Assembly: GCA_963783305.1 (NCBI GenBank)
Contig: CAWAMW010000015.1
Coordinates: 128,001 to 192,000, forward strand
Direction of reading: 5' to 3'
Length of the DNA: 64,000 nt
DNA from: an uncultured Gemmatimonadales bacterium
Lineage (GTDB): Bacteria > Gemmatimonadota > Gemmatimonadetes > Longimicrobiales > RSA9
This document shows, in pieces, positions 1 to 64,000 of this stretch. Positions within the stretch are counted from its first letter, which is position 1; each line of letters opens with the position of its first letter. The position numbers and the translations under genes are program-made. The notes under the pieces were generated by a model. The model was not told the origin of the DNA and made no database searches. It saw only the letters and a list, made by a program, of their open reading frames with translations.

Positions 1-9
1 GACCGCCGC

Positions 10-1416
10 GTGCTCATCGGGTCACAGCAGGCGTCGATGCAGTACATCCGGGACCGGCTCCCCGACCACGGGATCCTGGATGGCGGCTCCAGCTATGTGA
101 ACCTCTACGATGGCGGCGCCGACCGCGCGGTCTGGACGCTCTCGGACCGCAACCGGAGACCCTTCCTCAAGAATCTGGGCGGCGGCCGCGTCCTCCTGCT
201 CCTGCTGCTGCACCCGGTACGCACGATCCGCATGGGGCTCGTGGCGATCCTCGAGTACTTCCGCGAGGAGCGCGACCGGCTGGTGAGCCAGATGCGCGGC
301 CAGTCCACGCATTACTGGTGGTACCTGCCGTTCCTGCACATCGGAACCAACGTCGTGCTCCGCGAGCTCCAGACTCTATCCGTCCTCCTGGACATTCATC
401 TGGGCGTGCCCGCGATCTACACGACGTACAACGCATACGACGAGTTCGCCCACCACTTCGGCCCGTCTTCCCGGACCGCCTACAAGAGCCTCAGGGCCGT
501 CGACCGTCGCATCAAGGAGATCTTCAAGGCGGTGAACCGTATCCCCGGCCGCCCCTACGACGTCTACATCCTGAGCGACCACGGGCAGACGCCGTCCGTG
601 CCCTATCGGATCCGCTACAACGAGACGCTCGGCGACACCATCAAGGGGGCCGTGGAGCGCGGTGTGTTCACCATGGCCCGGACGGGGGAGTACGCTCCGC
701 CCCGGGAGGCCATCGAGTTCCTCGTGGGGGAGATGGAAGAGATCGCCGCCACATCCAGCCTCCCGACCCGAAAGGCCGGCCTGGGTCTCGGACGCTGGAT
801 CCGGCGTCATTACAACGTGTTCCCGCTGGTCGCCGAGGTCGTCCGGCCCCTGGACGACCACGACCTCGTCGTCACCTACTCGTCCTCCCTGGCGCACGTG
901 TACTGGACCGATCCGCCCCGGCCCCTCGGGTTCGAGGAGATCCGGGATGATCCGGACCGCCGGGCGCTCCACTATTTCCTCGTCGCGCACCGGGGCGTGG
1001 GTGTGGTGCTGACGCGGATGCTCGACGGTGTGCACGCCGAGAACGATCGCGGTCGTTCCCTCGTCACCGCCGGCGGTGAGGTGGAGGTGCTCACGGGCGA
1101 GGACCCGCTGGCGGTGTTCGCGCCGAGCGCGGTGGAGCGGAAGGCGCTGGTGCATCTCGTGCGGCTCGAGAACGCCGGTGACCTCGTCCTCTTCGGCGCC
1201 TACGACCCCGAGAAGGACCTCCAGGTCTGCTTCGACGACCAGGTGGGGGCCCACGGCGCCCTCGGCGGACGACAGTTCTGGCCGTTCCTGCTCACCGCAC
1301 CGGCACTGGTGCCCGAGCGTCACCCCATCTCGGACCCGCTCGACCTGCACCCTCTCTTCGCGCGCTACCCGCTGAGGGAACCCGACGACGCGGACCGGGA
1401 CCGGTCGCGGGGATAA
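10..1416 (+). CDS. Alkaline phosphatase superfamily / type I phosphodiesterase-nucleotide pyrophosphatase protein, probably 5'-truncated by the window edge
   Basis: Metal-binding motifs YDEFAHHFGP, ILSDHGQ and GAHGALGG; frame is open from the window start. Confidence 0.75.
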   Translation: MLIGSQQASMQYIRDRLPDHGILDGGSSYVNLYDGGADRAVWTLSDRNRRPFLKNLGGGRVLLLLLLHPVRTIRMGLVAILEYFREERDRLVSQMRGQSTHYWWYLPFLHIGTNVVLRELQTLSVLLDIHLGVPAIYTTYNAYDEFAHHFGPSSRTAYKSLRAVDRRIKEIFKAVNRIPGRPYDVYILSDHGQTPSVPYRIRYNETLGDTIKGAVERGVFTMARTGEYAPPREAIEFLVGEMEEIAATSSLPTRKAGLGLGRWIRRHYNVFPLVAEVVRPLDDHDLVVTYSSSLAHVYWTDPPRPLGFEEIRDDPDRRALHYFLVAHRGVGVVLTRMLDGVHAENDRGRSLVTAGGEVEVLTGEDPLAVFAPSAVERKALVHLVRLENAGDLVLFGAYDPEKDLQVCFDDQVGAHGALGGRQFWPFLLTAPALVPERHPISDPLDLHPLFARYPLREPDDADRDRSRG

Positions 1417-1485
1417 TCGGATCCTGGCTCCGCACGAATGCCGCGGCGACCCCGGGCGCTCCGTGTCACCGCGGTTCGCTGTTGT

Positions 1486-2490
1486 TCAGCTCGTGGAGAC
1501 CCCGTGGCGGTAGCCGATCATCTTGTAGAGCAGCTTCGCCACCAGGAAATCCGGCGCGTGGAGGCCAGGAATCGGCGCCAGTTCGACAATATCGGCGGCG
1601 TGCACGGTCCGCGTCTCGAACACGCGCCGCAGTAGCCGGAGCACCGGGTACCACTGGAGACCGCCCGGCTCGGGCGTGCCGGTGGACGGGACGAGGGCTG
1701 GATCGAAGCCGTCCACGTCGAAGGTGATGTAGACGTGGTCGCCGAGCCGGCTCACGGCATCCTCGATCCATTCCTCGGAGTCGTGGATGTCATCGGCGTA
1801 GAATACGTGGAGGTGGTCGCGCGATCGCACCAGCCGCGCCTCGTCGCCCGTCAGCGCCCGGATCCCCACGGCCACCAGGGACTCGACCCGCTCATGGATC
1901 TGGTGCATGACCGCCGCGTGGCTGTGCTCCGAGCCCTCGTACTCCGGTCGCAGGTCCGTGTGCGCGTCGATCTGGAGCACGCTCAGCCGCTCCCCACGCT
2001 CTCGCAGCCGCTCGGCCCACGCCGCGATCGGCGGACCCGACAGGCTGTGCTCCCCCCCCAGGAGGACCACGAAGCGGTCACCCGAGACGTCCAGCAGGCG
2101 ATCGTAGGCCATACGCAGCTCACCCATCGCCTCTGCGCCCCCCGCCCCCGTGAGCTCGAGCTGCGGCAGCGTCGTCACTCCCGACTCCGACGGCTCACCA
2201 TCCAGCTCCTGATCGTACAGCTCGATGTAACGCGACGCCTCCAGAATCGCCCGCGGGCCCCCGCCCGTGCCGCCGCCGTAGCTCGTCGTCGCCTCGTATG
2301 GTACCGGCAGGATCACCGACCGCGCCCGCTCGAACGCGCTCGCCTCCTCGTCCAGTCCCAGGAACGTATGCGGCAGCTCCCAGTGCAGCTCCCGCAGCGA
2401 TTCCGGCACACTCATGATTTCCCCATCCGCTATCTCCGATGTGGCAAGGGGACCCCGACCGGGAGCCCCCTCGTCTCGCTGATTCGGCAT
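1486..2490 (-). CDS. speB: Agmatinase (ureohydrolase family)
   Basis: Motifs PYEATTSYGGG, GGEHS, DAHTD, DVDGFDP, TGTPEPGG; GGAGG RBS before ATG at 2490 (alternative start 2415). Confidence 0.9.
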   Translation of the reverse strand: MPNQRDEGAPGRGPLATSEIADGEIMSVPESLRELHWELPHTFLGLDEEASAFERARSVILPVPYEATTSYGGGTGGGPRAILEASRYIELYDQELDGEPSESGVTTLPQLELTGAGGAEAMGELRMAYDRLLDVSGDRFVVLLGGEHSLSGPPIAAWAERLRERGERLSVLQIDAHTDLRPEYEGSEHSHAAVMHQIHERVESLVAVGIRALTGDEARLVRSRDHLHVFYADDIHDSEEWIEDAVSRLGDHVYITFDVDGFDPALVPSTGTPEPGGLQWYPVLRLLRRVFETRTVHAADIVELAPIPGLHAPDFLVAKLLYKMIGYRHGVSTS

Positions 2491-2516
2491 GTTCCTCCCA
2501 CTGTGGTTCCCCCGCG

Positions 2517-2999
2517 CTACACCGTCTCGATCGGGCAGCTGAGCCCCTTCCACTCCACGGTGTGCCCCGCCGCCTTGCACCCCGAGCACAACCCGAAGAT
2601 CTCCAGACGATACTGCGACGGCGTGAACCCGTTCTCCGCGGCGATCCGGTCCTGCAGACGCTTGAGCTCCGCCTCCTGGATCTCCGTCACCTCCCCACAT
2701 TCCTCGCAGATCATGTGGCCGTGCACAGGAAGCTGGCCGAACAGGTGCTCGTACCGCTTGAACCCCTCCCCGAAATCCCGCTCCGCCACCAGCCCGCTCT
2801 TCACCAGCATCTCCAGCGTCCGGTACACTGTGGCCTTCCCCGTCTTCTCGCCACGCTCCCGCAGTCGCCGCTCGATCTCCTCCACCGACAGATGCGCCTC
2901 CGACTCGAACACCACCTCCGCCACCGCCTCGCGTTGCTGGGTGACCGGGAGCCGCTGCTCCCGCAGGTATCGGCGAAACAGGTGTACGTAGCTCGTCAT
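2517..2999 (-). CDS. fur: Fur family transcriptional repressor
   Basis: TQQR..HLS..ATVYRTL winged helix, HGHMICEECG and C-terminal CSGC zinc sites. Confidence 0.9.
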   Translation of the reverse strand: MTSYVHLFRRYLREQRLPVTQQREAVAEVVFESEAHLSVEEIERRLRERGEKTGKATVYRTLEMLVKSGLVAERDFGEGFKRYEHLFGQLPVHGHMICEECGEVTEIQEAELKRLQDRIAAENGFTPSQYRLEIFGLCSGCKAAGHTVEWKGLSCPIETV

Positions 3000-3021
3000 G
3001 GTCCTCTCAGCGGCTCTTATC

Positions 3022-3040
3022 GACAATGATTATTGATAGC
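3022..3040. promoter_or_regulatory. Fur-box-like operator upstream of fur
   Basis: GACAATGATTATTGATAGC; its reverse complement matches 14/19 of GATAATGATAATCATTATC; AT-rich patch about 22 nt before the fur start. Confidence 0.55.
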
Positions 3041-3117
3041 AGGATTCCCGGTGTCGCGCAATTCTCACAGCGGCCGGAATCAGTCCTGTCCGGTGGGCTG
3101 CCGGAGCGGGAGGAGGA

Positions 3118-3822
3118 TCAGCGCCGGAGCCGAGGGTTCTTCTGGATCTCGGCGAGAAAGGCCTCGGCCAGCTCGTGGAGCACGGTGGCCCAGCGGTCGT
3201 CACGTCCCTCGATGTGGTGGGAGCGAGGTGCGCCTGCGGGCCCGTCCTTGATCCTTTCCACGACCTCCTCGACGAGCCGGCCGACGCGCTCGGTGGGCGC
3301 CGTGCCGTACTCGTCGAGGGCAAGCCGCGGCTCCGCGGTCTCTTCCCGGGTGGTGTAGTGGGCGGCGTAGACGCGACGTCGGTCGGCCTCGACCTCGGGG
3401 AACGCCGCCACGACGACCACCGACGTCTCGCCCGCCTCTAGCCGGCGGGGCGGGAAGACCCAGATCCGATCGATCCGGTCGATGCCGACGTCCTGTTCGA
3501 TGTTGCGGAGTAGGGCGAAGAGCGGCGCGTCGGGCAGGGAAGGCCCGTGATCCTCCTCGTCCGGCTCTCCCTCTTCACCCCCCTGCCCGGCACGGGCGAC
3601 GGTCTCGGTGGAGGTGGTGCGCAGCATGTCCCCGAACGGATCGAGGGGTGAGGGTTCCCGCTCCTCCGGTTCCTCCGTGGCGGGCTCCCGGTGCTCGGCA
3701 AGCAGCGCCTCGAGCCGGTCCGTGGCCGCGCCGCTCTGATCGGGGTCAGGGGCGTGGTCCGCCGTGGCGGCCTCGGCGCTGTCGGCGGGCTGCGGGGACG
3801 GATCCGGGCGCCTGCCGCTCAT
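3118..3822 (-). CDS. Hypothetical protein (acidic disordered N-terminus, compact C-terminal domain)
   Basis: ATGA overlap with the nrnA stop; globular-looking C-terminal part (IDRIWVFPP...VYAAHY). Confidence 0.6.
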   Translation of the reverse strand: MSGRRPDPSPQPADSAEAATADHAPDPDQSGAATDRLEALLAEHREPATEEPEEREPSPLDPFGDMLRTTSTETVARAGQGGEEGEPDEEDHGPSLPDAPLFALLRNIEQDVGIDRIDRIWVFPPRRLEAGETSVVVVAAFPEVEADRRRVYAAHYTTREETAEPRLALDEYGTAPTERVGRLVEEVVERIKDGPAGAPRSHHIEGRDDRWATVLHELAEAFLAEIQKNPRLRR

Positions 3823-4889
3823 GCGTCGCTCCGGCGGAAGAGGGTCTCCCGGACCACCCTGCGTGTGGCTTCGAGCACCCGGGGCTGCGTCGACTCCAGA
3901 GGCCCGCCAATGAGCGCGCCCGCGGCTTTGTCGTGACCGCCGCCGCCGAACTCGCGAGCGATGACGTTCACGTTCACCTCGCCATTGGATCGGAAGGAGA
4001 CCTTCGTGCCGCCGTCGAGGGTCTGACGGAACAGGAGTGCGACCTCGGTCCCTTCGATGTTCCGGGCGTACTCCGCGACCCCATCGAGGTCGTCGGCGCC
4101 GGCGTCCATCTCGTGGGTGACGGAGCGCGGAACGGTAATCCACGTGATGGGGAGGTCCGGATCGACCTGCAGCCCTTCGAGGGCGAGGCGGAGCATGGTG
4201 ATGCGCCGGAGCGGGACGGTGGCGTGGAGCCGGCGGTAGGCCGCTTCGGGGTCGAGCCCCCGATGGAGGAGATCTGCGGCGATCGCATGCGTCCGGGGCG
4301 TCGTGTTGCCGAAACGGAACGAGCCGGTGTCGCCTTCGATGGCGGTGTACAGCCCCTGGACCATGGGCGCGCTCCAGTCGCCGGCACCGCCGAGGGTGAA
4401 CAGGTCGTAGATCAGCTCGCCGGTGGCGCACGCCGAGGGGTCCCGGACGCCAGGTCCCGGTATGGAGTCGGGGGAAGTCGGGTGGTGGTCGATGACCGCT
4501 ACGGCCCCTTCCCTGATATTCTTCGCGACGCGCCCGATACGCCCGGGCTCGCCGGTGTCCAGCACCAGCAGCAGCTCGGTGGACCTGGCCCGCGAGTCCA
4601 GCGTCGTCCCCGGCTCAATGACCTCCACGCCCTCGGAAACCAGAAAGCGGTACCGGTCCGGGAACGGTGTCGGATTGAGGATCGACACCCGCTTCCCGCG
4701 CGCCACCAGCCAGGAGGCCAGCGCCGCCTCCGACCCGGCGCCATCCGCGTCGGCGTTCACGTGCGTAGTGAGAGCGATGTCGCTCACCCCCTCGATGCGC
4801 GCGAGCACATCGCGGAAGGGTTCACGACGCGGTTCGGGAACCGCCAGGATCTGGTCGATCGGCGCGGAGGCCGCAGGTTGGGTAGCCAC
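3819..4889 (-). CDS. nrnA: DHH/DHHA1 bifunctional oligoribonuclease / pAp phosphatase
   Basis: THVNADADG, LDT, IDHH, DTGSF, SFRS and GGGH motifs. Confidence 0.88.
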   Translation of the reverse strand: MATQPAASAPIDQILAVPEPRREPFRDVLARIEGVSDIALTTHVNADADGAGSEAALASWLVARGKRVSILNPTPFPDRYRFLVSEGVEVIEPGTTLDSRARSTELLLVLDTGEPGRIGRVAKNIREGAVAVIDHHPTSPDSIPGPGVRDPSACATGELIYDLFTLGGAGDWSAPMVQGLYTAIEGDTGSFRFGNTTPRTHAIAADLLHRGLDPEAAYRRLHATVPLRRITMLRLALEGLQVDPDLPITWITVPRSVTHEMDAGADDLDGVAEYARNIEGTEVALLFRQTLDGGTKVSFRSNGEVNVNVIAREFGGGGHDKAAGALIGGPLESTQPRVLEATRRVVRETLFRRSDA

Positions 4890-4948
4890 GCGCCAACTCT
4901 ACCCGGTCGGCCCGGGCCGCGGCAACCCCCCGCCACCAAAGCGCACGA

Positions 4949-6211
4949 TCAGGGAAAGAGCTTCGCCACCGTCGAAGCGATGTGCACGAGCCTCGATGCC
5001 TCCCTCCCCCGGACGGAGCCTTCCGCCAGCGCCGCGAGGAACGCGCGAGGCTCCTTCTCGAACGAGGGGACTTCCACCCAGGCGTTGCCGATCTCACCCA
5101 GAGTGTGGGCGTCGGACCCCGCACCGAGGGGGAGCGACCGCTCCCGGGCCCAGGCCTGCGCGCGCGCGTTCAGCGCGGAATCGTGCAGCCGGGCGTTGAA
5201 TCCCTCCACGGCGTCCACGAGATCCTCGATCTCGGGGAGGATCCGACCGCCGCCTCCCTTCCCGCCCGCGAAGGGGTGGGGCACGTACACCAGTCCTCCC
5301 TGCTCGTGGATCCGCTCGCAGGTCTCCCGCGCGGGTGTACCCTTTGGGATCCACTCGCGGAGGAACAGACCGGTGATGTCCACGCCCTCGGCGGTCTTCA
5401 CCTCTTCGCCGGGGATCACGCGATCGGGGAAGCGTTCGGCCAGATCGAGGGCCGCCTCGATCTCGTTGTGGTCGGTGACGCAGATCCAGCCGAGCCCCAC
5501 TTCGGCGGCCCGCTCCACCACGGCAACGGGATCGCTCCGGCAGTCGAAGGAGATCCGGGTGTGGATGTGGAGGTCCACCCGGACCCGACCGGCGGAAGCG
5601 GCCTCCTCGTGGACGCCCGACCTGCGCCGGATCTCTCGCCATGCGGCGTCCGCCCGGTCCCGAAGCGCCTCCAGGGACGCCGTGTTCTCCACCACCAGGT
5701 CAGAGCGGGCGCGCTTCTCTTCCGTGGGTATCTGCGCGTCGATCATCGCACGGGCCTCGGCTGAAGTCAGCCCGCGGTCCCGGACCAGCCGTTCGGCACG
5801 GACATCGGCGGGCGCGTCGACCAGGACGATCAGGTCGAACTCGTCCTGCATCCCCACTTCGAACAGGAGCGGGATGTCGTGCACCACGATCCGCTCACCC
5901 GCCTCCAGGAGCCGCGCCTCCTCCAACTCGCGCAGGCGTGCAACTTCGGGGTGGACGATGGACTCCAGCCGGCGCCGGGCTGCCCGGTCAGCGAAGACCA
6001 TGCGGCGGAGCGCCGCCCGGTCCAGCTGCCCCTTGAGTATGACACCGTCGCCGAACGCTTCCCGCACGCGGGCCAGGCCCGCGCTGCCCGGCTTCACCGC
6101 CGCCCGGGCGAGCACATCGGCATCGACCACCGCGGCGCCCTGCTCAGCCCAGCTCCGCGCTACGGAGGATTTCCCGCTGGCGACATTGCCCGTCAGTCCG
6201 ACCCGATACAC
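4949..6211 (-). CDS. coaE: Dephospho-CoA kinase fused to a C-terminal PHP-family phosphoesterase domain
   Basis: N-terminal GLTGNVASGKS, DAD, LDR, HP, IPLLFE; C-terminal DLHIHT, TDHN, GEE, PHP, GSDAH; one uninterrupted ORF. Confidence 0.88.
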   Translation of the reverse strand: MYRVGLTGNVASGKSSVARSWAEQGAAVVDADVLARAAVKPGSAGLARVREAFGDGVILKGQLDRAALRRMVFADRAARRRLESIVHPEVARLRELEEARLLEAGERIVVHDIPLLFEVGMQDEFDLIVLVDAPADVRAERLVRDRGLTSAEARAMIDAQIPTEEKRARSDLVVENTASLEALRDRADAAWREIRRRSGVHEEAASAGRVRVDLHIHTRISFDCRSDPVAVVERAAEVGLGWICVTDHNEIEAALDLAERFPDRVIPGEEVKTAEGVDITGLFLREWIPKGTPARETCERIHEQGGLVYVPHPFAGGKGGGGRILPEIEDLVDAVEGFNARLHDSALNARAQAWARERSLPLGAGSDAHTLGEIGNAWVEVPSFEKEPRAFLAALAEGSVRGREASRLVHIASTVAKLFP

Positions 6212-6214
6212 GTC

Positions 6215-6652
6215 CTACCTCAATCGCAGCCGCCGCCGTCGCGGAGCCCGGTACCGGATTTTCGTCGTCATGTCGTCATCGGTGTCGTACGTCATGTCCG
6301 GTCCGGCGGATATGATGGTCACGCTGTCAGGGTCCTGCTCCATGATGAGGGGCGCGCCCCAGGCGTCGAACGGCTCCACGTCGTGTCGCTCCAGCAACTG
6401 ACGAAAGTCGCTCGGGTAGGGGGCCGACGTACCCAGGTTGCGGTTGCGGACCAGCAGGCTCGCCGCCTCCGCAATCCGCGTCTCCGTCCGCAACGTACGG
6501 TACGGTGTCAGCACCGGCGCCATCGGTCCCTCCAGCCGCTCGGCCAACCAAACCCGGCTCGCATCGATCTCCGGCTGCATCCGCTGACGAAGGCTCGGCA
6601 CGAGCAGAATCGCCAGCGTGATCACGAGCACAGCCAGGATGAGCCGCTTCAT
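6215..6652 (-). CDS. Small exported protein with a GspG/T2SS-pseudopilin-like C-terminal motif
   Basis: N-terminal hydrophobic helix; DAWG...ISAGPD...DTDDD resembles the DPWG..SAGPDG motif. Confidence 0.55.
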   Translation of the reverse strand: MKRLILAVLVITLAILLVPSLRQRMQPEIDASRVWLAERLEGPMAPVLTPYRTLRTETRIAEAASLLVRNRNLGTSAPYPSDFRQLLERHDVEPFDAWGAPLIMEQDPDSVTIISAGPDMTYDTDDDMTTKIRYRAPRRRRLRLR

Positions 6653-6921
6653 CGGGAACGCCCGCTACCGCGGCTCGCGGTCATCCGGTTCGCCCAGCGA
6701 AGGAAACCATGGAGCTCGGCCGCAGTGGGCTCACGGCCGTCATCGCCGTACGCGGTATGGAGCCGCCACTCGACGTAGTCGCGCGGTGGGACCGGCAGGA
6801 AGGGGGGACGACGCCACCAGCCGCGGGCGCGGAACCGCCACGCGGCCCTCGCCATCGAGGCCAGCAGCCCCGGTCGGCGCAGCGCCCGACCGAGTATGCC
6901 GAAGAGTGATGTAGTGGCCAT
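6649..6921 (-). CDS. Hypothetical protein
   Basis: 90 aa; ATGA overlap with the downstream gene; WWRRPPFLP..Y.EWRL.TAYG looks like a conserved small family. Confidence 0.6.
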   Translation of the reverse strand: MATTSLFGILGRALRRPGLLASMARAAWRFRARGWWRRPPFLPVPPRDYVEWRLHTAYGDDGREPTAAELHGFLRWANRMTASRGSGRSR

Positions 6922-7058
6922 TCCCGTCCTAGAAAGGTATGACCGGGGAGACTTCGTACAAGATACCCCCTCTCCGGCTCGCGTGCGAGAGGCACGCCGG
7001 CGGTAGCGGTGGACGGACGGATGGCTTTACCTTATCGGGTCTTGTGACCTGAACCGGG

Positions 7059-9236
7059 ATGAGCATGGCGACGAAGGGATCCAGTAAGAAGAAAGCGAAG
7101 GGCGGCGCCCGCAAGGATTCTTCCAGATCCGGTAAGGTGCGAAAGAACGGCGGACCCGACAAGGCGACCCAGCTCGGCTTCTACCGCACCATGTTCTCGG
7201 CGCGGCGTACCGACGACAAGGAGATCGGGCTCAAGCGCCAGAACAAGATCTTCTTCCAGATCTCGGGCGCGGGCCACGAAGCGATCCAGGTGGCTGTGGC
7301 GCACCACCTCCGACCGGGGAAGGACTGGGCGTATCTCTACTACCGGGACCGCGCCCTCTCCCAGGGATTGGGGATGACGCCGTACGAGCACCTGCTCCAG
7401 GCGGTGGGTGCGGAATCGGATCCGGCGAGCGGCGGTCGCCAGATGCCGTCGCACTGGGGCCACCGCGACCTGCGCATCGTCTCCACCTCCTCCCCCACGG
7501 GCACCCAGTTCCTGCAGTCGGTGGGAACGGCAGAGGGCGCGTGGCGCGCCTCGCTGCTGGACGAGATGCGCGAGAAGATCGAAGACTTCGAGGACGACGA
7601 GGTCGTGCTATGCACCACCGGCGAAGGACAGACCTCGGAGGGGGAGTTCTGGGAGGCGTTGAACACCGCGTCCAACCTGAAGCTGCCGGTCATCTTCCTC
7701 ATAGAAGACAATGGCTATGCGATCTCCGTTCCCCGCGAAGTCGGCATCTCCGGCGGGAGCGTGAGCAAACTGGTCAGCGGGTTCCCCGACCTGCTGATCG
7801 AGGAGGTGGACGGGACGGACGTGCTGGCCAGCGTCGAGGCGGCGGAGAAGGTCGTCCGGTACGCCCGCGAGCGAAAGGGTCCGGCACTGCTGCACGCCCG
7901 GGTCATCCGCCCGTACTCGCACTCCATGTCCGATGACGAGCGGATGTACCGGACGGAGGAGGAGCGCGAGGCCGAGGCCACGAGGGACCCGCTTGTGACG
8001 TTCCGTCGCTACCTGGAGGAGGAGGGGGGGGTAACCGCGGAGGAGCTGGAGGCCCTCGAGAAGGAGGTGAACGACGAGATCAATGATGCCTCCGACCGGG
8101 CCCTCGAGCAGCCGCAGCCGGGGCCGGAAACGGCCATGAAATGGCTGTACTCCGAGGACGTGGACGCCACCTCTGACGATTTCGACACCGAGGACTCGCC
8201 CTCCTTCGAGGGTGACGAGACCACCATGGTGGATCTGCTCAACTCGTGCATGCGCAACGAGATGGAGCGGGACCCGCGGATCGTGGTGTTCGGCGAGGAT
8301 GTGGCGGATGTGAGTCGGGAGGATCTTCTCGACAAGGTGAAGGGCAAGGGCGGCGTCTTCAAGGTGACCGCCGGGCTCCAGCGGACCTTCGGCGGGACAC
8401 GGGTCTTCAACTCACCGTTGGCCGAGGCGAACATCGTGGGACGCGCCATCGGCATGGCCGTGCGGGGCCTCAGGCCCGTGGTCGAGATCCAGTTCTTCGA
8501 TTACATCTGGCCGGCGTTCATGCAGATCCGCAACGAGCTGGCCACCATGCGGTACCGGAGCGGTGGCGCCTGGGATGCGCCGGTCGTGATCCGGGTCACC
8601 TATGGGGGCTACCTCAAGGGCGGTTCCATCTATCACAGCCAGACCGGTGAAACGCTCTTCACGCACTCCCCGGGGCTGCGCGTGGTCATGCCATCCACCG
8701 CCCTCGATGCCGCGGGCCTGCTCCGTACGGCCATCCGCTCGGAAGACCCTGTCATCTTCCTCGAGCACAAGCACCTCTACCGCCAGGTCTACAACAAGAG
8801 CCCCTATCCCGGGCCCGAGTTCATGATCCCGTTCGGCAAGGCGAAGGTCGTGCGGGAGGGCACGGACCTGACCGTCGTGACCTGCGGGGCGGTGGTAAAG
8901 CGGTCGCTGGACGCCGCCAAGATCGCGGAGCAGGATGGCGTGAGCGTGGAGGTGATCGACCTGCGGTCCCTGAACCCGCTCGACATGGAGACCATCGCCG
9001 CGAGCGTCAAGAAGACCAACAAGGTGGTGGTGGCCTACGAGGACAGCCTGAGCTGGGGCATAGGGAGCGAGATCAGCGCCCGCATCGCCAGTGACCTGTT
9101 CGAGTGGCTCGATGGCCCCGTCAGGCGCGTGGCCAGCCTGGACACCTGGGTCGCGTACGCACCGCAGCTCGAGGCCGCGATCCTGCCGAACGCCGACGAC
9201 GTCCTGAAGGCCATCCGGGAGCTGGCGGACTACTAG
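7059..9236 (+). CDS. Fused E1 alpha/beta 2-oxoacid (probably 2-oxoisovalerate) dehydrogenase
   Basis: GAGHEA, YYRDR, GRQMPSH, TPP motif [31 protein letters not shown] and transketolase C domain. Confidence 0.92.
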
Positions 9237-9239
9237 GCT

Positions 9240-9397
9240 GGGCTCGCCTTCGGCTCGCGGGGGGCGGCCTAATCGGCCGCGGAGAGCGGCCTATCGGCCG
9301 CGGGGGGCTCGCCTTCGGCTCGCGGAGAGCGGCCTATCGGCCGCGGGGGGCTCGCCTTCGGCTCGCGGAGAGCGGCCTACGGCCGCGGGGGGCTCGC
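9240..9397. repeat. Tandem array of about 7 hairpin units of 20-22 nt (left arm of an inverted pair)
   Basis: Units A=ggggctcgccttcggctcgcgg and B=agagcggcctatcggccgcgg in the order A B B A B A B. Confidence 0.9.
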
Positions 9398-9792
9398 TAT
9401 CGCTCGCGGAAGTAGATGGCGCGGCGGGTGAGGATTCGGGTGGCGCGGAGAAGGAGGGAGCGGAGGCGCTGCTCCGCTGAATCGGCGACCAGCCCCCTCC
9501 GGGCGAGGAAGCTGAGGATGGCGGCCGTCTCGGTGGCGGAGCGGCAGGCGTAGCGGTAAAAGCGCGCCTTGTCGCCACGACTGTATTCCCCGTGGGCTTC
9601 CGCGGTGTTCGTCAGCACCGACAGGCCCGCGCGGCCCAGTTGGGATGCACCCCACGGTCGCCCACGGCGGATGCGCAGCGCCACCTCATCCGCCATCTCC
9701 GCGATCTCCATAGCCAGCCCGAACACCTCCTCGTCCTCGAACCTGAAGTGCTCCGCCGCCCCCGCACGTTGTCCCGCCGCTCGATCACCCAT
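9397..9792 (-). CDS. Four-helix-bundle protein (TIGR02436 / 23S rRNA IVP-like)
   Basis: FRFEDEEVF...SQLGRAGLSVLTNTAEAHGEYSRGDKARFYRYACRSATE matches the family pattern Q..RA..S...N.AEG...D..RF..AR.S..E. Confidence 0.85.
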   Translation of the reverse strand: MGDRAAGQRAGAAEHFRFEDEEVFGLAMEIAEMADEVALRIRRGRPWGASQLGRAGLSVLTNTAEAHGEYSRGDKARFYRYACRSATETAAILSFLARRGLVADSAEQRLRSLLLRATRILTRRAIYFRER

Positions 9793-9844
9793 ACCCGAAG
9801 TTCATGCCGCTCCGTGGGCAAAGCCATGGTCCAATGAGCCCGGC

Positions 9845-10047
9845 GAGCGCAGCGAGCCCTCCGCGGCCGAAGGCGAACCCGCCGCGGCCGAAGGCCGCCC
9901 TCCGCGAGCCGAAGGCGAGCCCTCCGCGGCCGAAGGCCGCCCTCCGCGAGCCGAAGGCGAACCCTCCGCGGCCGAAGGCCGCCCTCCGCGAGCCGAAGGC
10001 GAGCCCTCCGCGGCCGAAGGCCGCCCCCCGCGGAGAGCGCCAGCGAG
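9845..10047. repeat. Tandem array with a 42-nt period (right arm, reverse complement of 9240-9397)
   Basis: Repeats of ccctccgcggccgaaggccg + ccctccgcgagccgaaggcgaR, about 4 periods; bracketed by gagcgc(c)agcgag motifs. Confidence 0.9.
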
Positions 10048-10069
10048 CCGCCCCCCCTATCTTCCCGCC

Positions 10070-11176
10070 ATGACCGCCACGTTCCGCTTCCTCAGAGAGT
10101 TCCTGCGCCCGCGGCCGCACGCGGTGGTGCGAGAGGAGACGTCGTACGAACGGGATGGACGGCGGCTCCCGGCCACGCTCTACCGTCCAGCATCCGGGCG
10201 TCCCGACCGGCCGCTCCCGGGGTGGATCACGCTCCACGGTCTCACCCGCAGGGGCCGCGAGCATCCGTCCCTTGACCGATTAGCCAGGGCGGTAGCGGCA
10301 TCGGGGGCGGTGGTGCTGGTACCGGATCTGCCGGAGTGGCGCGAGCTGCACATCGCGCCGGAGACGACGGTCGCGACGATCAAGGCGGCGGTGCTGGAGC
10401 TCGACGGGAGGCCCCTGACGGAGGCCGGCCGGATCGGCGTGATCGGCTTCTCGTTCGGTGCGACGCAGGCGCTGGTGGCGGCCACGGACCCGGCACTGCG
10501 CAGCCACCTTGCGGGAGTGGTGGCGTGGGGCGGCTACGCGGACATTTTCCAGGCCACCCGGTTCGCGTTCCTGGGGAGACACGAGCTGGACGGGACGGAA
10601 TACCACCTCGACCCGGACCCCTATGGCCGCTGGATCCTGGCGGGTAACTACCTGACGCTTCTCCCGGAGCACGCGGACGACCACGCGCTGGCGGAGGCGC
10701 TCCTCGGTCTGGCGCAGGACGTGGGCCGGTTGGAGATCATGTCGTGGAGCCCGGAAACGGACCCCATGAAGGTGGCCGCGCGCTCCGGCCTGACCCGCGT
10801 CCAGCAAGAAGTCTTCGACCTGGTGGCGCCTCCGGCGGATTCGTCGTACGGAGCGGAGGAGCGGCGTCGAGTGGAGGAGCTGGTGCGGCGAATGACGGAG
10901 CGGGCGGTGGACCGGGAGCCGCTGCTGGAGGCGCGGCCCTACCTGAGCGGGGTGCCCGTCCCGGTCTGTCTCGCCCATGGGCGAGAGGATCGGCTCATGC
11001 CGTGGACGGAGATGATCCGGCTCAGGCGCCAGCTGCCGGAGGACCGGGTGCGCTACAGCGCTGTCACCAGCCTCTTCTCCCACTCCTTCGGAGAGCGCCG
11101 GTTTCCCTCCCCTGCCGTCCTTCTGGAGATGGTGCGCTTCGTTCGCCTGATCAGCCGGATGCTCCGTCTGATCTGA
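10070..11176 (+). CDS. Alpha/beta hydrolase fold protein
   Basis: LHG, GFSFG nucleophile elbow, HGREDR; likely start is the ATG at 10070, after the repeat array. Confidence 0.8.
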   Translation: MTATFRFLREFLRPRPHAVVREETSYERDGRRLPATLYRPASGRPDRPLPGWITLHGLTRRGREHPSLDRLARAVAASGAVVLVPDLPEWRELHIAPETTVATIKAAVLELDGRPLTEAGRIGVIGFSFGATQALVAATDPALRSHLAGVVAWGGYADIFQATRFAFLGRHELDGTEYHLDPDPYGRWILAGNYLTLLPEHADDHALAEALLGLAQDVGRLEIMSWSPETDPMKVAARSGLTRVQQEVFDLVAPPADSSYGAEERRRVEELVRRMTERAVDREPLLEARPYLSGVPVPVCLAHGREDRLMPWTEMIRLRRQLPEDRVRYSAVTSLFSHSFGERRFPSPAVLLEMVRFVRLISRMLRLI

Positions 11177-12119
11177 TCGACCGCATCGTGGAGATCCCCT
11201 CTCGGATCCGCTCCAGCAGCCACTCCACGGCGGCGGGATCGCCCGGGGTGGGGTCCAGCGGCTTGCCCTGAACTTCGCGGATCGCCACGCGGGCCATATA
11301 CTGATGCCCTCCACCCATCCCCTCCTCCTCCGCGAGGGTTTTCGCCAGGTCGCCCGCCGAGAGCGTGGCGCCCGCGCGCCGCAGGTTGATGACCAGCTGG
11401 CCCTCCACCAGTCCAGCGGCCGCCGACCACGAGACCCCCTCGATCCCGAGACAGAAGTCCGCCAGGCTGGGCAGCACGTTGGCGGCGCGGGGATCGAGCG
11501 GGCCCGCCCATGCCACGGCCACCTCTCCGTCGATGCCGAGCCCTGCCAGGCCGCTGCCCAGAGCCCGGACGGCGGCCTGGGAGAAGGCCGGACGCCCGAT
11601 CTTTCTAAGCAGCTCGTGGTCCGCGATCCCCTGGAGAAAGGCGTACGCCTCGACATCGGCGGCCGTGGTCCCCCGACGCAGCACCTCGGTATCCGTGCGA
11701 ATGCCGTACACGAGGGCGGTGGCGAGGCGCGGTGTAATGCCGCGCTCGTCGTTCACACACAGGTACTCGGTCACCATGGTCGCGGCCGCGCCCATCTGCG
11801 GGCGAATATCCACGAAATCGGCGGAGTATCCGCGCCGAACCGGGTGATGGTCGATGACGGCATAGCGGGTCTGCGACTCGACGGGTGCGGGCTGTGTGTC
11901 TACGGCGATCACCCGCTTGAAGTGGTGGAGCTCCGACTCACTCACTCGCACCACGCGCAGGTCCAGCAGCTCCGCCAGCCGCCGGTTCTCGGGCCGCGTC
12001 ACCTCGCCCAGGCTGATCACCGGCGCGTCCTCTTCCTCACGGTGCAGGACCGTCCTGAGCCCGAGCGCGCTCGCCATCCCGTCGGGATCCGGGTCCTGCT
12101 GGACCAGGATCGGTACCAC
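11151..12119 (-). CDS. DHH family phosphoesterase (second copy); start may lie upstream (CTG at 12197)
   Basis: DPDPDG, VDT, IDHH, DT and GGGH motifs. Confidence 0.8.
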   Translation of the reverse strand: MVPILVQQDPDPDGMASALGLRTVLHREEEDAPVISLGEVTRPENRRLAELLDLRVVRVSESELHHFKRVIAVDTQPAPVESQTRYAVIDHHPVRRGYSADFVDIRPQMGAAATMVTEYLCVNDERGITPRLATALVYGIRTDTEVLRRGTTAADVEAYAFLQGIADHELLRKIGRPAFSQAAVRALGSGLAGLGIDGEVAVAWAGPLDPRAANVLPSLADFCLGIEGVSWSAAAGLVEGQLVINLRRAGATLSAGDLAKTLAEEEGMGGGHQYMARVAIREVQGKPLDPTPGDPAAVEWLLERIREGISTMRSIRSDGASG

Positions 12120-12187
12120 ATCGGTTCCCTGGGCGAACGCCCTGAGGTCGTGAACGCGTCTGGCCGCCTCCGCGGCCCTGGTGTCCG

Positions 12188-13129
12188 TTATTGACAGTTT
12201 GGTAACCCGCTCCCGTCATCCATGGTCAAGAGGTGCCGGCGCCGCACGACGAGTGAACCGAAGACACCGGTCCCGTCGCCGCTGACGCTGGGCACCCGAA
12301 CCTGCCCGGATGGATTGAAGTTCCCGCCCCGCGCCCAGTTCACATAGTTCTGGTCGCCGGCCGCCACGATGATCTCCGCTCGCGCGCCGTTCGGCAATCC
12401 GTCCTGTAACGCGAGGAGCAAGTCCCGCTCCACCGTAAACCGGTCGAAGACGCCGAACTCGCCGGGGAATACGATCGTCGTGTCGGCTCCGCCGACGGAG
12501 AGGCCCACCAGCTCCAGCTCGTTCGGGGGTTCGGGGATCCCGAGCTCCGCCAGCCCCTTTGCCAGGTTCTGGAAGTTCGCGACCGTCTGGTACGCGCGGG
12601 CGCCCTCCGACTGCGACCACACCAGCCGGAAGGAGCGGGCGGGCTCGACGAGGCACGCCGCCGAGCCGGGCAGTATGACCTCGAACTCGCCAGGCACCGT
12701 CGTGCGGCCGGTGAGGCGCCGGCCGTCGCTGAGCGTCACGTCCAGCCGATAGGTCATGCCGGGGCGTACGAAGTCGGGAACCGGCAGAGACGTGTAGCAG
12801 CTCCCGCCCTGCCCCTCCGGGTACTGCGTGTAGTACGCGCACTGCTGGCGCACGGTGGGGTTGAAGCCGGGGAAGAAGACCAGCTCCACTCCGGCTTCGT
12901 TCCGCACGCGAACCTCGGCGCCGGTCACCCGGATCGTGCTGTCCGACCCCGGCGTGGTCCGGTAGAGGAACACCTCCTGCCGCGCGAGCTCCGGCCGCAG
13001 GTACACCTCAGCCACCACGATGTCCGCCGGGACCGCCACCTCCACCGTCGCGATCTCACACCCGGACAGCCACGCCGCCGCCAGCAGCAGCGCCGCGCTC
13101 GCTGCGAATCCCCTCGTGATCCAGCTCAA
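12188..13129 (-). CDS. DUF4249-like outer-membrane lipoprotein partner of a TonB-dependent receptor
   Basis: Lipobox LSGC, PGMTYRLDV and SVSGDGTGVFGS motifs; GTGA overlap with the receptor gene. Confidence 0.7.
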   Translation of the reverse strand: MSWITRGFAASAALLLAAAWLSGCEIATVEVAVPADIVVAEVYLRPELARQEVFLYRTTPGSDSTIRVTGAEVRVRNEAGVELVFFPGFNPTVRQQCAYYTQYPEGQGGSCYTSLPVPDFVRPGMTYRLDVTLSDGRRLTGRTTVPGEFEVILPGSAACLVEPARSFRLVWSQSEGARAYQTVANFQNLAKGLAELGIPEPPNELELVGLSVGGADTTIVFPGEFGVFDRFTVERDLLLALQDGLPNGARAEIIVAAGDQNYVNWARGGNFNPSGQVRVPSVSGDGTGVFGSLVVRRRHLLTMDDGSGLPNCQ

Positions 13130-15465
13130 AACCGCACCTCCGCACCCAGCGTCGGCAGGAAGGGGAGCATGGAAATGCCGCTCCGCGTGGGCGGGCTCGC
13201 CTCGTAGTCGAAGAAGTAGAAGAGCACGTTGTCGCGCCGGTTGTAGACGTTCAGGAGGTCAAGGAAGGGTCGGACCGTTCCCCACGAGGTGCGGTAGTCC
13301 TTTCGAAAGCTCACATCGAGGCGATGGTAGGCGGGATATCGCTCGGCGTTGCGATCCCCCAGGATGACGGCCGACTGCTGGTCGTCGTCCTCCCCCGTCT
13401 GGGGCACCAGCAGACCGTCATCGATCCGGTAGCTGTAGAACGTGTGGGACCCCACCGGACGCGTATAGGGCAGGCCACTCCCGAGATTGAACCTCAGGCC
13501 CCCGTCGATCCCGGCGGGTACCGGGAATCGGAGCACCAGGTCCACGTCCCAGCGGCGGTCGAAGATCGGCGGATACGTGACCGGACGGGGCTCCACCGCG
13601 ATGGGGTCCGGGAAAGTGCGCTCGGCCCGGAGGTAGGACACCGCGATCCAGCCATCGACCCGATGGTCGCGGCTCATCCCACGCCGCACCAGAACGTCCA
13701 CGCCCCACGAGCGGCCCGTGCCGCGAAGGACGTCATCCGACGGGTCGTTCGGGTCATCGGCGCCGTTGGTGGCCACGACGCCATCGAACGTTCGATAGTA
13801 GGCCTCGACACGGCCACTCCACTCCCCCACCAGCTGCTCCCACCCGAGCTGGACCTGGTCCGAGACCACCACCGGCACGTTCCGGCCCGCCGTAATCCAC
13901 AGGTCGATTCCGATGGGTACTTCCTCATCGCGCAGGGAGTGCAGCACCTGCGTGTAGCGACCGGCCGCCAGCTTGATCGCGGCATCGCCGTCGCGGACGA
14001 ATCGCTTCACCGCCAGTCGCGGCGCCGGCTCCACCAATGCGTCGGCCGACGACGCGTCCCACACATCGACGCGGGCGCCTACCTCGACCCGCCACGCATC
14101 ATTCTGCCACGCCACCTGCCCATACGACGCCCCCAGCCACCCTTCGTCGCCACTCCCGCCGAACTCGGTGCCGCCGCTCTCGAACTGGTTCTCGTATTCG
14201 ATCCGCGCCACCTCCCCGCCAAGCCCGAGGGTCGTGCGGCCCAGCGGCACCCCGAGGTCCACCCGCCCGCGACTCTCCGAGATCCGGCTCCCGATCCGGG
14301 TGTCCTCGAAGTCGGGAAACAGGATGTCCGTCTGGAAGCTCGAGGACGAGACGCGGCTCTCGAGATCCAGCCCCCGCACCGTGCCCGCCCATCCCAGCCC
14401 CCCCACGCGGTTGCCCCACTCCAGCCGGAGCGGCAACGGAACGGCGTCCGACTCCCGCAGGTCCAGGAGGTCGGTGCCGCTGTACCCACTGACCGTCCAC
14501 ACCCCGTTCTCCGTCCACGCCTGCGCGACGCCCTGGAAGTCGGTGAGGTGGTACGGGAACTCCACCACCGGTTGGAGGAGCACGTCCAGGTACGAGCGCC
14601 GGACGGAGACGCGGGCGTTCAGGGCCTGAAGTCCGAGCGACCGCGCCGTCTCCCTCGGCAGCCCGGTGGAGATGGCGGCGCGTGACGCGATCAGCGAAAT
14701 GCCGGCATCCACGCCGAACGAGCCATCCCCGGCGTCGCTGCGGACGTTCAGCACCGACGAAACGCGACCGCCGTACCGCGCCGGGAACCCGCCCGCGAGC
14801 AGCTCGGTGCGGTCCACCATGTCTGCGTTGAACACGCCGAACACGCCGCCCAGATGAAAGGGGTTGTAGATGGGCACGCCATCCAGCAGAATCAGGTTCT
14901 GGTCCGCCGCGCCCCCCCGCACGTTGAACGAGGCCGAGAAGTCGGAGGTCGAAATGACACCCGGCAGCACTTCCACGGCCCGGAGGACATCGGCCTCTGC
15001 GAGACCCGGTAGCTGCTGGATCTCCGAGCGCGCGAGCTCCACACGGGTCGTGCCCACCTCCTGTTCGAACGCCGTCCGCTCACGCCGGCCTTCCACTCGG
15101 ATGGACCCCAGACTCACGGGGCTCGCCATCAGCATCAGCGTGACCTGCTGCACCGCCCCCGGCTCCACGTCAACGCGCACCGGCTCCCCCTCGTACCCGA
15201 ACGCCACCGCCTCGACCCGGTAGCCGCCCGCGGGAACCCGCGTGAACAGGAACTGCCCGTCAACGCTCGTGACCGTGCGCCCCACCAGCGCCGTGTCCCG
15301 CCGCAGAAGGACGTCGACGCGGGCCAGCGGGCCGACCGCCGACCGGACCTCCCCCGCCACACCCCCCGCCTGCGCACGGGCCTCGCCCGCCGCCCAGGGC
15401 CCCGCCAGCACCAGGAGCGCGGCCACCCACAGCGACACACTCCATCCGCCCGTTATCGACGCCAC
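13126..15465 (-). CDS. TonB-dependent receptor with N-terminal carboxypeptidase-regulatory-like domain (start approximate)
   Basis: Plug motifs LPGV, NVRGG..DQNLILLDG, GGFPARYGGR.SSV; barrel with NVYN and a terminal Phe. Confidence 0.85.
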   Translation of the reverse strand: MASITGGWSVSLWVAALLVLAGPWAAGEARAQAGGVAGEVRSAVGPLARVDVLLRRDTALVGRTVTSVDGQFLFTRVPAGGYRVEAVAFGYEGEPVRVDVEPGAVQQVTLMLMASPVSLGSIRVEGRRERTAFEQEVGTTRVELARSEIQQLPGLAEADVLRAVEVLPGVISTSDFSASFNVRGGAADQNLILLDGVPIYNPFHLGGVFGVFNADMVDRTELLAGGFPARYGGRVSSVLNVRSDAGDGSFGVDAGISLIASRAAISTGLPRETARSLGLQALNARVSVRRSYLDVLLQPVVEFPYHLTDFQGVAQAWTENGVWTVSGYSGTDLLDLRESDAVPLPLRLEWGNRVGGLGWAGTVRGLDLESRVSSSSFQTDILFPDFEDTRIGSRISESRGRVDLGVPLGRTTLGLGGEVARIEYENQFESGGTEFGGSGDEGWLGASYGQVAWQNDAWRVEVGARVDVWDASSADALVEPAPRLAVKRFVRDGDAAIKLAAGRYTQVLHSLRDEEVPIGIDLWITAGRNVPVVVSDQVQLGWEQLVGEWSGRVEAYYRTFDGVVATNGADDPNDPSDDVLRGTGRSWGVDVLVRRGMSRDHRVDGWIAVSYLRAERTFPDPIAVEPRPVTYPPIFDRRWDVDLVLRFPVPAGIDGGLRFNLGSGLPYTRPVGSHTFYSYRIDDGLLVPQTGEDDDQQSAVILGDRNAERYPAYHRLDVSFRKDYRTSWGTVRPFLDLLNVYNRRDNVLFYFFDYEASPPTRSGISMLPFLPTLGAEVRF

Positions 15466-15515
15466 TCTCCCTCTTGCGATCCCCGTATCTCCCTTCCACC
15501 CCGGGCTCCACGCTG

Positions 15516-15626
15516 TCCATCTCCAAGCACGCTCCTCGGCTCCACTCGCGTGGCCCGCGCCGCTGGAAGATAGCCCGAGACCGCGGCCACGACGAGGACG
15601 GTGACCGTGACCGCACCGGGGACCCA
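15516..15626 (-). pseudogene. Orphan C-terminal fragment of a MacB/FtsX-type (ADOP-like) ABC permease
   Basis: VLVVAAVSGYLPAARATRVEPRSVL matches the family end motif A.YLPARRA.RVDP..AL; no upstream gene body. Confidence 0.6.
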
Positions 15627-15706
15627 GCCGTGAAGGGATCTCGACCGGAACGGCCGGTTTCCGTATCTTTCGAGCGATCGATGCCCCTGCACCGCGGATC
15701 GTTATC

Positions 15707-17395
15707 ATGAAGTCCCTGCTCCGCCGGATCCTCACGGGAGGATCTGGCGCTACGCCGGCCGCGAAGGCCGGGTCGTCGGACATGACGGTTCTCCACGATG
15801 AGCGGTTCCGTCGCATTGTGGAGATCGCGGCGGACGCCATCATCTCCACGGATGAGACCGGCCGGATCGTCCTGTTCAATCGCGGCGCCGAGGAGATCTT
15901 CGGCTATCAACGCTCGGAGGTGCTCGGGGAGGAGCTGATCATGCTGCTCCCCGAGCGGTTCCGCCCCTACCACACGGCCCACATCCAGCGCTTCGCCGAC
16001 AGCAGCATCGACGCGCGCCGGATGGGGGAGAGGCGTGAGATTGCGGGGCTCCGCAAAGACGGCCGGGAGTTCCCCGCCGAGGCCTCGATCTCCCACATGG
16101 ATACCGCCACGGGCATGCTCTTCAACGTGGTGCTCCGCGATATCACGGACCGGAAGAAGGTAGAGGAGACGCAGCGGTTCCTTGCCGATGCCAGCGCGGT
16201 GCTCGCCCGCTCTCTCGACTACGAGACCACTCTGCTGGGTCTCGCGCGCCTCGCGCTCCCCCATCTCGGCGACTGGTGCGTGATCGACCTTCTCCAGGAG
16301 GACGGCACGCTCCGGCGCATCCAGGCCGCCCACCGCGACCCGGAGCTGGACGAGCTCGTCCAGGGGCTCTGTGCCTACCCGCCGGAGCCCGCCCGGCCAC
16401 ACCCATCCCTCACCGTACTCGAGACGGGACAGCCCGAACTCATCGAGTCCGTTTCCGACGCGTTCATTGAGGCTATCGCGGCCGATGACGAGCACCTCCG
16501 CATCCTACGCACCGCCGGACTGACCTCGCTCCTGGTCGTTCCGCTGGTTGCCCGCAGGCGCACCCTCGGGGCGTTCGCGCTCGCCTCCAGCGACCCGGCC
16601 CGCCCGTACACCGCCGACGACCGTATGCTCGCCGACGAGCTCGGCCGCCGCGCCGCCCTCGCCGTCGACAACTCGCGCCTCTACCGGCAGGCCCGGGACG
16701 CCATCGCGGCCCGCGACGAGGTGCTGAGCGTGGTCTCTCACGACCTCGGCAATCCACTCAGCGCCATCCGCGTTTCCGCCCGGGTTCTCGATCGTCTCCT
16801 CCAGGACGGGCGGCCCGCTGAGGCGGCGCAGCAGCTGGAAGGGGTTCGCACGGCCGTGACCCAAATGGAGCGGCTGATCCGCGACCTCCTGGAAGTGCGG
16901 CGCATCGAGGCCGGCCGACTCAAGCTCGTGCGACGTCCGGAATCCGTCTCGAGCCTGGTAGAGGAAGCGGGCCGGAGCCTCCGGTCGGTGGCCGAGGAGC
17001 AGGGGGTGCGGATCGAATGCGACGTGGACCCGGGCGTACCCGCGACCATACGGGTCGACGCCGATCGAGTTCGGCAGATCTTCTCCAACCTCATCGGCAA
17101 TGCGCTCCGGTTCACCCCCGCGGAGGGCTGCATCACGGTGGGTGCGGCGCCCGCTCCGGGCGGGGTGGAGTTCTGGGTGCAGGACACGGGTCCCGGGATG
17201 GCCGCCGGCGACCTCGAGCACGTCTTCGACCGCTTCTGGCAGGCGCGCCAGCAGGGCAGCCACGGCATCGGACTCGGCCTCTCCATCGCCAAGGGCATGA
17301 CCGAAGCCCATGGCGGAGAGGTCAGGGTGGAGAGCGAGGAAGGGCGCGGCTCCCGCTTCTGCTTCTTCCTGCCGCTGGACGGCAGGCAGGATTAG
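15707..17395 (+). CDS. PAS-GAF sensor histidine kinase with a FixL-like PAS domain
   Basis: PAS LLPERFRPYH...GLRKDG.EFP; GAF; SHDL H-box; N, G1, F and G2 boxes. Confidence 0.9.
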   Translation: MKSLLRRILTGGSGATPAAKAGSSDMTVLHDERFRRIVEIAADAIISTDETGRIVLFNRGAEEIFGYQRSEVLGEELIMLLPERFRPYHTAHIQRFADSSIDARRMGERREIAGLRKDGREFPAEASISHMDTATGMLFNVVLRDITDRKKVEETQRFLADASAVLARSLDYETTLLGLARLALPHLGDWCVIDLLQEDGTLRRIQAAHRDPELDELVQGLCAYPPEPARPHPSLTVLETGQPELIESVSDAFIEAIAADDEHLRILRTAGLTSLLVVPLVARRRTLGAFALASSDPARPYTADDRMLADELGRRAALAVDNSRLYRQARDAIAARDEVLSVVSHDLGNPLSAIRVSARVLDRLLQDGRPAEAAQQLEGVRTAVTQMERLIRDLLEVRRIEAGRLKLVRRPESVSSLVEEAGRSLRSVAEEQGVRIECDVDPGVPATIRVDADRVRQIFSNLIGNALRFTPAEGCITVGAAPAPGGVEFWVQDTGPGMAAGDLEHVFDRFWQARQQGSHGIGLGLSIAKGMTEAHGGEVRVESEEGRGSRFCFFLPLDGRQD

Positions 17396-17555
17396 GGCCG
17401 CCTCGCGCCCGGAGATCTGCGCCATCGCGCACTCTCCGCGCGTGAGAAGGTGGTCAAGCCGACCGCCTCACGCTACACTATGGGCGCGGCGCATCGAGAG
17501 CAGTGGTCTCGGGTAGCCGCTCATGACGACGTTATCGTAGACTCGCAACCGGGCG

Positions 17556-18218
17556 ATGATGCCGAAGACCATCAAGATCCTACTTGCCGATGATCACGGA
17601 GTCCTGCGTGCGGGGCTGCGGGCACTCCTCGATGCCGAGCCCGACCTGGAAGTGGTGGGCGAGGCGGACACGGGGGAGGACGCCATCAAGCAGGTGAAGG
17701 AACTCAAGCCCGATATCGTGGTGATGGACCTGTCGATGCCAGGCATGGGCGGGATGGAGGCCACGCGTCGCATCGCCGCCATGGACGATGGCACGAAGGT
17801 CCTCGTTCTCACCATGCACGCGGAAGAGGAGTTCCTGCTCCCGGTCCTGGACGCCGGCGGTAACGGCTTCGTCCGGAAGACGAGCGCAGACGAGGACCTC
17901 ACGCACGCGATCCGGACCGTGGCGCGCGACGAGGTCTTCCTCTATCCGAGCGCCGCCAAGCTCCTGCTGGAGCGCTACAAGGATGCCGACGCCGACGAGA
18001 TGCGTGGCCCCCTGAGCAAGCTCACCGAGCGGGAGCGCGATGTGCTCGCCATGACGGCGGAGGGCTTCAGCTCCAGCGAGATCGGCGAAAAGCTGTTCAT
18101 CAGCCCCAAGACCGTGGACACGTACCGGAGTCGCATCATGGACAAGCTCCAGCTCAGGCACCGCTCGGAGCTGGTCCGGTTCGCGCTCCAGACGGGACTG
18201 CTCAGGGCCGAGCAGTAG
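17556..18218 (+). CDS. NarL/LuxR family response regulator
   Basis: REC domain (ADDH, MDLSMP) plus LuxR HTH LTERE...ISPKTV.TYR. Confidence 0.92.
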   Translation: MMPKTIKILLADDHGVLRAGLRALLDAEPDLEVVGEADTGEDAIKQVKELKPDIVVMDLSMPGMGGMEATRRIAAMDDGTKVLVLTMHAEEEFLLPVLDAGGNGFVRKTSADEDLTHAIRTVARDEVFLYPSAAKLLLERYKDADADEMRGPLSKLTERERDVLAMTAEGFSSSEIGEKLFISPKTVDTYRSRIMDKLQLRHRSELVRFALQTGLLRAEQ

Positions 18219-18237
18219 CGCGCTTCGGCGGTCCGCC

Positions 18238-19356
18238 TCAGGTCCGCCGAAAGACCTTGTCCAGGATCGGAGATCCGGGACCGCGCGCCGGCACCGCGGC
18301 CCGGACCACGGTGCCGCGTCCCGGCTCACTGGTCACCTCTACGCGCCCGCCCACGTACTCCGCCCGTTCCCGCATACCGAACAGGCCGAGGCCGTGCTCC
18401 CCGTCCTCGGCCTCCAGCAGCCGGCTCACGTCGAAGCCCACCCCGTCATCTCGAACGGTGGCCACCACGACTCCTTCGCACAGCTCCACCTCCACGGCAA
18501 TGCTGCGCGCCCGGCTGTGGCGCATGGCGTTCGTGATCCCCTCCTGAACGATCCGGTACATTGCGAGCTCCACCTCCGGCGCGTCCAGCCGGCCCACCCC
18601 CTCCACCTGCACGGACACCGGCATGGTGGAGGACTCCGATACGTGCCGGACGTGCGACTCGATGGCCGGGCCCAGCCCCAGCTCATCGAGCGCGGGCGGC
18701 CGCAGCCCCTGCGCGTAGCGGCGCAGGCCATCCGCCGCCTCCGCCAGCTCGCGCCGAACCTCCTCCAGCACCGCGTCCTTGGCCTCCGCATCCGTGAGGC
18801 TGCGGGCCAGCCGCAGTCGCATCAGGATCGCCGCAAGTCGCTGCGACGCATCATCGTGCAGCTCCAGCGAGATTCGGCGACGCTCCTCCTCGGCCGCGTT
18901 CAGCGCCCGCGCCGCCACTTCCCGGAGCCGCCGCCGATACTCCAGCAGGCGGTCCAGCATCGCGTTGGTGGCGGCTGTAAGACCCTGCATCTCGTTATCC
19001 GCCAGCGGCGACATGGGCACCCGGGCGTCCATGTTCCCTTCCTGCACCTCGTCCGCCGTCCGCTTCAGCAGACGCAGCGGCTCCAGCGCCACCTGGATGA
19101 TCACTGCGTTCACCGCCACACTCACCGCCGCACCGGCCACCGCCACCACGAGGATCGGGAACACCGGCGCCGTCGTCCCCGAGAGCCGCACGGCCAGCCA
19201 CGTGGCCGTCAGGGAGAAGAGCAGCACGATGAGCGCGTTGGCCACCAGGATCTTGTAGAAGAGCGGCACGGCAAGCAGATGCGCGGCGAGCCCCGATGGG
19301 GCCGCGACGTCAGAAGGGTCAGAGCCCGTCCCGGCGTTTGGATTCGGCGCGTTCAT
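18238..19356 (-). CDS. HAMP + HisKA_3 (NarX-type) membrane sensor kinase
   Basis: Two TM helices, HAMP, EERRRISLELHD, LRPPALDELGL, QEGITN, DDGVGF, GLFGMRER. Confidence 0.9.
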   Translation of the reverse strand: MNAPNPNAGTGSDPSDVAAPSGLAAHLLAVPLFYKILVANALIVLLFSLTATWLAVRLSGTTAPVFPILVVAVAGAAVSVAVNAVIIQVALEPLRLLKRTADEVQEGNMDARVPMSPLADNEMQGLTAATNAMLDRLLEYRRRLREVAARALNAAEEERRRISLELHDDASQRLAAILMRLRLARSLTDAEAKDAVLEEVRRELAEAADGLRRYAQGLRPPALDELGLGPAIESHVRHVSESSTMPVSVQVEGVGRLDAPEVELAMYRIVQEGITNAMRHSRARSIAVEVELCEGVVVATVRDDGVGFDVSRLLEAEDGEHGLGLFGMRERAEYVGGRVEVTSEPGRGTVVRAAVPARGPGSPILDKVFRRT

Positions 19357-19455
19357 GGCTACAAGCTACCACGAGGTGAGGAATGGAGCAGTCAGGATGC
19401 TGCCGACCGGCGCCGTGGGGTGATGCCCCGCAGGGGACCCCCATCGGGAGAGGCC

Positions 19456-21213
19456 TCAGCCGCCGTCGATGCCGCCCCTGGCCCCACCATCTTCCCCCGT
19501 GTGCTCCGCGGCCGATCGCTCGAAGACCACCTCGCCTCCGAGTACGGTGAGGTCGACCCGTGCGTCGCGAACCTCACCCTCCGGGATCTCGAGGATGTCG
19601 CGGGAAAGCACGACCAGATCGGCCAGCTTGCCCGGCGTGATCGTGCCCTTGCTCTCTTCTTCGAAGCCGGCAATGGCGTTGTTCAGCGTGTAGGACTGGA
19701 GCGCCTGCTCCCGTGTCAGCCGCTGGTCGGGATCAAAGCGTCCGCCGTCCGGCAGCGCCCTGGAGATGGCGGCCCAGTAGCTGGCGATCGGGTCCACGTC
19801 CTCTACGGGCGCGTCGGTGCCGTTTGCCACGATCACACCCTGCTGCCAGAGGTCCTGCCAGCGGTACGCTCCCTCCCGCGCGCGCTCCTCACCAAGCCGC
19901 TTCGGCACCCATGGCGCGTCGGAGGTGGCGTGCACGGTCTGCATGGCGGCGATCACGCCGAGCTCCGCGAACCGGTCCAGGTCGGACGGGTGAAGGTGCT
20001 GTGCATGCTCGATCCGCCACCGCGGGTCCTCCCTCTCCGGGTGGGCCCGGAACGCCGCTTCATAGATGTCCAGGACCTCCCGATTGGCCCGGTCTCCGAT
20101 GGCATGGGTGGCGAGCTGGTAATCGTGCTCCATGGCCAGCTCCGCGGTGCGGGTGACCTCGGCCACGGGCTCCAGCACCAGCCCGGTGCTGGATGGCATG
20201 TCCGTGTAGGGCTCGAGCAGCCACGCCCCATGGGAGCCGAGGGCGCCATCGATCTGCTTCTTGATGGTCCGGACCGTCAGCCGATCGTTCCCGACGCCGA
20301 CCATGCGGTACGCGTCCAGCTTCTCGGCGAGCTCCTCGTTCGGCGCACGGACCATGACATAGAGGCGGACGGGCAGCGCCCCGGCCTCCGCCAGCCGACG
20401 ATAGCCGTCGATAGTGGAGAACCCGACACCGGCGTCGTGGAACGTGGTCACCCCTTTCGAGACCAGCTCCCGCCCGGCCAGCTCCACGACCCGGTCGAAC
20501 TGCGCACGTCGCGCCTCCGGCGAGCGCTCCGCCTCGTCACGCGCGTACGCCCGATCCACTGGCTCCGTCGCGTTCTCCCGGAGCAGTCCAGTGGGCTCGC
20601 CCTCCGCGTCCCGCACCACCTCGCCCCCCTCCGGCGGCGTGTAGCCGGCATCGATTCCAGCCAGCTCCAGCGCTCGCGCGTTGACGAAGGCCGCGTGACC
20701 ACTGGCGTGGGTCAGCACGACCGGGTTGTCCGGCGATACAGCGCTCAGCGACTGATGCGTCGGCACCCCTTCCACCGAGCCCTCGGGCACCCGGTCCCAT
20801 TTCTCCTGGTGCCAGCCACGGCCGAGGATCCACTCGCCCGGCGCCGCCGTCGCCGCCGCCTCTGCGACCAGGCCAACGATCTCGTCCCAGCCGCGCACCG
20901 CCGTCAGATCCAGGTTCAGCTGCGCGGCCCCGACCCCCATGAAGTGGCCGTGCCCCTCGATGAAACCGGGCACGACCAGCCGCCCCTCCAGCTCGATGAC
21001 GTGGGTGCCGGGGCCGATGTGGTCCGCGACGTCCTCGTTCGAGCCCACCGCGATGATCCGATCCCCCCTCACGGCCACCGCCTGTCCCTCCGGCACCGCC
21101 GGGTCCACAGTGACCACGCGGCCGCCCCGGAGCACCAGGTCCGCCTCCGGGTCCTGCGCACCCGCGCCGCAGCCCGTCAACGCCAGTAGCATCAATGCAG
21201 CAATCCGTTTCAT
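19456..21213 (-). CDS. Amidohydrolase (YtcJ-like, Amidohydro_3) lipoprotein
   Basis: Lipobox LTGC; PGFIEGHGH, DGALGS, HAIGD, RIEHAQ, GTDAP, GKLADLVVL. Confidence 0.88.
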   Translation of the reverse strand: MKRIAALMLLALTGCGAGAQDPEADLVLRGGRVVTVDPAVPEGQAVAVRGDRIIAVGSNEDVADHIGPGTHVIELEGRLVVPGFIEGHGHFMGVGAAQLNLDLTAVRGWDEIVGLVAEAAATAAPGEWILGRGWHQEKWDRVPEGSVEGVPTHQSLSAVSPDNPVVLTHASGHAAFVNARALELAGIDAGYTPPEGGEVVRDAEGEPTGLLRENATEPVDRAYARDEAERSPEARRAQFDRVVELAGRELVSKGVTTFHDAGVGFSTIDGYRRLAEAGALPVRLYVMVRAPNEELAEKLDAYRMVGVGNDRLTVRTIKKQIDGALGSHGAWLLEPYTDMPSSTGLVLEPVAEVTRTAELAMEHDYQLATHAIGDRANREVLDIYEAAFRAHPEREDPRWRIEHAQHLHPSDLDRFAELGVIAAMQTVHATSDAPWVPKRLGEERAREGAYRWQDLWQQGVIVANGTDAPVEDVDPIASYWAAISRALPDGGRFDPDQRLTREQALQSYTLNNAIAGFEEESKGTITPGKLADLVVLSRDILEIPEGEVRDARVDLTVLGGEVVFERSAAEHTGEDGGARGGIDGG

Positions 21214-21233
21214 TTGGTCCGCCGGTTCCGTGT

Positions 21234-21809
21234 TCAGATGAGCTCGAAGACGCCCAGCACTCCGAGCGCGACCATGGTGTTGAAGATCATGTTTCCCGCC
21301 AGCGCCGCCACGAAGATACCCGCCACCGGGAACCGCAGGAACGCCATGGGCAGAACGAGGAGCTCGTTCGGCAGGGGCGCGAACCCGGCATAGAGGAACA
21401 TGACCACGAAAGGCAGCGTCGGGTGCCGATCCCGGAGCGATTCCAGTCGTCGGACGATCCCGCCCTCCGGAAGCTCGACGACGCCGCGCGCGGTCCTGCC
21501 CACAAGGTAGCCCGCCAGGTCCCCTGTCGTCATCCCGACCGCGATCAACATCACCGTGGGAACCGCAGCCATCCCTATCTCCATGAAGAAGGGGAAGAAC
21601 GCGATCACGGGGATCGGCACGAGCAGGTTGAACCCGCTGAGCGCCGCCCCCACGAAGATTCCCGGGTACCCGAAGCGCTGCGCGGCCTCGCGCACCATGT
21701 CGTGCCCGGACGCGTACAGATTGGCCCAGACCACCACCGCGAGGAGGCCGCCGATGAGCAGGAGCCGGAGAGCGAATCGCGATCCAGCCCGTTGGAACGC
21801 CGCCGTCAC
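21234..21809 (-). CDS. DedA/VTT-like membrane protein
   Basis: Hydrophobic; G..TGDLAGYLVGR and PLPNE motifs; GTG start just after the upstream stop. Confidence 0.65.
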   Translation of the reverse strand: MTAAFQRAGSRFALRLLLIGGLLAVVVWANLYASGHDMVREAAQRFGYPGIFVGAALSGFNLLVPIPVIAFFPFFMEIGMAAVPTVMLIAVGMTTGDLAGYLVGRTARGVVELPEGGIVRRLESLRDRHPTLPFVVMFLYAGFAPLPNELLVLPMAFLRFPVAGIFVAALAGNMIFNTMVALGVLGVFELI

Positions 21810-21813
21810 CGAC

Positions 21814-24357
21814 TCAGGGGAGCGTCCAGGTGGCCCCCAGGCTGGCATTGGCGTCGCCGGCCGGGAGGGGTCGGGCCAGCAGGTACCCCTGCGCGGACGC
21901 GCATCCGAGCGCACGAACGGCCCGGAACTGATCCTCGGTCTCCACACCCTCCGCTACCACGTCCATCCCCAGCTCGTCGGCCAGCGCCACGATGGTGCGC
22001 ACGATCTCGCTGTTCTCGCAGTTCGGGCCGATGTCGGCGATGAACGAGCTGTCGATCTTCAGCGTGTCGGCGGCGAACCGCTGGAGGTAGCTCAAGGACG
22101 AGTAGCCCATGCCGAAATCGTCGATCATGAGAGAGACACCCAGCTCCCGCAGCCGCGCCAGCGTGAGCGACGTGGCTTCCGCGTGCTGCATGACCACGTT
22201 CTCGGTCAGCTCCAGCCGGAGCGCCGACGGCTCCACCCCTACTTCGTCGATGATATCCCGGATTCGGTCCGCCAGGTCCGGCTGCGACAGCTGCGTGGCC
22301 GACAGGTTCACCGCGACATACGGACCCTGCCGCTCCGCATCCCACCAGAGCCGCGCCTGTTCCGCCGCCTGCCTCAGCGTCCACCAGCCCATCGGCACGA
22401 TCAGCCCCGTCTCCTCCGCCACCGACAGGAACTCCGACGGGGGAAGGAGACCGCGCTGCGGATGCTGCCAGCGGATCAGCGACTCGTACCCCAGCAGAAC
22501 GCCCGTACGCAGGGAGACGATGGGCTGATAATGCAGCTGGAACTCCTCCTGGTCCACCGCCCGCCGCAGGCTCGTCTCCAGTTCCAGCACCGCCATCGCC
22601 TGGTCGTGCATGGTACGGTCGAAGACCTCCGTCCTCGCACGCCCGCCGTCCTTCGCCCGATACATGGCGATGTCCGCGTCCCGCAGCATCTCCTCCGCCC
22701 GCCGGTACCGGTCCGCGCTCACGGCGATTCCGATGCTCACCGTCACGTAGACCGCCCGCCGCGCCACCTCGAATGACCGCGTCATGGACTCGTGGATCCG
22801 CTCCGCCACATGCTCGGCCTCGCGCGGCTCACCGCTGCCGTCCAGGAGCACCGCGAACTCGTCCCCGCCCACCCGCGCCACCGTGTCCGCCGGCCGGAGA
22901 CAGCTTTCGACCCGGCGGCCCAGCTCCACCAGGAGCTGGTCGCCCACACCGTGACCCAGGCTGTCGTTCACCACCTTGAACCGGTCCGCGTCCAGGAAGA
23001 GCACGGTGAACCCCGGCGTGCCCTCACGTCTGCCGCGCTTCACCAGCTGCCGCAGACGATCCATGAAGAGCGCGCGGTTGGGCAGCCCGGTGAGACGGTC
23101 GTGGAAGGCGTCGTAGAGCAGCCGCTCCTCCACCTCCTTCCGCTGCGTCACGTCCCGCGCGTTCACCACCACGCCCCCCACCGCCGGGTCATCCAGCAGG
23201 TTGTTGCCCACCGCCTCCAGCGTGCGCCAGCTCCCATCACGATGGCGGAACCGCAGCTCCACCGTCTCCGTCACGCCCGCCAGCCCGCTCGACCGGCGGA
23301 AGATGCCCTTCACATGAGGGATCTCGTCCGGATGCAGGTAGTCGAAGACCGATTTCCCCACCAGCTCCTCCGGAACGTACCCCAGCACCCGCTCCACCGC
23401 CGGGCTCTCGTACGTGATGGTGCCATCGCCCGCCAGGATCGTAATGGTGTCCAGCGCGTTCTCGATCAGCGAACGGTAGTACTGCTCGCTCTGGCGCAAC
23501 GCCTCCGTCGAGCGTTTCCGCTCCGTCACATCCTCGATGATCCCCTCGTATCCGATCACCTGACCTTCGGGACCGCGCCGGGCCGTCGCCGTCACCAGGC
23601 ATTCCAGCCGCCGCGAGTGCGAGTCCACCAGCTGCACTTCGTAGTTTCGGACCGACCCCTTCTCCTCTACCACCGCCTGGAACCGCTCCCGGCTGCTCCG
23701 GTCCCCATACAGCGCGCCCGCGCTCAGGCGGAGGAGCTCCCGCCGGGTGAAACCGAACAGGTCCAGCATCGAGCGGTTCACATCAACGAAATCGCCCTCG
23801 CGCGTGGTGATGTACAGCGCGTGGCGCGACTCCTCGAACAGACGCCGGTACCGGCGCTCGCTCGAGATCAGCGCCTGCTGCATGCGCTTCTGCTCCGTCA
23901 CATCCCGGAACGTCCACACACGACCCACCACCCGCTCCGCAAGCCGCTGCGGGCGCGAGTACCGCTCCACCACACGCCCGTCGCGGAACGAGAGCACGTC
24001 ATAGCCCGTACGCGTCGGATCGTCGTACAGCGAATTCACCCGGTCCAGGAAGGAGTCCGGGTCTTCCAGCTTCTCCAGCACGAAGTCCAGCAAACCCTGG
24101 TCGTCCGCCGCCCCGATCAGCACGTCCGGAATATCCCAGATCTCCGCGAACCGCCGGTTGTGACTCACAACGCAGCCGGTCCCATCGACCACCAGGATCC
24201 CGTCCGTAGTGGAGTCGAGGGTCGCCTGGAGCAGGGAGATAGAGCGCTCCAGGCGCTCCTCCACGTTGCGAAGGTGCGCCCTGTGGGCGGACCCTGGGAC
24301 ACGATCCCCCGGATCGGCACCATCTTCCGTCAACGCCGCGTTGATCGGCTCTCTCAT
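21814..24357 (-). CDS. PAS x3 - GGDEF - EAL c-di-GMP signalling protein
   Basis: Three PAS domains, DRLTGLPNR, GGDEF, YESLIRW, DDFGMGYSSL, VAEGVE, QGY. Confidence 0.9.
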   Translation of the reverse strand: MREPINAALTEDGADPGDRVPGSAHRAHLRNVEERLERSISLLQATLDSTTDGILVVDGTGCVVSHNRRFAEIWDIPDVLIGAADDQGLLDFVLEKLEDPDSFLDRVNSLYDDPTRTGYDVLSFRDGRVVERYSRPQRLAERVVGRVWTFRDVTEQKRMQQALISSERRYRRLFEESRHALYITTREGDFVDVNRSMLDLFGFTRRELLRLSAGALYGDRSSRERFQAVVEEKGSVRNYEVQLVDSHSRRLECLVTATARRGPEGQVIGYEGIIEDVTERKRSTEALRQSEQYYRSLIENALDTITILAGDGTITYESPAVERVLGYVPEELVGKSVFDYLHPDEIPHVKGIFRRSSGLAGVTETVELRFRHRDGSWRTLEAVGNNLLDDPAVGGVVVNARDVTQRKEVEERLLYDAFHDRLTGLPNRALFMDRLRQLVKRGRREGTPGFTVLFLDADRFKVVNDSLGHGVGDQLLVELGRRVESCLRPADTVARVGGDEFAVLLDGSGEPREAEHVAERIHESMTRSFEVARRAVYVTVSIGIAVSADRYRRAEEMLRDADIAMYRAKDGGRARTEVFDRTMHDQAMAVLELETSLRRAVDQEEFQLHYQPIVSLRTGVLLGYESLIRWQHPQRGLLPPSEFLSVAEETGLIVPMGWWTLRQAAEQARLWWDAERQGPYVAVNLSATQLSQPDLADRIRDIIDEVGVEPSALRLELTENVVMQHAEATSLTLARLRELGVSLMIDDFGMGYSSLSYLQRFAADTLKIDSSFIADIGPNCENSEIVRTIVALADELGMDVVAEGVETEDQFRAVRALGCASAQGYLLARPLPAGDANASLGATWTLP

Positions 24358-24477
24358 CACCGGGTCGTCTGGTGGTTCGGGATCACAACGGGTGGGAACG
24401 CGAGGAACCGTAACCGCAAGGCCGGCATGCCGCAAGGAGTCTGCATGGCGGTACGCGCCGTGCACACGGAGGAGGCG

Positions 24478-25245
24478 ATGACACGGGACCGAACGCGGAC
24501 ACGGCTGGATGGGTTTCGGCTCCACGCCTTGCACGAGGGGGAGGGAGAGCCGTTGGTCCTCCTGCACGGGCTCTCCGGCTCGTGGCGCTGGTGGCGCTTC
24601 AACGTGCCCCGGCTCAGTCAGGACTACCGCGTCCACGTGCCGGAGATGATCGGATTCGGAGAGAGCCGTGGCGCGGTGCGGCACCCCACGCTGCCGGAGA
24701 TGGCCGGGCTCCTCGTCCGGTGGCTCGATGCCATGGATCTGGAGCGGACTCACTTCGTGGGCCACTCCATGGGAGCCCAGGTGGCGGTGCACCTGGCGGC
24801 CCGGTGGCCGGACCGTCTCAACCGCCTGGTACTGAGTGATGCCGCGGGGATCCCCCACTCCCTCTCCTCCACCCACCTGATGGAGATGGCCCGTGAGCTG
24901 GTGTGGCCGAGAGCCTGGGGTCGGCCGGGCTTTCTACCGACCATCGCGGCTGATGCGGTGCGCACCGGTCCGCGCACGCTCGTGAGCGCTTTGCGGGGCG
25001 TACTCGCCGACGACATCAGACCTCTGCTCCCGCGGATTTCCGCCCCCACCCTCCTCATCTGGGGTGAGCACGACCCGGTGACGCCGGTGGAGGACGGCGA
25101 GGCCATCGCGCGCCTGGTGCCGGGGGCGCGGCTGGTGCTTATCGACGGGGCCTCGCACAATCCCATGGCAGATCGGCCGGACCTCTTCAATCGGGAGCTC
25201 CTACGGTTCCTCGGTGCCGGCGCGGGAGCCGGCGCCGCGCCATGA
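24478..25245 (+). CDS. Alpha/beta hydrolase
   Basis: LLHG, GHSMG, WGEHD, ASH; GGAGG RBS. Confidence 0.88.
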   Translation: MTRDRTRTRLDGFRLHALHEGEGEPLVLLHGLSGSWRWWRFNVPRLSQDYRVHVPEMIGFGESRGAVRHPTLPEMAGLLVRWLDAMDLERTHFVGHSMGAQVAVHLAARWPDRLNRLVLSDAAGIPHSLSSTHLMEMARELVWPRAWGRPGFLPTIAADAVRTGPRTLVSALRGVLADDIRPLLPRISAPTLLIWGEHDPVTPVEDGEAIARLVPGARLVLIDGASHNPMADRPDLFNRELLRFLGAGAGAGAAP

Positions 25246-25362
25246 GCGCGAACGACTGCTGCCGGACGCGAAACTGGACCGGATCGACGAGGCGAGCCAC
25301 GCCGTCGCCCTCGATCCGGTCCAGCCGTTCATGGACCGCGTAATCCGGTTCCTTACCCGCCG

Positions 25363-26700
25363 CTACGGACGCGGCGTCAGGACCGACCGGTGAAACTCGT
25401 CCTGCATGACGCCGAAATTCCACGGCTCATCGGCACCATAGTGACAGTACGAACACATCCCCATGTGCGGTACGCGACCCAGGTCCGGTGGCGGAGGCGC
25501 CCTCCGTCCCGCCAGCCGGTACGCCGCCGCCGCTTGATCCACCGCGTCGCGCATCAGGCGATCGGACAGCTCCAGGTTGTGCTGCCCCCCCGCCGCAGCA
25601 ACGAGCCCCACCATCTCCCGGGCGCTCTCGATCAGCGTGCCCGTACTGTCGGAGTGGGCGCCTACCTCCGCCGCGGCCCGAGTCACGTAGGTGGTGCTCG
25701 CTGCGAGACGGCTCTTCGACCCTTCGATCCACCAGTCGAGGACCTGGGCATACTCCTGCCGGTGGCAGCCGGCGCACGCGGTTGCCTGCCCACGGATCGG
25801 CGTTTCCGGTACCGCGCCTGATACCGCCGGCGGGACGTGGCACGACCGGCACGTCATTCCAGCCACGAACTTCGTGCTCGGCATGGCGCCGCCATCCGGG
25901 CGGATCCCGAGAAGGAGCCGCTGCTGCGACGCGTGCACTCCCACGTGGCACTCGGCACACACGGTGCTCGTAGGCCACTCCGCGAGCTCGACGTCGACGT
26001 CGTGGGCCCGCTGATGGCAGTCCGCGCACACCAGCTCGACCGCCGAGCTCATGGCCTTCACCTCGTGCAGCCCCTCCTGGTGGCATGCCGTGCAGGTCAC
26101 GCCCTCGTGGATGGGGTGGAGGTCACGGCCCACCGCCCGCTGGTTCAGTACCGACAGGTCCTCATGGCACTCCCGGCACTGCAGCCCCGACACTTCCGTC
26201 TCCGCCCCCGCCACGTCATAGTGGCACCGAACGCAGCCGATCTCGATCCACGGCAGCTGCGAGTGGGACACCGCCACACCCTGACTCGTCAGGCTGGAGT
26301 GATCCGGCTCATCGTGGCACAGCCTGCATTCCTGCGCGTCCGCGCTGGTCACGTCGCTGACGTGGCACAGCGCGCAGGCCTCCACCGACGCTCGCAGCGG
26401 CTCCGTCCCCGCGTCGTGGGTATGGCACCCCGCGCATGTCGCCTTGATCTCGTGCCCCTCGGCGTGATCCCGGTGCGGGAACGTGACCGTCGCCACCTGG
26501 ACCTCGATCGGGCCGCCCGCCTCGTGGCAGCCCGACGCCGCGCACGAGCTCGCCGGGACGGTGGCCCTCCCGCGCTCACCCTGCGGACCGGAATGGCACG
26601 CGGCGCAGGCGAGGTCGGCGTGCGGGTCACCCGCGGTGTCCGGGGGCGCGCACGCCCCCAGGACGACCGCGAGGAGTGCGATCAGCAGAAGACGGCCCAT
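25363..26700 (-). CDS. Multiheme c-type cytochrome lipoprotein (12 CxxCH + 1 Cx4CH)
   Basis: Lipobox LGAC; heme motifs counted in the translation; helical C-terminal domain. Confidence 0.88.
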   Translation of the reverse strand: MGRLLLIALLAVVLGACAPPDTAGDPHADLACAACHSGPQGERGRATVPASSCAASGCHEAGGPIEVQVATVTFPHRDHAEGHEIKATCAGCHTHDAGTEPLRASVEACALCHVSDVTSADAQECRLCHDEPDHSSLTSQGVAVSHSQLPWIEIGCVRCHYDVAGAETEVSGLQCRECHEDLSVLNQRAVGRDLHPIHEGVTCTACHQEGLHEVKAMSSAVELVCADCHQRAHDVDVELAEWPTSTVCAECHVGVHASQQRLLLGIRPDGGAMPSTKFVAGMTCRSCHVPPAVSGAVPETPIRGQATACAGCHRQEYAQVLDWWIEGSKSRLAASTTYVTRAAAEVGAHSDSTGTLIESAREMVGLVAAAGGQHNLELSDRLMRDAVDQAAAAYRLAGRRAPPPPDLGRVPHMGMCSYCHYGADEPWNFGVMQDEFHRSVLTPRP

Positions 26701-27608
26701 AGAATCATCCCGATGGTAGCGAGTCCAACGCCCCAGGCGGCGAAGCCGAACACCGCGGCGAACAGCGTTTCTCCCCGGGTCGGCGCGGGCGCCCTCCGGT
26801 CCTTGACAGGCTTTTTGGACACCGGCTCCGACGCCTTGGCGCGAATGGAGTCCATCACACCCGGGTGCTCCTCCTCCATGTACTCCTCGGTCGCGCGCCC
26901 GGTGAACATCACGGCGTCCAGCGGGAACTTGTCCGGGCGCAGGTGCACGTTGAAGAAATGGATCGTGAAGAGGAACGCCGCGGCCAGCATGGCCTCCACG
27001 CCGTGGAATACCGTGGCCACGTTGAACATCCACCCGGGCATCCACTGCCCGAAGAACTCGGGGAACCAGAGCATGGTCCCCGACCCCCCGATGACGAAGA
27101 AGCCCCAGACCTCGCCCAGGTAGTCCATCTTCTCCAGATAGCCGTAGCGGCCGAACTGCGGCGGGCGACCCCTGCCGAAGTAGTACTTCCACTGCTGGAT
27201 GAAGTCGCGGGCGTCATCCGGGTGCGGCACGAAGGAGTCGCTCCCCCACACCAGCTTCTTGCGGTCCTCGGCCCGAACGAACTTTACCACCATGTAGGCG
27301 ATATGCCAGAGTGTGTACAGCACCATGAAGGCCGCCGCTGATCGGTGGATCAGCCCGGCCCGCTCCACACCGCCCCAGAAGCTCATCAGCGGAGCCGCGA
27401 ACGGCGCGCACGAGAACCGCAACGGGATGCCCGTCAGGATGAGCGTGTAGAACGAGATGATGGCGAACGCGTGCGTGACGCGGTCGGCGGTGTTGAACCG
27501 CCAGATGAAGGGGCCTTTGCCCCGCTGCGCCGCGTCGAGCGGAACGCCCTGCGCCTCCGCGGCCGCTGTGCCGCCATCGGCTCCGACGCTGCCTCCCGTG
27601 TTACTCAC
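26682..27608 (-). CDS. Membrane b-type cytochrome (FdnI/HydC-like; resembles the CbcL C-terminal half)
   Basis: RF...DR.TH, G.P, IHR.AA, EKMDY, VFHGVEA, IHFFNVH with several TM helices; GGAGG RBS before GTG at 27608. Confidence 0.85.
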   Translation of the reverse strand: MSNTGGSVGADGGTAAAEAQGVPLDAAQRGKGPFIWRFNTADRVTHAFAIISFYTLILTGIPLRFSCAPFAAPLMSFWGGVERAGLIHRSAAAFMVLYTLWHIAYMVVKFVRAEDRKKLVWGSDSFVPHPDDARDFIQQWKYYFGRGRPPQFGRYGYLEKMDYLGEVWGFFVIGGSGTMLWFPEFFGQWMPGWMFNVATVFHGVEAMLAAAFLFTIHFFNVHLRPDKFPLDAVMFTGRATEEYMEEEHPGVMDSIRAKASEPVSKKPVKDRRAPAPTRGETLFAAVFGFAAWGVGLATIGMILWAVFC

Positions 27609-28761
27609 CGTGACCTCCCCCATGGTGCGACACACCCCTGCGCTTATCGATGCTCATGCGGATCCACCACAGGATCGTGTGGAGCCCGAACACCGTCAGC
27701 GTTCCGATCAGCATCGAGTTCATGAACCAGAACGCGTAGAACAGCACCGGATTCCGCTCCCGGTTCATGGGGTCCGGGTGAGAGTCGTACTTCACGAACC
27801 CCGGCCGCGCGTGGTCGTGGCAGGCGCTGCACGTCTCCACCAGGTTCCCCTCGGCCACCCGGGACGTGGGGTCGTCCGCCGGCAGCATGCCGTGAGCGCC
27901 GTGGCAGTCCGCACAGGTGGCCGAGACGTCCGATCCCAGCTCGGCCGCCTTGCCGTGGTAAGATCCGCGATAGGTCTGCGCGGCCTCCTGGTGGCACTCC
28001 GCGCACCGGTTCAGCGACGCCTCGAACGCGCCCACGTCTCCCGACCCCGCTACCGGGTGCGCGCCGTGGCATGCGGTACAGCTCGGGGGCTCCTGGCCGC
28101 TTTGGAGGTGGTCCCCCGCCCGTAGCGCCCGCGCATGAATGCCGCTCTCCCAGATCGTGGCTACCGAGTCATGGCACGCCCCACAGACCTGCGGTTGATT
28201 CAGCGGCGCCATCCAGCTCTCCGGGTCGGAGGGGGAGCGCACCCCGTGGGGATCATGGCAGGCGTAGCACCCCGCGTGGCCCTGGTGGTGGGCATCCACC
28301 GGCAGTCGCTGCGTCTCGTGGCACGCCGCGCACGTCTCGCTCATGAACCGCAGCGCCGAGCCGCCACGGAGCGAGTCCGCGGGCGCCACATCATGGATGC
28401 CGTGGCAGTCCGCGCACATCACCACCTCGCTGTCCGCACCTCCCGAATGGAGCCCCTGCTCCCATTCGGCGGCCACCTCTTCGTGGCAGCCGGCGCACGT
28501 TGCCGTGCTCGTGACGCCCGGGTGTGGATATCGGGTGTAGCCGGAATGGCATTGCGCACAGTCCATCCCGGCGTGCGCCGTCCCCTCGAGGATCCGCGAC
28601 CCGACGGTCAGCGAGCGGGCCTCATCCAGCGTCTCGACGTACTGCCGCAGCAGCTCGGGCTCGCCGTGGCAGCGTTGGCAGTCGATCTGCCTCTGTCCCG
28701 CCACCGGCGCGACCCACAGGACTACCCCCGCAACGGCCGCGAATAGCGCCCCTCGTATCAT
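27601..28761 (-). CDS. Multiheme c-type cytochrome (11 CxxCH) with C-terminal TM anchor; resembles the CbcL N-terminal half
   Basis: Signal peptide, 11 CxxCH, SYHGKA..LG..ATCADCHG, C-terminal FWFM..LIG..FGLHT.LWW helix. Confidence 0.88.
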   Translation of the reverse strand: MIRGALFAAVAGVVLWVAPVAGQRQIDCQRCHGEPELLRQYVETLDEARSLTVGSRILEGTAHAGMDCAQCHSGYTRYPHPGVTSTATCAGCHEEVAAEWEQGLHSGGADSEVVMCADCHGIHDVAPADSLRGGSALRFMSETCAACHETQRLPVDAHHQGHAGCYACHDPHGVRSPSDPESWMAPLNQPQVCGACHDSVATIWESGIHARALRAGDHLQSGQEPPSCTACHGAHPVAGSGDVGAFEASLNRCAECHQEAAQTYRGSYHGKAAELGSDVSATCADCHGAHGMLPADDPTSRVAEGNLVETCSACHDHARPGFVKYDSHPDPMNRERNPVLFYAFWFMNSMLIGTLTVFGLHTILWWIRMSIDKRRGVSHHGGGHGE

Positions 28762-30110
28762 TCGTCCATCCCGTATTTATTGAGACGGTTGCGTACCTGG
28801 TGACGACTCATCCCCAGGAGCCTCCCCGCTTCCGTGCGATTCCCCTCGGCGCGCCGCAACGCCGCCCGGAGCAGCGACTGCTCGAGCTCCTCGAAGTCCA
28901 CGCCCTCCGGCCCCAGCTCCAGGACCGGGTCCTCAGCCACCGCCCGGCCCCGCACGTGCGCCGGCAGCATCTCCGGCTTCAGAACGGGCCCGTCCGCCAG
29001 CAGTATCGTCCGCTCGATGAGGTTCCGTAGCTCCCGCACGTTCCCGGGCCACCGGTACGCCACCAGCATGTCCATCGCCTCCGGCTGCACCTCGGTGATC
29101 CGTTTGCCGAACTGCGTGCAGTACTCGCCCACGAACGTCTTCACCAGAGCCGGGATGTCGGACGGGCGCTCGCGCAGGGGTGGCAGCCGGATCGGGAACA
29201 CGCGTAGCCGGTAGTACAGGTCCTCCCTGAACCGGTCCGCCTCCACCTCCTCTTCCAGGTCCCGGTTCGTCGCCGCCACCAGCCGCGCGTCCACCTTCAG
29301 GTCCTTCGTCCCGCCCACACGGCGGAACGTCTTCTCTTCGATGAACCGCAGCAGCTTCCCCTGCAGCCCCAGCGAGAGCTCCCCGATCTCATCCAGGAAG
29401 AGCGTCCCCCCGTCCGCCAGCTCCACCAGGCCCCGCTTCATCGTCCGGGCATCGGTGAACGCGCCCTTCTCATGACCGAACAGCTCCGACTCCATGATGG
29501 TCTCGGCCAGCGCGGAGCACGTCACGTTTACGAACGGCGCGTCCGCGCGCTGACTGGCGCGATGGATCGCCTTCGCCAGCATCCCCTTCCCCGTCCCCGT
29601 TTCCCCCTCCAGCAGCACGGTCGTGCTCCCCGCAGGCGCCACCCGCTTTACCAGCTCGAACACCTCGCGCATGGCCGGGCTCGCGCCCACCACGTCATCA
29701 CCGAGGCCCGCCTGCTCCCGGAGGACCCGCACCTCCCGCTGGAGTCGCGTCCGCTCCAGCGCGCCCCGCAGGGTCGCCCCCAGGCGGTCGAACGAGAACG
29801 GCTTCTCCAGGAAGTCCACCGCCCCCGCCCGCAGCGCGTCCACCGCCGACTGCACCGTCCCGTGTGCGCTCATCATCACGCACACCGTGTCGCCCTCCTG
29901 GCTCAACGCCCTCAGGATCTCCGTCCCCTCCCCGTCCGGCAGCTTGATGTCCAGCAGCGCAAGGTCCGGGAGATGCTCTTCGATCTCCGCCCGGCCCGCC
30001 GCCACGGTGCTCGCCGTCGTCACGGCGTAGCCTTCCCGCTCCAACCGCTCCGCCGTCACCTGTCGGAGCAGATCGTCGTCCTCCACGATCAGGATTCGCT
30101 CGTTCGCCAC
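28758..30110 (-). CDS. Sigma54-dependent NtrC/AtoC-family response regulator
   Basis: REC, GETGTGK, ESELFGHEKGAFTDA, LFLDEIG, WPGNVREL, Fis-type HTH. Confidence 0.93.
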   Translation of the reverse strand: MANERILIVEDDDLLRQVTAERLEREGYAVTTASTVAAGRAEIEEHLPDLALLDIKLPDGEGTEILRALSQEGDTVCVMMSAHGTVQSAVDALRAGAVDFLEKPFSFDRLGATLRGALERTRLQREVRVLREQAGLGDDVVGASPAMREVFELVKRVAPAGSTTVLLEGETGTGKGMLAKAIHRASQRADAPFVNVTCSALAETIMESELFGHEKGAFTDARTMKRGLVELADGGTLFLDEIGELSLGLQGKLLRFIEEKTFRRVGGTKDLKVDARLVAATNRDLEEEVEADRFREDLYYRLRVFPIRLPPLRERPSDIPALVKTFVGEYCTQFGKRITEVQPEAMDMLVAYRWPGNVRELRNLIERTILLADGPVLKPEMLPAHVRGRAVAEDPVLELGPEGVDFEELEQSLLRAALRRAEGNRTEAGRLLGMSRHQVRNRLNKYGMDE

Positions 30111-31543
30111 GCGCCCTCCCGTCTCTGCCGGGGTGCCCCTCTCTCCGTCGGGAGCTTCATCATCACCGTCGTGCCCCGACCCGCTTCGCTCTGGATATCC
30201 AGCGAGCCGCCGTGCGCCGCCACGATCCGCGCCACCAGCGGGAGCCCGAGCCCGGTCCCGGACGGCTTCGTGGAGTAGAAGGGAAGCACGATCTTGTCGA
30301 TCTCATCCGCCGGGATGCCGGGGCCGGTGTCCGAGAGGCGGACCACCACATGGTCGCCCTCCCCCGCCAGCGACACCTTCAGCCTGCCGCCCTCCTCCAT
30401 CGCTTCCATGGCGTTCAGCATGACATTGAGCATCGCCTGCTCCAGACGGTGGGCATCGCCGCTCACCGCGGGGAGCTCCGCCGGAAGGTCCCGCTCGACG
30501 GTCCGGCCGCTCGTGTCCGTCAGCGACGAGAGCTGCAGCAGCGCGCCATCCACGGTGTCCCTCAGGTCCACTCGCTCGCTCCTCAGCTCCACCGGCTTCG
30601 CCAGCGCGAAGAGGTCCTGCATCGTTTCCGTCAGCTTCCCCAGCTGTCCATCCACCGCCCCGAGCAGCGACTGCGCCTGTGCGTTCAGCTCGTACTCCTG
30701 CTCGAGGAGCGAGACCGCCGATCGGATCGACGCCAGCGGTCGCTTGAACTCGTGCGCCATCTCCGCCGCCATCTCCCCGACCTGCGCGAACCCCGCCTGG
30801 TCCGCCAGCTTCCGCTCCTGCTCCGCCGCCCTCACCTCCGCCTCCTGCCCGCGCCGGATCAGGTGCGTCATGGAGGTTTCGATCCTCCCCAGCTCGTCCT
30901 CACCCCCCTTTGACTCCGGAGGGCCCAGAATATCCGCCATCCGCGCAATCGGACCCACCACCTCCCGCTCGAGCATGGTCGCCACGATCAGCACCGTCGC
31001 GGCGAGGGATCCGACAAGCAGCAGCATGCCCAGCCGCGCCGCGCGGTCCATCGCCTCCTCCAGCTCGTGAAGCGAGAAGTCCACCTCCACAACCGCCGTG
31101 CCCCCCGCACGCAGCGGCAGGAACGCGTTCACCTCCCCACCCCCGGGCGCCGGTCGAGCCACACCCCGCGCCGGGAGGTCACGCGGAGAAGGGATCCACA
31201 CCCCCACCGGACGCTTCCCCTCCTCGGTTCGGTCTGTAGAGACCAGGATTCGGCCGTCCGTCCCGTAGACGCGGGCCGCGGTCACCGACGCCAGCTCCGA
31301 CAGCTCCCGCAGCGCACCACGGGCGTCCCCGGTACGCCCCGCGGTCAGCGAGGCCTCGAGCGACGATCTCACCGATGCGGCCGCCAGCAGCGCCTGCTGC
31401 TCCGATGCCGCTTCCGACTGCTGCCGCCAGTACCGGAACGTCAGAGACGAGGCCACCCCGAACACCACGACCGCGGTTCCGACCGCCGTGATGATCAGCT
31501 TGACACGCAACGGCTGCGACTTCAGCCGCTGGCCCCAGTCCAT
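30089..31543 (-). CDS. Membrane sensor histidine kinase
   Basis: Two TM helices around a periplasmic domain; AHEFKRPL, NAMEA, DTGPG, GTGLGL. Confidence 0.9.
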   Translation of the reverse strand: MDWGQRLKSQPLRVKLIITAVGTAVVVFGVASSLTFRYWRQQSEAASEQQALLAAASVRSSLEASLTAGRTGDARGALRELSELASVTAARVYGTDGRILVSTDRTEEGKRPVGVWIPSPRDLPARGVARPAPGGGEVNAFLPLRAGGTAVVEVDFSLHELEEAMDRAARLGMLLLVGSLAATVLIVATMLEREVVGPIARMADILGPPESKGGEDELGRIETSMTHLIRRGQEAEVRAAEQERKLADQAGFAQVGEMAAEMAHEFKRPLASIRSAVSLLEQEYELNAQAQSLLGAVDGQLGKLTETMQDLFALAKPVELRSERVDLRDTVDGALLQLSSLTDTSGRTVERDLPAELPAVSGDAHRLEQAMLNVMLNAMEAMEEGGRLKVSLAGEGDHVVVRLSDTGPGIPADEIDKIVLPFYSTKPSGTGLGLPLVARIVAAHGGSLDIQSEAGRGTTVMMKLPTERGAPRQRREGAWRTSES

Positions 31544-31671
31544 GTCGCCTCCTCGCCGAGTCCCGCTCTGGTTGTTCCTCTGAGCCTGCGCAAAGAAAGG
31601 TGTTTCGGGGCCCCGGGAATAGAGGGTAATCCCCAAGGAACGGCGCGGGGGATTTCCCGACAGCTGCGCGA

Positions 31672-31716
31672 AATCGCACGGGCGGCGGGTCCGGAAGGAC
31701 CGCCGCCCGTGCGATT
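31672..31716. terminator. Strong GC-rich hairpin just downstream of the CPBP gene
   Basis: aatcgcacgggcggcgg-gtcc GGAA ggac-cgccgcccgtgcgatt; only a short U tract. Confidence 0.55.
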
Positions 31717-31742
31717 GGATGCCCCTGCGGGCTTCTGTCGAC

Positions 31743-32909
31743 TCAGCTCCCGACGATCAGGAGGAGCGCGCCCAGCGCCGTGGCATGCGCCACCAGCGCG
31801 GTGCCGAACCCGCGGCGCCAGTAGAGGAGCCCGAACGCGACTGCCGGTACGAGGACCGTCACGGCCATGAAGCCGATGAGCATGCCCATGGTGGGGAACC
31901 CGATCGTCAGCACACCGGGCAGGTAGATCAGGACCTGCACCCCCGCCGCCACCGCCACGGCCAGCGCCGCCGCGCCCACTTCGCTCATCCTGAACTCCCG
32001 GAGGAGCACCCAGGCGACGGCCGTGACCAGGAAGAGCCGCAGCAGGACTTCGTCCACGAGCGCCGTTCCCATGGCACTCACGAGCCCCGGCGCACCGGCG
32101 CCGTAGGCGGCCTCGTAGAAGGGCAGCGCGATGAGCGCCATCACCACTCCCACGACCAGCGCGATCGCCACACTTACCACCGCCTCACCACGACCGCCGA
32201 ACGCCACCGCCGGGCGCCGCACCGGAAGCCGGTCCATGAGCCCCAGCGACAGCGTCACCAGGGGACCGGCCAGCCACAGCGTGGCCGCCAGCGCCAGCAG
32301 CACGGCCCCTACGGGGGTGACCCGCAGCGGCAACCCCCAGATCTGCGGCTGCTCCGACAGGAACACCGCCATCAAGCCCCCGAAAAGCGCCGCCACCAGG
32401 AGCGTTGCCGCCCGCGCGTTCGACCACCCGCTGTAGGCGCTGCGCAGCGCCCCCCAACCCTGCTCCGCCGCAAGCGTCACCAGCGTCAGCCCGGCGAGCC
32501 AGGCCACCCCACACCCCACGATCGCCGCCGTCTTGGCCGCGTACAGCGCCACCGCCGTCATCGCGATCCACCCCGCAACCAGCCACGCTACCAGCAGTGC
32601 CGGAATCGCATAGGCCGCTCCCATGGCTATCGCTCCCACCGACTGACGCAGCGGCATCCCCTTCGGGCGCCCCATCCACCCCAGCACCGCACCGTGAACG
32701 AATCCCAGCGAGGCACCCACCACGAACAGCCCCGTGCACGTCAACAATAGCGCGTGCCCGCTCAACTGACCCGTCAGTGTCATGGCCGCCACCAGGAACC
32801 CACCCACAAGGATCCCCCCCGCCGCCGCCCACGCCACCGCCACCTTGCCGGGGACAGCAAGCCCCCGGGTCAGCGTCCGTCCATCCATCCGCGTTTTCTC
32901 CATGGCCAT
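31743..32909 (-). CDS. Polytopic membrane protein with a degenerate C-terminal CPBP (CAAX protease/Abi) domain
   Basis: About 10-12 hydrophobic segments; DEVLLR and FGLLYWRRGFGTALVAH motifs. Confidence 0.7.
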   Translation of the reverse strand: MAMEKTRMDGRTLTRGLAVPGKVAVAWAAAGGILVGGFLVAAMTLTGQLSGHALLLTCTGLFVVGASLGFVHGAVLGWMGRPKGMPLRQSVGAIAMGAAYAIPALLVAWLVAGWIAMTAVALYAAKTAAIVGCGVAWLAGLTLVTLAAEQGWGALRSAYSGWSNARAATLLVAALFGGLMAVFLSEQPQIWGLPLRVTPVGAVLLALAATLWLAGPLVTLSLGLMDRLPVRRPAVAFGGRGEAVVSVAIALVVGVVMALIALPFYEAAYGAGAPGLVSAMGTALVDEVLLRLFLVTAVAWVLLREFRMSEVGAAALAVAVAAGVQVLIYLPGVLTIGFPTMGMLIGFMAVTVLVPAVAFGLLYWRRGFGTALVAHATALGALLLIVGS

Positions 32910-32969
32910 GCCCCGTCCTCTTCTGGGTTCTACCCCGCCCCATCGCGGGCTCTCATTCACCTCTCTCCA

Positions 32970-32986
32970 ATACAAGGACGGGACCA
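32970..32986 (-). promoter_or_regulatory. Sigma54 (-24/-12) promoter candidate for the CPBP gene
   Basis: Minus strand TGGTCCCGTCCTTGTA (GG-N10-GT), about 60 nt upstream of the ATG. Confidence 0.5.
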
Positions 32987-33071
32987 CTCGCTCACAAATC
33001 CGCTAACTGCTCTGATACCATACGCTTACGAGATTCAAGCCCGCTCCGCGTGCGGCTAGAATACCCGGCCT

Positions 33072-33112
33072 ACGCGCGCTTTCGCGCACCCCCGACGCGC
33101 ACTTTCGCGCAC
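33072..33112. promoter_or_regulatory. Tandem activator-binding (UAS-like) sites
   Basis: acgcgcRctttcgcgcac twice, 23-bp period, each with a GCGC-N6-GCGC dyad, 85-125 bp upstream of the -24 box. Confidence 0.55.
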
Positions 33113-33310
33113 GAGGCGCGGAGCCGAGCCGGCGGCCTGAGCCGTGGATGCAGGGGCTCGCAGACGGCGCGAGCACCTGGAGGCGGTCGGGAGGTCGGAA
33201 GGAAACGACGCCCCTGGACTGCGGGCGTTCGGATCCGCTCTCAGGGAATCAGCCGCTGCCGTGCCGTTTTCGGGGTGGACGGAAGGCCGGCATTGAGCGC
33301 CGGCCTGCGC

Positions 33311-33787
33311 TCAGCCAGACGGCAGACGAGTGGAGTCGGTGACTTCCTGCCGGAGTTGATCGACGAGGTAGTGTGCGGCGGCGTCGATCTGTCGCGGCGT
33401 AAGGCCGGCAACGCCCCAGGTGGGCATTCCCTCGTGGCCGGTGAAGACGAACCGACGTACAGCCTCGGGGTCGTCGGCGAAGCGCCAGTCGGGCTCGACG
33501 AGCGACGGCACTTCGAGATCCCGGTTGCGGGCGTATTCGGTGTCGCCGCGGCCGAGGGGTCCATGGCACCGGCGGCACTCGTCGGCGAAGACGAGGTTGC
33601 CGGCCTGCATCCGCTCCGCGTTGGAGCTCCAGGTGAGGGTGTCGAACAGCTCTTCGGAGAAGATCGAGTCTGCCGCGGCGACGCGGGCTTCGCGGTCGGG
33701 CGGGTGGAACTCGTGACCTTCGCACGCGCCGAGGGCGGCGGCGCCCAGGACGAGGAGGGCGAGAGGTGTGGCGAGTCGGCCGGTCAT
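33311..33787 (-). CDS. Monoheme cytochrome c lipoprotein
   Basis: Lipobox LGAC, CRRCHG, distal GMPTW Met ligand. Confidence 0.85.
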   Translation of the reverse strand: MTGRLATPLALLVLGAAALGACEGHEFHPPDREARVAAADSIFSEELFDTLTWSSNAERMQAGNLVFADECRRCHGPLGRGDTEYARNRDLEVPSLVEPDWRFADDPEAVRRFVFTGHEGMPTWGVAGLTPRQIDAAAHYLVDQLRQEVTDSTRLPSG

Positions 33788-34161
33788 GGCGTGGTCGTGT
33801 CGTCGGGATGCATCAGGCTGGCCCCGGGCGCCAGCGACTGTGCGCGATCCATGGCCTCCTGTGCATCGTCGGCGTTCCCGAGGGCCAGGTTGGCCATGTA
33901 GATGCCGAACCATGCGGCCGCCACCTCTTCGCCGAGCTCGGCGGCTCGGCGGTAGTGGCGGAGCGCCGCCTCGTAGTCCTCTTCGCGGTAAGCGACGTTG
34001 CCGCTGTCCAGTGCGGCCGTCACCGCCGGGTCGAGCGAATCCCGCGAGTGCTGCACTTCCTCCCGGCTGATGCTCCCGGTCTCCTGGTCATCGCCCGGAT
34101 CACACGCGGTGAGGATCAGGCTGGCGACGATCCCTGCGACTACGATGGCTCTCGCGCTCAT
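33784..34161 (-). CDS. Tetratricopeptide-repeat lipoprotein
   Basis: Lipobox LTAC; GN.AY...DYEAAL..Y..A and AWFG...LG...DA TPR pattern. Confidence 0.75.
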   Translation of the reverse strand: MSARAIVVAGIVASLILTACDPGDDQETGSISREEVQHSRDSLDPAVTAALDSGNVAYREEDYEAALRHYRRAAELGEEVAAAWFGIYMANLALGNADDAQEAMDRAQSLAPGASLMHPDDTTTP

Positions 34162-35978
34162 GGCTGTGCGGGGTTGAAGGCGGTTCCGGCCTGCGCCGTC
34201 CGCGGACGGGGCAGTGTATGGCAGCTTTCACAGTTCCGGCCAGGCCTGTGGTCCACCAGGTCCTGGTGACAGACCAGGCAGAAGTCGCGCGTTCGGGGCA
34301 CGTTCCGCACGGGCGCGGGGATGGCCGTGTGGCACCCGGACCCGGCGCAGCCGAGGTGGACCTGGAGATCGTGGGCATTGGCCGAGGGCTCCACATGACA
34401 CGACTTGCAGTCGGTGGTCGGCTGGTGGTGCTCGGTATGGCACCCGGAGCAGCTCACCGCGGCAGCCGAGAGCGCCAGCCCTTCGGTGTGACAGCGGGCG
34501 CAGTCCAGCTGTCCGTGCGTAGCGTGGTCGAATGGCAGCGATCGGGTCGGCCGGTTCAAGGATCCGACCGTGATATTCATGCGGCGCCGAACCGTGGCCG
34601 TCAGCCGTCGGACGTCGCCCCGGCTGTGGCAGCGCTGACAGTCCGCGGCCACGGGCTCCGTGTGATGGCACGAGCGGCAGTCTCCGAGGCTCGCTACCGT
34701 CAGACCGCCGTGCGTGGTCTTCATGCTATGGCAGGCAGTGCACTCCACACCGCGGTGCTCCGCGTGCCAGAATCGTACGGTATCCTGCGCTGCCGTCTGA
34801 GGCGGCACAGCCGCCGACGGCTCCGCGAAAGCCTCGGATTCCGTCGGGCTGTGCGAGGCCAGGGCGAGCCGGATCAGGGCGGGGTCCACCGCCCCCGCGG
34901 AGGCCAGCCGCACCCCCCGGACGGGCTCGGTGACGACGGCTTCCCCATCGGCAGCCATGCCGTCCAGTGCCAGGCCTACACGATCCGGGTGACCTGAACC
35001 GCTGATTCTCCCTCCGGGCGCATCCTCGTAGATGTCGCTGTGGCACTCCAGGCAGTTCTGTCCCGCGCCGTGTATCCTGAACTGATGGGCCTCGTGGCAC
35101 GTGGTGCAGTTCTCGAGAACACCGGTGTCCAGCCCCTGATGGAAGGGCGTCAACGTGTCGGGCGCCGCGTGGCACCCGCCCGTTGCGCACGTCTGCACCG
35201 CCTGCTGCGGCGTGGTCTGCTCATGCGGGTTGTGACACGCTCCACACTCGGCGTTGTGGGGCTCGTCCGCCGGCAGGTTCGGCAGCATCGACCGCATCTG
35301 ATGACAGCTCAGGCACTCCGACGCCTCGGGCCGGAGGGAGCTCGCAACCTCCGTGGCCGACTCGTCGACGGGGACCGGCCGGGCAAAGTCGTGGCAGGTG
35401 GCGCAGTGGATCGTCAGGTCGGCCATCTTGCCGAGCCGGATCTCCGTGGTTTCGTGGCAGCCGCCCTGCCCACACGTCTGGTCCGTGGGCGTGAACTGAT
35501 GCACGCCGCTCGAGTGGCACTCCACGCAGTTCAGCCCCTGGAGCACCGGGTCGTCGGATTCCAGGTGGATCCGGTGACCCGCCGTATTCGCCACCATCCG
35601 CCACTCTTCCGGATTGCCGTCGATGTGGCACTCGGCACAGACTTCGTTCGGCACATGCGCATGCACGCGGATCGAGTCCGGGTTCTCGACGATCTGGGCC
35701 AGGCCCATCCCGCTCCGCTCCATGATGTTCGGCCGATGGCAAGCCTTGCAGCCGAGCCCCCTGTGTGCGCTCTTGGCGAACTGCTCGAAGGGGTCCTCCA
35801 TCAGGTGGCACTCGAGGCAGAACTGGTTGTCGTGCTGCACGTAGTCGTAGGCCTCGTACATGAGCACCGAGGCCACGCCGACCACGGCGAGCAGGACCGT
35901 ACCCAGCACCACTTTGAAACCGGTGGGGAGGGTGAGGATCCGATGGGCGACGTCCGATAACAGCGATCCTAATTTCAT
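34158..35978 (-). CDS. Membrane-anchored 20-heme c-type cytochrome with a NapC/NirT-like N-terminus (17 CxxCH + 3 Cx4CH)
   Basis: N-terminal TM helix then FCLECHLM...SAH...CKACH; motifs counted in the translation. Confidence 0.88.
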   Translation of the reverse strand: MKLGSLLSDVAHRILTLPTGFKVVLGTVLLAVVGVASVLMYEAYDYVQHDNQFCLECHLMEDPFEQFAKSAHRGLGCKACHRPNIMERSGMGLAQIVENPDSIRVHAHVPNEVCAECHIDGNPEEWRMVANTAGHRIHLESDDPVLQGLNCVECHSSGVHQFTPTDQTCGQGGCHETTEIRLGKMADLTIHCATCHDFARPVPVDESATEVASSLRPEASECLSCHQMRSMLPNLPADEPHNAECGACHNPHEQTTPQQAVQTCATGGCHAAPDTLTPFHQGLDTGVLENCTTCHEAHQFRIHGAGQNCLECHSDIYEDAPGGRISGSGHPDRVGLALDGMAADGEAVVTEPVRGVRLASAGAVDPALIRLALASHSPTESEAFAEPSAAVPPQTAAQDTVRFWHAEHRGVECTACHSMKTTHGGLTVASLGDCRSCHHTEPVAADCQRCHSRGDVRRLTATVRRRMNITVGSLNRPTRSLPFDHATHGQLDCARCHTEGLALSAAAVSCSGCHTEHHQPTTDCKSCHVEPSANAHDLQVHLGCAGSGCHTAIPAPVRNVPRTRDFCLVCHQDLVDHRPGRNCESCHTLPRPRTAQAGTAFNPAQP

Positions 35979-36191
35979 GCTCCCGAACCTAGGTCGCTCT
36001 CGGCCGGATTGCCAAGTGGGGAATTTCTTGATCTTCCTGTACGGAGATCACCACGCCGCAATTCTCTGGGTCTTTCGCCCTGCACATCGTGGCGATCCCC
36101 GCGTAGGATCAGCGGCGTCGCCTCCCCGCCTGCCAGCGTGAGGGCCCAACCATGGATCATCACCTGCGTTGCACCCCGGGAGAGAATGAAG

Positions 36192-36264
36192 TGGGCCGGG
36201 AGGGGCTCGAACCCTCGACCGTTGGATTAAAAGTCCACTGCTCTGCCAGCTGAGCTACCGGCCC
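36192..36264 (-). tRNA. tRNA-Lys(TTT); CCA not encoded
   Basis: GGGCCGG acceptor stem, TAGCTCAG-TGGCAGAGC D arm, CTTTTAA anticodon loop, GGTTCGAGCCC T arm. Confidence 0.96.
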
Positions 36265-36389
36265 CTGTCTCCTGCCATCCCGCACCCGCACGCGGGAGCC
36301 GGCGGTCCGACCCCCGAAGATCGAGCCGGCGTCGTGGTCCGTCAACTTCCGCGACCGTCGACCAGCCGTACGCACACAGCGCCCGCAGA

Positions 36390-38327
36390 TCAGCTCCCTG
36401 GCCAGCCCAGAACGGCGTCGATGCTGTTTCGCGAGATCGGATGGTACATGGGACGCGCCTGGCGATAGATATCGACCGCCAGCGCGCGACCCCACTCCGT
36501 CTCCGCAAGCTGCTGATAGAGCGGCTGCAGGAACTTCCTCCGGCCCTGACCGACCAGGAACGATTCCAGCGCGCCGAACGCCGGCTCGTACCGGTTCTCG
36601 ATGGCGATCATGAGCCAGCTGAACAACACTTCGCTGTTGCCGCTGGACGTGAAGCCGTACGTATCATCCAGCGCGCGCATCCGCTCGGCCGAGAGATCGT
36701 CCGGCAGTGACCCGAGGAAGTGCAGCCACTCGTGTGTGCTCCACCCCTCCGTCGCCAGCTCGCGCGGCGGCGTTCCCTCCAGCAGCCGCGCGACCTCGTG
36801 CTCCACGCGTGTGAACGCCTGCGACTCCACCGGCGCCATGTTCTCCGGTAGACCCGGTTCGTACGCCCACGTTTCGGGCTGGATCGCCGTCCTCCACGCC
36901 GGGTTCTCCTCGAGCAGGTGCTCGTCCAGATAGTCGAGGAAACGCTCCGTCGTCATGGGCTCGAACGCGTGGGCATCGAAGTACTGCCGCAGGAAACGAT
37001 CGAACCGCTCCCGACCCACCACGTTCTCTATGGTCCGGAGGAAGGCCGCGCCCTTGTCGTAGGCGATGGCCGTCATCCCCTCGTCCGGATCCCGGTCCAC
37101 CAGGTCCAGGTGCAGGATCGTCTCGGGCGACTCGTAGCCGCCCAGGTCCCCCTCGATCTCCGACCGCAGCCCCGCCCGACCCAGTGACTCCAGCATGCGG
37201 GCGTACTCCGGCCCAGAGAGGGCCTCCATGATCCGGTTCTCGAAATACACGGTGAAGCCCTCGTTCAGCCAGAAATCGCTCCACGTGGCGTTGGTCACCA
37301 GGTTGCCCGACCAGGAATGGGCGAGCTCGTGCGCGATCAGACTGACCAGCGACCGGTCGCCCGCCAGGATCGTGGGCGTGGCGAACGTCAGCCGCGGGTT
37401 CTCCATCCCGCCGAACGGGAACGACGGAGGGAGCACGAGCACGTCATAGCGGCCCCAGCGATACGGGCCGTACAGCGACTCGGCCGCTTTCAGCATGTCC
37501 TCCATCTCACCGAACTCGTACGCCGCCGCCTCCACCACCGCGGGCTCCGCGTACACGCCCGTGCGGGGACCCACCTTCCGGAACTCCAGCTCACCCACCG
37601 CGAGCGCAATCAGGTAGGGCGGGATCGGCTTGTCCATCTCGAACGCGTACACCCGCCCGAGATCCGTCGCCTCCCCGCCTGGCGTGAGCATCTCCGCGCT
37701 CATCACCGCCACGAGATCGTCCGGCACCGTGATGGTGGCACTGTACGTCTGCCGGATCCCCGGGCTGTCCTGCGTCGGGATCCAGGTGCGTGTCAGGATC
37801 GCCTGCCCCTGCGTGAACAGGAACGGCGAGCCGCTCGTGGTCTGCTCGGGCCCGAGCCACTGCACCGCCGCCGCGTCCTCGCCGGTGCGGTAGTGCACCT
37901 CGATCTGGTCCACGCCCCGCGGCAGTCGGATCCGGAGCGGACGTCCGAGGTACTCCACGGGGTCACCCAGCTCCCACGTGAGCGCGTCACCCAGCGGGGT
38001 CGTGACCGCCCGGATGTCCAGCCCGCGCGTGTCCAGCACCAGCTCCTCCGCTTCCGGAAGCCGGTCCAGCGTGAGGGTCGCCGCGCCCGCCAGCACCTGC
38101 TCATCGAAGTCCACCGCCAGCCGCAGGTCGACATGGCGCACCCGCGCCTCCTCCGGGTTCGCGAACGAGTGCGGATCCGCCGGCAGCCGCGGCTCCAGCG
38201 CCACGCGCTCCGCGATTCCGCCGCCCGCCGACCCTGCCGGCACCACCGGCTCCAGCTCCGCAGCCCCGGCACACGCCGCCATGCCCAGTGTCAGCAGCAC
38301 TCCCATCGAACCGCACGCCTTCCTCAT
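36390..38327 (-). CDS. M1 family aminopeptidase (leukotriene A4 hydrolase-like), probable lipoprotein
   Basis: GGMEN, HELAH, NEG and YDKG motifs; LTA4H-like C-terminal domain (GRRKF..PLY). Confidence 0.92.
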   Translation of the reverse strand: MRKACGSMGVLLTLGMAACAGAAELEPVVPAGSAGGGIAERVALEPRLPADPHSFANPEEARVRHVDLRLAVDFDEQVLAGAATLTLDRLPEAEELVLDTRGLDIRAVTTPLGDALTWELGDPVEYLGRPLRIRLPRGVDQIEVHYRTGEDAAAVQWLGPEQTTSGSPFLFTQGQAILTRTWIPTQDSPGIRQTYSATITVPDDLVAVMSAEMLTPGGEATDLGRVYAFEMDKPIPPYLIALAVGELEFRKVGPRTGVYAEPAVVEAAAYEFGEMEDMLKAAESLYGPYRWGRYDVLVLPPSFPFGGMENPRLTFATPTILAGDRSLVSLIAHELAHSWSGNLVTNATWSDFWLNEGFTVYFENRIMEALSGPEYARMLESLGRAGLRSEIEGDLGGYESPETILHLDLVDRDPDEGMTAIAYDKGAAFLRTIENVVGRERFDRFLRQYFDAHAFEPMTTERFLDYLDEHLLEENPAWRTAIQPETWAYEPGLPENMAPVESQAFTRVEHEVARLLEGTPPRELATEGWSTHEWLHFLGSLPDDLSAERMRALDDTYGFTSSGNSEVLFSWLMIAIENRYEPAFGALESFLVGQGRRKFLQPLYQQLAETEWGRALAVDIYRQARPMYHPISRNSIDAVLGWPGS

Positions 38328-38393
38328 GTCCGTTCCTTTCCGTATCTCCGTCCGCCGCCCGCCTGTCTCCTGCCTCCACCGGCCCTGGAGCTG

Positions 38394-38858
38394 CTAGTCC
38401 GGGCCCCGATCCCTCACACCGACCTCCGGCGAATCACTGATCTCGGCCGACCGGATCCGGGCACCCCGCGTGCCGATCCAGCAACCCGTCACCGCCGCCA
38501 GCACCTGGATCAGCACCACCACAATGGTGGACTCAGGTGTGAGACCCGTCCACTCGTCCACCCCCCAGCCGATGACCACGGCCGCGTTCAGCGCGGCCCA
38601 CGCCACCAGAGACATGAGCCCCAGCGCGATGCCGTGGAGGATGGGCGCTTCCAGAGTGCGCACCCCCGTGAACCAGCCGCCGGCGAGGAATCCAACCGCC
38701 ACGGCGAGGACGGCCCAGACAGCGTCGTTCTCCGTCGCTCCACCCATGAGCCCGAGGACGATGAAGCCGAAAACCGCAACGGACGTGACCGCCACCGATA
38801 CCAGCCAGCCGCTCGCGACCCGGCCGGGATGTACGTTCTGGAGGTGCTCGGTATGCAT
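38394..38858 (-). CDS. Four-TM hypothetical membrane protein
   Basis: Four hydrophobic helices after MHTEHL. Confidence 0.6.
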   Translation of the reverse strand: MHTEHLQNVHPGRVASGWLVSVAVTSVAVFGFIVLGLMGGATENDAVWAVLAVAVGFLAGGWFTGVRTLEAPILHGIALGLMSLVAWAALNAAVVIGWGVDEWTGLTPESTIVVVLIQVLAAVTGCWIGTRGARIRSAEISDSPEVGVRDRGPD

Positions 38859-38866
38859 GAGGATCC

Positions 38867-39511
38867 TCAGCTCAGGTCGAGGGACATCTGCACGGGAACG
38901 AAAGACCGCCGGTGATGGGGCGTCGGGCCGCGCTCGGCCAGCGCCGTCACGTGTTCCGGAGTGCCGTAGCCCACGTTCGTCTGCCAGCCGTACTCCGGAT
39001 AGCGGAGGGCGAGGCGCTTCATGAGCCGGTCCCGCGTGGTCTTGGCGACGATCGACGCGCACGCGATGGTAAACGACTTCGAGTCCCCTTCCACCACCGC
39101 CGTGTGCTCATCGCCCAGCTCCGCTACCGGCAGCCCGTCCACCAGGATGTGGTCGGGCGCCCTGGAAAGGTGGCTGAGCGCCCGCCGCATCGCCAGGTGC
39201 GTCGCCCGCAGGATATTGAGCCGATCCACCTCGGCCGGACTCGCCGCCCCCACCCCAATGCAGAGAGCCCGCCGCCGGATCTCGGCGACGAGCTCTTCAC
39301 GTACGGCCTCGCTCAACTTCTTTGAGTCCGTTACCCCCGCGACCCGCACTTCCGGACGAAAGATCACCGCGGCCGCCACCACCGGCCCCGCGAGCGGACC
39401 ACGGCCGACCTCATCGACGCCGGCCACGTGCTCGAGCCCCGCCGCCCAGAGCTCCCGCTCCAAGGTGAGCGGAGCGCCTCGACGCCGTCGATTTCGACCG
39501 CGGACGGCCAC
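38867..39511 (-). CDS. rnhB: Ribonuclease HII (start approximate)
   Basis: AGVDEVGRGPLAGPV, DSKKL, VDG, ASIVAK..RD, GYGT..H. Confidence 0.93.
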   Translation of the reverse strand: MAVRGRNRRRRGAPLTLERELWAAGLEHVAGVDEVGRGPLAGPVVAAAVIFRPEVRVAGVTDSKKLSEAVREELVAEIRRRALCIGVGAASPAEVDRLNILRATHLAMRRALSHLSRAPDHILVDGLPVAELGDEHTAVVEGDSKSFTIACASIVAKTTRDRLMKRLALRYPEYGWQTNVGYGTPEHVTALAERGPTPHHRRSFVPVQMSLDLS

Positions 39512-39522
39512 GGGCCCGCCGG

Positions 39523-39870
39523 CTAGCGCTGCTGCTTCTCGCGGATCCGCGCAGCCTTGCCCTTTCGGGCCCGCAGGTAGTACAGCTTCGCCCGCCGCAC
39601 GCGGCCGCGACGCACTACCTGGATCGACTCGAGCATCGGCGAGTGCAGCGGGAAGACCCGCTCCACCCCGATCCCCGCGGAGACCTTGCGCACGGTGAAC
39701 GTCTCCGACGCGCCGCTCCCCTTCTTCGCGATGCACACGCCCTCGAACGCCTGCGTGCGCTCCTTCTCGCCCTCACGCACCCGCACGTTCACGCGGACCG
39801 TGTCCCCTGCATCGAACTCCGGCAGGCCGTCCTTGAGCTGCTCGTTCTCGATTTGCTTCACGATGTCCAT
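39523..39870 (-). CDS. rplS: 50S ribosomal protein L19
   Basis: [33 protein letters not shown]. Confidence 0.97.
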
Positions 39871-39874
39871 GGCT

Positions 39875-40558
39875 CTACCCTCGTTCGCTTCGTTCCAGAA
39901 TGTCAGGCCGACGCTCTCGCGTCAGCTCTTCCGCTCGCTCCCGCCGCCACGCCTCGATCCGCGCGTGGTCTCCCGAGAGCAAGACCTCGGGCACCCTGTG
40001 CCCCCTGTACTCCGGCGGCCGTGTGTACGACGGAGCACTCAACAGCCCCGAATCGTAAAAACTGTCACTCGCCGCCGACTCGTGCGTGCCCAGCGCCCCG
40101 GGCTGCAACCGCACCACCGCGTCCGTTACCGCCAGAGCGGCGACCTCGCCGCCGCTCAGGACGAAATCCCCCAGCGACAGCTCTTCCGTCGCCAGCTCGT
40201 TCGCCACCCGCTGGTCCACGTCCTTGTAGTGGCCGCAGAGGAGCGTCAGCTCCGGCTGCACCGCCAGTCGCACCGCGTCATCATGCTCGAATCGCCGGCC
40301 CCGGGCGCTCAACAGTACCACCGGCCCCCCCGACGCCACGTCCTCCACCGCCTCGAAGAACGGCTCCGGCTTCATCACCATCCCCGTCCCTCCACCGTAC
40401 GGCGCGTCATCCACCGTCCGATGCCGATCGTGCGTGTAGTTCCGGAGATCCACCACCCGGTACTCCACCAGCCCCGCCGCGGCCGCGCGCGCCGGGATGC
40501 TCAACGAGAGCGGCCCTTCGAAGAAGCCCGGAAATATGGTGATGATGTTGATTTTCAT
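39875..40558 (-). CDS. trmD: tRNA (guanine37-N1)-methyltransferase
   Basis: [38 protein letters not shown]. Confidence 0.96.
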
Positions 40559-40600
40559 CCACCCCACCCCCGGAATCTCCGTTCCTCAGGCCCGACCTTC

Positions 40601-41143
40601 CTACAGGTCCAGCAGCCCCTCCGGCGGGTCGATCACCAGCCGGCCCTCCTCCAGCAGCACTGACGTCACGATCCGGCGGTCGAACGGGATCAGGTGCACT
40701 TGCCCCTCCCCCTTCACTTCCAGCAGGTGCCGCGGGTCCGTCTCATATACCTCCCGCACGCGCCCCACAGCCTCGCCGTCCTTGGTCCAGACCTCCAGGC
40801 CCAGCAGCTGGTGGTAGAAGAACTCCCCCTCCTCGGGCTCGCCGCGCTCTGCCGCCGGCACCAGCACGTATCGGCCAGTGAGCGCCTCGGCGTCGTTGCG
40901 ATCGTCGACGCCCTCCAGCTTCGCGATCCAACCCCGCTTGAACGCCCGCGCGTTCTCCAGCAGCCGCTCCATGGGCGCCTTCCCCAGCTTCCCCCGGTCA
41001 TCCCCGACCGTTACCCGCCGGCCCTCCACGAACACCTCTTCCGGCCTGTCCGTGAGCGGCCGGATCAGGAGGTCTCCCTTCGTGCCGTGCGCCTTCGTCA
41101 GGTGTCCCACCACCAGGAACTCGGGATCCTCGACACGCTCCAT
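40601..41143 (-). CDS. rimM: Ribosome maturation factor RimM
   Basis: VG....AHG.KG, EFFYHQLLG, LIPF; operon position. Confidence 0.93.
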   Translation of the reverse strand: MERVEDPEFLVVGHLTKAHGTKGDLLIRPLTDRPEEVFVEGRRVTVGDDRGKLGKAPMERLLENARAFKRGWIAKLEGVDDRNDAEALTGRYVLVPAAERGEPEEGEFFYHQLLGLEVWTKDGEAVGRVREVYETDPRHLLEVKGEGQVHLIPFDRRIVTSVLLEEGRLVIDPPEGLLDL

Positions 41144-41149
41144 CCGCCG

Positions 41150-41977
41150 CTACTTCTCCTCGGACTCGTCCTCGTCGGAGCTGTCCTCGGTGGCCTTCTC
41201 CTTCTTCGACGCCTTCTTATTCGGCGCCGCGGCCTCCGCTTTCGGCTCCTCGACTTCCGACTCCGTCTCCGCCTCGACCTTCGCCTCCGGCTCCTCCGCC
41301 TTCTTGGCGGGCTCCGCCTTCGGCGCCACGGCCGCCTTTACCTCAGCCTTGCCTTCCTCGCTCTTTTCGGCCTTGGGGGCTTCCTCGGCCTTGGCCGCTT
41401 CCTCGGCCTTGGGCGCGTCCTCGGCCTCCGCGGTCGGCGTCTCGTCCGCCGTCTTCGACGGCTCCGTCGCCGCCTTTTCCGACTTCGGCGCCTCGGTCTC
41501 CGTGGCCGCCACAGCCTCGGCGGTCGCACCGCCACCCGGGGCCTCGGCCGGCTCTTCCTTCTCGGCGTCGGGGGCGGCACCCTCCATGGGGTCCGTCTTC
41601 CCGGCCGTGGTCTTCTCGGCCGTGTCACCCTCGGAGGCCTGGGCGGCGGTCGACGTGGGTCGCCGCTCGGGCTTCGTCGCCGTCTTCAGACGCGGAGCCT
41701 CCTCACCCGGCTTGACGAACTTGATGTCCGCATCCCCGCCCTTGCGGGCCTTGCGGATCAGCGACGCGGCGCTGGTGGTCACCTCGGCGCCCTTCCCGAT
41801 CCATTCATCGACCTTGTCCAGGTCCATGGTCAGGAAGGCCGGTCGCGTGCGCGGGTTGTAGAAGCCCACCTCGTCAATGTACGCACCATCGCGGGGGGCG
41901 TCGCCCTTGGCGACGACCACTCGGAAGTAGGGCTGCTTCTTCCGGCCCACACGCCGGAGTCGGATCCTCACGGACAT
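41150..41977 (-). CDS. rpsP: 30S ribosomal protein S16 with a long Ala/Glu/Lys-rich C-terminal extension
   Basis: MSVRIRLRRVGRKKQPYFRVVV..PRDG..G.YNP; about 185-aa low-complexity tail. Confidence 0.95.
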   Translation of the reverse strand: MSVRIRLRRVGRKKQPYFRVVVAKGDAPRDGAYIDEVGFYNPRTRPAFLTMDLDKVDEWIGKGAEVTTSAASLIRKARKGGDADIKFVKPGEEAPRLKTATKPERRPTSTAAQASEGDTAEKTTAGKTDPMEGAAPDAEKEEPAEAPGGGATAEAVAATETEAPKSEKAATEPSKTADETPTAEAEDAPKAEEAAKAEEAPKAEKSEEGKAEVKAAVAPKAEPAKKAEEPEAKVEAETESEVEEPKAEAAAPNKKASKKEKATEDSSDEDESEEK

Positions 41978-42041
41978 TCTGTACCTCGGTCTTCGTCTGT
42001 TCTGGTTGTTACGCCGGCTTCCACCGGCCGCGTTCCTCGGT

Positions 42042-42069
42042 GATCGATGCTCGATACTCGATGATCGAT
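42042..42069. repeat. Four tandem heptamers NNTCGAT
   Basis: gatcgat gctcgat actcgat gatcgat directly after the ffh stop. Confidence 0.7.
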
Positions 42070-42072
42070 ATT

Positions 42073-43452
42073 CTACCTCGGCAGCTTCAAGCCGCCGAGC
42101 CCGCCTCCCCCACCCATACCGGGAAGGCCTCCCATCCCTTTCATCATCCCGCCCATGCCCAGCTTCTGCATCTGCTTCATCATCTTCTGCATCTGCTGAA
42201 ACTGCTTCATGAGCTGGTTCACCTCCTGCACCTTCCGACCCGAACCCTTGGCGATCCGAGCTCTGCGCGACCCGTTCAGGATCTGCGGCTTCGTCCGCTC
42301 CTCAGGCGTCATCGAGAGCACGATCGCCTCGATGTGCTTCAACCGACGCGGGTCCACCTTCGCCTGCTTCAGCATCTTCTTGTTGACGCCCGGCAGCATT
42401 CCGAGCAGTCCTTCCAGCGGTCCCAGCTTCTGCATCTGACGCAACGCGCCGAGGAAGTCATCCAGATCGAAGCGACCCTCTTCGGTCACCTTCTTCTGGA
42501 GCCGCTCCGCCTCCTCCATGTCGAACGACTGCTGCGCCCGCTCCACCAGCCCGACGACGTCGCCGCGCTGAAGGATCCGATCCGCCATACGGCTCGGATC
42601 GAACACGTCCAGCGCATCCACACGCTCGCCGATCCCAACGAACTTGATCGGCACTCCGGTCATGCCCTTGATCGACAGCGCCGCGCCTCCGCGCGCATCA
42701 CCATCCATCTTCGTCAGCACGACGCCGCTCAGACCCAGCGCCTGATCGAAGCCCTCGGCGATCCGGACCGCCTCCTGCCCCGTCATGGCGTCAGCCACCA
42801 GCAATATTTCCACAGGCTCGGTCGCCGCCTTCACCTGCCGGAGCTCCTCCATGAGCTCCGCATCGATCTGCAGGCGGCCCGCCGAGTCCAGGATCAGCGT
42901 ACGGTGACGCTCGCTCCGCGCGCGCTCCAGCGCCCGCTCCGCCAGCCGCGCCACCCGCTTCTCCTCCCGGTCCGCAAAGACCGGGACGTCGATCTGCTCG
43001 CCCAGCGTCTCCAGCTGGTCGATGGCCGCCGGACGGTACACGTCCAGCGCCGCGAGCAGCGGCTTCTTCCCTTCGCGCTTCAGACGACGCGCCAGCTTGG
43101 CCGCCGTCGTCGTCTTGCCGCTCCCCTGCAGTCCCACCAGCAGGATCACCGTTGGCGGCGTCGGCGCCGTCGCGAGACCCTCCCGGTCGTGGCCCAGCAA
43201 TTCCACGAGCTCGTCGTGGACAATCTTCACGACCTGCTCGCCCGGCCTCACCGACTTCAGGACCTGCTCGCCTGTCGCGCGCTCCCGGACACGGTCCAGG
43301 AAGTCCCGCGCGAGCTGGAAGTTCACGTCCGCCTCCAGCAGCGCTCGCCGTATCTCCCGGAGCCCCTCGTCGATCGTGGACTCCGTGAGCAGGCCTCGCT
43401 GCTTGAAGCGGCCGAGGACTCCGTCTAGTCGTTCTGAAAGCTCGTCGAACAT
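42073..43452 (-). CDS. ffh: Signal recognition particle protein
   Basis: LLEADV, GLQGSGKTT, DSAGR, TKMDGDARGGA, SMTPEER, Met-rich M domain. Confidence 0.97.
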   Translation of the reverse strand: MFDELSERLDGVLGRFKQRGLLTESTIDEGLREIRRALLEADVNFQLARDFLDRVRERATGEQVLKSVRPGEQVVKIVHDELVELLGHDREGLATAPTPPTVILLVGLQGSGKTTTAAKLARRLKREGKKPLLAALDVYRPAAIDQLETLGEQIDVPVFADREEKRVARLAERALERARSERHRTLILDSAGRLQIDAELMEELRQVKAATEPVEILLVADAMTGQEAVRIAEGFDQALGLSGVVLTKMDGDARGGAALSIKGMTGVPIKFVGIGERVDALDVFDPSRMADRILQRGDVVGLVERAQQSFDMEEAERLQKKVTEEGRFDLDDFLGALRQMQKLGPLEGLLGMLPGVNKKMLKQAKVDPRRLKHIEAIVLSMTPEERTKPQILNGSRRARIAKGSGRKVQEVNQLMKQFQQMQKMMKQMQKLGMGGMMKGMGGLPGMGGGGGLGGLKLPR

Positions 43453-43523
43453 CCGAGCGTATGCATGCGAAAACGAACCGCCCCGCGCGTTTCCGCCCGC
43501 GGCCGGTAGCCAAAGAGCCTATA

Positions 43524-43552
43524 AAGGTAGGGGCTCGAGCCGCCGCGCTCAA
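43524..43552 (-). promoter_or_regulatory. Sigma70-type promoter candidate for the ffh operon
   Basis: TTGAGC-N17-TACCTT on the minus strand, about 70 nt upstream of ffh. Confidence 0.5.
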
Positions 43553-43914
43553 GCCCCCTGACCTTTCGGCCGCGCGATGAGGCGCCCGGATCGGTGCCTG
43601 GCGGATGCTGAAAACGTAGGGCGCGGGAGCGCGAACGGTCGCTGCGCTGCCTGTCGACCGCGTCGCTTCGCTTGCTGTTCGATCGCTTCGGCCTCCCGCC
43701 TCGCCGGTCGATCTCCACTCCGCTCCGGACTCCGCCTGCGTAAGCGGGCACCCTGAGAAACGCAGACCTGCCGGACTCTGGCCATCCCTTCGACGCCGCG
43801 CTTGGCACGGTCGCCGCGCGCTGCGCGGCGATCGACCCCCGCGCCAGCGGGTGCGGAAGGGAGCGAAGCGACCGCAGGGATCGACCCTCCCTCCTCATCC
43901 CCCCGACGGCCCTG

Positions 43915-45195
43915 CTAGACCCGGATGATCTGCTCGCGCTGGGTGCCCACGGAGACGAACTGGATCGGCACCCCGGTCAGCTCCTCCAGCCGATCCATGA
44001 AGGCGCGCGCGGCCGGTGGCAGGTCGTCCAGCGAGCGTGCTCCCGACGTGTCGGTGCTCCAGCCGGGGAGCGTCTCGAACACCGGCTGCGCCCGCTCGAG
44101 CCGGACGAGGTCGTCGGGGAACTCGTCGTGGAGCTCGCCGTCGACCATGTACCCCGTGCAGATGCGGACTTCGGGGAAGGTGTCCAGGACGTCGAGCTTG
44201 GTCAGGGCGAGGCCGGTCAGGCTGTTCACCCGTGCGGCGTATCGGACCACCACGGCGTCGAACCAGCCGCAGCGCCGGGGCCGGCCGGTAGTCGCGCCGT
44301 ACTCGCCTCCCAGCTCCCGCAGGCGTTCGCCCAGCTCGGCCTCGAGCTCGGTGGGGAGTGGACCGCTGCCGACGCGGGTCGTGTACGCCTTCACTACGCC
44401 CAGCACCTGCTGGATGGCGGTGGGTCCGATCCCGGTCCCCGTGGCCGCCCCCGCCGCGGTGGTGTTGGACGACGTTACGTACGGGAACGTGCCGTGGTCG
44501 ATGTCCAGCAGCGCGCCCTGCGCGCCCTCGAGCAGCACCCGCTTGCCCGCCCGGAGCGCTTCGTCGATCTCCCGTCCGGTGTCGGTCATCAGCGGGATCA
44601 GCCGGTCCCGGACCGCGCGTACCGCCGCCACCACGGCGTCCTCGGACACGGTCTCAGCGCCGGCGGCCGCGAGCCGCTCGTTGGCGCGAGCGGTCCCGTC
44701 CCGGATCATGAGCTCCGCGCGATCCATGTCGCGGAGATCGCCCACGCGGATCCCGCGCCGCGCCACCTTGTCCTCGTAGGCGGGCCCGATCCCCTTCCCG
44801 GTCGTGCCGATCTTCCCGGAGCCGCGACCCTTCTCGCTGGCCTGGTCGAGCCGTTTGTGGTACGCCAGCAGGAGGTGGGCCCGGCCGCTGATGCCGATGC
44901 GCGGCTCCGCGTCGATCCCGCGCGCCTCCAGCCCGTCCAGCTCTTCGAAGAACTGCTCGAGGTCGAGCACCACTCCGTTCCCGAGCAGGCACCGCTTGTC
45001 CGCGTGCAGGATTCCGGAGGGAATCTGGTGCAGGACGAACTCGTCTCCGGCGACATCCACGGTGTGGCCCGCGTTGGCGCCACCCTGGTAGCGAGCGATG
45101 ATGTCGGCGTCGGCCGCCAGGACGTCCACGATCTTGCCTTTGCCCTCGTCACCCCACTGGGCGCCGACGACAACCGTACACTGTTTGCTGTTCAT
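43915..45195 (-). CDS. purA: Adenylosuccinate synthase
   Basis: QWGDEGKGK, GGANAGHT, EGAQG, TTGRPRRCGW, TKLD. Confidence 0.97.
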   Translation of the reverse strand: MNSKQCTVVVGAQWGDEGKGKIVDVLAADADIIARYQGGANAGHTVDVAGDEFVLHQIPSGILHADKRCLLGNGVVLDLEQFFEELDGLEARGIDAEPRIGISGRAHLLLAYHKRLDQASEKGRGSGKIGTTGKGIGPAYEDKVARRGIRVGDLRDMDRAELMIRDGTARANERLAAAGAETVSEDAVVAAVRAVRDRLIPLMTDTGREIDEALRAGKRVLLEGAQGALLDIDHGTFPYVTSSNTTAAGAATGTGIGPTAIQQVLGVVKAYTTRVGSGPLPTELEAELGERLRELGGEYGATTGRPRRCGWFDAVVVRYAARVNSLTGLALTKLDVLDTFPEVRICTGYMVDGELHDEFPDDLVRLERAQPVFETLPGWSTDTSGARSLDDLPPAARAFMDRLEELTGVPIQFVSVGTQREQIIRV

Positions 45196-45203
45196 GGGGG
45201 GGA

Positions 45204-46406
45204 CTATGACGACGGGGTTCGTCCCCCCGCAAGGTGGCCCGCCTTGTTCGCCCGGAGGAGCCGGAGTGCGGCAGCCAGAACCGTCGCCGTTTCGGCCGCG
45301 CCACGGCCGTCCAGCCGGTCCGCCGTGTCCGACCCGCGATGCACCCGGAGCAGCGATTGCCAGCGCCCTCTGAGGATCGTGAGCGCCGGCACGCCCGCCG
45401 CCGCCAGCGGCTGATGGTCCACCAGGATCGAGCGCGGGAGCGGCCGGCGGTCGACCTCTACGTCGAGTGCTCGGCCGGCCGTGAGCAGGGCCGCCGCGAG
45501 CTGCGGCGCCGACCCCTGCCGCCGCCAGCCGTGACCTTCAGCCAGGCGGATCGTGCCCCGGTCGTCCAGCCCCTCGATGTTGATCACCCCCTGCACCGGT
45601 GGCAGCGATCCCACGGCGGCGCGGGCGCCCGCCAGCCCCAGTTCCTCCCCGTCCGTGATCAGGAACCCGACCTCCTCCCCCGGGTCGTCGCCGGCCACAG
45701 CGAGAAGCGCGGCAACTCCGGTGGCGTTGTCCAGCGCGCCCGGCGACCCGTTCGACGACCACGCCAGCGCCAGCGCGAGACCGGCCACCACCACGGCGGC
45801 CCCGGCCGCGAGAGTCCATGCCGGGAACTGGAACAGCTCGCCCGCGAACCAGAGTGCCGACAGCGCCAGCAGGACCACCCATCCCACCGCGCCCAGCGCC
45901 ACCGCGCCAGTGCGGACGAGGGTGGGGATGAGCTGCGACTTGCTGTCACGGTGAGCCATGACGATCCAGGAGGGGCGGACGCCGGGTCGGGTGAACAGCA
46001 GGTTCCGGCTATCGAGCCGCCCGAACGGGAGTCGCCGTAGCCCCGGTCCCAGCAGGATCAGCGGCAGGAGCGTCAGGATGAGACCCACGACCAGCACCAC
46101 CAGGGCGGCGGCCGGGAGACCCGCGTAGAGGAACGCCGCGCCACCGATGCCGGTGAGCATCAGCGCCACGCCGGCGGCCGTGATGCCGAACCGTCCCGGC
46201 CAGGTGGAAAAGGAGAAGGGCAGCTCCGCGGTCTCGTAGCCGAGGTCCTCGAAGACCTCCCTGAGAGCGCTCTCCACGTCCTCGGCCCCCTCCGTCCCGC
46301 TGAGGCGCGGGGAGGCCAGGGCCTGAATGCGCTCGCGGAGCGCGGACGCCTCGTGGTGCCGCGCGTTGGCCAGCTCGGCGCGAGCGGCTTCGATATCGAA
46401 TGGCAT
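45204..46406 (-). CDS. M28 family peptidase with inserted transmembrane hairpins
   Basis: AHRDS, GALDNATG, DGEELG, NIE, DH, H..SD motifs. Confidence 0.78.
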   Translation of the reverse strand: MPFDIEAARAELANARHHEASALRERIQALASPRLSGTEGAEDVESALREVFEDLGYETAELPFSFSTWPGRFGITAAGVALMLTGIGGAAFLYAGLPAAALVVLVVGLILTLLPLILLGPGLRRLPFGRLDSRNLLFTRPGVRPSWIVMAHRDSKSQLIPTLVRTGAVALGAVGWVVLLALSALWFAGELFQFPAWTLAAGAAVVVAGLALALAWSSNGSPGALDNATGVAALLAVAGDDPGEEVGFLITDGEELGLAGARAAVGSLPPVQGVINIEGLDDRGTIRLAEGHGWRRQGSAPQLAAALLTAGRALDVEVDRRPLPRSILVDHQPLAAAGVPALTILRGRWQSLLRVHRGSDTADRLDGRGAAETATVLAAALRLLRANKAGHLAGGRTPSS

Positions 46407-46430
46407 GGAGTCCCGGTGCTGTGGGTCGAG

Positions 46431-47360
46431 TCAGATCAACCCGGCCTCCTGCATCACCCGGGCCACCGTCCTGCGTTCCTTCTCGCGAAGCGGCGTAAGC
46501 GGGGGTCGCGGCGGCCCTCCGTGCCACCCCTTGAGCTCCAGCCCGACCTTCACACCGCGGGCTCCGAACGCGCCCACGATCTCGCGGTGGGCGGGAGCCA
46601 GACGCTCCTGGATCCGGCCCGCCTCCGGTAGCCGTCCTGCGCGATAGTGCTGGATCAGCTCACCGTACTCCTCCGGCGCGAGGAGCCCGAGCGCGACGAT
46701 GCCGCCCGCGGCGCCCAGCTCCAGGGCCGCGTACAGTAGAGCGCCATTGCCCACGAACAGCCGACACTCGGAGTCGCACGCCTCGGTGTAGTCGGCGAAC
46801 CGCTTCAGGTCGCCGGACGAGTCCTTGATCCCCACCACGTTCGGGTGCCGCGACAACTCTCCCATGAGACCGGGGTCCAGCGCCACGTGTGTGAACTTGG
46901 GCATGTGGTACACCAGCACCGGGACCGGCGAGGCATCGGCGACGGCGCGATAATGGTCGCGCAGGTCGCTCGGGCTGAGCGAGACGCCGAAATACGACGG
47001 CGGATGCACCAGGACCGCGTCCACACCCAGCTCCCCGAATCGCTTCGCCAACCGGATCACCGCACGCGTGGATTCCGCCCCCGCCCCCGCCACGAGCGGC
47101 CGCATGGGGGGCACCACGTCCCGGGCGTACTCCGTCAGCCGGATCATCTCGTCCTCGTCCAGCAGCGCACCCTCGCCCGTTGAACCGAAGATGACGTAGC
47201 CGTTGATCGGCGTCTCCAGCCACCTCCGGATGTTCTCCCGGAACGTGACCGGCGCCACGTCGCCCGTGACCGGATCGAAATGCGTCGTGACCGGGACGAA
47301 GAGCCCGGACAGCCAGTCGGTCCCCGTACTCGCCGGACCCGCGCTCGCCCGGTCAGGCAA
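46431..47360 (-). CDS. Dihydrodipicolinate synthase family class I aldolase (HOGA-like)
   Basis: GSTGE, VLVY, GIKDSSG. Confidence 0.85.
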   Translation of the reverse strand: MPDRASAGPASTGTDWLSGLFVPVTTHFDPVTGDVAPVTFRENIRRWLETPINGYVIFGSTGEGALLDEDEMIRLTEYARDVVPPMRPLVAGAGAESTRAVIRLAKRFGELGVDAVLVHPPSYFGVSLSPSDLRDHYRAVADASPVPVLVYHMPKFTHVALDPGLMGELSRHPNVVGIKDSSGDLKRFADYTEACDSECRLFVGNGALLYAALELGAAGGIVALGLLAPEEYGELIQHYRAGRLPEAGRIQERLAPAHREIVGAFGARGVKVGLELKGWHGGPPRPPLTPLREKERRTVARVMQEAGLI

Positions 47361-48417
47361 GGGTCCTCATCTTCAGCTCGAAGTCCGACGGGTTCGACGC
47401 CGCGGCCTTGGCCACCTGGAAGTCCACAAGATCGCTCTGGACCAGGTCCGCCAGGTGCTGGTCGAACGTCTGCGACCCGTACTGTTCCCGCCCCTCCGCG
47501 ATCAGGTCGGCGATCTCGTCCGTACGCTCGGGCTCCATGATGAGGTCCCGGATCGTCGATGTGGCCAGCATCACCTCCACCGCCGCGATGCGGCCCTTCC
47601 CGTCCTTCCGTGGCAGGAGCCGCTGGCTCACCACCGCCACGATCGACTCCGACAGCCGCACCCGCACCATCTCCTGCTCTTCCGGTGGGAACACCGCGAT
47701 GATCCGGCTGAGGGTCTTGACCGCGTTCTGCGTGTGCAGCGTCGAGAGGAGCAGATGTCCGGTCTCCGCCGCCTTCAGCGCGATGTCGATGGTCTCGGTG
47801 TCCCGCATCTCCCCCACCAGCACCGTATCCGGATCCTCACGCAGCGCGGCCCTCAGCCCGATATTGAAGGAGTCGGTGTCCGTGCCGACCTCCCGCTGGG
47901 TAAGCGAGCTCTTCTTGTCCTTGTGCAGGAACTCTATGGGGTCCTCGAGCGTCAGGATGTGCTGCGCCCGCGTTTCGTTGATGTGATTCAGCATGGCCGC
48001 GAGGGTCGTGCTCTTCCCGGACCCGGTCACCCCCGTCACCAGCACCATCCCGCGGTTGTTGTCCGCGATGCGCGCCAGGATCGGCGGCAGGCTCATTTCC
48101 TCCAGCGTGGGGATTTCGATGGGGATGACCCGCATGATGATCCCCATGCTGCCACGCTGGCGGAAGATGTTCACACGGAACCGCCCCACCCCACTCGCAC
48201 CCCAGGAGCAGTCATAGTCGCGAAGCTTGTCCACGTTCTTCCGCTCCCACTCCGGCACCAGCTGCTGCGCGAGCTGCCGCGTCTGCTCCGGCGGGACCTG
48301 CTGCTTCGTGATGGGCACGAGCTCGCCCTTGATCCGCGCGCGGATGTAGTCGCCGGCCTTGATATGGATGTCCGACGCACCACGCTGAATCGCACCTTTC
48401 AGGATTTCGATCATCAT
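47353..48417 (-). CDS. pilT: Type IV pilus retraction ATPase (PilT/PilU family)
   Basis: ASDIH, RFRVN, GVTGSGKST, EDPIE, QREVG, VGEMRD, TGH..TLH. Confidence 0.9.
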   Translation of the reverse strand: MMIEILKGAIQRGASDIHIKAGDYIRARIKGELVPITKQQVPPEQTRQLAQQLVPEWERKNVDKLRDYDCSWGASGVGRFRVNIFRQRGSMGIIMRVIPIEIPTLEEMSLPPILARIADNNRGMVLVTGVTGSGKSTTLAAMLNHINETRAQHILTLEDPIEFLHKDKKSSLTQREVGTDTDSFNIGLRAALREDPDTVLVGEMRDTETIDIALKAAETGHLLLSTLHTQNAVKTLSRIIAVFPPEEQEMVRVRLSESIVAVVSQRLLPRKDGKGRIAAVEVMLATSTIRDLIMEPERTDEIADLIAEGREQYGSQTFDQHLADLVQSDLVDFQVAKAAASNPSDFELKMRTLA

Positions 48418-48453
48418 CCAATGGGTTCAGGGACTTCGAGATGGGGCCGCAAC

Positions 48454-49482
48454 CTAATAACCGACGCGCTTGTCGACCATGTTCCGGAGAGGCTCACCCG
48501 CCCGGAATCGGCGCAGGTTTTCGAGGATGAGCGACGTCTCCCGCTCCCAGAAGGTGTGGCTGTACCCCGATGTGTGCGGCGTGATGAGCAACCGGGGCGC
48601 GCTCCAGAGCGGGTCCTCGGGCGGGAGCGGCTCCCGCTCGAACGCGTCCAGCGCAGCGCCACGCAGCCGACCCTCCTCCAACGCAGTCACCAGCGCGGAC
48701 GTCTCCACCAGCCCGCCGCGGCCCACGTTCACCAGCACCGCGTCCGGTCGCATGCGCGCCAACGCGGACGTATTGATCAATCCCGTGGTCTCAGCCGTCT
48801 CCGGAACCGTCAGGACGACATAATGGCTCGTCTCCAGCAGCTCGTTCAGCCCCGACTCGCCGGTCAGCACCGTCACGCCCTCCACCCCCACGGGCTCGGG
48901 GCGACGGCGGGTTCCGATCACCCGCGCTCCCAGCGCCACTGCCCGCCGCGCCACTTCCAGCCCGAGGCCACCAAGTCCCACCACCCCCACCGTACTCCGC
49001 GACAGCTCCCGGACCGGCGAGTCCGCCGCGTCGAACAGGCGCTTGTCCCATCGCCCCTCACGCTGTCCCCGGATCGCCACATCCAGCCCCCGGGCGAAGT
49101 GGAGGATCGCCGCCAGCACCGTCTCTGCCACGGGCGGACCGTGGATCCCCGCGGAGTTCGTGAAGACGACGTCGGAGGCCAGCATTTCCGGCGTGAGTGA
49201 CCCTCTCACGCCCGCGGCGCCGCTGTGGACCCAGCGCAGCCGCTCTCCCACCCGCAGGACCTCGACGGGGATCCCGAACCCCATGTACACCTCCGCCCCG
49301 TCCGCCACCGCCTCGAGCGTCCGGGCCGCCACCGCGCCACCCCCATCTCCAGTTCCCACCGCCGGCGCCTCGATGAGCGCCACCTCCCAGTCTGGCACCG
49401 CTGCCCGGATCTCAGCGATCCGGGCCTCCGGTAGCGCGAAGATCGGACGCGCATCGGCCAGGTCGATCACGAGCTCCGGCAC
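48454..49482 (-). CDS. D-2-hydroxyacid dehydrogenase
   Basis: GLGGLG, NVGRG, LDAF..EPL, TPH. Confidence 0.9.
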   Translation of the reverse strand: MPELVIDLADARPIFALPEARIAEIRAAVPDWEVALIEAPAVGTGDGGGAVAARTLEAVADGAEVYMGFGIPVEVLRVGERLRWVHSGAAGVRGSLTPEMLASDVVFTNSAGIHGPPVAETVLAAILHFARGLDVAIRGQREGRWDKRLFDAADSPVRELSRSTVGVVGLGGLGLEVARRAVALGARVIGTRRRPEPVGVEGVTVLTGESGLNELLETSHYVVLTVPETAETTGLINTSALARMRPDAVLVNVGRGGLVETSALVTALEEGRLRGAALDAFEREPLPPEDPLWSAPRLLITPHTSGYSHTFWERETSLILENLRRFRAGEPLRNMVDKRVGY

Positions 49483-49483
49483 G

Positions 49484-50200
49484 TCAGACCCGCCGCACCG
49501 ACCGCACGCCATCCACGCCCGAGACCCGGGTCACCACGTCCGCCCAGTTCTTCGGATGGCCCTGGATTCTGTAGGTCGCGAGCATACCCTCCTCCTGCCG
49601 CTCGATCTCCACCAGCACGACCTGGAGGTCCTTCTCCAGCACCGCACGCACCCGCCCCGCGTTCACGACGTCGGCCGCCAGCTCCACCTGCACCAGACCC
49701 TCCACATGCCGCACCAGTCTGCCCTCCAGGCGGCCCAGCACCAGCAGCGCCAGGACCACCAGCATCGTCGCGCCCACCGCCTCCCCGTACGCCCCCGCAC
49801 CCACCGCCATCCCGATCGCCGCCACCACCCACAGCGTCGCCGCCGTGGTCAGTCCCGTCACCCCCACCCCAGACTGGATGATCGTCCCCGCTCCCAGGAA
49901 CCCGATCCCACTCACGATCTGCGCCGCAATCCGCGCTGGATCCGCGACCGTCCCCACCCCCGAGCGCGCCACGGTGAACGACAACTGCGTCAGCAGCGCC
50001 GCCCCCACGCAGATCAGCAGGTTCGTCCTGAGCCCCGCCGGCTTTCCGCTCCACTCCCGCTCCAGCCCCACCAGCCCACCCAGGAGCGCCGCCAGCAGCA
50101 GCCGCGCCAGCAGGTCCAGCCGCAACGCTCCAGCGCCCACCGCCAGACGAGCGAGAATGTCTTCCATGGATCCGATCCGTCGAAGGAGCCCTCCCGCCAT
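49484..50200 (-). CDS. MgtC/SapB family membrane protein
   Basis: GLERE...KPAGLRT, RIAAQIVSGIGFLGAG, GLTTAATLW. Confidence 0.92.
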   Translation of the reverse strand: MAGGLLRRIGSMEDILARLAVGAGALRLDLLARLLLAALLGGLVGLEREWSGKPAGLRTNLLICVGAALLTQLSFTVARSGVGTVADPARIAAQIVSGIGFLGAGTIIQSGVGVTGLTTAATLWVVAAIGMAVGAGAYGEAVGATMLVVLALLVLGRLEGRLVRHVEGLVQVELAADVVNAGRVRAVLEKDLQVVLVEIERQEEGMLATYRIQGHPKNWADVVTRVSGVDGVRSVRRV

Positions 50201-50258
50201 GCTACTCCTCCCACCCAGCGGCCGAAAGGCCGTACCTCGCGAGCCCGAGGGCGAGCCC

Positions 50259-50969
50259 CTACTCGTCCAGCCGCCGCAGCTCCTTCAACAGCCCCGTCTT
50301 GTCCCGCGTCTTCTCATCCACTTCCTTGATCACCCGTGCCGGCTGACCCGCCACCACGGAGTTGGCCGGCACATCCTTCGTCACCACCGCGCCCGCCGCG
50401 ACCACCGAGTTGCGGCCGACCCGCACCCCTTCCAGAACCACCGCGTTCGCACCGATCAGCACGTCATCCTCGATGACCACCGGATCCGCGCTCGGCGGCT
50501 CCAGCACACCCGCGAGCACCGCCCCCGCGCCCACGTGACAGTTGGCCCCCACCATCGCCCGCGCGCCCACCACACAGTTCATGTCCAGCATGGTCCCATC
50601 TCCCACCACGGCGCCGATATTCACCACCGCGCCCATCATCCCGATCACGTGCTCCCCGATCTCCGCTCCGTCCCGGATGATGCACCCGGGCTCGATCCGC
50701 GACTTCACCTTCTTCAAATCGAGCAGGGGGATCGCCGAGTTGCGTCGGTCGTTCTCCAGGTGGTGATACCGGATGTTCGACGCTCCCTCCAGTACCTCCC
50801 GCACCCGCTCCCACTCCCCGATCAGCACCGTCGTCTCGGCACCCGTGGGGAACACCTTCAGGTCCTCCGACGGCTCCACATCCAGCGCACCGTCGTGCCG
50901 CACGTATACCGTCACGGGAGTCGTTTTCCGCGAGTTGGCGATGATGTCGCGTATCTTCTGATAATCCAT
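50259..50969 (-). CDS. dapH: 2,3,4,5-tetrahydropyridine-2,6-dicarboxylate N-acetyltransferase
   Basis: DapH_N-like [20 protein letters not shown], hexapeptide repeats, [11 protein letters not shown]. Confidence 0.88.
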
Positions 50970-51033
50970 GGCTCGGAGCTCGAGGTTCTTGAGTGACGGT
51001 TCGGTTTCTCGGCGGCCCCCCTCACCGTCCCGC

Positions 51034-51831
51034 TCAGGGGGCCGCGCGCAGCACGTCCTTCATGTCGTAACGGCCGGGCTCCCGCCCGGCGACCCAACGG
51101 ACCGCCAGCAGCGCGCCCTCGGCGAACAGGTCGCGGCTCATCGCGCTGTGCCCGAGCGAGATCCGCTCCCGTCCACCCAGCAGGTGCACAGTGTGCTCGC
51201 CCACCACGCCGCCGCCCCGCAGCGCATGGAACCCGATCTCGCCCACCGGGCGCACGCCCGCTCGGCCGGACCGGCCGTCCCGGCGCACCGACGCCAGACT
51301 CGCATCCCTCCCGCGCGCCGCTGCCTCGCCGAGGGCGAGAGCCGTGCCGCTGGGGGCGTCTTCCTTCCGGCGATGGTGGCTCTCGACGATCTCGATGTCG
51401 TATCGCTCGTCGGGGAGCGCGCGCGCGGCCTGCTCGACCAGGTCGAGGAGCAGGTTGACGCCCACACTGAAGTTGGCGGCGACGAGCACCGGGCTCTTCC
51501 CGGACAGGTCCTGGAGCTGCCGCTCTATGGTCTCATCGAGGCCGGTCGTACCGACCACCAGCGCGCGCCCGGCGAGGTCTTCGGAGCAGCGGTCGAGGAG
51601 GGAGCGGAGCTGTTCGGGCGCGGAGAAGTCCAGGACCACGTCGGCCCTTCGAACGAGATCACCGGAGTCCTCCACGGGCCGCAGCTCGGGATAGCCGGCG
51701 GTGTCATCCCCCCGGTCGCCGGTGGGAGCGATACCGCCGAGGGCGCGGAGGTCGTCGGCGTCGGCGATGAGCCGGGAGAGGGCCTGGCCCATGCGGCCGG
51801 TGGCGCCCGACACCACGAGGTCGAGGGCCAT
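51034..51831 (-). CDS. dapB: 4-hydroxy-tetrahydrodipicolinate reductase
   Basis: [34 protein letters not shown]. Confidence 0.95.
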
Positions 51832-51832
51832 G

Positions 51833-52729
51833 TCAGGCGCGGGGCTCGAGGCCGGCGTCGCGTGCTGCGTCCAGCAGCCGCTCCCGCTCGTCCGGCTCCA
51901 GCGGCACGAGTGGAAGCCGCACCGGCCCCACGTCGAAGCCGAGCCAGCCCGTGAGCGCCTTGACGGGGATCGGGTTCGATACGGCGAAGAGAGCACGGAT
52001 CAGCGGGAGGTAGCGGAGCTGCAGCTCCGTAGCCGTGGCGGTGTCGCCCTCGAGATACGCGTGGGTCATCCGGCTCGTATCGGCCGGAGCGACGTTCCCG
52101 AGAACGCTCACCACCCCCTGTCCCCCCAACGACATGATGGGCAGGATCTGGTCATCGTTGCCGCTCCAGATCGGGATCCGACCGTGGAGTAACGCGGCCA
52201 GATCGGCGATCTTCGACAGGTCCCCGCACGCCTCCTTCACGCCGATCACCCGCTCGTCCTCCGCCAGCTCCGCCACCGTGTCCGGGGCGATGCCCACCGC
52301 CGTCCGGCCCGGCACGTTGTACAGGATGGCCGGCAGTCCCGCCGCTTCCATGGCGGCCCGAAAATGCGCCATGATTCCCCGCTGCGGCGGCTTGTTGTAG
52401 GGCGGCGGCGCCAGCAGGAGCGCGTCGGCGCCCGCTCGCCTCGCGCCCTTGGCCAGCCGGCTCACCACCGCCGTGTCGCTCCCCCCGCACCCCGCCACCA
52501 CCGGGATCTGACCCGACACCTCCCGGGCGACGATCTCCACCGCCCGCTCCTGCTCCTCCGGCGTCATCGCCGCCGCCTCACCCGTGGACCCGCATACGAT
52601 CAGCGCGTCCGTCCCCGCCTCCAGGTGGAACCGGACCAGCGCCGCCAGCGCCGTCTCATTCACCCCCGCATCGTCGAACGGCGTGACCAGCGCCACGCCC
52701 GAGCCCCTGAACAATGGTTCCATGGCCAT
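51833..52729 (-). CDS. dapA: 4-hydroxy-tetrahydrodipicolinate synthase
   Basis: ALVTPF, GSTGE, PPYNKP, YNVPGRT, GVKEA, NPIPVK. Confidence 0.95.
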   Translation of the reverse strand: MAMEPLFRGSGVALVTPFDDAGVNETALAALVRFHLEAGTDALIVCGSTGEAAAMTPEEQERAVEIVAREVSGQIPVVAGCGGSDTAVVSRLAKGARRAGADALLLAPPPYNKPPQRGIMAHFRAAMEAAGLPAILYNVPGRTAVGIAPDTVAELAEDERVIGVKEACGDLSKIADLAALLHGRIPIWSGNDDQILPIMSLGGQGVVSVLGNVAPADTSRMTHAYLEGDTATATELQLRYLPLIRALFAVSNPIPVKALTGWLGFDVGPVRLPLVPLEPDERERLLDAARDAGLEPRA

Positions 52730-53007
52730 TACGGGTTGTTCAGATCCAGGAGATCCTGGCGCGTCGTATCCTCCGCCGAATCGTCCGTGTCCGTGTCCCG
52801 ACCGGTCTCGTCCTCGAAGTCCACCCGGGCTTCCGAGGGGTTCGCACTGTCCTCGAACCGCCGGAAAACCTCACCCCCGCACTTCTCGCACTTCAGGTCC
52901 GATGGCGGCTCCTCGCCGCCCGTCAGCTGCACCTCCCAACCACACTTCACACACACGAGAAGCACTACATCCGCTCCGCCCGATTCTGCTTCCTCTCCGC
53001 TCGCCAT
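52729..53007 (-). CDS. Small zinc-ribbon protein with an acidic tail
   Basis: CVKCG...CEKCG; TAATG overlap with dapA. Confidence 0.7.
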   Translation of the reverse strand: MASGEEAESGGADVVLLVCVKCGWEVQLTGGEEPPSDLKCEKCGGEVFRRFEDSANPSEARVDFEDETGRDTDTDDSAEDTTRQDLLDLNNP

Positions 53008-53163
53008 TGCCTCACTCCTCTTTCCGTTCGGGGATCCGGCTCGTGGCGGCGCAAGATCTCTGCCGGTCCTGTACCCCACCGCGCACGCACGCTAGGTTCC
53101 GCCGCGGCGCTCCCCCGGTGGGCGCGTGAAGACTATCCATACACCCCTCGACCGGCAATCCAC

Positions 53164-53982
53164 ATGGAGCCCGAGAAGCTCGCCGAGATCGCGCTGCACG
53201 CGGCCCGGAAGGCCGTGGACGTTCACCAGGAGCACGCCGGACGGGTGTCGGTGCTGGACTGGGATGAGAAGGGGACGTCCGACTTCGTGACGCACGTGGA
53301 CCGGGAGGCGGAAGCGCGGATCGTGGAGCACGTGCGCGGCGCGTGCCCCGACCACGAGGTCATGGCGGAGGAGTCGGCGGATCTCGGTGATCCGGCGTCC
53401 GTACGGGCGACGTTCAATACGGCCGAGTACCTGTGGGTGATCGACCCGCTGGACGGGACGACGAACTACCTGCACGGCTATCCTGCGTACGCCGCATCGG
53501 TCGCGGTGGCGCACCGTGGCGAGCTGGTGGCGGGGGCGGTGGTGCACGGAGTGACCGGCGCGGCGTGGTGGGCGTGGCGGAACGGAGGGGCGTGGCGGGA
53601 CGGGGAGCGGATCCAGGTGTCGGCCATCGACCGCCTGGACCGATCGCTCATTGGCACCGGATTCCCGTTCAAGGTGATGGAGCTCCTGCCGGGATACATG
53701 CGTGACTTCGAGAAGGTGCTCGGCCGCACGTCGGGGATCAGGCGAGCCGGCGCGGCGGCGCTCGACCTCTGCCATGTGGCGGACGGCCGGCTCGAGGGCT
53801 TCTGGGAGCTGTGGCTGGCCCCGTGGGACATTGCCGCGGGCACGCTGCTGGTGCGGGAGGCGGGCGGGATAGTGACCACGCGGGAGGGACACCGGGACGT
53901 TCGGGCCGCGGGGTCGATCATCGCCGGGACTCCGGCTATCCACCCCCGCCTCCTGGCGCTGGTGGGATCCGGCGCCCGGTGA
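53164..53982 (+). CDS. suhB: Inositol monophosphatase family protein
   Basis: DFVT..D, AEE, WVIDPLDGTTNY, GAAALDL, WDIAAG. Confidence 0.9.
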   Translation: MEPEKLAEIALHAARKAVDVHQEHAGRVSVLDWDEKGTSDFVTHVDREAEARIVEHVRGACPDHEVMAEESADLGDPASVRATFNTAEYLWVIDPLDGTTNYLHGYPAYAASVAVAHRGELVAGAVVHGVTGAAWWAWRNGGAWRDGERIQVSAIDRLDRSLIGTGFPFKVMELLPGYMRDFEKVLGRTSGIRRAGAAALDLCHVADGRLEGFWELWLAPWDIAAGTLLVREAGGIVTTREGHRDVRAAGSIIAGTPAIHPRLLALVGSGAR

Positions 53983-54027
53983 TCGCCCCCTGGTGCGCCA
54001 GCCCCCCCGCTCTTCCCCGCCGGGTGT

Positions 54028-54055
54028 TTGAGCTTGGGCGCCGGCCGGCTAGATT
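54028..54055 (+). promoter_or_regulatory. Sigma70-type promoter candidate for PBP1A
   Basis: TTGAGC-N16-TAGATT. Confidence 0.35.
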
Positions 54056-54166
54056 CCGCCCGGCCAGCCTCCGCCCGCGAGGCCCGTCGCGACGAGCGGT
54101 GGCGATCGGGCTCTCTTCGTGGCGCCGAGGGCAGAACCGTTCCCGCTCCCCTGTGTACGAAGAGGC

Positions 54167-56389
54167 ATGAACAACGGAAAGAGCAGCTGGAAAAGGAAAC
54201 TGCTGGCCGTCGGGGGCCTCCTGGGGCTGGGGCTGGTGGGGGGCGCGGTGGGCGGCGCCATGGGCGCCTGGCAGACGGTATGCTACGACTGTCCATCGGT
54301 GGCCCAGCTCTACAACTGGGAGCCGCGCCAATCCACCAAGATCCTGAGCAGGGACGGTGAAATCCTGGCGGAGCTCGCGCTCGAGCGCCGCACGCCGGTC
54401 GATATCGACAGCCTTCCCGCCCACGTGCCGCAGGCCTTCATCGCCATTGAGGACAAACGGTTCTACCGCCATCCCGGCTACGACCTGATGGGCTACGCCC
54501 GTGCCTTCCGGAACCAGCTCCTGGGCGGCTCCGGCGGCGGCAGCACGATCACGCTGCAGCTCGCCCGGCACATGTTCATCGAGGAGGTGGGCTTCGACCA
54601 GTCGCTGCGGCGGAAGCTTCGGGAGCTGCACGTGGCCGTGGACCTCGAGCGGGTCTACGACAAGGACCAGATCCTCGAGGCCTACATCAACCAGATCAAC
54701 TATGACAACGGCTGGTATGGCATCGAGTCGGCAGCTCAGAACTACTTCGGCAAGCACGCGACCGAGCTGAACCCCGCGGAGGCCGCCATGCTCGCCGCCG
54801 TCATCAACCGCCCCGCCCATTACAACCCCCTCAAGCACCCGGAGCGGGCCGAGCAGCGCCGGAACCTCGTACTGTCGCTCATGGCGGATCAGGATTACCT
54901 GACTGAGAGCGAGGCCACCCGCTGGCGCCAGGAAACGCTGCCCCAGAGCCGAGCGCGCTTCGGGGCGTCCGAGACGGCTCCCTACTTCGTGGAATGGGTC
55001 CGGGGGCTCCTCGAGGACCGCTTCGGTCGCGACCTGTACAGCGGCGGGTATCGCGTCTATACGTCCCTCGATGTGGACCTCCAGGAGAAGGCCCGGGAGG
55101 CCATGGAGAAGGGTTGGGCGCGGGTCGAGTCCCAGCCGAACTTCCGCGGACCCACCTACGCGGAGGTACACGATGACAGCGGGGCCGACCACACTGGATC
55201 CACCCGCTACCTGCAAGGCATGTTCGTAGCGCTGGATCCCGCCACCGGCGACGTGAAGGCACTGATCGGTGGCCGCGACTACGGCGACTCGAAGTTCAAC
55301 CGGGCGACACAGGCGCGGCGGCAGCCCGGCTCCGTGTTCAAGCCGTTCGTCTATACCGCGGCCATCGCCAGTGGCATCCCCGCCTCCCGTACCGTCCTGG
55401 ACGCACCCGTCAACGTGGACCTCCCGGACGGCACCGTCTGGTCACCCCGGAACTTCGGTGGCCGATTCGACGGTGAGGTGACGCTCCGCGACGCGCTCCG
55501 GCGCTCCGTGAACGTCCCCGCGGTGAAGATCGGGATGGAGGTGGGACTGGAGACGGTCGCCCAGTACGCGAAGCGGATGGGCATCTCCGGGGACATTCCG
55601 CGGGTCCCGTCCCTTCCCATCGGGGTTCCGGGCGTGCTCCCCATCGACATTGCCGAGGCGTACACCACTTTCGCCAACCTGGGCGTGAAGGTGGAGCCCC
55701 GTCCCATTCTCCGCGTCGAGGACTCCCAGGGACGTCTGCTGTGGGAGACGGAGGTGGAGGCCGAGCGCGTGCTCGACCAGCGGGTCGCCTTCATCATGCT
55801 GGATATGATGCGGGACGTGGTGAACACCGGCAGCGCGTATTCCGTGCGGGACCCCGCACGCGGGAACATCTCCGCCGCACTGCCGGCCGCCGGGAAGACC
55901 GGTACCACAAATGACGGCACGGACGTCTGGTTCGCCGGGTTCACGCCCAACCTCGTGGCGGTCACCTGGCTCGGATTCGACCGGCCACAGTCAATCCTGC
56001 CGAACGCGGCCGGCGGAGTATTCGCCGCTCCCATCTGGGCCGACTTCATGCGCCCCATCTACTTCGACGGCCAGCCGGCCTTGGACCCCGAGACCGGGGA
56101 CTCCATCCCGGGCGGGGGCACACGCTGGGAGATCCCTGCGGACTGGCAGCCGCCGGATGGACTGCGGACGGCGATGATCGACCGCGAGAGCGGGAAGCTC
56201 TTCAGTGAGGACTTCTGTCCGCCCGAGCTCATGACCGAAGAGTTCTATCTCCCCGGCACTGAGCCCACGGAGCTGTGCGACCTGCATGCTCCCGGTCTCT
56301 TCGGTGCGCCCCTCCGCGGATTCGAGCAGGTCCTGCCCGAGACTACCGGGGATTCGGTTGGCACGGACTCGCTGCCGCCGACCCGTTGA
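54167..56389 (+). CDS. mrcA: Class A penicillin-binding protein (PBP1A)
   Basis: Transglycosylase EDKRFY.H.G, GSTIT.Q, RK..E; transpeptidase SVFK, SVN, KTGT. Confidence 0.92.
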   Translation: MNNGKSSWKRKLLAVGGLLGLGLVGGAVGGAMGAWQTVCYDCPSVAQLYNWEPRQSTKILSRDGEILAELALERRTPVDIDSLPAHVPQAFIAIEDKRFYRHPGYDLMGYARAFRNQLLGGSGGGSTITLQLARHMFIEEVGFDQSLRRKLRELHVAVDLERVYDKDQILEAYINQINYDNGWYGIESAAQNYFGKHATELNPAEAAMLAAVINRPAHYNPLKHPERAEQRRNLVLSLMADQDYLTESEATRWRQETLPQSRARFGASETAPYFVEWVRGLLEDRFGRDLYSGGYRVYTSLDVDLQEKAREAMEKGWARVESQPNFRGPTYAEVHDDSGADHTGSTRYLQGMFVALDPATGDVKALIGGRDYGDSKFNRATQARRQPGSVFKPFVYTAAIASGIPASRTVLDAPVNVDLPDGTVWSPRNFGGRFDGEVTLRDALRRSVNVPAVKIGMEVGLETVAQYAKRMGISGDIPRVPSLPIGVPGVLPIDIAEAYTTFANLGVKVEPRPILRVEDSQGRLLWETEVEAERVLDQRVAFIMLDMMRDVVNTGSAYSVRDPARGNISAALPAAGKTGTTNDGTDVWFAGFTPNLVAVTWLGFDRPQSILPNAAGGVFAAPIWADFMRPIYFDGQPALDPETGDSIPGGGTRWEIPADWQPPDGLRTAMIDRESGKLFSEDFCPPELMTEEFYLPGTEPTELCDLHAPGLFGAPLRGFEQVLPETTGDSVGTDSLPPTR

Positions 56390-56393
56390 CCAC

Positions 56394-57731
56394 TTAAGCT
56401 AGCCGCTCCACTCCGGCCGCGGTGACGCGGTGCGACACGAGCGGGCGTGGGGCGGGGTCCGCGCGCCCACCGTCGACCACGCGGATCGCCGAGCGCAGAC
56501 TGGCCGCCGCGGCCGCTGCGGACTCCTCGTCCCGCGCGTGCACCCACGCCAGCGGGTCACCCGGTTCGAGCGTGGCACCGGGCTCCACCGCCATCAGGAG
56601 CCCGACGGCGGGATCGATCCGATCCTCCAGCGCGCGCCGACCTGCGCCCAGCGCCACCGCGGCCTCTCCGATCGCCCGGGTGTCCACGCCCGCCACGACG
56701 CCGCCGGCCTTCGAGTCCACCGGCACGACCACCGGCGCCGACGGCAGACGGTCCGGGTCGTCGATCACCGAGATATCCCCTCCCTGCGCCGCGATCACTC
56801 GCCGGAACGCGTCCATGGCCCGGCCGTCATCCAGGGCGCTGCCGGCTTCCGCCCGGGCTTCGTCCCGCGTCGCCGCAACACCGCCGAGCAGCAGCATCTC
56901 CGCCGCCAGCGCCACCGTGACCTCGCGCAGGTCGGCCGGCCCGCCGCCCTTCAGCGCCTCCAGCGCCTCACGCACCTCCAGCGCGTTTCCGATCGCACGA
57001 CCCAGTGGACGGTCCATCGCCGTGATCAGCGCCACCACCTCCCGCCCGTGCTCTTCGCCGATGCCGATCATCGTGCGCGCAAGCTCCAGCGCCCTCTCCT
57101 CCTCCGGGAGGAATGCGCCATTCCCCACCTTCACGTCCAGCACCAACCCGTCGATTCCTTCCGCGATCTTCTTGCTCATAATGCTGGACGCGATCAGCGG
57201 CACACTCTCCACGGTCGCCGTCACATCACGAAGCGCGTACAGCCGTCCGTCCAGCGGCGCGATCTCGGGCGTCTGACTGATCAGCGCCAGCCCCACCTCC
57301 AGGACCTGCTCCCTGAACGCCGCCAGCGACAGGTCCATCCGAAGACCGGGGATCGACTCCAGCTTGTCGACGGTGCCGCCGCTGTGGCCGAGCCCGCGCC
57401 CGCTCATCATGGGAACCTGCACCCCCAGCGCGGCCACCAGCGGAGCCAGAATCAGGGAGACCTTGTCCCCCACGCCACCCGTGGAGTGCTTGTCGATACG
57501 GCGACCGGGATGGTCGCCGAAATCCACCCGCTGGCCCGACTCCATGATGACTTCCACCAGCGCCGACAGCTCGGTACCGTCGAGGCCCCGGAAGAACACG
57601 GCCATGAGAAACGCAGCCATGTGGTAGTCCTCGACCGCGCCCTGGTGGTAGGCGCGCAGGAATTCCTTCAACTCGCCGGCCGGCAGCGATTCCCCGTCGC
57701 GTTTCCTGCGGATCAGGCTGTAGGGGATCAC
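56394..57731 (-). CDS. pdp: Pyrimidine-nucleoside / thymidine phosphorylase
   Basis: DKHSTGGVGDK, SGRGLGHSGGT.DKLE, SIMSKK. Confidence 0.93.
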   Translation of the reverse strand: MIPYSLIRRKRDGESLPAGELKEFLRAYHQGAVEDYHMAAFLMAVFFRGLDGTELSALVEVIMESGQRVDFGDHPGRRIDKHSTGGVGDKVSLILAPLVAALGVQVPMMSGRGLGHSGGTVDKLESIPGLRMDLSLAAFREQVLEVGLALISQTPEIAPLDGRLYALRDVTATVESVPLIASSIMSKKIAEGIDGLVLDVKVGNGAFLPEEERALELARTMIGIGEEHGREVVALITAMDRPLGRAIGNALEVREALEALKGGGPADLREVTVALAAEMLLLGGVAATRDEARAEAGSALDDGRAMDAFRRVIAAQGGDISVIDDPDRLPSAPVVVPVDSKAGGVVAGVDTRAIGEAAVALGAGRRALEDRIDPAVGLLMAVEPGATLEPGDPLAWVHARDEESAAAAAASLRSAIRVVDGGRADPAPRPLVSHRVTAAGVERLA

Positions 57732-57732
57732 G

Positions 57733-59277
57733 TCAGCCGTCCGTGGAGGGCTCCAGTCTCAGGCGCGGCGGGAGCTCCGCGCCGCTACGCAGCCCGCCCC
57801 ACTCGTCGAAGATCTCGGCCATCCAGGCGTAGATGCTCCGCAGCTCTCCACGCATGGCCTCGATCTGCTTTGCCTTCTCATCCGGGGCCAGCATGAGCGC
57901 TTCCCGAAGCAGGCGCGAGAAGTCCTCCGGGTCGTACGGGTTCACCAGGATGGCGTGGCTCAGCTCCGCCGATGCTCCCGCGAACTTCGACAGCAGGAGC
58001 GCACCCCGCCCATCGACTTGCGAGACAACGAACTCCTTGGCCACCAGGTTCATACCGTCGCGCAACGATGAGACCACACAGATGTCCGCCGCCCGATACA
58101 GAACGGCCAGCCGGTCGGCCGGGAGCGACTGCTTGATCAGATGCACGGGCTGCCAGTCCTTCGTCCCGTACCGGTCGTTGATCTCCCACACCAGCCGCTC
58201 CACCTTCTGCGTCAGCTCGTCGTAGGCCTCGATGTCGGTGCGGCTGGGCACCCCGACCTGCACCAGCGTCAGCTTCCCCCTGAACTCCGGATATCGCTCC
58301 CAGAGGAAGTCGAACGCCTTCAGCTTCTCGGGCAGCCCCTTCGAGTAGTCCATCCGATCCACACCAATGGCGAGCTGACCGCCCGCCGGGCAGTAGCGGG
58401 CCCGCAGACGCTCCACCGCGGTGTCCGCCTCCGGACCGCTGGCATCCTCCACGAACCGGTCGATGTCGATGGAGATCGGGAAGCTGCGAACGTGGCAGGT
58501 GTGCCCATTCACCGTCGCCGTGTGCTCGTCCCAGTCCACCTCCGCCTGCAGCAGCGCCTCGACGCAGCGGAGGAAGTGCGTTCGGTCCGACGGCAGCTGG
58601 AATCCCAGGAGATCGTTGGCCACCAGGCCGCCGATCAGGTCTTCCGCCTGGGGAGTGACCTCGAAGATCTCCAGCGGCGGCCAGGGGATGTGCCAGAAAT
58701 GGGCGAGGCTGAGATCGGGTCGCCGGGCTCGGACCAGCGCGGGTGCCAGCGCCAGGTGGTAGTCCTGGAACCAGACGACGGACTTCGTTCCCCGTGTCTC
58801 GTCCAGCACCGCATCCGCGAACCGGCGGTTCACTCGCCGGTATCGTTCCCAGTAGCGGGAGCGGATGCGTGTGAGGGCGGGGCGATAGTGGCAGAGGGGC
58901 CAGAGGAACTGGTTCGCGAACCCGAGGTAGTACCGGTTCACATCGTGCTGATCGAGCCAGACGCGCCGGAGCGTGTAGCTGTCCTGCTCCGGTGGCACCT
59001 TCACGCGGTCGTCCTCATCCACCACGGCCGCATCCGCATCGCCGCTGCCCCAGGCGATCCACACACCGCCCACCGCCTGCAGCAGCGGGTCCAGAGCCGA
59101 CGTGAGTCCCCCCGCCGGACGCTTCACACGAATCTCCCCCACGTCCTCGCCCCAGCGGTGCTCGTACGGCTCGCGGTTGCTTACCACTACCAGCTGCTCG
59201 TCCGGAAACGCTTCCCGGAAGGCGGAAACGATCCCCGCGGCGTTGTCCCTGTCCCTGTCCCTGTGCGCTGCGGCCAC
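57733..59277 (-). CDS. otsA: Trehalose-6-phosphate synthase (GT20)
   Basis: VSNR, GGL, LWPL.H, QDYH, HIPWP, DRMDYSKG, DGMNLVAKE. Confidence 0.9.
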   Translation of the reverse strand: MAAAHRDRDRDNAAGIVSAFREAFPDEQLVVVSNREPYEHRWGEDVGEIRVKRPAGGLTSALDPLLQAVGGVWIAWGSGDADAAVVDEDDRVKVPPEQDSYTLRRVWLDQHDVNRYYLGFANQFLWPLCHYRPALTRIRSRYWERYRRVNRRFADAVLDETRGTKSVVWFQDYHLALAPALVRARRPDLSLAHFWHIPWPPLEIFEVTPQAEDLIGGLVANDLLGFQLPSDRTHFLRCVEALLQAEVDWDEHTATVNGHTCHVRSFPISIDIDRFVEDASGPEADTAVERLRARYCPAGGQLAIGVDRMDYSKGLPEKLKAFDFLWERYPEFRGKLTLVQVGVPSRTDIEAYDELTQKVERLVWEINDRYGTKDWQPVHLIKQSLPADRLAVLYRAADICVVSSLRDGMNLVAKEFVVSQVDGRGALLLSKFAGASAELSHAILVNPYDPEDFSRLLREALMLAPDEKAKQIEAMRGELRSIYAWMAEIFDEWGGLRSGAELPPRLRLEPSTDG

Positions 59278-59281
59278 GTCG

Positions 59282-59515
59282 CTACAGGTCCAGCTTCTTC
59301 CGCCCGGACCTCACCGCTGAGCGAAACTCGTCCGCCACGTCATCCCACCGACCCACGGCGTCATCCGCCACATCCTCCACGGTGCGTGCTAGCCGGCGCC
59401 GCGTCCGGCGCCCGCTCTGTGGAGCGACGAGGAGCGCCAGGCCGGCGCCAATCGCCACCCCCACCACCACACCGGTCAGGAAGGGCAGGCCGTTACTGTC
59501 ATTCTCGTAGTACAT
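59282..59515 (-). CDS. YtxH domain protein
   Basis: FL.G...G...GA.LALL.APQSG..TR. Confidence 0.85.
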   Translation of the reverse strand: MYYENDSNGLPFLTGVVVGVAIGAGLALLVAPQSGRRTRRRLARTVEDVADDAVGRWDDVADEFRSAVRSGRKKLDL

Positions 59516-59563
59516 GCTCGACCTCTCGTGCGTAGTGCGTGTACGGGTGAGCCTCGACAGCGG

Positions 59564-59579
59564 TGCAACCGCTGTGCCT
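59564..59579 (-). promoter_or_regulatory. Sigma54 promoter candidate for ytxH-otsA-pdp
   Basis: AGGCAC-AGCGG-TTGCA (GG-N10-GC), about 50 nt upstream of the ATG. Confidence 0.65.
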
Positions 59580-59640
59580 GCCTCCGTTCACCGTACCATA
59601 CGCCTGCGCCATCCGGGGCGTCAAACCGCGCCGCACCGGC

Positions 59641-59656
59641 TGGCACCGGACGTGCA
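59641..59656 (+). promoter_or_regulatory. Sigma54 promoter candidate for the diguanylate cyclase-ligA operon
   Basis: TGGCAC-CGGAC-GTGCA (GG-N10-GC). Confidence 0.6.
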
Positions 59657-59775
59657 ACTCCCTTTATGGGATCGGGTCACGAGATTCGGTCGACCCTATG
59701 GGTCACATAAAGCGGTGTCCACGCGTGCGGATCGAAACCGCTCGACACTCCGCTGACACGAGAGAGCAGGGACGC

Positions 59776-62893
<3,118 letters not shown>

Positions 62894-62928
62894 TATACTC
62901 CACGCACGACCCTCGAACCTCGAGAACC

Positions 62929-63453
62929 ATGGCAGCCACACGCGACATCCAGATCCCGGCGCAGTCGATCCTCGCGATCCGGCGAGCGCTCATCCGACAG
63001 ACCGACGCAGCGACCGCCGTCCATGCGCTCCAGGAAGCCGGCAATAGCGCCGGCGACGCCCTCTTCGAGCGACTCGCCCACCATGGCGAGGACCCCGGCG
63101 ACACGCCCCTCGCAACGTTCTGGAACCGGCTGACCGCGGTCTTCCGGGAACTCGGCTGGGGCACCGTCGAGCATCAGGCGCCGCACCCCGGAGTGGGCGC
63201 ACTCGTGGCCCGCGACTGGTTCGAGATCGAGGACGGCGCCCGCACCCCCTCCTGCCCCTTCACCACCGGCGTGCTGGCCAATATCCTGGGGCGGGCAGCA
63301 GGCGGTGAGGTGGCCGTGCTCCAGGTCGCCTGCGAGGAGAGCGGCCCCCGCTGCGTCCGGTTCCTCTTCGGAGCGCCCGAGGTGCTCGATCGACTGTACA
63401 GCGGGCTCCGCGAGGGCCGCGACGTGGAGGCCGGACTGGCCGCGCTCTCCTAG
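62929..63453 (+). CDS. Stand-alone V4R-like domain protein
   Basis: ELGWG...CPFTTG.L....C....C.F pattern. Confidence 0.6.
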   Translation: MAATRDIQIPAQSILAIRRALIRQTDAATAVHALQEAGNSAGDALFERLAHHGEDPGDTPLATFWNRLTAVFRELGWGTVEHQAPHPGVGALVARDWFEIEDGARTPSCPFTTGVLANILGRAAGGEVAVLQVACEESGPRCVRFLFGAPEVLDRLYSGLREGRDVEAGLAALS

Positions 63454-63878
63454 TGCCTCGGATACTATCGGTCGATTACGGTGAGCGCCGCGTCGGCCTC
63501 GCCCTCAGCGACCCCACCGCCACCATCGCTTCACCGCTCCCCACGCTCACGCGCCGGAAGGGAAAGCGCCCACCCGTGGCGCCCATAGCCCGCCTGGTAG
63601 AGGAAAACGAGGTGGCGGAGGTGGTCGTGGGTCTACCGCTCACGCTCGAGGGAGACGATAGCGACTGGACCCGTGAGGTGCGCGCGTTCGCCGCATCACT
63701 GGCCGAGCGCACCGGTCTCCCCGTGGCGCTCCAGGACGAGAGAATGACGTCCGTGCGAGCGGAACGCGCCGTGCGTTCCCTGGGGCTCTCCAAGGGGAAG
63801 AGAGAAGAGAAGGAGCGGATCGACGCGGCCGCGGCCGTGCTGATCCTGCAGGCGTATCTCGATGCGAGGAGCTCGTGA
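63453..63878 (+). CDS. ruvX: YqgF/RuvX ribonuclease (pre-16S processing / Holliday junction resolvase-like)
   Basis: DYGERRVGLALSD, VVGLP, DERMTS, D..AA.LILQ. Confidence 0.93.
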   Translation: MPRILSVDYGERRVGLALSDPTATIASPLPTLTRRKGKRPPVAPIARLVEENEVAEVVVGLPLTLEGDDSDWTREVRAFAASLAERTGLPVALQDERMTSVRAERAVRSLGLSKGKREEKERIDAAAAVLILQAYLDARSS

Positions 63879-64000
63879 AGCGGATTCTGATCATGGCGCT
63901 GTTGGGCCTGACCGCGTGCGGCGGCGAGAAGAAGGGCGAGGGTCCGGTCCAGAGGGTGACCGTCCCGCCTGGTGCCTCGTTCGGGGCCATCAGCGATTCC
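63875..64000 (+). CDS. mltG: Endolytic transglycosylase MltG, 5' part only
   Basis: GTGA overlap with ruvX; signal/lipobox then VTVPPGASF..I; ruvX-mltG is a common gene order. Confidence 0.6.
   Translation, partial: MKRILIMALLGLTACGGEKKGEGPVQRVTVPPGASFGAISDS

Follow-up and report, generated by a model that had tools for sequence, protein, structure and literature searches.

The window analysed here is the whole stretch of 64,000 nucleotides from an uncultured Gemmatimonadales bacterium. Within it, a four-helix-bundle gene (TIGR02436/PF05635) coding for 131 amino acids was observed as an open frame at positions 9397-9792 of the minus strand, antisense between two plus-strand host genes, namely a fused E1 alpha/beta 2-oxoacid dehydrogenase gene on the left (7059-9236) and an alpha/beta hydrolase gene on the right (10070-11176; its Pfam matches are weak, near or below the cut-offs). 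The gene is enclosed by two arrays of mini-hairpin units, to which no strand is assigned. The left arm (9240-9409) starts after a gap of 3 nt from the E1 stop codon and contains 8 units with a 43-bp period, which are separated by a purine-rich spacer word and present their GNA-type G-N(1-3)-A loops on the minus strand. The right arm (9843-10049) contains 9 units and a degenerate terminal unit (10033-10048), has a 42-bp period and presents its GNA loops on the plus strand. It ends 8 nt 5' of a host -10-like box (10058-10063, plus strand) that lies 6 nt 5' of the hydrolase start and marks the right limit of the cassette. A unique leader of 50 nt (9793-9842, minus strand), located between the right arm and the start codon of the four-helix-bundle gene, likely holds the gene's own promoter.

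The preliminary description, that of a gene placed between inverted mini-hairpin arrays, was confirmed as a whole. The arms are mutually inverted, as it had stated, with complementary stretches of 74 nt (88%) and 66 nt (89%), and no direct-repeat relation between the left and right arrays was found in the array comparison. The stop codon of the gene does fall inside a repeat unit, the innermost left one (9392-9407). When positions 9237-10070 were folded as RNA, a check proposed at that time, the energy was -587.7 kcal/mol, for which a comparison with 20 shuffles gave z = -18; the fold contains 141 long-range pairs, and its longest unbroken stretch of Watson-Crick pairs measures 23. Across the family, a GCYATBS word was found at most 90 nt upstream of the four-helix-bundle gene in 64 of 106 loci (9 and 5 in control windows) and as a near match only at the gene studied here; it may represent a promoter element or a candidate binding site. 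Gene calls in the genome were made with a simple hexamer model and their starts are approximate. Elsewhere in the window (4949-6211, minus strand), a single frame encodes a fusion of a dephospho-CoA kinase (CoaE) and a PHP domain protein.

The product of the 9397-9792 gene matches TIGR02436 with 49.5 bits (cut-off 24) and PF05635 with 48 (cut-off 33.8), and it has a shorter C-terminus than its closest orthologues. Its predicted structure consists of four long helices (pLDDT 95.6) and resembles Xcc0516 (TM 0.77-0.89), BT_0352 and, more weakly, Avd (4dwl, TM 0.71/0.85), so that the fold announced as common to Avd was recovered in the predicted model. In the part matched to Avd the product is basic, with 22 K+R against 16 D+E, but the identity is 13% and there is no sequence-level match. 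According to the available part of 10.1101/344556, Avd forms pentamers that are positively charged and bind a specific segment of non-coding RNA. PF05635 is a common family, and in the literature searched no function was found for it, Avd being the sole relative with one. Unlike diversity-generating retroelements, whose accessory protein Avd is treated in 10.1101/344556 and PMC10053308 and which are defined by a reverse transcriptase together with template and variable repeats, the source genome (G000, 96% complete) has no RVT_1 match anywhere, in keeping with the earlier remark that no reverse transcriptase is nearby, and no template/variable repeat was seen.

Mini-hairpin units and their polarity

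All 17 listed units form hairpins whose G-N(1-3)-A loops have one polarity; about half of them carry tandem GA/GA mismatches and the rest are perfect. The initial reading as short hairpins holds, but the 3-bp stem then proposed is weak, and the other strand gives GC-GA-stem-GNA-stem-GA-GC. Genome-wide, 167 units of the form GC-GA-stem-GN(1-2)A-stem-GA-GC were counted against 4-10 in three codon-size shuffles, an occurrence that rules out a local oddity. GA/GA was the commonest 2x2 loop (86 of 553, the next reaching 32), and GAA, GCA and GTA made up 90 of the 198 three-base loops. The four-base loops (n = 127) were mostly GNYA, with GTCA found 30 times, GCCA 19 and GACA 9, and the RNA-type GAAA was found 7 times. 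Judged from their sequence, the units carry the signature of DNA mini-hairpins, with loops of the DNA type and not of the GNRA type of RNA, and the GA/GA mismatches would be expected from established chemistry to form sheared pairs.

Hairpins of the GCGN(N)AGC kind are much more stable as DNA than as RNA and are found at single-stranded DNA origins and promoters, where they serve as single-stranded DNA signals, according to the available portion of a 2026 review (PMC13037366). The core hairpins of the cassette are identical to the GNA/GNNA mini-hairpins presented in that portion, including one named for ssiA, but the cassette has tandem chromosomal arrays, extra GA/GA pairs and no origin or phage context. 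An Rfam search returned no match near the gathering score and four matches up to E = 5, from which the Gut-1 RNA motif (RF01706) was absent. Small dispersed repeats (SDR) of cyanobacteria, reportedly described by Elhai in 2008, are said to be structured units of 20-30 nt within short tandem repeats. By that description, and not by sequence, they are similar to the present units, which are also structured and embedded in short tandem repeats; we know of no link between SDR and a four-helix-bundle gene. SDR are named in the accessible part of PMC3116915.

The polarity of the arms is fixed. In each of the 6 two-strand clusters of the genome, whichever strand is read, the GNA version forms the 3' arm, and at least five hairpins in this polarity were found at 19 of 110 family loci, against a single locus with the opposite polarity only. 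In single arrays, polarity does not follow transcription (15/32 at co-directional sites; 13/19 for the hairpin families), and arrays locked to transcription were thus not seen. Many arrays begin at most about 25 nt from a stop codon.

The E1-hydrolase junction and the arms across the family

The junction was examined in 29 hydrolase loci of relatives and in 20 longer stretches, together with family searches. Empty sites, for which a search had been suggested, do exist: the junction is bare, with 12-117 nt, in six genomes. Most other relatives have an aminotransferase gene or other genes after E1, without inverted arms. A sense-orientation orthologue follows E1 in G006 (55%), where it has hairpin arms, and in G082, G030 and G023 (43-45%), where the arms are made of hexamers. 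At the same place, G003 holds a 5'-truncated antisense remnant, G068 an antisense copy and G004 an empty arm pair. Left and right arms are collinear between G003 and G006 and the gene directions are opposite, as recombination between inverted arms would give; the gene flips at a second shared site too. The empty pair of G004 matches only the arms of the orthologue that G004 has at another site (74/97, against at most 30 for five other G004 loci). As far as these sequences tell, the cassette is old at the E1-hydrolase junction, where it flips, decays, empties and sometimes relocates.

The reading as a discrete cassette gains support from the states of the junction in relatives, which include bare sites, empty arms, a decayed gene and a flipped gene, and from the relocated orthologue. 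Sites in common with another genome were found for 60 of 110 loci, 17 loci lying at one junction; many of the genes are therefore long-term residents and not fresh insertions, and mobility is slow. Antisense orientation was rejected as a defining trait, with 29 antisense against 23 sense genes among co-directional neighbours and flips at two sites. In a comparison with MITEs and insertion sequences, the empty sites of relatives proved too diverged to align to the base and no target-site duplication could be read. An arm-driven loss of the adjacent aminotransferase gene is plausible but is not claimed; the gene is also missing at arm-less junctions.

Several other sites were observed in parallel. 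At L037 and L039 (in G035 and G004), single GNA-hairpin arrays lie directly 5' of the hydrolase -10 box, with no adjoining four-helix-bundle gene. L005 and 16 other loci occupy the junction of two methionine-synthase-type genes (a label given by eye) with four-helix-bundle genes of several clades in both orientations, as in an old site with apparent replacement. Finally, long direct repeats with scores of 176-591 are present on both sides of the gene at L105, L106, L123, L140, L149, L161 and L167, which suggests tandem empty and loaded copies of the cassette.

The comparison across the family covered 119 distinct loci, of which 102 have full flanks. Arms scoring at least 40 were found at 71 of these 102 loci against 2 of 102 shuffles, and 31 loci score below 40. 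For the 71 loci with arms, which include related and hence non-independent sequences and among which some "different sites" could be short-contig artefacts, Mantel r was 0.185 on raw arms and 0.244 once the hairpins were masked, the highest of 2000 permutations reaching 0.158; arm similarity between pairs at different sites went from 0.07 to 0.09, 0.14 and 0.23 as protein identity rises. Pairs at the same site with less than 40% protein identity were at background (0.045), the arms of same-genome paralogues were no more alike than those of cross-genome pairs, and in some pairs of close proteins the arms differ (similarity 0.0 at 63% identity). Across the 71 loci, the arm sequence follows the protein and not the host or the site, a pattern that plain co-inheritance of the cassette gives as well as recognition would.

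After masking of the hairpins, the remaining spacer word agrees with the purely tandem arms of sister proteins; for instance, a TTCGAA-type word occurs with and without hairpins within one clade. The hairpin arms appear in at least five separate places, among unrelated protein clades, on a quick tree of which 44 of 107 inner branches are open. An expansion of the generic hairpin was seen in 11 of 73 genomes, with 74 copies in G000, 90 in G005 and at most 10 in most. Control of the arms by the host genome was rejected for the spacer word, same-genome similarity not exceeding cross-genome similarity, and accepted for the hairpin. With the word following the protein and the hairpin being patchy by genome, the arm, in which short spacer words alternate with GNA-loop mini-hairpins, therefore consists of two layers, the word being tied to the protein and the hairpin to the host.

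Six genes and six repeat families in one genome

Six TIGR02436 matches were found in the source genome. The inverted arrays expected around the paralogues were seen by eye at 6 of 6; five score at least 40, and for the sixth the score is 35, with shuffles reaching 22 at most. One of these paralogues is flanked by heptamer arms. Among the called genes of 300-480 nt, 7 of 537 have inverted flanks scoring at least 40, namely four of this family, two GxxExxY genes and one unrelated gene. The six arm sets have 0-15 nine-mers in common, and 74 of 210 other non-genic arrays of at least 28 nt assign to the six families (16, 16, 16, 14, 9 and 3). The family of the 9397-9792 locus accounts for 14 gene-less arrays, one of them by a near tie (113 against 111). 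Among the 136 arrays left unassigned there are clusters of 10, 8, 6 and 4, of which the one with 6 members looks like the arms flanking two GxxExxY genes when judged by eye. The repeat families were defined from the six loci, so that the one-to-one pattern is partly built in and the chance of 0.022 for six different families is partly circular. As for the possibility, raised beforehand, that the units are ordinary genome-wide repeats unrelated to the gene family, they do occur genome-wide, but in families matched one-to-one to the family genes.

In other genomes, G067 contains 164 copies of the arm word of one locus, together with empty inverted pairs, and G030 contains 24 copies of the word of another gene, each word having 0 in 4 other genomes searched. 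The exact unit of the 9397-9792 locus occurs 11 times in G000 and 0-2 times in each of 72 relatives; its repeat family is therefore young.

At L002 (G000:C12:103800-104466), nested arms show repeats of both polarities on each side, and in the empty pairs of this family the polarity is that of the sub-pairs, unlike in the hairpin families. A possible seventh paralogue (C11:35429-35895) has, by eye, the look of a small remnant that overlaps a different gene at its end; arrays were not seen around it. L210 (G000:C12:134500-146500) contains two GxxExxY (TIGR04256) genes, each between inverted arms whose repeat has a period of 9 nt; copies of these arms that are paired but gene-less lie in tandem nearby, as a parallel gene-plus-arms system.

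Readings of the gene-plus-arms arrangement

In the intervening sequences (IVS) of 23S rRNA, as covered by the available part of PMC4990558, a 28-bp stem with tandem heptamers is cut by RNase III. The cassette has in common with the IVS that bear an S23p ORF (PMC4990558, same part) the protein family, complementary ends that form a stem around a PF05635 ORF, and tandem short repeats at the arm. It differs from them in being intergenic between protein genes instead of inserted in 23S rRNA, in having arms that are arrays of 170-200 nt and not a 28-bp stem, in carrying its gene in either orientation, in the dispersal of gene-less copies and in belonging to a lineage in which RNase III was not found. 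The preliminary description had considered an IVS-like module cut from a polycistronic mRNA by RNase III, with which these likenesses agree; moreover, the 23-bp perfect run would be long enough in principle for the enzyme. RNase III, however, was not detected in G000 by TIGR02191, by tblastn or by a profile built from three phylum members. In those three members RNase III follows fabF, and in G000 another gene occupies this slot 95 nt on, inside the contig (G000:C7:625168-626439). None of the 73 family genomes yielded RNase III, although 62 of them match a four-helix-bundle protein, and neither did any of 134 genomes of eight phylum families, against 15 of 16 genomes in four other families; among reference genomes used as controls, the search matched 8-9 of 14. 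No description of a loss of RNase III in the phylum was encountered in the literature searched.

Furthermore, a TAnnnT -10-like box precedes the hydrolase start by 5-9 nt at 19 of 30 loci (L007-L036), the present one among them, with a background of 0.7%, and it is missing in three tight E1-hydrolase junctions. This box is likely a leaderless promoter, and with such a box of its own the hydrolase would likely not need read-through here. Given also that the gene flips, excision by RNase III is very improbable and largely refuted, cutting by another nuclease being conceivable. Since RNase III was not found in the lineage, the arms likely work as folded DNA, likely recognised by the protein.

A function at the RNA level could nevertheless be conceived without RNase III. 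REP arrays stabilise or insulate neighbouring messages, and the arms of the cassette might pair in read-through or antisense transcripts, with the protein binding that RNA in the manner of Avd and the unit stabilising or insulating the messages around it. The stem is long and very stable as RNA on either strand, no terminator-like site was found after E1, many arrays start close to a stop codon, and Avd binds its RNA specifically (10.1101/344556, in the part available). On the other side, single arrays are not locked to the transcribed strand, the loops are of the DNA type, and a perfect arm duplex is not maintained, because the arms keep different periods and loops. Taken together, we regard such an RNA module as unlikely.

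The RAYT/REP/REPIN systems, as presented in the accessible part of PMC3116915, are similar to the cassette in having one gene per repeat family, placed among its own repeats, and in their dispersed extragenic palindromes and inverted doublets of fixed polarity. On the contrary, the cassette gene encodes a four-helix bundle with no HUH/Y1 domain, and it flips, decays and relocates; its repeats are tandem arrays, mostly single, and not the conserved doublets described in the same part of PMC3116915. Although one repeat family per gene was found, a repeat-flanked Y1 gene was not, nor a prevalence of inverted doublets: among 73 rows, 53 arrays are unambiguous singles, and inverted pairs also exist.

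Single-stranded DNA hairpins suit HUH enzymes, and the genome does contain two Y1/HUH genes of about 320 aa with intact HUH motifs (L087 and L088; G000:C2:249787 and C6:66261). By eye, their upstream regions have a short A/T-rich motif in common. An element of the REPIN kind, non-autonomous and mobilised in trans by a Y1/RAYT transposase or by a reverse transcriptase, would also account for the empty inverted pairs. Yet neither Y1 gene is flanked by arms, as judged by eye, and no arm-flanked transposase was found in the genome; Y1 genes and expanded hairpins do not go together across genomes (8/11 against 29/62, p = 0.19); the single-contig genome G079 has at least ten four-helix-bundle genes and no Y1 match; RVT_1 is not matched in G000; and singles outnumber pairs. 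Movement in trans by such an enzyme is thus improbable and unsupported.

The cassette is built like an ORF-bearing IVS and organised like a RAYT/REP pair, and it lacks a defining feature of each. The reading that we favour, and to which we give about an even chance, is that of a gene-plus-arms module in which the arms act as folded single-stranded DNA, the protein binds its own repeat word, host enzymes disperse the copies, and slippage and recombination shape the arms. In this scheme, the arms would grow by slippage, each with its own period and loops, and recombination between them would flip or delete the gene, leaving empty pairs and single arrays. An Avd-like ring would bind its cognate word on single-stranded nucleic acid, by which gene and repeat family would stay matched. 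Dispersal would fall to host recombination or repair enzymes because the cassette has no catalytic gene. The whole would be organised in a RAYT/REP-like way, with one gene per family and a binding protein in the place of the transposase.

Several observations weigh against this binding model. Co-inheritance gives the same arm-protein pattern, arms score below 40 at 31 of 102 loci and some close proteins have unlike arms; Avd, the sole relative with a function in the literature searched, binds RNA; many genes (60/110) are long-term residents of slow mobility; and ViennaRNA gave the GNA strand no advantage, although this program does not score sheared pairs or GNA loops. It could also be argued that self-amplifying repeats were captured together with the gene and inherited with it, the protein being unrelated to the arms and recognising nothing in them. 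The generic hairpin is patchy across genera and present in at least five protein clades, and it therefore spreads independently of any one gene; in addition, the genes are often long-term residents, and GxxExxY genes are armed too. Such flanks, however, were found in only 1 of 531 other small genes, the spacer word persists beneath the hairpins within a clade, and paralogues of the same genome do not share their arms, so a role of the repeats as mere passengers seems to us unlikely. The binding model is the one extended below.

In the literature searched, subscription journals and supplements aside, no description of repeat arms around four-helix-bundle genes outside 23S rRNA was found. What is new at this locus is the six-to-six pairing of genes and repeats in one genome, the two-layer arm, the series of flips and relocation, and the persistence of the arms where RNase III was not found. 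To our knowledge, short intergenic tandem repeats have no known driver. In a broader and doubtful, though possible, extension, four-helix-bundle genes, with GxxExxY genes in parallel, might be the specificity factors of an undescribed class of repeat systems, in which non-catalytic Avd-like rings would read their own single-stranded DNA word and thus maintain and seed genome-wide repeat families. The 23S IVS would then represent the case that landed in rRNA, and the GNA unit would be an invader of the arrays.

A lineage in which RNase III was not found constitutes a natural experiment, in which the arms are parted from the sole mechanism that has been published for them, and the six gene-repeat pairs placed side by side in one genome make their specificity directly comparable. 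If the protein reads its repeat, it would be a compact sequence-specific single-strand binder, which would explain how Avd came to select the RNA of diversity-generating retroelements. If the broader view is true, the ORFs of intervening sequences, the short intergenic tandem repeats and the ancestor of Avd would have one origin.
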